From: a virus
Lineage: Duplodnaviria; Heunggongvirae; Uroviricota; Caudoviricetes
Reading direction: 5' to 3' (one strand)
IMG/VR virus record: IMGVR_UViG_2529292883_000003
Location: 1 to 17,115 of that record
Length of the DNA stretch: 17,115 bases
Below are positions 1 to 17,115 of the stretch, in pieces. How positions within the stretch are numbered: the first letter of the stretch is position 1; every line of letters begins with the position of its first letter. Under the pieces are notes generated by a model that was not told the origin of the DNA, searched no databases, and was given only the letters and a program-made list of their open reading frames with translations. The translations under genes and the position numbers were made by a program.

Positions 1-405
1 CATATCCCATATGTAGTCGCCATTCAGCGCTGCCGCCCCCGGCGCACTGATTGCTGTTCCATCGACAAGACGCAATCTCTTTCCGCTTGTACAACCCGTA
101 ACTGCGGCGCGTACAGCAAGTGTTTGTGCGGCAAGTATGCCAAACCAGTCGGCGGCATTCCGCAGCCGCTTCAGGAGAGCCACGTCAGATAATGTTGCAA
201 CGTCATGGAGCTGAGCCCATGCAGTGACTTCACGTAATGACATCCCCCCGGGGCCGTAAGCCAGCCCCAGACGTAGCAGAGTTGCAGCATCACGAATTTC
301 GCGGCGGCGGGTTAGAGCCCCGGCATTACGTGCCGAAGTATCCAGTTCTTCGGGCTTACCAATATGGGCCAGAATTGCTGACCAGTTATCGTGAGAGTAA
401 TTCAT
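1..405 (-). CDS. insL: IS186 transposase, N-terminal ~135 codons (partial; apparent frameshift at the C5 run 36-40)
   Basis: Minus-strand translation from ATG 405-403 gives MNYSHDNWSAILAHIGKPEELDTSARNAGALTRRREIRDAATLLRLGLAYGPGGMSLREVTAWAQLHDVATLSDVALLKRLRNAADWFGILAAQTLAVRAAVTGCTSGKRLRLVDGTAISAP..., matching the IS186 transposase as I remember it. Not in the ORF track because the frame runs off the window edge. Confidence 0.85.
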   Translation of the reverse strand, partial: MNYSHDNWSAILAHIGKPEELDTSARNAGALTRRREIRDAATLLRLGLAYGPGGMSLREVTAWAQLHDVATLSDVALLKRLRNAADWFGILAAQTLAVRAAVTGCTSGKRLRLVDGTAISAPGAAALNGDYIWDM

Positions 406-460
406 CGGCACGTTAAATCATATCAGGCGTAATACCACAACCCTTAAGTTAGCGCTTATG
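1..460 (-). mobile_element. IS186 (IS4 family) end, continues beyond window start
   Basis: Transposase N-terminus recognised (see CDS 1-405), ~55 nt untranslated leader, and the minus-strand sequence CATAAGCGCTAACTTAAGGGTTG (plus 438-460) that I recall as the IS186 terminal repeat. Outer boundary at 460 is approximate and rests on memory of the IR. Confidence 0.7.
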
Positions 461-482
461 GGATTTCTCCCCGCTGGTCCTC

Positions 483-638
483 TTACTCCCCAAGTTCGTA
501 AGCTGTGAAGACAGCGACCTCCGTCTGGTCGGTTCGGATTCGTACCTCGCAGAGGTCTTTCCTCGTTACCAGTACCGTCACTATAACGATTAAACAGATG
601 ACGATCAGGGTGATTAACATCGCCTTTTGCTGCTTCAT
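483..638 (-). CDS. hok: Hok/Gef family type I toxin (HokD/RelF-like), 51 aa
   Basis: MKQQKAMLITLIVICLIVIVTVLVTRKDLCEVRIRTDQTEVAVFTAYELGE: one hydrophobic helix followed by the conserved RKxLCE..R....EVA.F.AYE Hok/Gef signature. Start ATG at 638-636, stop TAA at 485-483. Confidence 0.85.
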   Translation of the reverse strand: MKQQKAMLITLIVICLIVIVTVLVTRKDLCEVRIRTDQTEVAVFTAYELGE

Positions 639-695
639 AGCCCGCTTCTTCTTGCCTTTCAGCACGTAAGAGACTAACCTACGTTTGTAAGGCAT
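483..695 (-). CDS. mok: Mok: N-terminally extended frame sharing the hok stop, 70 aa
   Basis: ORF-track 70-aa frame (MPYKRRLVSYVLKGKKKRA + Hok) starting 57 nt upstream of hok in the same frame, as for chromosomal mok/hok pairs. Confidence 0.6.
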   Translation of the reverse strand: MPYKRRLVSYVLKGKKKRAMKQQKAMLITLIVICLIVIVTVLVTRKDLCEVRIRTDQTEVAVFTAYELGE

Positions 696-758
696 AGATT
701 GGGCCCCAGATTAATGTTAAGCCTCTTGCCGGATGCGTAATATCAACTGGGGTTTTTT
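687..758 (+). ncRNA. sok: putative Sok antisense RNA
   Basis: Plus-strand segment antisense to the mok start region, ending in CCCCAG...CTGGGG followed by TTTTTT (753-758), which looks like an intrinsic terminator. The 5' end is placed by analogy with known hok/sok loci, not seen directly. Confidence 0.35.
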
Positions 759-1241
759 CTATCTGCCTTTGATTTTCATGCCCAAGGCAGATAGCCTCAA
801 GCCCCCGCAGCCATACTATTTAACCCCCGTTACCTCGCCAATATGAAATCAATCAGAAAGGCGATCCATAAGAACAATAGCAAGACAATAAATTGCCACC
901 ACAGCCGCAATAGCCAACGCACACTTGAGAACCAGCACGACAACCTCCTGTATTGGACGTGCACCTGCCCTGATAAATATGAGGCTGTCTCGTCAGTGAT
1001 TCAATACAACTATTGGGTATAGTTTCTGTGATTTTGTTCTGTAGAAATGGAACACAACAACCAGTCACCACCAGCACTTCTTTAAATACGCTAAGTCCGA
1101 CGCAAGCTAACCTTCTAGTCCGCTTTGAGCGAGGAGCGGACCTGACATTGGGGTATGTCAATTTATGGGAGCAGGTCAGGGGCATTAATGCCCCCATATG
1201 GAATAAGTTTCACCTTGACATTAATAATGCTCTTGGGACAA

Positions 1242-2987
1242 TCAAAAACTTTGCTTTAGTGGTACTTCTCTTGACATGTGGATACCATCTTTTGAACGCC
1301 TGCGCTCTTCAAAATAGATAGCTAATGATAAATAGATTATTGAGTTTCTAGCTAATCCAATGAGTTGCATGAGCCTTGATTCAAATTGGCTTATTGGTAT
1401 TAATAGAGAGTGGGAAGATAGTTTTTCTTTTTCATAGATCTTTGATTTTAGATCTGTAAGTCTTAAACTCATCTTATTAACACCATCTTCGAGTTGTTGC
1501 GCTAAACAATTATCCCCATCTTTTTTTGCTTGCTTCATTTTTAATTTTTCATCCCGGATTTTATCTGGTAGTACATTAACTTCTTCTTGGATCTTTCTAA
1601 ATTCACCATCATTATAAGTATTATATGATGTTGCAAGTTCATAGCCAAAATCATCAACTATTTTTAATGAACGATGTTCCATGGCATTTCTAATCTCTGC
1701 AAATGCCACTGCATTTGGATCTAACCACTTTGTTGCTGAATCAGAGTCACCAACTTTACGGATATCTTTTAATATATAGAATAAAGCGTGAATGAAATGA
1801 TTGTCGCTATCTTTCAGCTTTTTATGTGGTTTCCATTTAGTATTATTACTTGTAAAGTCACGGAATAAATTATCTATACTGATTATTTTGTCATGTTTCA
1901 GATCGTTCAAATCAAAGAAGCGACTAATTAAATATGCTACTTTATCAAAAATTGAATATACTATTCTGAATGCTGACTTATACTGAGCAATCTTCAAGTT
2001 ATTAATTGAGTAAGTCATATCCTCAACGTGTTGATATGTTGAGTTGAATATATGAGGGTTATCATCAGGTATATCTTTTGAAGAAAAAATCAAGTACCGA
2101 GCATAACAGTAATCATTTTTTAATTCATCATAATTACCGTGATAAGATAATTCTTCAGACATGGTGAGAGAACTATTAAGCGATTGAACGAATGAGGGGA
2201 ATTCGAAAACATCCTGATAAGTAATCGGGTACTCGCAAGCATCATTCAAATCATTAAGAAAGAGTCTTTTACTAGCGCACCATTCTAAATAGTTTTTCTG
2301 TTTTCTACATGTGGTTTTTTCAGTGTATTCTTTAAAGTAATCGAAGTCCGATGTTTCGAATAACTCCTCGAACCATTTTTTAAAGTTGAATAATTTGCCG
2401 CCTTTCTCAAGTGGCACTCTTTGTTCAGGATATAGTTGATCAATATTCTCAAAACCTTTTTTCACAAGTTCATAAGCGATATAGTAATGATATTCTGAAT
2501 GTCCATTATCATAAAGTGAAAGCCCAAGAAAAATTTCATTATTGGCTTTTGCTATAATTGCAACGAGATTATTATCTATAGAAATAGCTTTATCATAGTG
2601 GGGAATGCAACATAACGTTCTACCTTGTGATGAAAGGCGATTAGCTAAATTTGTCTCAATCATAGACCTAAGACTATTATATGCATGAGTATTATTATCA
2701 TGTTCTCTCCAGTCTACTTTAGGTAGCGCATGTAAAGCTTTCCTGTAAAAGATGACCGATTTCATCAAATCATCTGAATACCACTCAGTTTTACGTGTTT
2801 CATAAAGTACAGAGTAACAATTTCCTAAGCAGTAAAGATAATGAGCCTCGTCTAATTGGTGAGTAAAGGTGAAATCCCGTTCTGTAAAACTCTCTATTAA
2901 TGAAGATAAAGAAACGTGATCACCTTTGATGATGTATTCATCCGCACGTTTACTAAACTCATCAAGTTTATCTTTTTCCAATAACAA
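1242..2987 (-). CDS. hypothetical protein, 581 aa, no family recognised (island cargo)
   Basis: Long uninterrupted minus-strand ORF in AT-rich DNA. TTG start at 2987-2985 sits 5 nt after a perfect AAGGAG (plus 2993-2998 is CTCCTT). No in-frame ATG nearby. Contains an R-x4-H motif (AEIRNAMEHRS) and TPR-like helices; both are weak motif-level hints. Confidence 0.6.
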   Translation of the reverse strand: MLLEKDKLDEFSKRADEYIIKGDHVSLSSLIESFTERDFTFTHQLDEAHYLYCLGNCYSVLYETRKTEWYSDDLMKSVIFYRKALHALPKVDWREHDNNTHAYNSLRSMIETNLANRLSSQGRTLCCIPHYDKAISIDNNLVAIIAKANNEIFLGLSLYDNGHSEYHYYIAYELVKKGFENIDQLYPEQRVPLEKGGKLFNFKKWFEELFETSDFDYFKEYTEKTTCRKQKNYLEWCASKRLFLNDLNDACEYPITYQDVFEFPSFVQSLNSSLTMSEELSYHGNYDELKNDYCYARYLIFSSKDIPDDNPHIFNSTYQHVEDMTYSINNLKIAQYKSAFRIVYSIFDKVAYLISRFFDLNDLKHDKIISIDNLFRDFTSNNTKWKPHKKLKDSDNHFIHALFYILKDIRKVGDSDSATKWLDPNAVAFAEIRNAMEHRSLKIVDDFGYELATSYNTYNDGEFRKIQEEVNVLPDKIRDEKLKMKQAKKDGDNCLAQQLEDGVNKMSLRLTDLKSKIYEKEKLSSHSLLIPISQFESRLMQLIGLARNSIIYLSLAIYFEERRRSKDGIHMSREVPLKQSF

Positions 2988-3212
2988 AGTGACTCCTTAA
3001 CTGTTCATACGAACTGAATGACAAGCTTCGATTTAAAACTAAACATATAAATGTACTATTTAATTATTTATTATATGTGGATTTGGTCGATAATGCTGAT
3101 CTAGTATTTAAGTTTAGGAGCATAAAAAGTGATCTACTCCTCACAATTTAACATAGCGCATGGGTTCAACTTCCGCTTCTGGCACAGGGCTGCTGTTGCA
3201 GCACTGACAACC

Positions 3213-3686
3213 TTAGACTTCAATCGATTCAGAGATCTCTAACGCATCATCGACTTCAATGCCCAGATAACGGACTGTGCTTTCCAGTTTCCTATGGCCC
3301 AACAGAAGTTGGATCACCCAAAGATTCTTGGTTTTCTTGTAGATCAGGTAAGGTTTTGTTCTTCTCATGGAGTGTGTGCTGTAAAGCGAAGCTTCGAGAC
3401 CAAGCTTTTCTACCCACCCATGAAAAATTCGGCTGTATTGCCGGGTTGATATGTGCCGGTTCGTTCCGATCCGAGACCGAAACAAGAAGTCTTTACTGTG
3501 CAAATTGCCAAGCTTTATCAATGCAGCAACAGCTTCTCTTGTCCCTTTGGTTATCTCAAATTGCACAGGGCTACCGATTTTCTGTTGCAGCACCATTACT
3601 CTGCTTGAAGCCGAGCTGCCATATGCAACATCAGATACTTTGAGGTTCACCAGATCACAGCCTCGTAGCTTACTGTCTAAGACCAT
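3213..3686 (-). pseudogene. small tyrosine recombinase (integrase family) remnant, N-terminally truncated
   Basis: 157-aa ORF with box I arginine (KLRGCDLVNLKVSDV) and the C-terminal HSMRRT...LLGHRKLESTVRY catalytic signature (R, HxxR, Y). The same frame stays open upstream to 3803 but is broken by TGA at 3746-3744, with no start codon upstream; only ~6 residues precede box I. Confidence 0.55.
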
Positions 3687-4017
3687 GTTGAACTGAGCTA
3701 AATCACGCGTTTTACCTTCCAGTTCAAGCCGGATTCGGCTCCCTCAGATATGAGATATCTGGAGTTGTCTTTTTTGGCCTATGATACGGTCTTTGTTCCA
3801 CTGTTACATGTTCATAATCAAATCTCCTGCAATGCTGGAGATTTGAGTACGGTTGTCCCTTATGAGCGAGTATTGGACATTGAGTTACTTGTATCAGGGG
3901 TGGTCAAAATATTGGCACTTAGCCATAAAGGTATTTACATCAATGATTTATGATCTTTCCTTAGCAAGATTGCTACTTTTTTGTGAAGTATGTTCATGTC
4001 AATAGTAGGTAATTAAA

Positions 4018-4047
4018 TTTACAAAATCGCGAATTAATGGTTATATA
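4018..4047 (+). promoter_or_regulatory. putative sigma70 promoter for the plus-strand island gene
   Basis: TTTACA (4018-4023), 17-nt spacer, TTATAT/TATATA (4041-4047), about 45 nt upstream of ATG 4090. By-eye match only. Confidence 0.3.
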
Positions 4048-4089
4048 TCCCCTATGGCTTGTTTTTTTAATACGAGGAATCAAACGGAT

Positions 4090-4413
4090 ATGGATAATAA
4101 TATTCTATTTATTTCATCAATTGAGCGGTTTAATGATTTCGAAGAGGTTGTTAGACGCTTTTTACAGCGAATGTTTAATGCAGATGCTTATATTACAAAT
4201 GGCCCTTATGACGGAGGCAAGGACGTCGTTTACTCAGTAAGAGGTCGTGAAATAAGAGAGGTAATACAGGTATCTATTATAAAAAAAGGTTTAGAAGATA
4301 AACTTGAAGAAGACTTAATCAAAACAGATGATTTAATTAAAAAATATAATTACCCTCCTGTATTGAATTTTTTTGGAGCCACAAAATATCTGAAAGCAAG
4401 CTTGAAGTTTTAA
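4090..4413 (+). CDS. Mrr-like (restriction-endonuclease fold) N-terminal ORF, 107 aa, probably the 5' part of a frame-disrupted gene
   Basis: MDNNILFISSIERFNDFEEVVRRFLQRMFNADAYITNGPYDGGKDVVYSVRGREIREVIQVSIIKKG... has the DGGxD core typical of Mrr-type PD-(D/E)xK nucleases. The expected Q-x-K lysine is not obvious (IQVS). GAGGAA lies 12 nt upstream of ATG 4090. The ORF-track start at 4054 is an in-frame extension. Confidence 0.5.
   Translation: MDNNILFISSIERFNDFEEVVRRFLQRMFNADAYITNGPYDGGKDVVYSVRGREIREVIQVSIIKKGLEDKLEEDLIKTDDLIKKYNYPPVLNFFGATKYLKASLKF
4368..4374 (+). repeat. T7 homopolymer at the frame junction between ORF 4090-4413 and ORF 4560-6359
   Basis: The downstream frame is open from 4350 (after TAA 4347-4349); the upstream frame closes at 4411-4413. 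The T7 run is the only homopolymer in the 4350-4410 overlap and fits the X XXY YYZ slippery pattern (T TTT TTT) in the upstream frame. Confidence 0.5.
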
Positions 4414-4559
4414 AAAGCAATGCCAGAAAAAATTATGGGATAACCCTCGAGTTTTATGACGCAAATAGAATATCTCAAAAAATCACCAATGATTATCCGG
4501 AGATATTAACCTTTCTTCTTGAGGAAGTTCACAATTATCAATCCTCTAAAAAGGATGAG

Positions 4560-6359
4560 TTGGACATAAAAGAAATAGCATTTTACGAATATCTGGTGTT
4601 AAGTAAAGATGCTGCCAATTTAAAGAATGTAATTATTGATTCATACATAGTTTCATTACTTACAGGTCAAGGGAAGTCAGAGCATGATTTAATCAATGAA
4701 ACCCAAATTCTTGGGGTACACAATGAAACTCTTAAAAATAGATTGTATCTTTTAAAGCGAGATAATCGAATTATCCTTGATGGAGATTTATACAGTCTGT
4801 CTGAGGTTGAAAGTAAGAGAATCAGGAATCTTGAGTTAAAAGAAATAGCCAAAAGGAATGAGGTTTTAACAATAATTGGTAATGCGACCTCAAAATACTT
4901 TAGTGAAAATATATCCACCGAGGTTCTTGACCTAATTAAGGAGGCTTATGCTGAGTCGGTCAATCTACAGCTTAATGAATTAAACTTCGAATCCCCAAGA
5001 AATCAAATTGTTAAAGGAATTATTAAACAACTGGAAAAATTGATAACTGAAAAAGGAAAAATAAACAACTCATTGTCTTCAAAATTAGCTAATGAGCTTG
5101 TTGAGTTATCTGGGAGAAATGAATATCTTTCAGACTATTGCTCATCAAGGCTATGCATAACTCTATTAAATCAAAAGAAACTTGAAAGATATATTGACAA
5201 TAAAACGTTTTTTTTATACCTAGATGCCCCAGTATTGATTCCATATCTTGTTGCATTAAGATACGATAAAATTTCTAACAGTGAAAAATCGATAAGCACT
5301 GTTAAAACGTTAAAGAAAATAGTATTTAACCTTAAAAACAGACACATTCGTGTAACCCAAGAACATCTTGAAGAAACAGTACGACATTTATTAAATGGAA
5401 TGAAAATTAGTTCTTTTGCCAATGATGAATTAGTTAGGAAGATAGGTAATTCTAAAAACGTATTTTTTAATACATATATAAATATTAAAAAAAGCAAACC
5501 TAGTAGTTACAATTTCGAAAATTTTTTAGAAGATTTTATTGGCTATGAAGATACATCTGGCTCTATCGATGCAAAGTTTTATAAACTAATTCGTTCAGTC
5601 TCTCAGTATTTAAATCTAAATAGAATTGAAGTTATTTCAACCTCAGTTTATCAGGAAGATAGAATCATTGAGGAAGTTGCCAGGAAGTTTTCTAGGCAAA
5701 TATCTGGTCCAAAAAAAAGAAATCCACGAACTATTAATAATGATATTTATGCTGCATTAACCTTATCTGATGACAGCATACACTGCGATGAAAAGGGAGT
5801 CGGTCAAATCCCTATGCTAATTACATGGGATGCAACTCAGCACACACTCAGGAATATAGTAAGACAAAAAGATAAATATAAAGAATGGTTGGTTTACACT
5901 CCCCAAAGAGCAATTGAAAGACTTTCAATGTTAGAAATGAAAATTGAGAGCTCCGCAATTAAAGATGGTGTTTTAGCAATTATTGATGAGGATTATTTCT
6001 TCAAGGAAAACGATTCAAATTTAATCGATACTCTGGCATTGCTAGTGAAAGATGATTCCCCTGACGCTGGCGCATTAACAACTTTGATAAATAAACTATC
6101 GCAAAGGGTAACCGAGGAGTCTTTAGATTCTCAAGATATTGAAAAAGAAGCATTCAATACTTTAAACGAGATTTTAGTATTTACTTACACTGAGTTTAAA
6201 GATAATTTTAGCCAGGTAAAAATTGTTTTCAGTGATGAAAAATATACCGACTCAATCTTTGAGATACTAACCTCAACACTTAAGCGACCTTTCGATGATT
6301 CTTCTAGAATAGAGTATAAAAATAAAATAGACGAAATAATTTCAGTTCACTTTGGTTGA
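4560..6359 (+). CDS. hypothetical protein, 599 aa as called (TTG start); likely C-terminal part of a ~755-aa nuclease-domain fusion
   Basis: Long ORF in AT-rich DNA. Its frame has no ATG, GTG or TTG between 4350 and the TTG at 4560, and no internal Met for ~275 codons. Weak AAGGA 4 nt before the TTG. No family recognised. Confidence 0.55.
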   Translation: MDIKEIAFYEYLVLSKDAANLKNVIIDSYIVSLLTGQGKSEHDLINETQILGVHNETLKNRLYLLKRDNRIILDGDLYSLSEVESKRIRNLELKEIAKRNEVLTIIGNATSKYFSENISTEVLDLIKEAYAESVNLQLNELNFESPRNQIVKGIIKQLEKLITEKGKINNSLSSKLANELVELSGRNEYLSDYCSSRLCITLLNQKKLERYIDNKTFFLYLDAPVLIPYLVALRYDKISNSEKSISTVKTLKKIVFNLKNRHIRVTQEHLEETVRHLLNGMKISSFANDELVRKIGNSKNVFFNTYINIKKSKPSSYNFENFLEDFIGYEDTSGSIDAKFYKLIRSVSQYLNLNRIEVISTSVYQEDRIIEEVARKFSRQISGPKKRNPRTINNDIYAALTLSDDSIHCDEKGVGQIPMLITWDATQHTLRNIVRQKDKYKEWLVYTPQRAIERLSMLEMKIESSAIKDGVLAIIDEDYFFKENDSNLIDTLALLVKDDSPDAGALTTLINKLSQRVTEESLDSQDIEKEAFNTLNEILVFTYTEFKDNFSQVKIVFSDEKYTDSIFEILTSTLKRPFDDSSRIEYKNKIDEIISVHFG

Positions 6360-6519
6360 CTGTTTGGGGAGAGGGTTCTCCCCAATTAAAGAACTTATTA
6401 ACAATATCGATAAAGTTGTGAACTGTTCCCCATGGATTGATGCAGATAGGTGCTATCAACATCCGCCTTTGGCACAAAGCGGACAACCACGCTAGCTCTA
6501 CCGACATGGCTTTTCCCAT
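6304..6519 (-). CDS. hypothetical small ORF immediately downstream of ydaV (ydaW position), C-terminus runs into the island boundary
   Basis: 71-aa ORF-track frame (MGKAMSVELAWLSALCQRRMLIAPICINPWGTVHNFIDIVNK...). The first ~45 codons lie in normal-GC DNA, the tail reads through the boundary hairpin. No convincing SD. Confidence 0.25.
   Translation of the reverse strand: MGKAMSVELAWLSALCQRRMLIAPICINPWGTVHNFIDIVNKFFNWGEPSPQTVNQSELKLFRLFYFYTLF
6364..6385 (+). terminator. hairpin just after the 599-aa ORF stop (possible terminator / island boundary)
   Basis: TTGGGGAGA-GGGT-TCTCCCCAA: 9-bp stem with 4-nt loop, 5 nt after TGA 6357-6359. No U-tract follows on either strand, so terminator function is uncertain. 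Confidence 0.3.
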
Positions 6520-6572
6520 TGCTTTAAGTGCGTCAAAAAACAGTCTCCATTAAAATTTCCTCCCGATAAAAA

Positions 6573-7319
6573 TTACTTCGCAGTTCCTGGCTGGACGACA
6601 TTCGGACGCCAGCTCTCCCAGTTAAAATTCACCCAGCGTCCGCCGTTCATGGTCATGCGATCCATAATCCGCTCGCCGAGCAATGTTTTCATCGCCTCAT
6701 AGTTCAGGTTTGTCAGCATTCCCACGCCGCGCATCGACGCTGTCCGGCGATCAACAATCTGGTGCAGTACCACCTGCTCGTTTTTCGTATCGCGCTGAAT
6801 ACCAATTTCATCAAGAACCAGCAGATCAACTTCGCACAGTTCCCGCAAAAATTTTTCGCCTGACTGCCCGTCGTCATAGCTGGCGTGCAGGGCGCTCATA
6901 ACATCAGCCACGGTAACCACAATCACTGTCTGACCGTCTTTCAGCAGGCGATTCCCGATAGCCGCCGCCAGATGGTTTTTTCCGGTACCAGGTTTTCCAC
7001 TGAACGCAAAATTTGTACACCCGACCATCAGTTCATCGGCGATGAATTTCGCCTGGCTCAACGCGTATCGCTGACCGTCGTTCTGCACCTGGTAATTCGA
7101 AAACGAGCATTTGCGGTGCAATGGCTGGATGCCAGAGCGATTCAGAATTTTTTCCACCCGCAACTGACGATTCTGACGGTTGATCTCCTCACAACGTTTC
7201 TGGCCTTCGGAAAGTTGCCACTCACGCCACTCCGCCACCGTCTTGAATGGCGCGGTTACATGTGACGGGGCCAGTCTGCGGATACGTTCAAGAACGCCGC
7301 CTGTCGCAATATTTTTCAT
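6573..7319 (-). CDS. ydaV: Rac prophage replication protein, DnaC/IstB-like helicase loader
   Basis: 248 aa; Walker A GKPGTGKNHLAAAIG; recognised as YdaV; SD-like GGGGG upstream of ATG 7319. Confidence 0.85.
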   Translation of the reverse strand: MKNIATGGVLERIRRLAPSHVTAPFKTVAEWREWQLSEGQKRCEEINRQNRQLRVEKILNRSGIQPLHRKCSFSNYQVQNDGQRYALSQAKFIADELMVGCTNFAFSGKPGTGKNHLAAAIGNRLLKDGQTVIVVTVADVMSALHASYDDGQSGEKFLRELCEVDLLVLDEIGIQRDTKNEQVVLHQIVDRRTASMRGVGMLTNLNYEAMKTLLGERIMDRMTMNGGRWVNFNWESWRPNVVQPGTAK

Positions 7320-7325
7320 GGTCAG

Positions 7326-8183
7326 TTACCCCCTGAAGCCTGGTGGGATCGCACTGTCCGGTAACGAAACGGTGTTAACCCGTCGGAGTAACGTCTCAGG
7401 TCGAACACCTTTCGGCGCGAACAAGCCCTGGTATTCGTTGGCGATGCTGTGTCGAATCACCTGCTCAGGTGAAAAACCCTGCTGGCGGAATTTTTCCAGC
7501 TCCCGTATCGCCCCGTTAGCGCCCTGCTCCGTTCGAATCGGTTTACGCAATGCCTGGCGAAATTCAACCCACTCACGCCAAAGCGAGAAAGAAATCCAGT
7601 TCGGCAAAGCAATATCCAGAGGGTCAAACTTTTTGATACCTAGATTCCCCCGGGGGGGATTTAGGGGGGGATCTGTTTTTAGATCTTTATCTGTATCTTT
7701 ATTAGTTGCCTTTGTGTTGACATCATGTTCAAACACCACTTCAACATCTGTTTGAACACCTGTTAAATTTCTCTCTTGTTTTGTTTGAACAACTGCTTCC
7801 TTTCTGCTTCTTCTGGCCTGAACAGATGCTTTTCCTGCGGCTGATTTTTTGGTTAATTTTTCCCTGACTGATGCCAGATCTTCCTCAATCCGAAGATGCA
7901 CCCATTCCTCGCCGTTATCGCAAAAAAACTCCTGCAAGGATGGTTCAACATCAGCCCATCGCTCGTTAGTCAGACGGGCAATTTTTGCCAGCCTGTTTTT
8001 AGGTATTGGCTTTCCTGTTTGCCAGTAATTGAACATCAGCAACAAATACGCACCATGCTCCTCTGCTGACAAATGCATGGTGTCAGCCAGGTAATCAGCT
8101 ATGTACAGTTGCATGTATGGTAATGCGGCCATAATTGCCCCGTATGATGCTGCCCGGTGGCTTAGAATAAGCACAAACAGCAT
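7326..8183 (-). CDS. ydaU: Rac prophage replication initiation protein (O-like)
   Basis: 285 aa, recognised as YdaU; stops 6 nt before the ydaV start (operon). Confidence 0.8.
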   Translation of the reverse strand: MLFVLILSHRAASYGAIMAALPYMQLYIADYLADTMHLSAEEHGAYLLLMFNYWQTGKPIPKNRLAKIARLTNERWADVEPSLQEFFCDNGEEWVHLRIEEDLASVREKLTKKSAAGKASVQARRSRKEAVVQTKQERNLTGVQTDVEVVFEHDVNTKATNKDTDKDLKTDPPLNPPRGNLGIKKFDPLDIALPNWISFSLWREWVEFRQALRKPIRTEQGANGAIRELEKFRQQGFSPEQVIRHSIANEYQGLFAPKGVRPETLLRRVNTVSLPDSAIPPGFRG

Positions 8184-8195
8184 GGAAACTTTTGC

Positions 8196-8618
8196 TTAAT
8201 GAACAATGACAGAATCGTCGGAAGACCCGCCGCCGCTGAAATGCGCTTTCCGGTAAACGGCCTGGACTGCATCATCATGCGCATCAATTGCCGTACTTAA
8301 CGCTTCCTGCGCCGCCAGTAATGCACGGCGTTCCAGGGTATCGAAGATGCAGAGTCGGTGACGCAGCTCGCGCGGAAGGATTGCCAGAATTGCAGGGATC
8401 AGTTTCTGAATTTTTTCCCTTTGCGCTTCCGTTTCACCTTTTAACCAACGGTGATAGATGTTCTGCTGATTATTCCAGTCCTTGCCTGGTACCAGGGGCA
8501 ATTCGCCGCCCCCCTGGCGCAGATATTCTTCAGTAATGGCATTGGCTACCCATGCCTGCCCTTTTTCGGCTGCCAGGGCTAACAACACTGACTCGATGTG
8601 CTCATGCTTGATTTTCAT
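8196..8618 (-). CDS. ydaT: Rac prophage protein YdaT
   Basis: 140 aa (MKIKHEHIESVLLALAAEKGQAWVANAITEEY...); start overlaps the ydaS stop (ATGA). Confidence 0.8.
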   Translation of the reverse strand: MKIKHEHIESVLLALAAEKGQAWVANAITEEYLRQGGGELPLVPGKDWNNQQNIYHRWLKGETEAQREKIQKLIPAILAILPRELRHRLCIFDTLERRALLAAQEALSTAIDAHDDAVQAVYRKAHFSGGGSSDDSVIVH

Positions 8619-8869
8619 GAATCAACTCCCATCAGCTTTTTCGTAGTAGTTTTATTTCTGCCAATAGTTAAAATTACATCGGCAGAAAATAATCCGTTTG
8701 ATGCATGAGCGATTTTTTCAGCGTAATTTGTTTCGCCGGTATATTCTGTGCGAGGCAATTTTCCGTTATCCATCCATTTGTAGATTGCTCTTTGGCTGAC
8801 ACCACAAATGTCGGCCACAACAGAAACGCGAACAGTTTTGATTACATCTTCAAGTGTTTTCTGGTTCAT
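8615..8869 (-). CDS. ydaS: Cro-like HTH regulator
   Basis: MNQKTLEDVIKTVRVSVVADICGVSQRAIYKWMDNGKLPRTEY... with an HTH. Start at ATG 8869-8867 chosen because GAGGGTGA precedes it; the ORF-track start at 8941 would lie 8 nt from the divergent racR start. Confidence 0.7.
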   Translation of the reverse strand: MNQKTLEDVIKTVRVSVVADICGVSQRAIYKWMDNGKLPRTEYTGETNYAEKIAHASNGLFSADVILTIGRNKTTTKKLMGVDS

Positions 8870-8948
8870 ATCACCCTCACAATGTGAACTTTGAGTACAT
8901 GCTATAACAGAACTGACAGTACATTCAAGAGCGAATATCATTGAACTT
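8870..8948. promoter_or_regulatory. divergent racR/ydaS promoter-operator region (OR-like)
   Basis: 79-bp gap between divergent starts containing two direct copies of GAACTnnnAGTACAT (8886-8900 and 8910-8924), 24 bp apart. Confidence 0.45.
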
Positions 8949-9368
8949 ATGGTTCATGAAGATAAAGCGCGTAAAGAGTTCGCCAGTAGGCTTGCGCTAG
9001 CCTGTGAAAACGCTGGTTATGAACAACATGGAAGGCAGGCAGAAATTGCCCGTCGAATGAAATTAACACCAAAAGCGGTTAGCAAATGGTTTAATGGCGA
9101 AACAATTCCTCGCCGAGAGAAATTAAGGGAATTAGCAACACTCATTGGAACAACACCAACCTATCTTTTGGGAGAGGATACAGAAGAAAGTGGACAGGTA
9201 CGTTTCTATCAGGAGTTAAATCCAAGACAAAAAATCATCATTGACCTTCTGGACGAGCTCCCTGACAGTGAGACAGATGAACTTTTAAAAACTCTTGAGG
9301 AGAAAAAACAGAAGTACAATGCAATTTACGAAGAGTTAGCACGAAAGAAAAAACAAAAAGCCTCTTAA
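8949..9368 (+). CDS. racR: prophage repressor, CI-like HTH protein
   Basis: 139-aa ORF divergent from ydaS with an HTH (LTPKAVSKWFNGETIP). Position matches racR; length differs from what I remember for K-12, so the allele may differ. Confidence 0.65.
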   Translation: MVHEDKARKEFASRLALACENAGYEQHGRQAEIARRMKLTPKAVSKWFNGETIPRREKLRELATLIGTTPTYLLGEDTEESGQVRFYQELNPRQKIIIDLLDELPDSETDELLKTLEEKKQKYNAIYEELARKKKQKAS

Positions 9369-9439
9369 ACCAGCATAAATCCGGTAGCGCCCCCCTCCGG
9401 GTTTGTGCTTCACTTTATCCCATCTCATTTTTTTACACA

Positions 9440-9490
9440 CAAAATGTACTTAAAGTACTTTACATCAATGAACACAAAGTACATCATATA
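9440..9490. promoter_or_regulatory. OL-like operator/promoter region downstream of racR
   Basis: ATGTACT (9444-9450, inverse of AGTACAT), 10-bp palindrome AAAGTACTTT (9452-9461) and AGTACAT (9478-9484): the same core as in the racR/ydaS gap. Confidence 0.35.
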
Positions 9491-9658
9491 CCTACCAACC
9501 CACCCCGCCCCACAGAACGCAGGGCAATACTTCGAGTTACCAGGCAGTGGTCAGGGGTTAAGTAGCCAGCCCGAGGCGTATGAACATGACGGCAGGGTTC
9601 AGATTTTGCAGTGCAGCAGGTTTCAGTTCCGCCACCCGGCGTTAAGGGGAGAGATAAG

Positions 9659-9793
9659 ATGGTGCATTACGAAGTAGTTCAGTATTTGATGGATTGTTGC
9701 GGTATCACTTACAACCAGGCTGTGCAGGCTTTACGCAGCAACGACTGGGATCTCTGGCAGGCAGAAGTCGCTATACGTAGCAACAAGATGTGA
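9659..9793 (+). CDS. ydaG: Rac prophage small protein YdaG, 44 aa
   Basis: MVHYEVVQYLMDCCGITYNQAVQALRSNDWDLWQAEVAIRSNKM preceded by GGGGAGAG; the ORF-track start at 9611 is an in-frame extension. Confidence 0.7.
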   Translation: MVHYEVVQYLMDCCGITYNQAVQALRSNDWDLWQAEVAIRSNKM

Positions 9794-9803
9794 GATTCGC
9801 AAA

Positions 9804-9959
9804 ATGCAAAAAATCGACCTCGGCAACAACGAATCCCTGGTGTGCGGCGTGTTCCCCAACCAGGATGGAACGTTCACTGCCATGACGTATACCAAAAGCA
9901 AAACATTTAAAACCGAAACTGGTGCGCGCCGATGGTTGGAGAAGCACACAGTAAGCTAA
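9804..9959 (+). CDS. ydaF: Rac prophage small protein YdaF, 51 aa
   Basis: MQKIDLGNNESLVCGVFPNQDGTFTAMTYTKSKTFKTETGARRWLEKHTVS; below the ORF-track length cut-off; stop overlaps the sieB stop by 4 nt (convergent). Confidence 0.65.
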   Translation: MQKIDLGNNESLVCGVFPNQDGTFTAMTYTKSKTFKTETGARRWLEKHTVS

Positions 9960-10444
9960 CGATTAAAACGTCTACTCCTGCTGTTCCAGAATAACTTCAT
10001 AAAATGGGAGTATTTTTCGGTGACGAGATAATAAGAACAGTTTGCGCTATCACTCTGATGTTGAATGATGCCCTTCCGTTCTAATTTTTTCATAACCGGG
10101 TTACGGCAAGGAGAAGTGATAATAAGATTTCCTGTTTTAAGGAAATCTTTAAATACAGCGATTTCTTTCTCAGATAAACGAAGCAATACTCGTTGCTCTG
10201 GTAGTAATGAATAATGCTTTTGAATATGTGCTCGCCATCTTGAGAAGGAAATGGCGACCACGAAAGAAAAGGCAAAAACGATAATCTGAAAGAGCCAAGG
10301 TATTTCAGTATAAGCATTGAATGCGACAGTAAACTCTTTCGGTATCAGCCAGAGAGTGAGACCAAAAATGATAATCGTATACATAAGTCTTTCGAGTGGC
10401 TCGTTAGCAAAAAGTTTCAACAATGGAGTAAATACATCCAACAT
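9956..10444 (-). CDS. sieB: superinfection exclusion protein B
   Basis: 162 aa from internal Met (MLDVFTPLLKLFANEPLERLMYTIIIFGLTLWLIPKEF...), membrane helices; the ORF-track frame is N-terminally over-extended. Confidence 0.8.
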   Translation of the reverse strand: MLDVFTPLLKLFANEPLERLMYTIIIFGLTLWLIPKEFTVAFNAYTEIPWLFQIIVFAFSFVVAISFSRWRAHIQKHYSLLPEQRVLLRLSEKEIAVFKDFLKTGNLIITSPCRNPVMKKLERKGIIQHQSDSANCSYYLVTEKYSHFMKLFWNSRSRRFNR

Positions 10445-10885
10445 ATCAATAACTCTCAACTGTAAGGGTATTGAAATGTTAACACAAGCTCTCGCTGTAG
10501 GGGTATAGCCGAGACCACCGAAGCCCGGAGGTGGTGAAATAAAACCGGGCACAACACGAAGGCGCATTTCCGATATCCATAAAGAGTCGGTCTTGTCTGT
10601 TAAATTTAAATGGTGGGAGTGCGCCTCCGGTTGTAAATAACGACATTGCTGTGTGTAGTCCTGGCGGCATCAGTTTTTTTCTTGAAGTTCGGCTGATGTC
10701 CGCCCTTTTTAAAGTGAATTTTGTGATGCGGTGAATGCGGCTAAGCGCACGTGGCACAGTTAAAAGTCATGTTAGTCCTTATTGGTTTGGGGGGGAAAGC
10801 CGACTGTAATTGTTAACTGGTTGCAGTCACCTGGAGGCACCAGGCACCGCATCAACAAAGTTCATTTGTAAAAATGGAGATAATT

Positions 10886-11107
10886 ATGATTGCACATCAC
10901 TTCGGAACTGATGAAATACCACGTCAGTGTGTGACTCCTGGCGATTATGTTCTTCATGAAGGCCGGACATATATTGCCTCGGCAAACAATATTAAAAAGC
11001 GAAAACTATATATTCGTAACCTGGCCACAAAAACATGCATTACTGACCGCATGATTAAAGTCTTCCTCGGTCGTGATGGGTTACCTGTAAAGGCGGAGTC
11101 ATGGTGA
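10886..11107 (+). CDS. kilR: Kil-like inhibitor of cell division
   Basis: 73 aa ([42 protein letters not shown]...), GGAGA 6 nt upstream of ATG 10886. Confidence 0.8.
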
Positions 11108-11277
11108 TGACTAAGAAAATAAAATGTGCTTACCACCTTTGCAAAAAAGACGTTGAAGAAAGCAAAGCTATTGAAAGAATGCTTCACTTCATGCACGGGA
11201 TTTTATCAAAAGACGAACCGAGAAAATATTGCAGTGAAGCTTGTGCCGAAAAAGACCAGATGGCACATGAACTTTAA
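11107..11277 (+). CDS. ydaE: small Cys-rich protein YdaE, 56 aa
   Basis: [56 protein letters not shown]; ATG overlaps the kilR stop (TGATG); below the ORF-track cut-off. Confidence 0.7.
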   Translation: MTKKIKCAYHLCKKDVEESKAIERMLHFMHGILSKDEPRKYCSEACAEKDQMAHEL

Positions 11278-11351
11278 TTAATTGACTATTCGAAACTGAA
11301 TTTATGCCAGAAATGGCAGGTATTCGCTCAACCTTAATTAAGGAGAAAAAC

Positions 11352-11627
11352 ATGATTACCAATTATGAAGCCACTGTTGTAACTACCGATGACATTGTTC
11401 ACGAGGTGAATCTGGAAGGAAAGCGCATTGGCTACGTAATTAAAACAGAAAATAAAGAAACCCCATTCACTGTGGTTGATATCGATGGTCCATCAGGCAA
11501 CGTAAAAACACTTGATGAAGGTGTCAAAAAAATGTGCCTGGTGCATATCGGAAAGAATCTGCCCGCAGAAAAAAAAGCCGAATTTCTGGCAACTCTAATT
11601 GCAATGAAATTAAAAGGTGAAATCTGA
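11352..11627 (+). CDS. racC: Rac prophage protein RacC, 91 aa
   Basis: MITNYEATVVTTDDIVHEVNLEGKRIGYVIKTENKETPF...; AGGAG 6 nt upstream of ATG 11352. Confidence 0.8.
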   Translation: MITNYEATVVTTDDIVHEVNLEGKRIGYVIKTENKETPFTVVDIDGPSGNVKTLDEGVKKMCLVHIGKNLPAEKKAEFLATLIAMKLKGEI

Positions 11628-11634
11628 AAGAAAT

Positions 11635-11655
11635 AGCCTGCGTATGGCGCAGGCT
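11635..11655 (+). other. stem-loop between racC and recE
   Basis: AGCCTGCG-TATGG-CGCAGGCT: perfect 8-bp stem, 5-nt loop, no U-tract. Confidence 0.35.
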
Positions 11656-11728
11656 ATGAACAGTGTGTATCCGGCAAGATCATTCACTGAACAAAACGAA
11701 TTTTAATCTGAGTTGAGGTTAAAAAACA

Positions 11729-14329
11729 ATGAGCACAAAACCACTCTTCCTGTTACGGAAAGCGAAAAAATCATCCGGTGAACCTGACGTCGTCCTGTGG
11801 GCAAGCAACGATTTTGAATCGACCTGTGCCACTCTGGACTACCTGATCGTTAAGTCAGGTAAAAAACTGAGCAGCTATTTTAAAGCTGTTGCCACGAATT
11901 TTCCTGTCGTTAATGACCTGCCCGCTGAAGGTGAGATCGATTTTACCTGGAGTGAACGCTATCAACTCAGCAAAGACTCCATGACATGGGAACTAAAACC
12001 GGGAGCAGCACCAGACAACGCTCACTATCAAGGCAATACCAACGTCAACGGCGAAGACATGACTGAGATTGAGGAGAATATGCTACTCCCAATTTCTGGC
12101 CAGGAACTGCCCATTCGTTGGCTTGCTCAACACGGCAGCGAAAAACCGGTAACGCACGTTTCACGCGACGGACTCCAGGCATTACACATTGCTCGGGCTG
12201 AAGAACTACCGGCTGTTACTGCCCTGGCTGTTTCCCACAAAACCAGCCTGCTCGACCCGCTGGAAATTCGCGAACTCCACAAACTGGTTCGTGACACTGA
12301 CAAAGTTTTCCCTAATCCTGGTAATTCAAACCTGGGACTGATAACTGCTTTTTTCGAAGCATACCTGAACGCTGACTACACCGATCGAGGACTGCTGACA
12401 AAAGAGTGGATGAAGGGTAATCGTGTTTCACACATCACTCGCACGGCTTCCGGTGCTAATGCTGGCGGCGGAAACCTCACCGATCGCGGCGAAGGTTTCG
12501 TACACGATCTGACGTCACTGGCGCGCGACGTAGCCACTGGCGTACTGGCCCGTTCAATGGATCTGGACATCTATAACCTTCATCCGGCACACGCTAAACG
12601 CATTGAGGAAATTATCGCTGAAAATAAACCGCCCTTTTCTGTTTTCCGCGACAAATTCATCACCATGCCTGGCGGGCTGGATTATTCCCGCGCCATCGTG
12701 GTTGCGTCCGTAAAAGAAGCACCAATTGGGATCGAGGTCATCCCCGCGCACGTCACTGAATATCTGAACAAAGTACTGACTGAAACCGATCATGCCAACC
12801 CTGATCCGGAAATCGTGGATATTGCCTGCGGTCGCTCCTCTGCCCCGATGCCGCAGCGAGTAACAGAAGAAGGAAAACAGGATGATGAAGAAAAACCGCA
12901 ACCATCTGGAACAACGGCAGTTGAACAGGGAGAGGCTGAAACAATGGAACCGGACGCAACTGAACATCATCAGGACACGCAGCCGCTGGATGCTCAGTCA
13001 CAGGTAAATTCTGTTGATGCGAAATATCAGGAACTGCGGGCAGAACTCCATGAAGCCCGGAAAAACATTCCATCAAAAAATCCTGTCGATGCCGATAAAT
13101 TGCTTGCAGCATCACGTGGTGAATTTGTTGACGGAATTAGCGACCCGAACGATCCGAAATGGGTAAACGGGATCCAGACTCGCGATTGTGTGTACCAGAA
13201 CCAGCCAGAAACGGAAAAAACCAGACCAGATATGAATCAACCTGAGCCAGTAGTGCAACAGGAACCGGAAATAGCCTGCAATGCCTGCGGCCAGACTGGC
13301 GGGGATAACTGCCCTGACTGTGGTGCGGTGATGGGCGACGCAACATACCAGGAAACATTCGATGAAGAGAGTCAGGTTGAAGCTAAGGAAAATGATCCGG
13401 AGGAAATGGAAGGCGCTGAACATCCGCACAATGAGAATGCTGGCAGCGATCCGCATCGCGATTGCAGTGATGAAACTGGCGAAGTCGCAGATCCCGTAAT
13501 CGTAGAAGACATAGAGCCAGGTATTTATTACGGAATTTCGAATGAGAATTACCACGCGGGTCCCGGTGTCAGTAAGTCTCAGCTCGATGACATTGCTGAT
13601 ACTCCGGCACTATATTTGTGGCGTAAAAATGCCCCCGTGGACACCACAAAGACAAAAACGCTCGATTTAGGAACCGCTTTCCACTGCCGGGTACTTGAAC
13701 CGGAAGAATTCAGTAACCGCTTTATCGTAGCACCTGAATTTAACCGCCGTACAAACGCCGGAAAAGAAGAAGAGAAAGCGTTTCTGATGGAATGCGCAAG
13801 CACAGGAAAAACAGTTATCACTGCGGAAGAAGGCCGGAAAATTGAACTCATGTATCAAAGCGTTATGGCTTTGCCGCTGGGGCAATGGCTTGTTGAAAGC
13901 GCCGGACACGCTGAATCATCAATTTACTGGGAAGATCCTGAAACAGGAATTTTGTGTCGGTGCCGTCCGGACAAAATTATCCCTGAATTTCACTGGATCA
14001 TGGACGTGAAAACTACGGCGGATATTCAACGATTCAAAACCGCTTATTACGACTACCGCTATCACGTTCAGGATGCATTCTACAGTGACGGTTATGAAGC
14101 ACAGTTTGGAGTGCAGCCAACTTTCGTTTTTCTGGTTGCCAGCACAACTATTGAATGCGGACGTTATCCGGTTGAAATTTTCATGATGGGCGAAGAAGCA
14201 AAACTGGCAGGTCAACAGGAATATCACCGCAATCTGCGAACCCTGTCTGACTGCCTGAATACCGATGAATGGCCAGCTATTAAGACATTATCACTGCCCC
14301 GCTGGGCTAAGGAATATGCAAATGACTAA
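11729..14329 (+). CDS. recE: exodeoxyribonuclease VIII (RecE)
   Basis: 866-aa ORF recognised as RecE ([41 protein letters not shown]...); GAGG upstream; stop overlaps the recT start. Confidence 0.9.
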
Positions 14330-15131
14330 GCAACCACCAATCGCAAAAGCCGATCTGCAAAAAACTCAGGGAAACCGTGCACCAGCAGCAGTTAAAAATA
14401 GCGACGTGATTAGTTTTATTAACCAGCCATCAATGAAAGAGCAACTGGCAGCAGCTCTTCCACGCCATATGACGGCTGAACGTATGATCCGTATCGCCAC
14501 CACAGAAATTCGTAAAGTTCCGGCGTTAGGAAACTGTGACACTATGAGTTTTGTCAGTGCGATCGTACAGTGTTCACAGCTCGGACTTGAGCCAGGTAGC
14601 GCCCTCGGTCATGCATATTTACTGCCTTTTGGTAATAAAAACGAAAAGAGCGGTAAAAAGAACGTTCAGCTAATCATTGGCTATCGCGGCATGATTGATC
14701 TGGCTCGCCGTTCTGGTCAAATCGCCAGCCTGTCAGCCCGTGTTGTCCGTGAAGGTGACGAGTTTAGCTTCGAATTTGGCCTTGATGAAAAGTTAATACA
14801 CCGCCCGGGAGAAAACGAAGATGCCCCGGTTACCCACGTCTATGCTGTCGCAAGACTGAAAGACGGAGGTACTCAGTTTGAAGTTATGACGCGCAAACAG
14901 ATTGAGCTGGTGCGCAGCCTGAGTAAAGCTGGTAATAACGGGCCGTGGGTAACTCACTGGGAAGAAATGGCAAAGAAAACGGCTATTCGTCGCCTGTTCA
15001 AATATCTGCCCGTATCAATTGAGATCCAGCGTGCAGTATCAATGGATGAAAAGGAACCACTGACAATCGATCCTGCAGATTCCTCTGTATTAACCGGGGA
15101 ATACAGTGTAATCGATAATTCAGAGGAATAA
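14322..15131 (+). CDS. recT: RecT single-strand annealing protein
   Basis: 269 aa from ATG 14322 ([32 protein letters not shown]...); the ORF-track start at 14265 is an in-frame extension inside recE. Confidence 0.9.
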
Positions 15132-15138
15132 TTCAGCC

Positions 15139-15175
15139 TGGCGGTGTAATACACCGCCAACTTGAAATATTTTTT
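15139..15175 (+). terminator. hairpin plus T-run after recT
   Basis: TGGCGGTG-TAATA-CACCGCCA (15139-15159) followed 10 nt later by TTTTTT (15170-15175); the spacing is long for a canonical intrinsic terminator. Confidence 0.3.
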
Positions 15176-15187
15176 ATGAGAAAAATT

Positions 15188-15382
15188 ATGAGATATGACA
15201 ATGTTAAACCATGTCCATTTTGTGGTTGTCCATCAGTAACGGTGAAAGCCATTTCAGGATATTACCGAGCGAAGTGTAACGGATGCGAATCCCGAACCGG
15301 TTATGGTGGAAGTGAAAAAGAAGCACTCGAAAGATGGAATAAACGAACCACTGGAAATAATAATGGAGGTGTTCATGTATAA
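15188..15382 (+). CDS. ralR: restriction alleviation protein Lar/RalR, 64 aa
   Basis: MRYDNVKPCPFCGCPSVTVKAISGYYRAKCNGCESRTGYGGSEKEALERWNKRTTGNNNGGVHV, Cys-rich. Confidence 0.8.
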   Translation: MRYDNVKPCPFCGCPSVTVKAISGYYRAKCNGCESRTGYGGSEKEALERWNKRTTGNNNGGVHV

Positions 15383-15584
15383 AATTACCGCCACTATTGA
15401 AAAGGAAGGTGGCACTCCTACTAACTGGACAAGATATTCAAAATCTAAACTAACGAAATCAGAATGCGAAAAAATGCTCTCAGGTAAAAAAGAAGCAGGC
15501 GTTTCCAGAGAGCAGAAAGTAAAACTGATAAATTTTAATTGCGAGAAACTTCAGTCCTCGAGAATTGCATTGTATTCAAATTAA
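15375..15584 (+). CDS. ydaC: Rac prophage protein YdaC, 69 aa
   Basis: MYKITATIEKEGGTPTNWTRYSKSKLTKSECEKMLSGKKEAG...; ATG overlaps the ralR 3' end. Confidence 0.7.
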   Translation: MYKITATIEKEGGTPTNWTRYSKSKLTKSECEKMLSGKKEAGVSREQKVKLINFNCEKLQSSRIALYSN

Positions 15585-15662
15585 AACTTCATAGCTGATT
15601 ATTAATAATCAACATCGGGCGTCAATTTCAGTCTAACATTGGCGCCTGCCAGAGGTGATGCG

Positions 15663-15878
15663 ATGGCACAAGTAATCTTTAATGAAGAGTGGATGGTTGA
15701 ATACGGCCTGATGCTTCGCACTGGTCTGGGGGCCAGACAAATTGAAGCATACCGCCAGAACTGTTGGGTGGAGGGCTTCCACTTCAAACGAGTATCTCCT
15801 TTAGGTAAGCCAGACAGCAAACGAGGGATTATCTGGTACAACTATCCAAAGATAAATCAGTTTATCAAAGACTCATGA
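15663..15878 (+). CDS. xisR: excisionase
   Basis: 71 aa ([44 protein letters not shown]...); GAGGTGA upstream; immediately precedes the integrase. Confidence 0.8.
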
Positions 15879-15879
15879 T

Positions 15880-17115
15880 ATGTCTAAATTACCAACAGGT
15901 GTCGAGATTAGAGGTAGATACATTCGCATCTGGTTCATGTTTCGAGGAAAACGATGTCGGGAAACATTAAAAGGCTGGGAGATTACAAACAGTAATATTA
16001 AAAAGGCCGGAAATTTAAGAGCACTGATAGTTCATGAAATAAACTCCGGTGAATTTGAGTATTTAAGACGTTTTCCCCAGTCCAGCACTGGGGCAAAAAT
16101 GGTGACAACGAGAGTCATAAAAACGTTCGGGGAGCTTTGTGATATCTGGACAAAAATTAAAGAGACAGAGTTAACAACAAACACAATGAAGAAAACGAAA
16201 TCACAATTAAAAACACTCAGAATAATAATTTGTGAAAGTACCCTGATATCACATATTCGTTATAGCGATATCTTAAACTACCGGAATGAACTGCTGCATG
16301 GAGAAACGCTTTACCTGGATAATCCAAGATCCAACAAAAAAGGAAGAACCGTGCGCACAGTTGATAACTATATCGCCCTGCTCTGTTCGCTGTTATGTTT
16401 TGCGTATCAGTCGGGATTTATATCAACCAAACCATTTGAAGGAGTAAAAAAATTACAGCGAAACAGAATAAAGCCTGATCCGTTATCTAAAACAGAATTC
16501 AATGCATTAATGGAAAGTGAAAAAGGACAGAGCCAGAACATGTGGAAATTTGCAGTTTACTCAGGACTTCGTCACGGGGAACTGGCAGCTCTGGCGTGGG
16601 AGGATGTGGATCTCGCAAAGGGAATAGTGAATGTCAGAAGAAACCTGACGATACTTGATATGTTCGGTCCCCCAAAAACAAATGCCGGGATCCGGACAGT
16701 AACACTACTGCAGCCTGCTCTTGAAGCACTGAAGGAGCAATACAAACTGACCGGGCATCATCGCAAAAGCGAAATCACCTTTTATCATCGGGAGTACGGC
16801 AGAACCGAAAAGCAAAAACTGCATTTTGTTTTCATGCCCAGGGTGTGTAACGGAAAACAAAAACCTTATTACTCGGTAAGCAGTTTGGGGGCAAGGTGGA
16901 ATGCAGCAGTAAAACGTGCTGGTATTCGCCGCCGTAATCCGTACCATACGCGGCATACTTTTGCCTGCTGGCTGTTGACGGCAGGAGCGAACCCGGCATT
17001 TATAGCCAGCCAAATGGGGCATGAAACTGCGCAGATGGTGTATGAAATTTACGGTATGTGGATTGATGACATGAACGACGAACAGATAGCCATGTTGAAT
17101 GCGCGGTTATCATAG
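15880..17115 (+). CDS. intR: Rac prophage integrase (tyrosine recombinase)
   Basis: 411 aa; C-terminal HTRHTFACWLL...MGHETAQMVYEIY catalytic signature; stop TAG is the last codon of the window, so the att site lies outside. Confidence 0.9.
   Translation: MSKLPTGVEIRGRYIRIWFMFRGKRCRETLKGWEITNSNIKKAGNLRALIVHEINSGEFEYLRRFPQSSTGAKMVTTRVIKTFGELCDIWTKIKETELTTNTMKKTKSQLKTLRIIICESTLISHIRYSDILNYRNELLHGETLYLDNPRSNKKGRTVRTVDNYIALLCSLLCFAYQSGFISTKPFEGVKKLQRNRIKPDPLSKTEFNALMESEKGQSQNMWKFAVYSGLRHGELAALAWEDVDLAKGIVNVRRNLTILDMFGPPKTNAGIRTVTLLQPALEALKEQYKLTGHHRKSEITFYHREYGRTEKQKLHFVFMPRVCNGKQKPYYSVSSLGARWNAAVKRAGIRRRNPYHTRHTFACWLLTAGANPAFIASQMGHETAQMVYEIYGMWIDDMNDEQIAMLNARLS

Follow-up and report, generated by a model that had tools for sequence, protein, structure and literature searches.

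The window analyzed here, meaning the whole 17,115-nucleotide stretch of viral DNA, begins within an IS186 element that ends shortly past the stop codon of a hok toxin gene, itself part of a hok/mok/sok type I locus (Table 1). The locus forms part of a Rac-like prophage that has its integration site at ttcA. By sequence comparison, the toxin is nearest to HokD and the DNA of the locus nearest to hokW of lambdoid phages.

Table 1. Positions within the window of the hok/mok/sok features and of the adjoining IS186 end.
Feature	Position	Strand	Basis or remark
IS186/IS421 (IS4 family), left part	1..460	- (transposase direction)	runs past the left edge of the window
IS186 transposase gene insL, N-terminal part	1..405 (ATG 405-403)	-	co-directional with hok
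IS186 23-bp terminal inverted repeat, CAACCCTTAAGTTAGCGCTTATG	438..460		identical to the two ends of K-12 IS186A and IS186B
One copy of the target-site duplication, GGATTTCTCC	461-470		complete IS copies in D9 and PCP06101
Kept half of the IS186 target GGGG(N6)CCCC	461..472		NWU_3 empty site GGGGATTTCTCCCC
Remaining hok 3' UTR, 22 nt: 5' arm and loop of the terminal hairpin (GCGGGGAGAAAUCC...)	461..482	-	empty-site comparison
hok toxin gene, 51 aa, intact, MKQQKAMLITLIVICLIVIVTVLVTRKDLCEVRIRTDQTEVAVFTAYELGE	483..638	-	Pfam PF01848, PHROG 251
mok, 70-codon in-frame leader ORF ending at the hok stop	483..695	-	ORF list
hok mRNA leader, +1 (806) to hok AUG	633..806	-	Rfam RF01794
Putative Sok promoter	652..680	+	-35 TTGCCT (652-657), -10 TAACCT (675-680)
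Sok antisense RNA gene, predicted	~687..758	+	homology to sokW/sokC, fold
ucb	~750-759	-	within leader
tac	~795-806	-	within leader
Putative hok promoter	813..841	-	-35 TTGGCG (841-836), -10 TAGTAT (818-813)

The hok/mok/sok Locus and the IS186 End

A preliminary description of this DNA had designated the locus a hok/mok/sok type I system, and the designation is upheld by the combination of a PF01848 toxin, an in-frame mok, an RF01794 leader, and a candidate Sok gene positionally homologous to sokW and sokC. Specifically, Hok matches the Pfam family HOK_GEF with E=7.8e-19 and 67.5 bits (cut-off 22) and PHROG 251, "MokW-like host killing", with E=9e-29, and 45 of its 51 residues are identical to those in what we take to be the sequence of K-12 HokD; in an NCBIfam search, matches to Hok models fell under the model cut-offs. 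The arrangement of mok and hok is the same as that of the annotated mokC/hokC of K-12 and mokW/hokW of phage 933W, by analogy with which the two reading frames may be translationally coupled. A 29-aa ORF upstream of hok has no match in PHROGs or Pfam.

The leader matches RF01794 on the hok strand with 91.7 bits (gathering score 59; E=8e-20). Mapping against hok paralogs, as proposed in the preliminary description, placed tac and ucb within the leader and located fbi in the IS-free allele; the leader also contains the Sok target. When folded alone, the leader is predicted to form a tac-ucb stem-loop, like those of hokC, 933W, and Evi. A placement of Sok on the minus strand, taken from the Rfam match named "sok", was rejected, as this 174-nt model spans the region from the hok +1 to the AUG.

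The Sok gene is predicted on the opposite strand, where it aligns position for position (687-757) with the annotated sokW of 933W and has the same start as K-12 sokC. Its predicted RNA opens with an unpaired 5' tail that is complementary to the start region of mok, continues into a long hairpin at 704-752, and ends in a U run at 753-758. The candidate antisense terminator suggested previously is borne out by the sequence, in which CCCCAG (704-709) pairs with CUGGGG (747-752) ahead of UUUUUU; the 76-nt candidate RNA has a predicted folding energy of -25.7 kcal/mol and z = -3.1, a value equaled by 0 of 200 shuffled sequences.

A consensus promoter scan of positions 400-1000 called no promoter, and the hok and Sok promoters are therefore placed solely by homology. 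The putative hok promoter, with 8 of 12 consensus positions when read by eye, corresponds in position to that of K-12 hokC, in which TATAAT precedes the same +1 G by 6 nt. The putative Sok promoter is weak (7 of 12 positions, likewise read by eye); its -35 hexamer is conserved among hok paralogs, and its spacing is identical to that preceding the annotated start of K-12 sokC. A terminator scan of the same 400-1000 interval identified one terminator-like site, at 914-895 on the minus strand within a small ORF.

Comparison with K-12 IS186A and IS186B places the last base of the insertion element at position 460. Throughout 1-460, all aligned bases are identical to IS186B except for a single 1-nt deletion near 41-42, and strains PCP06101 and PCP06102 carry complete 1339-bp IS186 copies with a 120-nt junction 100% identical to that of the window. 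The deletion, which could be either a true frameshift or a homopolymer sequencing error, shifts the insL frame after approximately codon 121, such that the translation follows K-12 InsL as far as ...AISAPG and diverges afterwards, the gene then leaving the window. A Pfam search with the N-terminal InsL piece present in the window returned no match. That hok and the IS186 transposase gene are co-directional is an observation beyond those of the preliminary description. Chance explains none of the matches by which IS186, hok, mok, and Sok were recognized.

The Insertion Point Coincides with the IS186 Target Motif

The IS186 end had been estimated to lie about 22 bp past the hok stop, and exactly 22 nt (461-482) separate base 460 from the stop codon (483-485). 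The empty site is available in strain NWU_3, which carries the same prophage without the IS and differs from the window at one of 540 bases across 461-1000. At the insertion point NWU_3 reads GGGGATTTCTCCCC, which fits the published IS186 target, 5'-GGGG(N6/N7)CCCC (PMC6925257), and 24 kb of the NWU_3 locus contain no other G4N6-7C4 site. In strains D9 and PCP06101, complete IS186 copies at the same site are flanked on both sides by GGATTTCTCC, a 10-bp duplication in line with the roughly 10-12 bp characteristic of IS186; this duplication is read from those two strains, whose 120-nt IS-hok junctions are 99-100% identical to that of the window, as the second junction of the window's own copy lies outside the window. 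The insertion point is accounted for by IS186 target preference, and selection need not be invoked.

In the hok mRNA the target motif forms the GC-rich terminal hairpin, located 9-22 nt past the stop codon, a correspondence that adds to what the preliminary description had reported. As the insertion falls within this hairpin, the stem protecting the processed, active mRNA is damaged in addition to the more distal fold-back region.

Loss of the hok 3' End

The fold-back region had been predicted to be missing, and comparison with the empty site confirms that it is: fbi lies 49-60 nt past the hok stop in the IS-free allele, and a search across the window for the 36-nt segment that bears it found this segment absent. 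Where a full-length hok 3' UTR was sought, at 460-483, just 22 nt remain. When empty-site transcripts from three paralogs were folded, the minimum free energy structure of each paired nucleotides 1-12 of the 5' end with a conserved CUCAACGCASCC element at this same distance from the stop (49-60 nt); in the allele of the window, fbi and the 5' end pair with a mean probability of 0.80. The terminal hairpin is altered as well. In the empty site, GCGGGGAGAAAUCCCCGC is predicted to form a 7-bp stem of -15.2 kcal/mol, versus a predicted -8.8 kcal/mol for the hairpin of the window, a composite in which AGCG/CGCU closes over GGG/CCC. The insertion has removed fbi from the transcription unit and has replaced the 3' arm of the hairpin with the IS end.

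We consider there to be a strong probability that the window holds a phage-type hok/mok/sok locus in which IS186 entered its preferred target, the terminal hairpin, and thereby disarmed the locus as a stable-mRNA killer. Under such a mechanism, hok transcripts would run on into IS186 in the direction of the transposase gene, and the closed 5'-3' (tac/fbi) structure, which normally stabilizes the full-length mRNA and keeps it from being translated or recognized by Sok, would no longer form. With the strong 3' stem gone, the processed, active mRNA would be unprotected from 3' exonucleases. A long-lived reservoir of toxin mRNA would never accumulate, those transcripts that could be translated would be met by constitutive Sok, and neither post-segregational nor abortive killing would be expected, even as the Hok ORF, mok, the leader, and the Sok gene remain intact. 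The functional consequences are inferred from this structure, and the most likely state of the locus is that of a disarmed killer system retaining its toxin ORF and Sok gene.

Studies of K-12 gef (hokC), which carries the same lesion, bear upon this conclusion in two ways. IS186 is thought to disrupt fbi and mRNA processing at that locus, and the gene reportedly continues to be transcribed and to be controlled by its antisense RNA (PMC3562002); "disarmed" is therefore not equivalent to silent. The K-12 gef mRNA reportedly ends approximately 200 bp into IS186 with antisense control kept (PMC3562002), and this raises an alternative in which the insertion is functionally neutral, transcription ending within IS186, the IS end providing a substitute 3' structure, and the Sok-controlled toxin continuing to work. 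The intactness of hok, mok, the leader, and the Sok gene would fit such a scenario, as would the partial rebuilding of a hairpin by the IS inverted repeat and the toxicity of chromosomal Hok homologs upon overexpression (bioRxiv 10.1101/2025.08.07.668861). Against it stand the loss of fbi from the transcript and the sensitivity of the terminal stem in R1 hok, in which single substitutions breaking a C-G pair suffice to abolish both the truncated, active mRNA and toxicity (PMC9841398), whereas here the entire 3' arm has been replaced. Moreover, even IS-free chromosomal hok loci are reportedly without post-segregational killing (bioRxiv 10.1101/2025.08.07.668861). A surrogate for fbi was also sought within IS186 by folding read-through transcripts, and no specific alternative partner for tac was predicted: tac paired with IS sequence at 0-0.62 and with ucb at 0.02-0.52, depending upon the transcript length assumed. 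Because the predicted partners of the 5' end vary in this manner, thermodynamic modeling cannot name a dominant conformation. We regard a neutral insertion as rather unlikely and favor disarming of the locus.

The locus may have been attenuated already before IS186 arrived. Sequence comparison of the IS-free allele of this lineage points to two uncompensated mismatches in the tac/fbi helix and, relative to the phage copies, to a weaker hok Shine-Dalgarno sequence (GAAG vs GGAG) and a degenerate terminator.

Comparison with Characterized hok Loci

The preliminary description noted that several chromosomal hok loci of K-12 carry IS elements close by, and IS186 indeed occupies the homologous position at both hokC and hokE. 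At hokC (gef)/mokC/sokC, IS186A lies in the homologous G4N6C4 hairpin, GGGGATCACTCCCC, with a 10-bp duplication, 19 nt past the stop in the K-12 annotation as compared with 22 nt in the window; hok, mok, and sok are intact and fbi is displaced, as in the window. The two loci differ in that hokC is a chromosomal backbone locus (dnaJ-nhaA) and the window locus resides in a prophage, in the opposite orientation of IS186A, which is convergent with hokC, in the toxins, of which only 37 of 50 residues are identical, and in the Sok hairpin, which is 17 nt shorter in K-12. At hokE/sokE, IS186B has the same orientation as in the window, with hok and insL co-directional, and on the IS side the two junctions have the same sequence through the inverted repeat. 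The hokE target is GGGGATTACTCCCC, 18 nt past the stop in the K-12 annotation; this locus is chromosomal, and its toxin is very divergent, with 16 of 50 residues identical to those of the window Hok.

The hokW/mokW/sokW loci of 933W, Evi, Tritos, mEp460, and "phage Rac" 442/2 represent the same phage-borne hok lineage, with 88-92% DNA identity to the window locus. These phage copies have an intact tac, 3' hairpin, fbi (CCUCAACGCACCC), and terminator, and no IS. The tac sequence is GGGGGC in the window lineage and GGGUGC in the phage copies, and fbi is GCAGCC in the IS-free relatives NWU_3 and D9 and GCACCC in the phage copies. These tac/fbi differences were considered as evidence of decay or of selection and were rejected as such, given that the two changes are non-compensatory and that overall divergence is approximately 8%.

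[quoted passage not shown] R1 Hok, in what we take to be its sequence, shares approximately 22 of 52 residues with the window Hok, and the R1 3' hairpin, which we take to be GGG-N6-CCC, is not of the G4N6C4 form. The systems share one architecture and one regulatory logic, in which hok translation is coupled to that of mok, the mRNA switches by means of tac, ucb, and fbi, a 3' stem gives protection, and Sok acts on the start region of mok, and mutations in R1 show the 3' stem to be essential (PMC9841398).

Recurrence of IS186 at hok

In addition to hokC and hokE of K-12, IS186 is found at the homologous position in at least two prophage alleles of the hokD/hokW type, another prophage hokD among them, and in plasmid hok copies, and in both orientations; the window's own hok allele also occurs with IS186 in the opposite orientation. 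Among 5,426 complete E. coli genomes, an IS186-hok junction is present in the window orientation in at least 940 and in the opposite orientation in 828, for a prevalence of between 17% and 33%, counts that include clonal inheritance and are hence inflated. The reason that IS186 occurs repeatedly beside hok in chromosomes, prophages, and plasmids is that its target motif is matched by the GC-rich hairpin protecting the hok mRNA.

The frequency of these junctions could also be taken to suggest that the association is selected, either as a means by which the host disarms hok or because the IS uses the hok promoter for its transposase. Consistent with such selection, approximately 49 records of the window's allele are occupied compared with 109 empty genomes, and the terminator scan found no terminator-like site from the hok stop to the insL start. 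A perfect IS186 target, the sole one in 24 kb, is nevertheless sufficient to explain recurrence, and the inflation of the genome counts weakens the argument from frequency. Both orientations occur at the window's allele (8 vs 41 records) and at hokC, and co-direction with hok is therefore not required; the transposase of the window is, in addition, frameshifted. We judge a selected association to be distinctly unlikely as the explanation for the insertion and retain target preference in its place.

It is a separate and broader proposition that the association has, beyond target preference, consequences that are themselves under selection, namely disarming of hok, placement of insL downstream of the hok promoter, and gene conversion. 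This too seems unlikely. Were it true, dispersed IS-plus-hok repeats would promote gene conversion among paralogs, an example being strain HS-01, in which a Rac-type hok lies beside IS186 at the hokC locus, and in one of the two orientations insL would come to lie behind the hok promoter.

The Prophage Cargo Island

From the position of hok next to a cargo island, the preliminary description suggested that toxin locus and island had been acquired together. The proximity is real: hok lies approximately 600 bp from an LA2681-type HEPN gene (1242-2987), at the edge of the variable region. Homology to genomes with other cargo continues through hok, however, and ends at approximately 1137, and in other genomes the same hok allele (98-99% identical) adjoins at least four further cargo sets, all unrelated, including TPR + DUF262, SLATT + SMODS, NACHT, and a P-loop ATPase. 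Between hok and the cargo lies a conserved spacer (821-1137), which is present without hok in SW071611, and hok and spacer together form a module in the free lambdoid phages Evi, Tritos, and mEp460. In a large survey, moreover, hok was enriched in prophages and not near defence systems (bioRxiv 10.1101/2025.08.07.668861). Joint acquisition is, in light of these data, highly improbable. PADLOC analysis of the cargo ORFs gave one marginal match, to PDC-S02 (E=9.4e-4), for a 119-aa ORF at 4054-4413; the remaining cargo ORFs and Hok were without a PADLOC match.

Implications

The window locus is another case of the long-known IS186 lesion of K-12 hokC and hokE, and the finding is in this respect correct but ordinary. 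The interruption of both K-12 loci by IS elements was reportedly known already to Pedersen and Gerdes in 1999 (cited in PMC3562002). Mention of IS186 was not found in the most recent large survey of hok loci (bioRxiv 10.1101/2025.08.07.668861), and the open-access literature on IS150 at hokA yielded no useful statement. A phylogeny-aware census of IS186-hok junctions would be a small but new contribution.

An intact hok ORF beside an IS186 end probably marks a disarmed locus, and those engaged in annotation, or in studies of prophage toxin-antitoxin or defence systems, should check the 3' end of hok before counting a module as functional. For the family as a whole, the terminal hairpin of the hok mRNA may represent a common landing pad for IS186.

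Organization of the hok locus

The window begins within an insertion sequence, beside which lies a hok ORF identified by matches to Pfam HOK_GEF (E=7.8e-19) and PHROG 251, 'MokW-like host killing' (E=9e-29), and extended in frame by mok, the same arrangement as that annotated for mokC/hokC of K-12 and mokW/hokW of phage 933W. The encoded Hok shares 45 of 51 residues with K-12 HokD. An Rfam match (RF01794) was considered as the antisense RNA and rejected, as it covers the leader of the hok mRNA, from +1 through the hok AUG. The Sok gene was placed by its homology to annotated counterparts, and the candidate 76-nt RNA is predicted to fold at -25.7 kcal/mol (z = -3.1). The in-frame mok and the opposite-strand antisense terminator named in the preliminary description are thus both borne out, as are the remaining details of what it observed. 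The hok and Sok promoters were located by homology alone; in our reading their hexamers are weakly consensus-like, and a consensus scan made no call at either. Close to the Hok C-terminus, a Tyr codon UAC followed by G is conserved (495-503, minus strand; ...GCUUACGAA...), the sequence context at which hokB reportedly undergoes TadA-dependent A-to-I editing that turns Tyr into Cys; for hokC, hokD, and hokE such editing has been proposed (bioRxiv 10.1101/2025.08.07.668861).

Features of the hok locus and its prophage surroundings (window coordinates unless a comparison locus, L003 or L007, is named)
Feature	Position	Strand	Remarks
IS186 terminal inverted repeat, 23 bp	438-460		exact; CAACCCTTAAGTTAGCGCTTATG
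insL, IS186 transposase gene	ATG 405-403, continuing past left edge	minus	
hok ORF, 51 codons	stop codon 483-485	minus	stop 22 nt right of IS186 end
mok, 70 codons	in-frame extension of hok upstream to ATG at 695	minus	
hok mRNA leader, +1 to hok AUG	633-806	minus	Rfam RF01794, 91.7 bits (gathering score 59)
Sok gene	~687 to 757-762	plus	position-for-position homology with annotated sokW (933W) and sokC (K-12)
Sok 5' tail	over mok start	plus	single-stranded
Sok long hairpin	704-752	plus	
Sok U run	753-758	plus	
tac	795-806		U4 to G (GGGGGC vs phage GGGUGC)
ucb	750-759		G to A vs phage consensus
hok Shine-Dalgarno	643-651		GAAG vs phage GGAG
fbi	L003 3964-3975		C to G (GCAGCC vs phage GCACCC)
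Terminator after fbi			degenerate in this hok lineage vs phage copies
29-aa ORF	849-938	minus	MLVLKCALAIAAVVAIYCLAIVLMDRLSD; unannotated
Variable cargo	~1138-6490		LA2681-type HEPN protein, integrase fragment, unknown ORFs
LA2681-type HEPN protein, 581 aa			Pfam E=5e-32; cargo region listed as 1242-6490
Tyrosine-integrase fragment	3213-3686		
PCP06101 hok remnant	L007 6083-6190		window 483-588; incoming cargo P-loop ATPase, Sll1717 family
RalA antitoxin RNA	15381-15559	minus	Rfam RF02694, 225 bits; overlaps 93-codon ORF
93-codon ORF	15381-15559	minus	

Insertion of IS186 at a preferred target

Compared with K-12 IS186B, all aligned bases of positions 1-460 are identical except for a single 1-nt deletion near 41-42, and the exact inverted repeat confirms the expected element end ~22 bp past the hok stop. 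The deletion, which lies in a C/G run of insL and is apparent against both K-12 IS186B and the copy in strain PCP06101, shifts the transposase frame after ~codon 121 and may either truly inactivate the gene or reflect a sequencing error in a homopolymer; at hok loci elsewhere (2013C-4991, p276M), IS421 likewise carries annotated frameshifts.

In three complete genomes (NWU_1, NWU_3, and NWU_4) this Rac-like prophage and its cargo are present but lack the IS. The NWU_3 copy differs from window positions 461-1000 at 1 base and reads GGGGATTTCTCCCC at the insertion point, the sole G4N6-7C4 site in the 24 kb of the NWU_3 locus that were scanned and a fit to the published preferred IS186 target, 5'-GGGG(N6/N7)CCCC (PMC6925257). 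This site also holds complete IS186 copies of 1339 bp, bordered by a 10-bp duplication, GGATTTCTCC; the copy in PCP06101 is oriented as in the window and that in strain D9 oppositely. Read on the hok strand, the target forms a hairpin, GCGGGGAGAAAUCCCCGC, beginning 9 nt past the hok stop, with a predicted fold of -15.2 kcal/mol at the empty site. In the window the IS186 end takes the place of the hairpin's 3' arm and is predicted to partly rebuild a weaker hairpin (best composite fold -8.8 kcal/mol).

Loss of the 3' fold-back element

Empty-site transcripts were reconstructed for three paralogs, namely the window allele, the prophage hokD allele of 2013C-4991, and K-12 hokC, the last by in-silico excision of the IS. 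In the MFE structures of all three, the first 11-12 nt (tac, GGGKGCUUGAGG) pair with a conserved element, CUCAACGCASCC, located 49-60 nt past the hok stop; the mean pairing probability is 0.80 for the empty-site window allele. In hok copies from phages (933W, Evi, and 'phage Rac' 442/2) the element is likewise present, with an intrinsic terminator behind it. It is the fold-back inhibition (fbi) element of hok loci, known from plasmid R1 (PMC9841398). In the window allele fbi has been moved beyond the far side of IS186, and no copy was found within the whole 17-kb window. A full-length hok 3' UTR between 460 and 483 was looked for and is absent, and the original interpretation, that the insertion removed the 3' fold-back region, therefore stands.

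The hok lineage of the window, IS-free members included, departs from the phage consensus at several regulatory positions (see table). These changes are non-compensatory, and at ~8% overall divergence they do not clearly exceed drift; judged from such comparisons, the IS-free allele may have been attenuated before IS186 inserted.

Likely consequences for toxin production

In R1, the helix formed by tac and fbi locks the full-length hok mRNA in a closed and stable state in which it is neither translated nor reached by Sok; the active form is released by slow 3' trimming up to a GC-rich stem, and breaking one C-G pair of this stem by a single substitution abolishes both truncated mRNA and toxicity (PMC9841398). 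The window hok transcript has lost fbi plus half of the GC-rich stem. A scan of the interval from the hok stop to insL found no terminator-like site, so that transcripts should continue into IS186. Under these circumstances a reservoir of stable toxin mRNA would not accumulate, and Sok would encounter any translatable hok RNA. The structures predicted for such read-through RNAs vary with the transcript length assumed. The same reading is accepted for K-12 gef/hokC, in which IS186 is thought to disrupt fbi and processing, and mRNA is still produced and still antisense-regulated (PMC3562002). We have high confidence in the overall description of the locus; more specifically, hok is probably functionally disarmed.

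Position of hok within the prophage

The window represents a Rac-type prophage at ttcA, with ydaTUV, kilR, recET, ralR and RalA RNA, xisR, and intR. Within its cargo, a 756-aa ORF of NWU_3 appears split (4054-4413 and 4560-6359), and PADLOC returned a single marginal match (PDC-S02, E=9.4e-4, at 4054-4413). Homology with genomes carrying other cargo (TPR plus DUF262; SLATT plus SMODS; NACHT; P-loop ATPase) spans hok and a conserved spacer to ~1137 and restarts at ~6491. The spacer is present without hok in SW071611, the free phages Evi, Tritos, and mEp460 carry the hok and spacer module, and, according to a recent survey, hok is over-represented in prophages without being enriched near defence systems (bioRxiv 10.1101/2025.08.07.668861). 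On these grounds hok counts as part of the phage backbone, bordering a hot spot for cargo and lying outside the window's own cargo, and the proposal that it was acquired with the cargo island is not upheld, since hok and spacer are shared across different cargo sets and free phages. The limit of cargo exchange varies and can encroach on hok: in PCP06101 a cargo swap ending inside the gene deleted its 5' half, leaving the 3' two-thirds of the ORF beside the same IS186 junction.

The prophage holds a second type I toxin-antitoxin pair, comprising RalA RNA and a 93-codon ORF that occupies the position of annotated ralR in related prophages. Separately, a hydrophobic 29-aa ORF lies directly upstream of, and co-directional with, hok; it begins with GTG, and AGGAGG is located 5 nt ahead of this start. 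Six loci carry the ORF intact, with changes that are mostly synonymous or conservative, and it is found where hok is absent (comparison locus L004) as well as in the phages Evi, Tritos, mEp460, and HannyBb; within the upstream region 939-1060, positions 965-1025 are identical in all six loci. Pfam and PHROG searches with this ORF gave no match. In its modelled MFE structure, GACAGCCUC pairs with the Shine-Dalgarno region (fold z-score only -0.8), an arrangement reminiscent of type I toxin mRNAs.

Recurrence of IS186 at hok loci

The preliminary description mentioned IS elements close to K-12 hok genes, and the K-12 annotation indeed places IS186 at the homologous hairpin of both hokC (target GGGGATCACTCCCC, 19 nt from the stop) and hokE (target GGGGATTACTCCCC, 18 nt from the stop), in opposite and same orientation, respectively, relative to the window. 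When 120-nt junction probes (60 nt of IS and 60 nt of hok flank) were searched in 5,426 complete E. coli genomes, the window orientation was found in 940 and the opposite orientation in 828, a union of between 17% and 33% of genomes, with junctions spanning hokC, several prophage hokD-type alleles, and plasmid hok copies. For the window allele, 8 records in the same and 41 in the opposite orientation, against 109 genomes with an empty site, establish at least two independent insertions and ~30% occupancy. Target preference alone is sufficient to explain this recurrence; a need for hok-driven transposase expression is argued against by the occurrence of both orientations.

In E. coli HS-01 (NZ_CP172817.1, 5000-5860 of locus L011), the chromosomal hokC position has the order dnaJ-IS186-hok-nhaA. 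The IS-proximal ~320-350 bp, hok ORF included, are of Rac/hokD type, with hokC type towards nhaA, and the IS-hok junction matches the D9 junction at 100% identity; by sequence comparison, this mosaic resembles the product of gene conversion between hok paralogs beside IS186.

The window thus holds a further prophage hokD/hokW-type case of the lesion already described at K-12 hokC and hokE, and the only mildly new aspect is how frequent and widespread the IS186-hok association is, together with by-products such as the HS-01 mosaic at hokC.

Follow-up and report, generated by a model that had tools for sequence, protein, structure and literature searches.

In engineered recombinase-mediated cassette exchange, heterospecific lox or FRT pairs with common arms and incompatible crossover regions are used, and replacement is favoured over excision and inversion; to our knowledge, no natural counterpart is described. 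Integron cassette arrays lacking the integrase are known as CALINs, while pdif sites are 11-6-11 XerC/XerD sites served by the host Xer system. Sedentary chromosomal integrons (IntI with attI/attC) can carry anti-phage cassettes (bioRxiv 10.1101/2024.07.02.601686). The sfx core of R64-type shufflons is GTGCCAA (PMC4176322, PMC11852207). The LA2681 family of HEPN proteins was defined, with its TPR fusion (Table 1 of that paper) and Rx4-6H motif, by Anantharaman et al. 2013 (PMC3710099); in the literature, neither an experimentally tested member nor any experimental work on the family beyond this prediction was found.

The window analysed here, a 17,115-nucleotide stretch of a Caudoviricetes virus record, contains an island (core positions 1118 to 6484) in a Rac-type prophage. 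On balance, we favour the reading of the island as a two-cassette example of a cassette platform based on site-specific recombination, with two independent candidate anti-phage effectors as its cargo. The Rac-type identity was taken from the RefSeq annotation of the NWU_3 locus, which is 98.8% identical to the window and lists intR, xisR, ralR, recT, recE, racC, kilR and ydaSTUV. An earlier, sequence-only reading had described an AT-rich island between hok with its neighbouring IS element and ydaV, with a decayed tyrosine recombinase between two large genes, and these statements were confirmed (Table 1). The IS element is IS421, an isoform of IS186. The GC content is 0.27-0.36 at about 1250-6300 and 0.45-0.54 in the flanks. 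The low values are confined to the two cargo segments (0.328 at 1142-3169 and 0.318 at 3879-6460), while the recombinase module at 3170-3878 has a flank-like GC content of 0.457 (flanks 0.47-0.49). Both cargo genes are AT-rich and foreign, and neither has a lambdoid function, in line with the earlier reading; their folds are HEPN and Mrr-like/PIN-like, respectively. Among 5426 complete E. coli genomes, 4884 possess the hok flank, whereas the island was present in just 3, a comparison that supports the earlier view of the slot between hok and the replication gene as a variable accessory position in lambdoid prophages.

Table 1. Features of the island and its flanks; positions are those of the window.
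Feature	Position	Strand	Basis or remark
IS421 element	1-470		
hok	483-638	-	
Outer A-type site, GTCCGCTTTGAGCGAGGAGCGGAC	1118-1141	-	Exact pattern match; left boundary of the island, end of cassette A
Cassette A cargo, intact 581-aa protein	1242-2987	-	TTG start, strong TAAGGAG Shine-Dalgarno
Inner B'-type site (reverse complement ...CAGCCCTGTGCCAGAAGCGGAAG)	3170-3193	-	Boundary of cassette A and recombinase module
Tyrosine recombinase pseudogene, about 200 aa	3213-3815	-	Translation; in-frame stops at codons 4 and 24
17-bp inverted repeat over recombinase Shine-Dalgarno and start codon	3815-3849	-	Inverted repeat detection; comparison of leaders
Inner A'-type site, degenerate (reverse complement GTCCAATACTCGCTCATAAGGGAC)	3855-3878	-	Boundary of recombinase module and cassette B
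Cassette B cargo gene, 756 aa, ATG at 4090	4090-6359	+	-1 frameshift in the window, T7 run 4368-4374
Outer B-type site, ATCCGCCTTTGGCACAAAGCGGAC on the + strand	6461-6484	-	Pattern match with 2 mismatches; right boundary, start of cassette B
ydaV	6573-7319	-	

The 24-bp sites that bound and divide the island have the form GTCCGCT-N10-AGCGGAC, with two inverted 7-bp half-sites and an asymmetric 10-bp spacer. Two types, A and B, were distinguished, B being approximately an inverted A; A and the reverse complement of B differ at positions 11 and 14 only, a comparison that is partly circular because the spacer sequence was used to sort A from B. In 147 recombinase loci (1.84 Mb) 126 strict sites were counted, against 1 in shuffled DNA, and 117 of them were co-oriented with the recombinase gene. 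Close site pairs followed the order A then B at a distance of 39-42 nt in 19 of 20 cases. Every cassette has a B site at its start and an A site at its end, the junction between cassettes is an imperfect palindrome of about 66 bp (A, 18 nt, B), and the recombinase gene is located inside one such junction. This architecture suggests recombination-type sites that are putative substrates of the small recombinase. The four sites listed in Table 1 had not been mentioned in the sequence-only reading.

Comparison with prophages that have the same flanks and different cargo placed the homology breakpoints, to the exact base, at the sites flanking the island. On the left side, homology with L002 and L012, which share the hok flank, ends within the outer A site after TTGAGCGA; the same outer A site also bounds the module in the non-lambdoid island L013, where the arrangement of sites, recombinase and divergent cargo recurs. 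On the right side, the sole homology with L002 and L012 is a 41-nt block (6462-6502), with divergence after GTGCCAA. The internal block conserved with L002 and L013 begins at the B' site (3169/3167) and ends at the A' site (3882 against L002, 3870 against L013). The left half-site of B' is replaced by the terminator-like hairpin of the recombinase gene (about 3187-3204). In each of 20 distinct loci with an intact recombinase the B' site lies about 21 nt past the stop codon, which is followed by the hairpin, TGTGCCA, two nucleotides and AGCGGAC, with variable sequence beyond. The distance from the A' site to the start codon downstream of it is about 62 nt (21 distinct intact loci), and the sequence is constant inward from TCGCTCAT-AAGGGAC and variable outward. 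The boundary between constant and variable DNA is sharp and falls within the spacers, where the central 7 bp begin and end.

The recombinase remnant matched Pfam Phage_integrase (PF00589; E=7.5e-14) and PHROG 216 (E=1.4e-25), and the translated pseudogene still shows the R, HxxR and H..Y motifs of the catalytic domain (LRGCDL, HSMRR, GHRKLESTVRY). Intact 200-aa orthologs with 91-92% DNA identity to the window copy are present in L002 and L013, and members of the family with 60-98% identity occur across Gamma- and Betaproteobacteria in prophages, plasmids and islands. The module was found in 858 of the 5426 E. coli genomes (16%) and in at least 547 species genomes, and it recurs across Proteobacteria, often as cassette arrays. 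The gene is the hallmark of a cassette module that is conserved and bounded by sites, and its interpretation as a stray degraded integrase was rejected. No published description of such a recombinase-plus-sites module was found in the literature. An RNA hairpin formed by the inverted repeat at the start of the gene is predicted to mask the ribosome-binding site. This hairpin is conserved in distant homologs with covarying stem positions; the Shine-Dalgarno sequence was paired in 26 of 27 leaders, compared to 63% in controls whose 5' part had been shuffled; the energy z-score had a median of -4.7.

The B-to-A units numbered 77, with lengths of 0.4-6.8 kb and 103 ORFs falling into 82 clusters, although the loose site model lets in some false cassettes (ArsB, MFS, IS66). 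Among the cargo are HerA+SIR2 (three times), Peptidase_U49 (Lit), AbiGi, WYL, HNH and HEPN_LA2681, and some cassettes carry non-defence cargo, for example thymidine-hypermodification genes and transporters. The HEPN cassettes of the window and L126 are only about 65% identical in nucleotide sequence, and no cassette was found in identical form at more than one array position.

The platform resembles integrons in combining a tyrosine recombinase with arrays of short cassettes, in its imperfect-palindrome junctions of about 60-70 bp, and in its highly diverse, often defence-related cargo; the array in L012, which has sites and different cargo and no recombinase, is comparable to integrase-less integron arrays. 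However, the recombinase comprises 200 aa, while IntI has about 320 aa and a specific insertion, and the remnant reached only 45.8 bits on the XerA/integron-integrase model NF040815 (cutoff 220). The sites also differ from the R''/L''...L'/R' boxes of attC with GTTRRRY, and this core was absent from the junction consensus of the module. The recombinase gene is embedded in a junction and has cassettes to its left and right, and the cassette genes face either way, whereas integron cassettes are co-oriented and mostly promoterless behind attI/Pc. The platform genes keep 100-250 nt upstream and are therefore probably self-expressed, without a common Pc promoter. A classical integron was rejected with respect to integrase, attC and cassette orientation alike.

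Accessory modules between paired inverted sites, in many contexts and with interchangeable cargo, are shared with the pdif modules of Acinetobacter plasmids (PMC9455709 / bioRxiv 10.1101/2022.01.12.475240; PMC9771954), but the platform sites have 7-bp arms around a 10-bp spacer, and the array contains its own small recombinase gene. As in shufflons, multiple sites in inverted orientation separate DNA segments and an asymmetric core sets the orientation, and the B site matches the sfx core over its central 7 bp, GTGCCA(A/G). The conserved right arm of sfx, in contrast, is TCCGGTACGTGG and that of the platform AGCGGAC, and Rci inverts 3'-end segments of one gene, while the platform sites bound whole genes. 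Rci is also considerably longer than the recombinase of about 200 aa. A tblastn search with the latter returned no IncI/Rci genes at E<=1e-3, and no Rci model was among its NCBIfam matches. The cassettes lie between sites with common arms and mismatched crossover regions, as in engineered cassette exchange; the latter is a laboratory design, while exchange by the platform is putative.

The 581-aa ORF of cassette A was confirmed with the TTG start proposed for it, which lies behind the strong Shine-Dalgarno sequence. Both large proteins had been called unplaceable, but this one belongs to a described family: residues 277-446 matched Pfam HEPN_LA2681 (PF18733) with E=5.4e-32 and 111.2 bits (cutoff 27), its RefSeq name is 'LA2681 family HEPN domain-containing protein', and all 120 homologs listed carried PF18733. 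The Rx4H motif (R433-N-A-M-E-H438) is intact and invariant in 28 homologs of 47-91% identity. Residues 1 to about 220 were modelled as paired helices or helical repeats (pLDDT 65-95), for which the best Foldseek matches were TPR domains, with a probability of 1.0 and weak E-values of about 7e-3. With its HEPN domain, Rx4-6H motif, TPR fusion and defence-gene neighbours in mobile elements, the protein resembles known HEPN effectors (AbiD/F, AbiJ, AbiU2, AbiV, RloC/PrrC, ApeA, Tha and the LA2681 family, PMC3710099), and homologs were found in a prophage and an ICE-like region near GmrSD. The 581-aa protein is a predicted RNase and a candidate abortive-infection effector.

The second ORF (4560-6359), read before as a gene of about 599 aa (probably about 755 aa) with its own TTG start, turned out to be the 3' part of a frameshifted 756-aa gene. 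Addition of one T to the T7 run restored an ORF identical over 756 of 756 residues to WP_047674170.1 of strain NWU_3. A fold was recognised for this protein, which was assigned to no named family. The model comprises an Mrr-like PD-(D/E)xK domain (residues 1-135), a winged helix (about 190-240), a PIN-like domain (about 370-620) and a helical C-terminus. The alpha-beta-beta-beta-alpha-beta core fold of PD-(D/E)xK / Mrr-like nucleases is present. With regard to the D...(D/E/Q)xK catalytic motif, the invariant residues are D41, D45, Q60 and K71, but the position Q+2 is not occupied by the lysine; Pfam Mrr_cat was not matched. The protein is a candidate nucleic-acid-targeting effector. In three near-identical copies of the island, three distinct inactivating lesions affect the two cargo genes, among them W93stop in the HEPN gene of NWU_3 and L123. 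Separate lesions are compatible with costly or toxic effectors, and the homopolymer frameshifts could be sequencing errors.

The two genes had been regarded as one system around the decayed recombinase, and they are indeed adjacent and divergent in each of the five island copies compared, which come from the window, three genomes of the NWU set and L123. That they form one two-gene system, divergent around a regulatory region, is nevertheless highly improbable: they occupy separate site-bounded cassettes, HEPN_LA2681 occurs without the 756-aa gene in L003, L126, L166 and L167, five unrelated contexts hold a homolog of the 756-aa gene but no HEPN gene, and either gene is knocked out separately in near-identical islands. 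The two are independent single-gene units. Whether their function is defence was also considered. The search with a defence-system finder that the sequence-only reading had proposed gave no PADLOC match for either protein at E<=0.1 in PADLOC-DB v2, which dates from 2023 and does not cover systems described later. This result, the LA2681 literature with its 2013 prediction, the hypermodification and transporter genes in some cassettes, and the repeated inactivation, which indicates cost rather than benefit, would agree with selfish addiction or toxin modules, genes serving the prophage (e.g. host RNA/DNA turnover at induction), or anti-plasmid or competition factors. Such cargo appears improbable to us. 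TPR-like with HEPN RNase and Mrr-like with PIN-like folds are hallmarks of anti-phage and abortive-infection effectors (PMC3710099), sister cassettes hold established defence genes, homologs adjoin GmrSD in mobile elements, and the 756-aa gene was found as a solitary insertion without an antitoxin-like partner.

A different objection concerns the sites, which might be conserved linkers or boundaries, or terminator or insulator palindromes, used by homologous recombination (RecET, Red), with the recombinase as a frequent passenger. The lengths of the A-18-B junction and of the 41-nt block on the right would suffice for RecET/Red-type recombination, RecE and RecT are encoded by the same prophage, and L012 does without the recombinase. 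As the half-sites are common to all cassettes, breakpoints at the sites would also be expected from homologous exchange, and the case for recombination activity is built from comparative anatomy. We regard this explanation as rather unlikely, although less so than non-defence cargo. The layout of inverted half-sites and asymmetric spacer is canonical for tyrosine recombinases, and the distances of the sites from the recombinase start and stop are fixed in every intact locus. The predominant co-orientation with the recombinase gene and the sharp boundary at the central 7 bp also argue against mere linkers. Furthermore, the sites accompany the gene into L013, the module is also found on a plasmid, and in recombinase homologs of only 60-65% identity the half-sites remain recognisable while the spacers differ.

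In the platform reading, recombinase dimers would bind the half-sites, with strand exchange inside the spacer. Because the crossover regions of A and B are mismatched, two arrays present together would exchange entire cassettes through B x B and A x A events, in the manner of engineered cassette exchange, while A x A recombination within one array would release cassette circles able to re-insert, in the manner of integrons. In the window the platform would be frozen because the recombinase is a pseudogene, and as the 756-aa gene is broken there too, only the HEPN gene can be functional. Its TPR-like repeat domain may sense a phage component and release the HEPN RNase, leading to abortive infection. 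The 756-aa Mrr-like/winged-helix/PIN-like protein would be a nucleic-acid-targeting effector, inactivated in the window by the homopolymer frameshift.

It is conceivable, though we propose it with less assurance than the reading of the island itself, that a widespread undescribed cassette system exists, in which a recombinase of about 200 aa and heterospecific A/B sites combine natural cassette exchange with integron-like excision and insertion and shuffle anti-phage modules of one or a few genes between the lambdoid prophages, plasmids and genomic islands of Proteobacteria. If this is true, the platform cassettes would serve as a ready-made list of new defence genes, with those for the HEPN_LA2681 and Mrr/PIN proteins among them.

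The window was aligned with the RefSeq-annotated Rac locus of E. coli O155 strain NWU_3 and was 98.7-98.8% identical to it. The gene order there is intR-xisR-ralR-recT-recE-racC-kilR ... ydaS/T/U/V, followed by the island and then hok, and the window is a Rac-type prophage. The IS421 element at its left end (Table) is an IS186 isoform. Homology to the NWU_3 prophage begins only at position 460, so this element has either taken the place of the DNA left of hok or broken into it. The composition profile gave a GC content of 0.27-0.36 over about 1250-6300 and 0.45-0.54 on either side, in agreement with the AT-rich island described in the sequence-only reading. The dip was uneven: the two cargo segments had values of 0.328 (1142-3169) and 0.318 (3879-6460), while the recombinase module between them (3170-3878) reached 0.457, similar to the flanks (0.47-0.49). 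The complete island was present in only 3 of 5426 complete E. coli genomes and the hok flank in 4884, so the island is a rare occupant of a common slot, and the variability of the slot that had been proposed as a check was borne out. A promoter and terminator scan of the island returned fewer promoter-like sites than shuffled sequence and was uninformative on expression.

Coordinates of features in the window
Feature	Position	Strand	Remarks
IS421 element	1-470		99.8% identical to copies in 2207 genomes; abuts hok region
Block shared with L002, left flank	up to 1140
Site A	1118-1141
581-aa ORF (HEPN_LA2681)	1242-2987	-	TTG start behind TAAGGAG Shine-Dalgarno sequence; intact in window
HEPN codon W93	2709		Stop codon in the NWU_3 copy (L001) and in island copy L123
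Block shared with L002, recombinase	3169-3882
Site B'	3170-3193
Recombinase remnant	3213-3815	-	Stops in frame at codons 4 and 24; colinear elsewhere with intact orthologs of 200 aa
Hairpin	3815-3849		Inverted repeat; likewise upstream of recombinase starts in compared loci L015-L161
Site A'	3855-3878		Degenerate
T run in 756-aa gene	4368-4374		T8 to T7 frameshift in window; gene intact in NWU_3 copy
A7 run in 756-aa gene	5487-5493		A7 to A6 frameshift in L123
Site B	6461-6484
Block shared with L002, right	6462-6502		41 nt
SieB superinfection-exclusion protein, 203 aa	9956-10567	-	Pfam SieB, E=1e-30
68-aa ORF	15176-15382	+	Restriction-alleviation protein Lar, Pfam E=3.5e-14

When the window was compared with L002, an unrelated lambdoid prophage with the same hok flank, only three blocks were conserved. 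The outer edges of these blocks coincided with an independently found 36-nt inverted repeat (1105-1140 and 6462-6497). The 24-mer at the core of each arm reads GTCCGCT, ten bases, AGCGGAC. Its inverted 7-bp half-sites flank a spacer, the arrangement seen in core sites of tyrosine recombinases. Prophages sharing the flanks and carrying different cargo diverged inside the sites; the last shared bases were TTGAGCGA on the left and GTGCCAA on the right. The same site pair also bracketed the same recombinase, with different divergent cargo, in a non-lambdoid island adjoining IS100, dynamin-like and patatin genes (L013), and in another prophage with the hok flank (L012) it bracketed a two-gene cargo without any recombinase.

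A strict site model applied to 147 fetched recombinase loci (1.84 Mb) found 126 sites, compared with 1 in shuffled sequence. There were two types, A with the spacer ..TCGCTCA.. and B with ..GTGCCAG.., and 117 of the 126 sites were co-oriented with the recombinase gene. Nineteen of 20 close site pairs consisted of A and then B, with starts 39-42 nt apart. With the recombinase read from left to right, the order was B, cargo, A', recombinase, B', cargo, A, and further A-18-B junctions with more cargo often followed the outer A. A' lay about 62 nt before the start codon of the recombinase, and B' about 21 nt after its stop, fused to a terminator-like hairpin. A' was constant from TCGCTCAT inward (21 distinct sequences) and B' up to TGTGCCA (20 distinct sequences), while their outer half-sites and the adjacent two or three bases varied with the neighbouring cargo. 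This pattern therefore puts the change from constant to variable sequence at the two ends of the central ~7 bp, the position of cleavage by tyrosine recombinases. The consensus of A and that of reverse-complemented B differed only at positions 11 (C in 93% vs G in 89%) and 14 (T in 93% vs A in 87%), a contrast that is partly circular because the types had been classified by spacer. The strict A-then-B order and the fixed positions of the sites are free of this circularity. The site and cassette architecture is very probably real, and the sites are probable substrates of the small recombinase. Loci with distant recombinases (55-65% identical; L086, L092, L117, L125 and others, from Pseudomonas and Burkholderiales) had G(T/G)CCGCT...AGCGG(A/C)C half-sites at the same gene-relative positions and different spacers, for example TTTGGGTCGA and TTTTGGCCGG. 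Judged by these sequences, sites and recombinase may have co-evolved.

The recombinase between the two cargo genes was confirmed to be degraded, as the sequence-only reading had stated. The family of this ~200-aa recombinase is large and well conserved, with at least 547 matches among species-representative genomes of Gamma- and Betaproteobacteria at 60-98% identity, and relatives at 50-59% identity were present on Alphaproteobacterial plasmids. The gene also occurred on 67 viral contigs and in 858 of the 5426 E. coli genomes (about one in six), in 22 places on plasmids. Its E. coli copies were found in prophages, on a plasmid and in chromosomal islands, beside hypothetical, dynamin-like or CBS-domain genes. 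The conserved hairpin upstream of the recombinase pairs an anti-Shine-Dalgarno segment with the Shine-Dalgarno sequence and start codon. The Shine-Dalgarno sequence was paired in 26 of 27 leaders, with a median energy z-score of -4.7, and stem positions covaried between homologs that share only 60% identity, for example ACUCAAAUCUCC/GGAGAUUUGAGU and GUCCUCC/GGAGGAC. These data suggest translational occlusion of the recombinase. By analogy with the fold-back inhibition of IS10, the hairpin would hold translation at a low level, or prevent read-through transcripts from activating the gene.

A looser site model gave 270 matches, compared with 15 in shuffled sequence, and yielded 77 B...A units that span 0.4-6.8 kb and contain one to three genes on either strand. 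These units contained 103 ORFs of at least 150 aa in 82 clusters. Scans of 78 representatives found HerA and SIR2 in three instances each (together the SIR2-HerA defence pair), as well as WYL, HNH, AbiGi, DUF4238, HEPN_LA2681, Sel1, thymidine-hypermodification enzymes and Peptidase_U49, the Lit abortive-infection protease. The majority of representatives had no annotation, and a few units (ArsB, MFS, IS66) are likely false cassettes. A search for the window's own cassettes at other array positions found only the same island (L123) and homologs without sites, and these cassettes are putatively mobile. In the Qin prophage of K-12 (L014, 7887-8901) a B...A pair surrounded flxA beside the tiny integrase remnant ydfW; this pair was inverted relative to the usual arrangement, and relBE and ydfV filled the remainder of the same hok-proximal slot.

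From the observed anatomy we infer how recombination would proceed. Recombinase dimers would bind the symmetric half-sites, and the asymmetric centre would set the polarity. The B and A sites of one cassette are inverted relative to each other and differ at two central positions, so productive recombination between them would not be expected. Two arrays present together could recombine at sites of the same type, and a double crossover would then replace the whole cassette, the natural counterpart of recombinase-mediated cassette exchange. If two A sites, or two B sites, that follow one another in an array recombined, a circle with one cargo and one junction would be released, which could re-insert at any junction in the manner of an integron. 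The inverted arrangement was rare (9 of 126 sites, and flxA of K-12) and suggests occasional A x B events.

Other explanations of the recombinase were considered. A FimB/E-type promoter switch between the two genes was rejected since the sites flank entire genes and occur repeatedly in arrays; the absence of a short invertible segment between the two cargo genes also counts against it. Assignment to the IntKX group was dropped because that name refers to ICE integrases. The centre of the B site, GTGCCA(A/G), as in site B of the window and at 9506-9529 of L002, matches the 7-bp core GTGCCAA of the R64 shufflon sfx sites (PMC4176322, PMC11852207), but the arms differ. A relationship to the shufflon recombinase Rci, considered for this shared core, was rejected as the proteins had no detectable similarity. 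In its working the platform is comparable to integrons and to the pdif modules of Acinetobacter, but it belongs to neither. Its recombinase has 200 aa and is not IntI, attC and the GTTRRRY core are absent, its sites are not XerC/D sites, and its cassettes flank the recombinase on either side, in both orientations. We rate the platform among the site-specific-recombination cassette systems. A literature search by keywords and RefSeq accessions, with most subscription journals outside its coverage, found no description of a module of this recombinase and these sites.

The 581-aa ORF is real and its TTG start is preceded by a Shine-Dalgarno sequence, but the protein is not unplaceable as had been thought. 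It matched Pfam HEPN_LA2681 (PF18733, E=5.4e-32), in agreement with its RefSeq name, and is a new member of a known family and a predicted RNase. The sequence R433-N-A-M-E-H438, the Rx4-6H motif of HEPN RNases, was invariant in an alignment of 28 homologs of 47-91% identity. Residues 1 to about 220 were modelled as helical repeats and matched TPR domains; the AF2 model had pLDDT values below 50 at 237-346 and 407-459, and the HEPN domain was not read from it. The TPR-like N-terminus agrees with the listing of the LA2681 family as 'fused to TPR', with a conserved catalytic motif, among predicted RNase toxins in defence (PMC3710099). This was the only paper found on the family, and experimental work was not found. 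Homologs occurred in a prophage of Edwardsiella and in an ICE-like region of Pseudomonas, with a GmrSD gene near each; another E. coli strain had one in an ssrA-linked island. The TPR-like domain might sense a phage product and release the RNase activity of the HEPN domain, leading to abortive infection.

The second gene starts at ATG 4090. The 599-aa ORF with a TTG start was an artefact of a frameshift in a T run, which has 7 Ts in the window and 8 in NWU_3, and the longer form that had been thought probable proved to be right. Addition of one T restored an ORF identical to WP_047674170.1 in 756 of 756 residues. Family scans with Pfam, NCBIfam, PADLOC and PHROGs and a profile search of PDB sequences gave nothing significant for this protein, which belongs to an unnamed family with a recognisable nuclease architecture. 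It would bind nucleic acid by a winged helix and cut by a PIN-like domain, an Mrr-like domain or both. Seven relatives of 810-840 aa (P0261, P0263, P0274, P0287, P0288, P0296, P0300) matched the profile only from about residue 155 onward, so their N-terminal domain is a different one and replaces the Mrr-like domain. A sub-threshold DUF4062 match was present in two of them, and swapping of N-terminal modules is hinted at in this family. Homologs of the 756-aa gene occurred as solitary insertions in five unrelated contexts. In Pectobacterium the neighbours were metabolic genes, and in Pantoea the cI gene of a P2/186-like prophage; the Enterobacter copy lay downstream of the sensor kinase/response regulator pair of a two-component system, and those of Pseudomonas and Vibrio were surrounded by core genes. 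They never adjoined a HEPN_LA2681 gene, and the two cargo genes are therefore independent. Weak site-like 24-mers with 3 mismatches lay about 40-525 nt downstream of cargo-gene homologs outside arrays, in L167 (8776-8799, HEPN homolog), L004 (10796-10819) and L005 (3634-3657; both 756-aa homologs). They could be remnants of earlier cassette borders, or have matched by chance.

The three near-identical copies of the island carried different inactivating lesions (Table). Such recurrent, independent knock-outs are consistent with counter-selection of costly or toxic genes. Both frameshifts fall in homopolymer runs, and the lesions could also reflect homopolymer phase variation, or the frameshifts could be sequencing errors. 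As the window stands, the recombinase is dead and the 756-aa gene broken, and the HEPN gene is the only potentially functional element. We lean towards an anti-phage role for the cargo genes, which are candidates for it. The observation made from the sequence alone was largely right and its interpretation half right: defence-type cargo in a variable slot was upheld, while a single system was not, and the cargo is partly decayed. Of greater interest is the conserved cassette architecture, which could not be recognised in that reading.

Outside the island, a segment of about 550 nt with the SieB gene (window 9938-10490) aligned with nothing in the NWU_3 prophage (20938-20981 of L001), although the two are otherwise 98.8% identical. 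It counts as a second variable spot, a small one, located in the immunity region. The Lar ORF lies in the ralR region, with recT upstream and xisR/intR downstream, and adds an anti-restriction function to the same prophage.

Two single-gene candidates for defence proteins, whose catalytic residues can be tested, come from the window. Should the sites prove to be true substrates of the recombinase, the rule B site...A site would harvest hundreds of mostly unannotated, defence-enriched cassettes, and a compact recombinase with naturally heterospecific sites could serve genome engineering. The variability of the lambdoid hok-to-replication slot would then have a mechanistic explanation. Bacteria and phages would possess a second integron-like route for the capture and swapping of accessory genes, with a reach of about one E. 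coli genome in six and many other Proteobacteria.

Follow-up and report, generated by a model that had tools for sequence, protein, structure and literature searches.

Described HEPN systems and the prophage locus

The fusion of a TPR region to an LA2681-type HEPN domain was catalogued in 2013, in Table 1 of the survey by Anantharaman et al. (PMC3710099). Our search of the literature on LA2681 and PF18733 found nothing beyond that survey and one table line from DefensePredictor, in which an E. coli LA2681-family protein appears as a 'predicted novel defense gene' with a log-odds of 9.1, a prediction only (PMC13092281); experimental work on members of the family was likewise not found. Other HEPN proteins are better described. 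HepS, a solo HEPN protein encoded by Gifsy-1, stays inactive until a phage tail-tip protein activates it, and then cuts tRNA anticodon loops (PMC13043305). DARNA, or PD-T7-3, is activated by a phage-specific ligand and brings about abortive infection by tRNA anticodon cleavage (bioRxiv 10.64898/2026.02.22.705581), and DS-11 is a validated defence system consisting of one CBS-HEPN protein (DefensePredictor, PMC13092281).

The gene described here encodes a 581-aa protein and lies in a window of 17,115 nt (the whole stretch of viral DNA that was analysed), which corresponds to a Rac-like E. coli prophage with intR, xisR, ralR, recT, recE, racC, kilR, repressor genes, ydaT, ydaU and ydaV, the gene names being those of the annotated, 99%-identical sequence NZ_CP123009. 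An insert of 31–34% GC, against about 50% GC around it, separates ydaV (6573-7319) from a hok/gef gene (483-695), and it contains the HEPN gene, the remnant of a tyrosine recombinase gene and a divergent gene for a 756-aa protein (Table 1).

In context and logic, the points on which they were compared, the gene resembles that of HepS: each is a solo HEPN gene without a partner, placed in the accessory slot of a lambdoid prophage next to replication genes. HepS differs in being small, in having its motif at R100-H105, in lacking TPR repeats and in sensing through the HEPN tetramer itself; by analogy, it may nonetheless be the best functional model for the 581-aa protein. DARNA also joins a HEPN domain and an alpha-helical repeat sensor domain in a single polypeptide, but in the reversed order, with HEPN N-terminal; its sensor binds ssDNA, it forms a dodecamer, and the PADLOC models do not match the 581-aa protein. 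DS-11 shares the one-protein, sensor-plus-HEPN design, with CBS as the sensor instead of TPR, and in one E. coli genome occupies the same position downstream of the same recombinase (NZ_CP043937, see below). No sequence relationship between the HEPN region and DS-11 was detected (hhalign probability 0.55%).

Table 1. Coordinates of the HEPN gene, its parts and the neighbouring elements in the window.
Feature	Position	Strand	Basis
CDS, TPR + LA2681-type HEPN protein, 581 aa (stop codon included)	1242..2987	-	ORF and translation, Pfam PF18733, RefSeq name, full-length homologues, dN/dS
Shine-Dalgarno AAGGAG, 5 nt 5' of TTG (2987-2985)	2993..2998	-	sequence; TAAGGAG-N5-TTG kept in 8 loci
N-terminal TPR domain, residues ~1-240, 12 helices, ~6 hairpins; proposed sensor/autoinhibitory module	2268..2987	-	
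Predicted LA2681-type HEPN domain, residues ~276-565	1293..2162	-	Pfam match; model secondary structure; HEPN_Cthe2314/HepT-like matches in relatives
Antiparallel coiled-coil hairpin, residues ~456-524, between HEPN helices 3 and 4	1416..1622	-	AF2 model; subfamily-specific
Predicted catalytic motif R433-N-A-M-E-H438 (AGA AAT GCC ATG GAA CAT)	1674..1691	-	invariance; helix position
Portable cassette: gene with ~200 nt upstream and ~105 nt downstream	1136..3186	-	homology ends; neighbours differ
Tyrosine recombinase remnant, 157 aa, directly upstream of HEPN gene	3213..3686	-	Pfam Phage_integrase; RefSeq pseudogene with internal stop
Divergent 756-aa gene, frameshifted	4090..6359	+	intact in NZ_CP123009; 1-nt deletion in window

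Start site and selection on the gene

The first-pass annotation, which gave no strand, had described this ORF as beginning at a TTG five nt after a perfect AAGGAG, with no in-frame ATG nearby, and had considered it a genuine gene rather than an artefact of ORF calling. The ORF is on the minus strand (2987→1242), where the start region reads, 5' to 3', TAAGGAG-TCACT-TTG (spacer 2992-2988). Eight related loci, from Enterobacterales and allied genera, share this arrangement, TAAGGAG-N5-TTG, and the first internal methionine is residue 75. The ORF cannot be extended upstream, because the TAA overlapping the Shine-Dalgarno sequence is an in-frame stop. In some records PGAP places the start at codon 3, which can be ruled out since that codon is ATC or ATT in two of the eight loci; codon 1 is ATG in the Halomonas-type and Pseudomonas homologues (L011 and L014).

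At 32.5% GC, the probability that 581 stop-free codons would arise by chance is about 2e-21. Pairwise comparisons with four homologues gave dN/dS values of 0.13–0.17 over the whole gene, and by region these were 0.04–0.09 for the HEPN core, about 0.13–0.18 for the TPR part and 0.18–0.34 for the coiled-coil insert; purifying selection is thus strongest in the HEPN core and constraint weakest in the insert. Judged by its conserved start, its length and these substitution rates, the ORF is a real gene under selection, as had been supposed. Promoter and terminator scans found no excess of sites over shuffled sequences, and the single candidate promoter for the gene (3090→3063) comes from that same scan.

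Family membership and domain architecture

The protein had been regarded as an orphan, which was a mistake. Pfam PF18733 (HEPN_LA2681, LA2681-like HEPN) matches residues 277-446 and a C-terminal stretch with an E-value of 5.4e-32 and a score of 111.2 bits (gathering cut-off, 27 bits), and RefSeq already names the protein as a member of the LA2681-like HEPN family. A word-indexed search retrieved 193 full-length relatives, nearly all of 575–583 aa and alignable end-to-end at 47–91% identity, from Enterobacter, Proteus, Xenorhabdus, Photorhabdus, Serratia, Vibrio, Shewanella, Pseudoalteromonas and others. An exhaustive profile search extended this to 1,264 clusters (50% identity) at E <= 1e-3, or 360 at E <= 1e-30, most of the 1,264 being represented by proteins of about 500–540 aa with the same two-part architecture. 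When the HEPN regions of 24 relatives were searched, all matched PF18733 (best E-value 2.7e-79), 23 also matched HEPN_Cthe2314, and one matched HepT-like.

The TPR fusion typical of the family is present in the 581-aa protein, and in members of a distant clade of about 500 aa the Pfam domain TPR_1 is found together with PF18733. With a profile score far above threshold, an N-terminal TPR fusion and an invariant R-N-x3-H motif, the protein belongs, on sequence grounds, to the known, catalogued and computationally predicted LA2681 HEPN family, and we consider the assignment of its HEPN domain to be very likely correct. Within the family, the gammaproteobacterial subfamily (~575–583 aa) differs from the ~500-aa majority by an extra coiled-coil hairpin of about 70 residues. 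Searches of other resources gave little: NCBIfam has no family for the protein, it matched none of the PADLOC-DB v2.0.0 models at E <= 0.1 and none of the PHROG models, and sequence-profile searches of the PDB gave matches to TPR and coiled-coil proteins only (full-length protein) or a chance match to CheA only (HEPN region). The family is nearly absent from sequenced phages, with one remote match in 50,697 records, and is present on a few large plasmids.

An initial AF2 run with 30 close homologues modelled the HEPN core poorly (pLDDT 66). The final model (pLDDT 90.5, pTM 0.89) used an alignment of 93 sequences, and modelling of the core improved because this alignment added the distant ~500-aa clade. 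In it, twelve helices occupy residues 5-239, which together with the TPR matches confirms the TPR-like helical N-terminus noticed from the sequence alone, and a conserved linker follows. The predicted HEPN core helices are 281-303, 331-357, 424-437 and 532-563. The chain leaves the third of these through a strand (440-444) and a short helix, forms the long coiled-coil hairpin from helices 456-489 and 493-524, and comes back through another strand (527-531) to the fourth. The hairpin varies in length and sequence among relatives and is absent from the distant ~500-aa clade. Structure prediction had been proposed as a check on the HEPN reading, and at the level of secondary structure the model is consistent with it, with four core helices and the motif predicted to end the third. 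Three-dimensional fold searches did not confirm the HEPN fold, because TPR and other helical-repeat folds dominated the top matches listed.

The R-x4-H motif

The first-pass annotation had pointed to an R-x4-H motif (AEIRNAMEHRS) around residue 440 as the minimal signature of a HEPN RNase. The motif is present, at a slightly different position: it runs from R433 to H438 (nt 1691-1674). Such matches occur readily by chance, as had been cautioned, and about 59% of shuffled versions of the protein contain one; an R-x4-H is therefore uninformative by itself, and the weight rests on conservation. In the alignment of 93 homologues, which reaches down to about 20% identity, R433 and H438 are present in all sequences and N434 in 89. 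The residues invariant throughout are T112, N113, G122, R123, Y233, W236, D259, R297, H312, D348, K349, N396, L402, R433, H438 and R547. A second R-x4-H that had been suggested near the N-terminus, RDFTFTH, does not hold up: it covers residues 37-43, has five spacer residues (R-x5-H), and position 37 is mostly L, F or I in homologues.

HEPN motifs take the form R-x4-6-H with a polar residue after the arginine, as seen here in R433-N434...H438, and their canonical position is the end of core helix 3 or the start of the loop between helices 3 and 4 (PMC3710099). In the AF2 model, helix 424-437 has R433 in its final turn and is directly followed by H438. The suggestion of a HEPN-like protein is upheld by the PF18733 match and by the identity of the motif with the family's invariant R-N-x3-H at the end of predicted core helix 3, and we predict that R433, N434 and H438 form a metal-independent RNase site.

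A single-gene cassette

Nucleotide homology around the gene extends only a little way beyond it. Against Kosakonia (L007, 90.5% identity) and Photorhabdus (L003, 81.8%), its limits are at about 1122/1136 and 3184/3186, the Photorhabdus sequence reaching 1122, and the genes beyond these limits differ. Since homology stops about 200 nt upstream and 105 nt downstream of the gene, there is no room for a partner gene. Among 30 loci from a set of species-representative genomes, the HEPN gene was the only gene in common: no neighbouring gene was conserved and no MNT-type partner was found. Neither of the hallmarks of HEPN toxin-antitoxin pairs, the antitoxin gene of HEPN-MNT systems or the RNA antitoxin of the AbiF type, was seen as a conserved adjacent gene (30 loci) or as a repeat array, there being no tandem repeats able to encode an RNA antitoxin within 700-4200 of the window. 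With no conserved neighbour in the 30 loci, we conclude that the HEPN gene travels alone, as an AT-rich cassette of about 2 kb.

In other genomes it is found near a varied set of genes, among them those for integrases, transposases, NikA, Psu, SmpB/ssrA, an Mrr-type nuclease, a dynamin-like GTPase and a Ser/Thr kinase, and also PIN-TPR-GreABC with PLD. In Acinetobacter it has a conserved chromosomal slot between the housekeeping genes for isocitrate dehydrogenase and a pseudouridine synthase. Evidence of recent movement comes from a Logan contig (L038), which carries an identical 581-aa protein in another Rac-like prophage lacking the sequence equivalent to 3674-6482 of the window, including the 756-aa gene: the cassettes are 99.9% identical, compared with 94–97% for the prophage backbones.

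Among 5426 complete E. coli genomes, five have the HEPN gene. Three are near-identical South African bovine strains that carry the same island with a nonsense change in the HEPN gene (W93, TGG→TGA), and two are Korean chicken strains, in which a copy of 80% identity lies next to the integrase of an island at ssrA. Since the W93 stop is found in three of the five carriers, the gene may be dispensable or costly. The 756-aa gene is intact in the three W93 genomes, and in the window the damage is the other way round: the HEPN gene is intact, whereas a T missing from a T8 run (T-run 4361-4367) has shifted the frame of the 756-aa gene. No Pfam, PADLOC or PHROG model matched the 756-aa protein.

The recombinase slot

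An intact, 200-aa form of the recombinase occurs in about 860 complete E. coli genomes, and differing cargo flanks it at the four other recombinase loci that were examined. In NZ_AP026783 the order is hokD, a 326-aa unknown, the recombinase, PD-T7-1, a 314-aa unknown and replication genes. PD-T7-1, an experimentally validated defence system (PMC9519451), was identified there by PADLOC (E-value 3.7e-157). In NZ_CP043937 the gene for DS-11 (WP_000257686.1) is directly downstream of the recombinase, in the position held in the window by the TPR-HEPN gene. Further cargo flanking the recombinase included a restriction endonuclease, a dynamin-family protein and WP_000417871.1, itself a DefensePredictor prediction (PMC13092281). 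A search for an empty site joining both flanks of the island found none, the slot being filled by other cargo instead. The slot with the recombinase is a defence hotspot, and the HEPN gene occupies an accessory slot between ydaU/ydaV and hok.

Proposed function and alternatives

The reading that we favour, with a probability of roughly 0.6 for the mechanism as a whole, is that the protein is a stand-alone, trigger-activated defence RNase made of a single polypeptide. In its favour are the domain assignment with its invariant motif, the mobile cassette without a partner, the validated defence genes found in the recombinase slot, the DefensePredictor score of a family member, and HepS and DARNA as precedents for defence by one HEPN protein. 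The genomic context thus gives firmer ground to the putative abortive-infection or toxin role that had been connected with such motifs. The mechanism is inferred by analogy with HepS, DARNA/PD-T7-3 and DS-11. In uninfected cells the RNase would probably be held inactive, and the inhibition would end once the TPR domain bound a phage-derived protein or peptide. Activation would probably proceed through a rearranged HEPN dimer or oligomer, possibly with the help of the coiled-coil insert, and a composite R-x4-H site formed across the dimer or oligomer interface would then cleave cellular RNA. By analogy, the target may be tRNA anticodon loops, the commonest target of analogous enzymes; translation would stop and the infection would be aborted. 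In this scheme, what triggers the enzyme, which RNA it cuts and how it oligomerises are guesses from those analogies. Counted against this reading are the lack of PADLOC and PHROG matches, the fold searches dominated by helical repeats, the near absence of the family from phages, the W93 stop in three of five carriers and the chromosomal slot in Acinetobacter.

Several other explanations were weighed. The gene might be decaying, AT-rich foreign cargo that has no current function in its host, is silenced and is heading for loss. The adjacent recombinase and 756-aa genes are both broken in the window, three genomes carry the W93 nonsense allele, the gene is rare in E. coli and the promoter scan did no better than chance, all of which would suit such a fate; against this, the frame is intact both in the window and in the independent prophage L038, with identical protein, purifying selection is strong across the clade, and the Shine-Dalgarno sequence, start codon and 5' leader are conserved, so that we regard decay as unlikely. 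An addiction or stabilisation toxin, aiding persistence of the cassette or prophage and with any role in defence incidental or absent, would agree with the frequency of HEPN domains among toxin-antitoxin toxins (PMC3710099), with the carriage of the gene on mobile elements and with nonsense inactivation in three genomes, as fits a toxic gene. Such a toxin would be neutralised by an antitoxin that has escaped recognition, whether a small protein, an RNA or its own TPR domain. The 30 loci show no conserved neighbour and no MNT-type partner, however, and the conserved flanks of only ~200 and ~105 nt are without tandem repeats; as for the TPR domain, an antitoxin within the same molecule gives no addiction, because both halves decay together. 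We therefore think an addiction role improbable.

A two-gene system formed with the divergent 756-aa neighbour would fit the presence of both genes in one AT-rich island found only in this lineage, and the reciprocal pattern of damage (the HEPN gene intact and its neighbour broken in the window, the reverse in three genomes) is in its favour. Yet the two genes face away from each other with the recombinase remnant between them, homologues of the 756-aa protein are absent from the 30 other HEPN loci, and in L038 the 756-aa gene is deleted while the HEPN protein is intact and identical, all of which makes such a system very improbable. On the evidence of the 30 loci and L038, the neighbour was rejected as an obligatory partner or antitoxin. 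It is equally hard to credit that the protein plays no part in conflict and serves the cell in RNA processing or RNA binding, combining a TPR scaffold with a housekeeping HEPN nuclease: some HEPN proteins are indeed housekeeping or non-catalytic (PMC3710099), and the Acinetobacter slot would be in keeping with such a role, but the gene has a patchy, horizontal distribution, an atypical composition and links to both mobile elements and defence genes, and the catalytic motif is strictly kept.

Implications

Beyond the trigger-activated RNase proposed for this locus, a broader picture can be sketched, tentatively and with more doubt than confidence. The TPR-LA2681-HEPN family, of at least 1,264 clusters at 50% identity, could be a widespread and as yet unnamed single-protein abortive-infection system, whose TPR domain would itself recognise a phage protein and whose coiled-coil insert, in one subfamily, would gate assembly of the composite RNase site. 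Separately, the 200-aa recombinase could be a miniature platform for cassette exchange, swapping single-gene defence cargo (PD-T7-1, DS-11, the HEPN gene and others) among prophages and islands.

The HEPN gene is a cheap and well-defined test case: its cassette measures 2 kb, the two point mutants to make are obvious, and the sensor domain can be removed. The recombinase, present in about 860 complete E. coli genomes, marks a slot in which two validated defence genes and several unknowns alternate, and this could provide a handle for finding more defence genes. If the inference of a defence RNase holds, a large uncharacterised HEPN family would gain a function, and a variant with a TPR sensor would join the one-protein 'sensor plus HEPN' effectors (HepS, DARNA, DS-11 and ApeA).

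Cargo slot of the small tyrosine recombinase

A small (200-aa) tyrosine recombinase is carried by approximately 860 complete E. coli genomes, and in all five loci examined (the window, L034, L035, L036 and L037) the flanking cargo differs on both sides of it. Two of the cargo genes are validated defence genes, PD-T7-1 (L034) and DS-11 (L037); others among the five loci encode a restriction endonuclease and a protein of the dynamin family. The recombinase site has the look of a hotspot at which cassettes with defence genes are exchanged. One boundary of the slot is formed by a Hok/Gef ORF, and hokD lies at the equivalent place in other lambdoid prophages.

Features of the cargo slot and the HEPN gene leader
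Feature	Window position	Strand	Remarks
Hok/Gef-family type I toxin ORF	483-695	-	Pfam E 7.5e-19
Palindrome GTTCGTATGAAC	3003-3014	-	Immediately 5' of the SD
Tyrosine recombinase region	3170-3883		Truncated pseudogene in the window
756-aa gene (WP_047674170.1 in NZ_CP123009)	4090-6359	+	Frameshift at T-run 4361-4367

The HEPN cassette of L038, a contig from another Rac-like prophage, is 99.9% identical to that of the window, while the backbones are only 94–97% identical (compared with window 1098-3673 and 6483-12329). In L038, window position ~3673 is joined to ~6483 across an 18-nt overlap, which removes the 756-aa gene, and together these sequence comparisons suggest a recent cassette transfer or recombination.

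Leader and genomic settings of the HEPN gene

About 50 nt of the leader are conserved among the loci compared. Other HEPN loci also have a short palindrome at this point upstream of the SD, but with a different sequence; the one in the window may serve as an operator or in the control of translation.

In several Acinetobacter species (L023, L025, L028 and L031; ~5500-10500), a homologue of ~540 aa lies between the genes for monomeric isocitrate dehydrogenase and a pseudouridine synthase, a conserved chromosomal position that contrasts with the mobile contexts seen elsewhere. In Billgrantia pellis (L030, 3217-7936), the HEPN gene comes directly after genes for a PLD-like nuclease and a PIN-TPR-GreABC-type protein of 1,103 aa, all on the same strand, an arrangement that looks like a defence island.

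The 756-aa gene and reciprocal gene damage

The 756-aa gene was found in only 3 of 5426 complete E. coli genomes, and in the window it is broken because a T8 run has lost 1 nt. Pfam, PADLOC and PHROG gave no family for the protein, the sole match of its N-terminal fragment being a weak, Mrr_cat-like one. Judged by its position, the gene is likely to be another uncharacterised defence cargo.

Damage to the HEPN gene (window 2709) and the 756-aa gene (window 4367) is reciprocal, in three lineages only. The window and L038 retain an intact HEPN gene and have the 756-aa gene frameshifted or deleted; in three South African genomes of near-identical bovine E. coli strains, the 756-aa gene is intact and codon 93 of the HEPN gene (W93) is changed from TGG to TGA. 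With so few lineages, the pattern could be due to chance or to homopolymer sequencing error; it could also hint that the HEPN and 756-aa genes are incompatible.

Follow-up and report, generated by a model that had tools for sequence, protein, structure and literature searches.

A tyrosine-recombinase pseudogene in a Rac-type prophage as the probable relic of a recombinase-plus-cargo unit integrated at a cassette docking site

The prophage island and its recombinase pseudogene

The window considered here, the whole 17,115-nucleotide stretch of IMG/VR record IMGVR_UViG_2529292883_000003 that was analysed, is an Escherichia coli Rac-type lambdoid prophage, as judged by its ORF content (intR, recT, recE, racC/kilR, sieB, ydaS/T/U/V and hok/sok) and confirmed by a 98.8-99.5% match to the genome of E. 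coli O155 NWU_3 (NZ_CP123009). Between ydaV (6573-7319) and hok/sok lies an island of 30-35% GC, compared with approximately 43-52% in its flanks, which contains a HEPN gene and a recombinase pseudogene, both on the minus strand, along with a gene on the plus strand (4090-6359). The latter belongs to the cargo of a first cassette, A (3879-6460, plus strand); it encodes a protein of 756 aa in NZ_CP123009 that is without a family match, and in the window a T run near position 4367 has lost 1 nt, which shifts its frame. The cargo of the second cassette, B (1142-3170, minus strand), encodes an LA2681-type HEPN protein of 581 aa (1242-2987; Pfam match, 5e-32) that is intact in the window. The HEPN cassette is rare, being found in three genomes and, at 80% identity, in two more within an unrelated ssrA island, which is too few copies to give a polymorphism. 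An Rfam scan returned no match in the island, and elsewhere in the window detected sok and RalA only.

The pseudogene between these two genes (3213-3815, minus strand) derives from a tyrosine recombinase of 200 aa that comprises the catalytic domain only, with a stop codon at 3215-3213 and a native ATG at 3815-3813. The repaired protein matches PF00589 at 56.9 bits against a cut-off of 27.1 (E=2.9e-15), and the catalytic residues R51 (LRG), H148 and R151 (HSMRR), H174 (LLGH) and Y183 (RY), each invariant in 25 homologues, are kept; the catalytic domain recognised in the first-pass annotation from its LRG, HSMRRT, LLGH and RY motifs is thereby borne out. Relative to the intact 200-aa gene encoding WP_113419545.1 (locus L002), the window copy is 92.6% identical at the nucleotide level without an indel, and this alignment locates both the native ATG and an AGGAG ribosome-binding site (3828-3824), still in place. 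The first-pass annotation had described the frame as lacking any upstream start codon and had placed the feature at 3213-3803; the end at 3213 stands, whereas at the other end the feature reaches 3815. The start codon was overlooked because it is hidden by a second nonsense codon, a TAA at codon 4 (3804-3806, minus strand), where intact homologues have TCA (Ser). The TGA that had been reported at 3746-3744 is indeed present, at codon 24, a position at which TGG (Trp) is invariant among homologues. The damage thus comes down to two point nonsense mutations, with neither a frameshift nor a truncation. They leave a longest open ORF of 157 aa (3686-3213) that begins six residues before the LRG of box I, as had been noticed. 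Furthermore, the window copy departs from 7 of the 98 columns that are at least 97% conserved among 110 homologues (P5Q, P17Q, W24*, I26S, L41Q, R166W and K175R), the median being 1 per homologue, and in NZ_CP123009, where the sequence is identical, RefSeq/PGAP annotates a pseudogene ('internal stop').

Two ways of discounting the lesions deserve consideration. That the gene still functions, through readthrough or recoding or as the 157-aa product initiated at 3686, is scarcely credible: while the frame is otherwise intact and the catalytic residues are kept, two different stop codons, TAA and TGA, would have to be bypassed, the long ORFs elsewhere in the window use the standard code, and the 157-aa ORF is without 43 conserved N-terminal residues, several of them invariant. 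The seven changes at near-invariant positions argue in the same direction, as do the signs of decay in the neighbouring 3' hairpin, in the arms of the adjoining sites and in cargo A. The least credible reading of all is that the stop codons are sequencing or assembly errors, for which there is nothing specific beyond the location of the cargo A frameshift in an error-prone homopolymer. Positions 3000-4100 recur at 100% identity in three complete genomes that were assembled independently, and the copy in IMG/VR contig L124 likewise has 89% protein identity and agrees in its flanking sites and in what follows the stop codon, so that the lesions are considered real; moreover, both are substitutions and not homopolymer indels.

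The gene is bordered by two potential secondary structures. An inverted repeat just 5' of the ATG (3815-3849, minus strand; z = -3.9), conserved in the enterobacterial clade of the family, pairs with the GGAG of the ribosome-binding site and may possibly exert translational control. Directly after the stop codon lies a 3' hairpin (3185-3206, minus strand), weakened in the window copy by a G-to-T change (z of -0.96, compared with -3.3 in an intact copy); it is without a T run and is not a canonical intrinsic terminator. A promoter and terminator scan of 3100-4150 gave no matches, sigma-70-like promoters included. Taken on its own, the feature in the window is rated an ordinary pseudogene. The recombinase is dead and the two-cassette island fixed in place, frozen unless a recombinase is supplied in trans; since the window query matches one place per record in the three complete genomes with the element, there is, at megablast sensitivity, no close second copy to act in this way.

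A minimal recombinase family and its distribution

By megablast, 858 E. coli genomes match the window segment and 772 hold at least 80% of the intact gene region; hundreds of E. coli genomes carry intact 603-bp genes of approximately 92% identity, annotated as 'site-specific integrase'. Relatives in the protein collection form more than 8000 clusters at 78-96% identity from Escherichia, Providencia, Proteus, Pantoea, Idiomarina, Cycloclasticus and others, spanning Enterobacterales, Alteromonadales and other orders, and such identity across orders implies horizontal spread. Among species-representative genomes, relatives are encoded at no fewer than 547 loci; the 80 kept from the matches listed include genera such as Pseudomonas and members of the Burkholderiales, with identities as low as about 60%. 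The recombinase gene is also carried by 366 plasmids, and the phage collection contained no close intact copy in isolated phages.

The family does not fall within the better known groups of tyrosine recombinases. The region in front of the catalytic domain is only about 35 residues long, the Pfam match covering residues 31-180 of the 196-residue repaired query, and with no other domain matched, both the core-binding and the arm-binding domain are absent; a phage or ICE integrase with an N-terminal arm-binding domain was rejected on these grounds. The first-pass annotation had likened the protein to FimB/FimE-type invertases, a likeness that holds for its size and for the absent core-binding domain and fails at the level of family: the NCBIfam models of FimE-type and FimB-type 'tyrosine-type DNA invertase' (NF007371 and NF007370) gave 26.4 and 17.9 bits, respectively, against cut-offs of 222 and 221, and no segment was found in both orientations. 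Membership among the Xer recombinases was rejected on the model scores (56 against 220 bits for XerA, the best, and 48 against 335 for XerC) and on site arms, GTCCGCTT, unlike those of dif; the protein thus aligns with the PF00589 superfamily and falls below the FimB/FimE and Xer cut-offs alike. Integron-integrase membership was rejected as well, the IntI models giving 16.7 against 435 and 15.9 against 265 bits. A sequence search of the PDB produced marginal XerD matches only (E ~0.005), and the AlphaFold model of an intact homologue, built from a shallow alignment, has a pLDDT of 53.

The genetic contexts of the gene are diverse, and in differing elements, plasmids included, it is found at the edge of cargo blocks. 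In Providencia it resides in P4-integrase/ssrA islands, adjoining a LysR/aldo-keto-reductase/GSH-peroxidase block, in ICE-like elements it adjoins ars and cop/cus genes, and in E. coli lambdoid prophages it is located between the replication genes and hok. In their gpG/gpFI (Z/fun) hotspot, P2-like phages retain a 74-nt recombinase remnant that combines the upstream region with 20 nt from the start of the ORF, and a T1 variant (described below) is found at the opposite side of the 373-aa cargo of such a phage.

T1 and T2 sites and the cassettes they bound

Conservation of the DNA around the recombinase gene ends approximately 55 nt upstream of the ATG and 45 nt past the stop codon. Among 150 loci, a GC-rich hairpin of clade-specific sequence lies 3' of nearly every full-length homologue, in most cases followed by a conserved motif, ...GCCA-nn-AGCGG(A/C)C. 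Two 24-bp palindromic sites can be delineated, namely T1, GTCCGCTT-TGTGCCAN-AAGCGGAC, and T2, GTCCGCTY-YTCGCTCA-NAGCGGAC. Each consists of 8-bp inverted arms (GTCCGCTT/AAGCGGAC) around an 8-bp asymmetric spacer. Reverse-complemented, the spacer of T1 gives that of T2 except at two fixed positions, so that the two sites are mutually inverted and heterospecific. The recombinase gene, in the window as elsewhere, sits between a T2-type site on its 5' side and the hairpin with a T1-type site on its 3' side, and cargo, again in the window as elsewhere, has T1 on its upstream and T2 on its downstream side, both oriented like the recombinase.

Along the minus strand of the window, the order is T1 (6484-6461), cargo A, T2' (3878-3855), the recombinase pseudogene, the hairpin with T1' (3194-3171), the HEPN gene and T2 (1141-1118). 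T1, on the ydaV (replication-gene) side, reads GTCCGCTT-TGTGCCAA-AGGCGGAT; its outer arm and spacer are conserved prophage backbone, and its inner arm belongs to cargo A. T2, on the hok/sok side, reads GTCCGCTC-CTCGCTCA-AAGCGGAC and has no mismatches to the pattern. Immediately 5' of the recombinase gene, T2' (GTCCAATA-CTCGCTCA-TAAGGGAC) combines a decayed outer arm with an inner arm, TAnGGGAC, typical of the recombinase unit, while T1' (AGCAGCCC-TGTGCCAG-AAGCGGAA), whose inner arm is supplied by the 3' hairpin, forms the junction of the recombinase unit and the HEPN cassette. From 200 shuffles, the chance expectation of the matches to T1, T1' and T2 is 0. The low-GC island ends where the outer T1 and T2 lie, and these sites account for an inverted repeat (I1) detected in the sequence.

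The same sites recur widely. Exact T1 and exact T2 are each present in at least 119 IMG/VR contigs, and among the matches listed, the sites all lie on a single strand at 219 of 224 site-bearing viral loci; T1 followed by T2, at a spacing of 0.4-4.3 kb, is the most frequent arrangement (98 loci). The recombinase is present in only 8 of these 224 loci (~4%), and this rarity, together with the lack of a close intact phage copy, suggests that most cassettes need the enzyme in trans or that the sites are used by something else. Within the enterobacterial clade of recombinases, where the spacers are TGTGCCA and TCGCTCA, T1' is no more than 70 nt from the stop codon in 28 of 38 loci, an upstream T1 with an exact core is found in only 12 of the 30 loci having at least 5 kb upstream, and the arms adjoining the recombinase gene are non-canonical. 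The role of T1 is clearer than that of T2. The Pseudomonas and Burkholderiales clades, at 60-65% identity, have the same arms around a T1-like (T/C)CGGCCA and a T2-like TGGGTCG or CTGGCCGG, and in the Pseudomonas clade the sites flanking the recombinase gene are exact inverted copies of each other. In these comparisons, the spacer covaries with the recombinase clade. A single att site beside the gene, for integration or resolution, was an earlier candidate that was dropped after second sites turned up upstream.

Comparison of all fetched loci identified 169 T1-to-T2 cassettes in 77 cargo clusters, with flanks of 48 types upstream and 52 types downstream. A single lambdoid flank pair, with 71 loci, accommodates 20 different cargos, and five cargos were each encountered in two or more flank pairs. 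When loci are compared, similarity ends within the sites, the backbone keeping the outer arm and the 7-nt spacer core, and unrelated cargos bring their own inner arms that fit the consensus with two mismatches or fewer in 45 of 49 T1 and 39 of 50 T2 sites, for which the chance is 0.004 per site. Related cassettes aligned in the same orientation 398 times and in the opposite orientation never, so that inverted cassettes were not seen in this comparison, nor was the recombinase found inverted relative to its own sites at any of the site-bearing viral loci among the matches listed. Synthetic 'empty site' and 'pre-insertion' junction queries had no contiguous match in 5426 E. coli genomes; the closest to an empty site is locus L164, with 240 nt between T1 and T2.

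Several loci illustrate how units may have been added. Two Providencia loci (L003 and L006) share a 6.5-kb block at 98.9% identity that extends from T1 to the recombinase-proximal T1' in different P4-type islands, starting at GTCGGCTC-TGTGCCAG-AAGTAGAC in one and GGCGGCTC-TGTGCCAG-AAGCAGAC in the second and ending at ...CAGCCC-TGTGCCA. The block is a unit with direct repeats of one site at its ends, and the integrases of the two islands differ. Locus L246 has the arrangement T1-Y-T2 and L002 the arrangement T1-X-[T2.linker.T1*]-Y-T2'-rec-T1'-Z-T2, the cargo Y being 99.7% identical; unit X of L002 is flanked by 28-nt T1 repeats, and the unit of recombinase plus Z by 16-nt T2 repeats. In arrays, for example in Erwinia (L021) and Buttiauxella (L022), cassettes are separated by composites of T2, 15-18 nt and T1, and the recombinase gene occupies the linker position of such a T2-linker-T1 composite. 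The cargo includes an anti-phage gene: cassette Y of L002 encodes PD-T7-1 (PADLOC, E=3.7e-157), an experimentally validated anti-phage protein (PMC9519451), and fun(Z) of phage P2 is itself flanked by T1 (NC_001895, 15335-15358) and T2 (17432-17455). The orientation of ORFs within cassettes is mixed (44 versus 30), which suggests that cargos carry their own promoters.

Integration of cargo, its alternatives and related systems

The reading preferred here, with a probability of roughly 0.7, is that the feature is the inactivated gene of a minimal 200-aa tyrosine recombinase whose family would travel with cargo as a small site-specific integrative unit. The pseudogene is best read as the fossil of one such recombinase-plus-cargo unit, integrated into a cassette docking site, and not as part of an invertase switch. 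Recombination at T1 and T2 by this recombinase is suggested by comparative evidence, namely the precise indels and the covariation of spacer with clade. Recombinase monomers would bind the 8-bp arms, strand exchange would occur in the invariant 7-bp spacer core, and like would recombine with like only, T1 with T1 and T2 with T2. A circle of cargo plus T2'-rec-T1' could then integrate at a resident T1, as proposed for the window and for L003/L006, or at a resident T2, as the comparison of L002 with L246 may indicate. Cassettes without a recombinase that carry a T2-linker-T1 composite would be moved in trans, and a double crossover, T1 with T1 and T2 with T2, would let co-resident elements exchange a cassette. 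In the window, cargo A and the recombinase would have entered, as a unit of about 3.3 kb, the T1 of a Rac-type prophage already holding the HEPN cassette; two nonsense codons, substitutions at conserved positions, erosion of the T2' and T1 arms and the frameshift in cargo A would have followed integration. The observed order, T1-cargo A-T2'-rec-T1'-HEPN-T2, is that expected from integration of a circular unit of cargo A and recombinase into T1, and it supports the suggestion of the first-pass annotation that the pseudogene is a relic of the element that delivered the island. That suggestion also gains from the bracketing of the pseudogene by the same site types that bound the island and from the precise insertion of equivalent units at other loci.

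The other suggestion made there, that the gene is left over from a FimB/FimE-type invertase and from a switch in which a promoter-bearing segment was flipped to control the genes on either side, is highly improbable. The recombinase does share the size of FimB/FimE and the absence of a core-binding domain, T1 and T2 are mutually inverted in spacer orientation, and the exact inverted copies flanking the gene in the Pseudomonas clade would suit an invertase. Against this, the invertase-model scores of 26 and 18 bits are far below the cut-offs, the two fixed spacer differences should block exchange between T1 and T2, and no sigma-70-like promoter was predicted within 3100-4150; among the loci compared, related cassettes aligned in one orientation only and the recombinase was never inverted relative to its sites. 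The main alternative, itself unlikely, holds that the recombinase is an unrelated passenger, serving for instance in multimer resolution at a single site, with T1 and T2 acting as conserved boundary palindromes where another enzyme, or else homologous or illegitimate recombination, exchanges the cargo. Resolution systems typically pair a gene with one adjacent site, the recombinase is scarce among the site-bearing viral loci listed and has no close intact copy in the phage collection, and some backbone flanks are long enough for homologous recombination. However, unrelated backbones, from P4-type islands and P2 to lambdoid prophages and other genera, have these sites around their cargo, the breakpoints fall inside the 24-bp sites with unrelated cargos carrying their own consensus arms, the recombinase gene is framed by both site types in each context, and the spacers covary with the recombinase clade.

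Part of the proposed system has been described before. According to a review (PMC8987985), Nilsson, Karlsson and Haggard-Ljungquist (2004; Mol Biol Evol 21:1) proposed that fun is exchanged site-specifically via flanking inverted repeats. As far as the review's account extends, the T1 and T2 around P2 fun(Z) are very probably the same pair as those 'inverted repeats' of the P2 Z/fun locus, and because fun is flanked by T1 and T2, both the sites and the idea of site-specific exchange at this locus would be prior art. Here the sites are additionally tied to a specific 200-aa recombinase family and located in lambdoid prophages, P4-type islands, several other genera and the arrays of the Erwinia and Buttiauxella contigs. 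Full-text searches, including searches with the site sequences, found no literature that connects T1/T2 with this recombinase family, with arrays, with lambdoid hotspots or with elements of other types, the 2004 study being represented by the review. The assignment of the enzyme and the breadth of the system thus appear to be new.

Integrons offer parallels in organisation, as they too combine a tyrosine recombinase (IntI) with cassette arrays at composite, imperfectly palindromic sites (attI and attC), with most cassettes lacking a recombinase of their own and with anti-phage genes among the cargo. Unlike integrons, the T1/T2 system is without an attI/Pc platform and its recombinase fails the IntI models; its recombinase gene lies inside an inter-cassette site and would move with the cargo, its sites are sequence-conserved 24-bp duplex palindromes of two heterospecific kinds, its cargo ORFs are found in both orientations, and its arrays lie inside hotspots of other mobile elements. 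The pdif modules of Acinetobacter plasmids, known from the work of Blackwell and Hall in 2017, reportedly consist of cargo between inversely oriented short sites in many backbones. They use the host XerCD and dif-like 11-6-11 sites. The two systems share discrete cargo modules and inversely oriented short recombination sites, whereas the T1/T2 arms, GTCCGCTT, are unrelated to dif, a dedicated recombinase gene lies between the sites and the Xer models fail. FimB and FimE of E. coli likewise consist of about 200 aa and a catalytic domain only, but the window recombinase scores far under the cut-offs of that family and neither an invertible segment nor inversion was seen in the loci compared. Engineered recombinase-mediated cassette exchange (RMCE) with heterospecific lox or FRT sites resembles the T1/T2 arrangement in that identical arms with incompatible spacers flank a cassette, so that intramolecular excision or inversion is disfavoured and exchange between molecules is possible; it differs in that the T1/T2 sites are natural and of 8-8-8 rather than 13-8-13 structure, and in that exchange at them is inferred.

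The significance of the pseudogene rests on the system that it reveals and not on the dead gene, and what can be concluded for the window itself is modest. Prophage and satellite hotspots exchange anti-phage genes very fast. A survey of defence hotspots proposed that recombination at cos ends and homologous recombination account for the exchange (PMC9122126), current hotspot surveys regard the mechanism of exchange as unknown (PMC9122126; PMC13586616), and the mobilisation function is still described as unknown in the literature of 2026 (PMC13586616). The T1/T2 sites and the associated recombinase family represent a concrete candidate mechanism for at least the lambdoid replication/hok and P2 Z/fun hotspots. 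The broader proposition is tentative, its probability falling slightly short of even: the pseudogene may be a fossil of the enzyme behind a Proteobacteria-wide system of cassette integration and exchange, in which 200-aa recombinases acting on T1 and T2 would dock cargo, with PD-T7-1 and P2 fun as examples of validated anti-phage genes among it, at hotspots in P4-type islands and in prophages of the lambdoid and P2 kinds. If true, the Proteobacteria-wide T1/T2 system would be the very 'mobilisation function' called unknown for defence hotspots (PMC13586616). The T1...T2 signature provides a tool with which candidate defence cargos may be harvested, a small sample having already furnished the 77 cargo clusters, and the system is a possible natural toolkit for cassette exchange.

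The Z/fun hotspot of P2 and its relatives

The palindromic site types that frame the cargo of the island, T1 and T2, also occur in bacteriophage P2 (L393; NC_001895), where they lie at 15335-15358 and 17432-17455 on either side of the classical gene fun(Z), and together they are probably the 'inverted repeats' of an earlier report on this locus (Nilsson et al. 2004). Part of a recombinase unit is found in the gpG/gpFI (Z/fun) hotspot of two P2-like phages, vB_EcoM-720R8 and vB_YpM_22 (L014 and L015), at about 5001-6430. Here, a T1 variant (GTCCGCTC-TGTGCTAG-GAGCGGAC) is followed by a cargo gene of 373 aa, by T2', the site 5' of the recombinase gene, and then by the recombinase gene cut down to its first 20 nt, which abut the terminator upstream of FI. 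This arrangement is what a deletion has left of a unit of the same type, composed of cargo, T2' and recombinase.

The island and its surroundings in the Rac prophage

The backbone directly outside T2 (window 1105-1140) and T1 (6462-6497) is itself in part an inverted repeat, AGCTAACCTTCTA... / ...AACCACGCTAGCT, and a single long palindrome, split when a cassette inserted, may therefore be the ancestor of the docking locus. A further, conserved inverted repeat at the start of the recombinase gene (window 3815-3849; TCAAATCTCC-N8-GGAGATTTGA) pairs with the ribosome-binding site of that gene, and its predicted RNA fold has a z-score of -3.9; this hairpin could serve to control translation of the recombinase.

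Within the island, the 756-aa cargo A gene (4090-6359) is broken into ORFs at 4054-4413 and 4560-6359 by a 1-nt deletion, the T run at window 4360-4370 being one nucleotide shorter than in E. coli O155 NWU_3 (NZ_CP123009). Either the gene is a pseudogene through this frameshift, or the deletion is a sequencing error in a homopolymer. Lesions differ among close relatives of the island, since HEPN_LA2681 is a single intact ORF of 581 aa in the window (1242-2987), whereas its counterpart in NZ_CP123009, which differs at window positions 2040, 2214 and 2709, is annotated as two CDSs (L001, 6243-7982). The sieB region (window 9938-10490) is without a counterpart in the NZ_CP123009 locus, which is elsewhere 99% identical: here the Rac immunity region is polymorphic for an indel. 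The sok antitoxin RNA adjoining hok (window 633-806) and the RalA sRNA adjoining ralR (15381-15559), both identified with Rfam, are ordinary Rac/Qin components.

Carriers of the recombinase

The recombinase gene region is present in approximately 770 complete E. coli genomes, yet no close intact copy was found among 50,697 phage genomes on deposit, the best match being a metagenomic record with 58% amino acid identity; carriers may be mostly cryptic prophages. In the E. coli locus L002, a cassette (8965-10314) adjoining an intact recombinase within a Qin/DicA-type prophage, widespread in clinical E. coli, encodes the validated anti-phage protein PD-T7-1. Some loci (L016, L053, L072 and L116) bear two recombinase copies within 20 kb. 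Behind the second copy in L016 lies a variant spacer, TGTATCA, which hints at sub-specificities within the recombinase family.

Follow-up and report, generated by a model that had tools for sequence, protein, structure and literature searches.

An immunity cassette with five predicted HK022-type operators in place of racR-ydaS in a Rac-type prophage

The window, by which we mean the whole 17,115-nucleotide stretch analyzed, contains a Rac-type prophage at ttcA with the gene order of Escherichia coli K-12 Rac. A blastn comparison with K-12 Rac gives 96.9% identity over 6491-8624 and 99.5% over 9493-13115, and nothing between. The unmatched DNA is situated between ydaT and ydaG and comprises a cro-like gene, a repressor gene and two sets of predicted operators, three sites (OR) between these divergent genes and two (OL) just 3' of the repressor gene. 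The adjoining ydaT is part of the Rac backbone and is outside this swapped cassette. To the left of ydaV, the prophage contains cargo and an integrase-like gene that is broken. The features of the region are as follows.

8196-8618, minus strand: ydaT, gene for a CII analogue 98% identical to K-12 YdaT (Pfam YdaT_toxin; PHROG 163 'CII-like')
8615-8869, minus strand: cro-like gene, 84 aa, with the Shine-Dalgarno sequence GAGGGTG upstream; RefSeq gives the same coordinates in locus L001
8625-9492: swapped immunity cassette, 868 bp, comprising the cro-like gene, OR, the repressor gene and OL/PL, without homology to K-12 Rac
8885-8899: predicted operator OR1, TGAACTTTGAGTACA, an exact match to TGWAC-N5-GTWCA; counterpart of an HK022 oR (locus L003, 430-444)
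8901-8928, minus strand: PR-like promoter, -35 TTGAAT (8928-8923), 16-bp spacer, -10 TATAGC (8906-8901)
8909-8923: predicted operator OR2, AGAACTGACAGTACA, one mismatch; counterpart of HK022 oR GGAACTGATAGTACA (L003, 454-468)
8913-8941, plus strand: PRM-like promoter, CTGACA-17-TATCAT, from the promoter scan (10/12 matches)
8942-8956: predicted operator OR3, TGAACTTATGGTTCA, identical to HK022 oR3 (L003, 487-501)
8949-9368, plus strand: repressor gene, 139 aa, with an HK022-CI-like helix-turn-helix domain (aa 1-~78) and a DicA/Gifsy-type helical C-terminal domain (aa ~90-139)
9445-9459: predicted operator OL2, TGTACTTAAAGTACT, counterpart of HK022 oL TGTACTATTGGTACT (L003, 1262-1276) and kept in 10 loci
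9459-9487, plus strand: PL-like promoter, TTTACA-17-CATCAT, from the promoter scan; both hexamers identical to those of the annotated HK022 pL
9469-9483: predicted operator OL1, TGAACACAAAGTACA, an exact pattern match; counterpart of HK022 oL TGAACTTTAAGTACA (L003, 1286-1300)

Both regulator open reading frames are intact, and their products resemble the CI and Cro proteins of phage HK022. The repressor is 47% identical to HK022 CI over 99 residues (aa 4-102; E 6e-32), with an almost unchanged recognition helix (TPKAVSKWFNGE in the repressor, TPKAISKWFNGE in HK022 CI), and the Cro-like protein shares 60% identity with HK022 Cro in a 73-aa alignment (E 3e-34). HK022 CI ends in an S24/LexA-like domain with an Ala-Gly cleavage site, whereas the window repressor has a DicA-type helical tail: Pfam finds HTH_3 only in this protein and no S24 peptidase domain, and in its place the alignment to HK022 CI shows a 60-aa helical tail. 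Similarity to DicA includes the C-terminus (29% identity over 112 aa; BLASTP E 5e-15, aa 30-137), and the NCBIfam DicA model matches at positions 20-132 of its 135-position profile (E 2e-15), scoring 56.8 bits, below the curated cut-off of 101.

The repressor fits the short-lambdoid class (~135-150 aa), which has an N-terminal helix-turn-helix and lacks an autocleavage motif. DicA of Qin and GfoR, GtgR and GfhR of the Gifsy prophages are likewise ~135-140 aa long and without an Ala-Gly cleavage site or S24 domain (PMC10448788, PMC3121763); their C-terminal domain is homologous to that of the window repressor, whereas DNA-binding specificity differs. This C-terminal domain is common to ~40 clusters with diverse helix-turn-helix domains. 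The AlphaFold model of the repressor has a pLDDT of 82. No solved structure could be matched to the C-terminal domain, sequence search giving only the P22 C2 and 434-type DNA-binding domains and Foldseek giving generic Xre matches, together with a weak resemblance over the full length (TM ~0.4, too low to be of use) to SinR, a repressor of an arbitrium system and a Salmonella phage repressor.

The consensus of the predicted operators, TGWAC-N5-GTWCA, is a dyad-symmetric 15-bp sequence. Successive sites are 24 bp (OR1-OR2), 33 bp (OR2-OR3) and 24 bp (OL1-OL2) apart, and OR and OL are separated by ~550 bp. Allowing zero or one mismatch, the pattern occurs at five sites in 8885-9483, compared with an expectation of 1.77 for the whole window, and five sites per 600 bp arose in 0/1000 simulations. 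A sequence-only reading of this DNA had drawn attention to repeats of the heptamer AGTACAT here, and exact string checks of the window recover every element where that reading had placed it: GAACTTTGAGTACAT at 8886-8900, GAACTGACAGTACAT at 8910-8924, ATGTACT at 9444-9450, AAAGTACTTT at 9452-9461 and AGTACAT at 9478-9484. Its estimate that four heptamers within 600 bp is far above chance is also borne out. Counting both strands, the 17.1-kb window has six copies of AGTACAT compared with 1.52 expected, and four of them fall within 8894-9484. Of 1000 sequences simulated from a first-order Markov model of the window, none had a cluster of four within 600 bp and only four had three. Shuffles and simulations together rule out a chance origin of the repeats.

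The repeat unit itself has to be redrawn. It had been taken as the heptamer or as a direct repeat of GAACTnnnAGTACAT; the unit is instead the 15-bp dyad, and OR3, which lacks AGTACAT and was absent from the earlier description, had been missed. The 15-mer said to occur twice is indeed present at both places, and a third copy, GAACACAAAGTACAT at 9470-9484, had been overlooked. What had been described as a separate 10-bp palindrome is made up of the right half of OL2 and the two leading bases of the PL -35 hexamer. We consider it very probable, judging from sequence comparison, that the AGTACAT repeats are half-sites and flanking bases of five 15-bp dyads, and that these belong to an HK022-type cassette replacing racR-ydaS in a Rac-type prophage at ttcA.

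The predicted sites are interlocked with three promoter-like sequences. The PR-like promoter, which would serve an operon of the cro-like gene, ydaT, ydaU and ydaV, falls below the threshold of the consensus promoter scan, and its assignment depends solely on homology with the pR annotated in HK022 (TTGACT-16-CATAAT). Its -10 hexamer in the window, whether TATAGC or the alternative TAGCAT (8904-8899, giving an 18-bp spacer), is weak, and weaker than in relatives. OR1 covers the start region and leader of this rightward (cro-side) promoter, and OR2 occupies its spacer and includes the -35 hexamer of PRM, making lambda-style activation from OR2 unlikely. The predicted start point of PRM is the A of the repressor ATG (8949) or a base adjoining it, which would yield a leaderless mRNA. 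No Shine-Dalgarno sequence precedes the repressor ATG in any of 11 loci compared, and a TAnnnT hexamer with variable inner bases is found 7 nt upstream, at -13 to -8 from it, in all 11. The start codon (8949-8951) is itself within the central bases of OR3. On the far side of the gene, the PL-like promoter is predicted to drive ydaG, ydaF, kilR, recET and genes downstream, and its -35 hexamer is invariant in 11 loci. OL2 adjoins this hexamer, its final T being the hexamer's first base, and OL1 is within the PL spacer and extends to the -10 hexamer. An Rfam scan of 8600-9700 found no RNA element, and an RNA element in the PL leader was rejected, as the fold of 9494-9660 was no better than those of shuffles (z = +1.27).

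The five predicted operators and the PR- and PL-like promoters have annotated equivalents in the HK022 immunity region (GenBank X16093), where three oR sites, two oL sites, pR and pL are present at the same relative positions. The OR sites are at -57, -33 and 0 from the repressor ATG in window and HK022 alike, and, as the feature list indicates, the OR3 sequence and the PL hexamers are identical. The two regions differ in their surroundings: the downstream partner is YdaT in the window and cII in HK022, the PL operon holds the Rac-type ydaG, ydaF, kilR and recET rather than nun/put, and OR and OL are ~550 bp apart rather than ~830 bp. The window also lacks OFR, which is downstream of cro and present in HK022 at L003 163-177, and OL3, no site with up to two mismatches being found at the corresponding places.

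We extended the comparison to 14 loci from phages and prophages of seven genera (E. coli, Shigella, Salmonella, Raoultella, Klebsiella, Citrobacter and Providencia) and from metagenomes. A contig scan with the repressor gave one of these loci, from Shigella flexneri, and the others came via protein matches and phage records. In 14/14 loci OR has three sites, spaced 24 and 33 bp apart, of which OR3 is centered on the ATG, the center of OR1 being at -57 throughout; the two OL sites are separated by 24 bp in 12/12 loci with sequence reaching OL, and the OR-OL distance ranges from ~500 to ~2450 bp. Alignment of 32 distinct site sequences shows invariant half-sites (positions 2, 4, 5, 11, 12 and 14) and drifting spacers, the central five positions carrying 0.2-0.85 bit. 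OR3 is the best-conserved site, though it lacks AGTACAT. The 91-bp OR region was found in 1041 of 5426 complete E. coli genomes, in 831 of them at at least 99% identity. Matches of 98.6% in vB_EcoS-666R9 'phages' are no proof of function in an active phage, the source study having located phages in clinical-isolate genomes. Conservation in related prophages, the check that the sequence-only reading had proposed for its motif, is thus observed, and together with the HK022 match it supports that reading's view that a switch of CI/Cro type is probably present, with OR- and OL-type operators on either side of the repressor gene.

The sites could instead be relics of a decaying HK022-like remnant, out of use in a cryptic prophage. 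The cargo and broken integrase-like gene left of ydaV, the weaker PR -10 hexamer and the lack of any LexA box or antirepressor candidate in the window would be in keeping with decay. We regard this as improbable given that both regulator genes are intact, that the OR region is so widespread among complete E. coli genomes and that half-sites are invariant beside drifting spacers. Furthermore, derepression of kilR and ydaT, which are downstream of the predicted promoters, is toxic in K-12 (PMC5700373, PMC11879457), and selection should therefore maintain repression.

That the main ligand of the sites is another protein, such as the CII analogue YdaT or a host factor, and not the repressor encoded beside them seems very unlikely. 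YdaT of K-12 does bind within the racR-ydaS intergenic region (PMC11879457), but the YdaT box TTGATT-N6-AATCAA occurs once, at 8608-8625, outside OR and OL. YdaT is nearly the same protein in K-12 and the window, yet the operator motifs differ completely, and the window motif accompanies the CI/Cro pair in phages outside the Rac group that have no ydaT, such as HK022 and the Klebsiella phage.

The sequence-only reading had named the two genes racR and ydaS and had carried over the K-12 RacR literature. The resemblance of layout is real: the window shares with the K-12 Rac module its backbone, its insertion site, a short repressor expected to be non-cleavable and a dyad pair at PL (PMC5700373, PMC9638921, PMC11879457), and the cassette occupies the same position between ydaT and ydaG. 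K-12 likewise has three operators in the intergenic region, with the third covering the ATG, and its repressor promoter is leaderless (PMC9638921), as is predicted for that of the window. The regulators themselves, however, are unrelated beyond the helix-turn-helix. Similarity to K-12 RacR is limited to 12/33 residues of the helix-turn-helix and that of the Cro-like protein to YdaS to 6/18 residues, neither protein matches the NCBIfam RacR equivalog NF049929, and the names racR and ydaS are not used for the genes by RefSeq. Homology of the repressor C-terminal domain to RacR was rejected, hhalign aligning the helix-turn-helix only, at a probability of 31%. The RacR operator, (T/A)TAGGC-N3-GCCTA(T/A) (PMC9638921), has no match with up to two mismatches in the window and five in K-12 Rac, which has its own 3+2 set of this different dyad at the same positions as the window operators. 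The absence of the K-12 dyad and the presence of another at the same positions suggest that operators change together with the repressor. With RacR and YdaS similarity confined to short stretches, the RacR motif absent, no K-12 DNA similarity over 8625-9492 and the best-conserved site devoid of AGTACAT, the reading as K-12-type racR/ydaS with AGTACAT or a direct GAACTnnnAGTACAT repeat as the unit, to which published RacR/YdaS results would apply directly, has a very low probability and is already refuted at the sequence level; the genes are instead relatives of HK022 CI and Cro. Given unrelated regulators and operators of different sequence (TGWAC-N5-GTWCA in the window), the window and K-12 cassettes are expected to be heteroimmune.

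Among other known systems, the PaaR2/YdaS/YdaT region of CP-933P in E. coli O157:H7 likewise combines CI-, Cro- and CII-like regulators in one circuit of a Rac-like prophage, and its OR, OL, PR, PL and leaderless PRM have been located by footprinting and reporter fusions (PMC8630535). It differs from the window in having other operator repeats (consensus GTTTAGTAA) and a repressor gene that heads a toxin-antitoxin operon (PMC8630535). The window shares with the lambda CI/Cro switch a divergent PR/PRM pair on a tripartite operator and further operators at PL, beyond the other end of the repressor gene. The step between cooperating operator sites in lambda is 24 bp, as in the window. Unlike lambda, the window has 15-bp rather than 17-bp operators, an OR3 on the start codon and the predicted start of transcription, an OR2 over the PRM -35 hexamer, two OL sites rather than OL1-3, and a repressor without a RecA-dependent cleavage domain.

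The sites, with their spacing and conservation, the protein homologies and the cassette boundaries are shown by the sequence comparisons. The function that we assign to the HK022-type cassette rests on homology and conservation, from which we infer the following scheme of binding and occupancy. Dimers of the 139-aa repressor on OR1 and OR2 would switch off PR, and with it the cro-like gene, ydaT and the replication genes, and dimers on OL1 and OL2 would switch off PL, and with it ydaG, ydaF, kilR and recET. Occupancy of OR3, on the start codon and the predicted leaderless PRM start, would allow the repressor to limit its own synthesis. For the opposite state, the 84-aa Cro-like protein would be expected to act at the same sites. 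HK022 CI reportedly binds adjacent operators cooperatively and loops OL to OR (PMC8053113); the HK022 binding data were taken from that paper and from the GenBank features. The ~550 bp between OR and OL in the window could be looped in the same way, although the C-terminal domain is unlike that of HK022 CI and its cooperativity and looping are therefore not simply transferable. With a DicA/Gifsy-type tail in place of a LexA-like autoprotease, the repressor should resist cleavage on RecA activation. DicA and the Gifsy repressors lose their activity through antirepressors (PMC3121763, PMC10448788), and any inactivation of the window repressor would probably depend on an antirepressor acting in trans. 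Given how closely the recognition helices and half-sites agree, the window cassette and HK022 may be homoimmune, each repressor binding the operators of the other.

The cassette is, as judged by its sequence, an ordinary lambda-style genetic switch with HK022-type operators. Sites of the same type were annotated in HK022 in 1989 and the CI/Cro/CII reading has been published for the Rac-like prophages of K-12 and CP-933P, so no new principle is added. What is gained is an exact map of predicted operators and promoters, and the correction of an annotation trap for a common cassette: many Rac-type prophages have a cassette expected to be heteroimmune, and results on K-12 RacR and YdaS are therefore not transferable by position alone. 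The combination of an HK022-like DNA-binding domain with a DicA/Gifsy-type tail predicts HK022-type cross-immunity and induction independent of RecA-mediated cleavage. We tentatively propose that one operator code, TGWAC-N5-GTWCA, is used by two repressor classes that differ in how they are induced, an SOS-cleavable S24-type CI found in HK022 and in Klebsiella, Raoultella and Providencia phages, and a non-cleavable form with a DicA/Gifsy-type tail that may provide standing, SOS-proof immunity against HK022-immunity phages in a prophage responding only to a trans-acting antirepressor. If so, Rac-like prophages in about one-fifth of complete E. coli genomes would have a non-cleavable repressor, and the antirepressor would possibly be encoded by another prophage.

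The dyad pattern TGWAC-N5-GTWCA, scanned over the window with at most one mismatch, identifies five operators and one stray site inside recE, and nothing else. OR1-OR3 lie between the genes for an 84-aa Cro-like protein (8615-8869, minus strand) and a 139-aa repressor (8949-9368, plus strand), and OL1 and OL2 lie downstream of the repressor gene. The recE match (TGAACGCTGACTACA, 12366-12380) is taken as chance because the same site is present in K-12 recE (736-750 of L002, the K-12 MG1655 Rac locus).

Predicted operators and promoters of the immunity region, with the corresponding annotated HK022 operators
8885-8899, OR1, TGAACTTTGAGTACA (HK022, TGAACTTATGGTTCA)
8909-8923, OR2, AGAACTGACAGTACA (HK022, GGAACTGATAGTACA)
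8942-8956, OR3, TGAACTTATGGTTCA (HK022, the same, TGAACTTATGGTTCA)
9445-9459, OL2, TGTACTTAAAGTACT (HK022, TGTACTATTGGTACT)
9469-9483, OL1, TGAACACAAAGTACA (HK022, TGAACTTTAAGTACA)
9459-9487, plus strand, PL-like promoter, TTTACA-17-CATCAT
8913-8941, plus strand, PRM-like promoter, CTGACA-17-TATCAT
8928-8923 and 8906-8901, minus strand, PR-like promoter, TTGAAT and TATAGC with a 16-bp spacer

The repeats from which the sequence-only reading had proposed lambda-like operators are all present in the sequence of 8300-9900: two copies of a 15-mer (GAACTTTGAGTACAT, 8886-8900; GAACTGACAGTACAT, 8910-8924), ATGTACT (9444-9450), a 10-bp palindrome (AAAGTACTTT, 9452-9461) and AGTACAT (9478-9484). A relaxed search for the 15-mer adds a third full copy (GAACACAAAGTACAT, 9470-9484) and a reverse-strand copy (9444-9458). 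The clustering of AGTACAT, said to be above chance, is real: the window has six copies on both strands against 1.52 expected, four of them within 8894-9484, and none of 1000 sequences simulated from a first-order Markov model of the window had four copies per 600-bp stretch, excluding chance. These repeats do mark operators, but the 7-mer is not the unit: AGTACAT is the right half-site GTACA plus one flanking base on each side, GAAC, picked out in the same reading, is the left half-site of the dyad, and the supposedly separate palindrome is the right half of OL2 continuing into the PL -35 hexamer. OR3 had been overlooked because each of its half-sites has the GTTCA form.

A consensus promoter scan of the plus strand over 8560-9700 returns exactly two sites, PL and PRM. 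The PL hexamers are the same as those of the annotated HK022 pL, and the -35 TTTACA is invariant in 11 loci; OL1 occupies the PL spacer, and OL2 adjoins the -35, its deviant final T being the first base of that hexamer. PR was recognized by homology to the annotated HK022 pR, its -10 being weak in this lineage and below the threshold of the scan; OR2 occupies its spacer and OR1 lies over its start region. The -35 of PRM falls inside OR2, and therefore repressor bound at OR2 should compete with polymerase, unlike in lambda, where it activates. Transcription from PRM is predicted to begin at about the A of the repressor start codon. A TAnnnT hexamer (TATCAT, TATAGT, TATAAT, TATACT, TATGAT, TACAAT or TATTAT) is found at -13 to -8 from this ATG in each of the 11 non-identical loci, and none of the 11 has a Shine-Dalgarno sequence before it, since the left half of OR3 takes up those positions. 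This arrangement argues for a leaderless repressor mRNA, as demonstrated for K-12 racR (PMC9638921) and paaR2 of CP-933P (PMC8630535).

Conservation of the motif in related prophages, on which the operator proposal had been staked, was found in the 14 loci gathered, all with relatives of the repressor domain (including HK022, HK75, Tritos, a Rac-like prophage record, Shigella, two Salmonella prophages, Raoultella, two metagenomic contigs and Klebsiella, Citrobacter and Providencia phages). In 14/14 loci OR comprises three sites whose starts are 24 and 33 bp apart, and the centre of OR3 coincides exactly with the conserved repressor ATG; the OL pair is spaced at 24 bp in all 12 loci with sequence reaching OL. 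Positions 2, 4, 5, 11, 12 and 14 (G, A, C / G, T, C) do not vary in a set of 32 distinct site sequences, and the central five carry only 0.2-0.85 bit, the pattern expected for the operator of a dimeric helix-turn-helix protein. The OR-OL distance spans about 500 to about 2450 bp. The Salmonella relatives encode a HigB-toxin/HTH (HigB/HigA-like) pair (L008 2553-3220, L009 2588-3255) between the repressor gene and OL, where the Raoultella relative has a gene for a 480-aa AAA ATPase (L010 2808-4250); these extra genes occupy the position of lambda rexAB, with the OL pair kept beyond them. Two repressor gene calls, P0015 (151 aa; L009 2001-2456) and P0021 (240 aa; L010 2001-2723), begin upstream of the conserved Met-Val-His-Glu start and are likely over-extended, the OR3 centre marking the probable true ATG.

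The backbone is that of a Rac-type prophage at ttcA (intR, xisR, ralR, recT, recE, racC, ydaE, kilR, ydaF, ydaG and, further on, ydaT, ydaU and ydaV) from a non-K-12 E. coli or Shigella strain. Two stretches of the window match Rfam models above the gathering score: one for sok antitoxin RNA (633-806, minus strand), beside which the relative L016 has a Hok/Gef gene, and one for RalA, the sRNA antitoxin of RalR (15381-15559, minus strand). A sieB-like ORF (9956-10567, minus strand) could extend to 203 aa if read from its first ATG, versus 162 aa for annotated K-12 sieB. Cargo left of ydaV (1242-6359), identified against L016, includes a gene for an LA2681-family HEPN protein and an integrase-like pseudogene, together with a large hypothetical gene; L016 has this gene as one 756-aa CDS, and in the window it seems to be broken into two ORFs (4054-4413 and 4560-6359).

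The flanking regulators are not racR and ydaS, as they had been named. The repressor shares 12/33 residues with K-12 RacR, in the helix-turn-helix only, and the Cro-like protein 6/18 with K-12 YdaS; a comparison of profiles and the RacR equivalog model of NCBIfam are both consistent with the repressor not being RacR. The adjacent YdaT and the K-12 protein are 98% identical. By blastn, the window matches K-12 Rac over 6491-8624 (96.9%) and 9493-13115 (99.5%) with no match between, and therefore an 868-bp cassette (8625-9492) has been exchanged. This segment, a classical lambdoid immunity unit, runs from the cro-like stop codon to just beyond the promoter downstream of the repressor gene. A perfect YdaT box (TTGATTTTCATGAATCAA, 8608-8625), matching the published site TTGATT-N6-AATCAA (PMC9986795, PMC11879457), spans the ydaT start codon and the cro-like stop, exactly on the left edge of the cassette.

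K-12 Rac has no operators of the window's type. Its own dyad, with three copies between racR and ydaS and two on the downstream side of racR, is the published RacR operator (T/A)TAGGC-N3-GCCTA(T/A) (PMC9638921), which is absent from the window; the operators and repressor have been exchanged together. The sequence-only reading was right about the OR/OL structure of the switch and wrong in its gene names, repeat unit and the K-12 RacR literature that it borrowed. In K-12 Rac, the dyads ATAGGTAATGCCTAA and ATAGGCTATGCCTAA (L002 3630-3669) lie on either side of a TTGACA-17-TATAGT promoter between racR and ydaG, and constitute OL/PL; the portions of the RacR literature consulted describe only three operators, in the racR-ydaS gap.

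By blastn against phage records, the cassette has matches of 98-99% identity among Rac-like prophage records and in phage Tritos, and HK022 and the related HK75 match it at ~71% in their cI-cro region. Both carry GenBank features for three oR sites, two oL sites, pR and pL. The operator type is already known, having been annotated in HK022 since 1989. The Cro-like protein has 60% identity to HK022 Cro (E 3e-34) and repressor residues 4-102 are 47% identical to HK022 CI (E 6e-32), with nearly the same recognition helix (TPKAVSKWFNGE against TPKAISKWFNGE). HK022 differs in having OL3 and, downstream of cro, OFR (GGTACTAAAAGTACA, 163-177 of L003, the HK022 locus), without counterpart in the window (compared with 8196-8884), whose cassette stops at the cro-like stop codon.

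Proteins related in the N-terminal domain fall into two size classes, a long one of 235-240 aa with Peptidase_S24 (HK022, Raoultella, Klebsiella, Providencia and others) and a short one of 138-151 aa that lacks it (window, E. coli, Shigella, Salmonella). In the AlphaFold model of the repressor (pLDDT 82), a five-helix DNA-binding domain is followed by a disordered linker (77-87) and two C-terminal helices at 92-103 and 106-138; structural searches gave generic Xre-type matches only. Its last 63 residues, searched against 1.84 billion representative proteins, recover ~40 clusters of 120-185-aa proteins sharing a tail, roughly PRxxILLxLFxxLPxSExxxLLxxLEEKKxxYdxl, after very different helix-turn-helix domains. 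This tail (aa 90-139; window 9216-9365; LNPRQKIIIDLLDELPDSETDELLKTLEEKKQKYNAIYEEL), covered by no Pfam model, is a widespread module that DicA also carries. The NCBIfam DicA model aligns over nearly the full length (E 2e-15), yet under its curated cut-off, and K-12 DicA itself, aligned directly, is 29% identical over 112 residues, tail included. The repressor is best described as an HK022-type DNA-binding domain with a DicA/Gifsy-type tail. DicA and the Gifsy repressors form a short lambdoid class that lacks the Ala-Gly site, is uncleaved in SOS and is displaced from DNA by small antirepressors such as GfoA, GftA and Rem (PMC3121763, PMC10448788). Inactivation here, if any, would be expected through an antirepressor and not RecA-stimulated cleavage; the window contains neither a LexA box nor an antirepressor candidate.

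The analysis establishes the sequence anatomy, homologies and conservation, and from these we infer binding and order of occupancy: repressor dimers on OR1 and OR2, and on OL1 and OL2, would silence PR and PL, and OR3, at the repressor gene start, would mediate negative autoregulation. The 24-bp step within both pairs is that of the cooperating sites of lambda. Cro on the same operators would favour the lytic state, and YdaT, with the box over its own start codon, may play the CII-like role described for K-12 and CP-933P (PMC11879457, PMC9986795). Since the CI of HK022 forms loops between its operators (PMC8053113), OR and OL could plausibly be bridged here too; a C-terminal domain other than that of HK022 CI would have to mediate this.

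A CI/Cro/CII reading of Rac-like immunity regions has been published for K-12 Rac and CP-933P (PMC5917428, PMC8630535, PMC9638921). Although literature searches found no paper on this cassette or its hybrid repressor, the cassette is common among E. coli, its OR region being present in 1041 of 5426 complete genomes.
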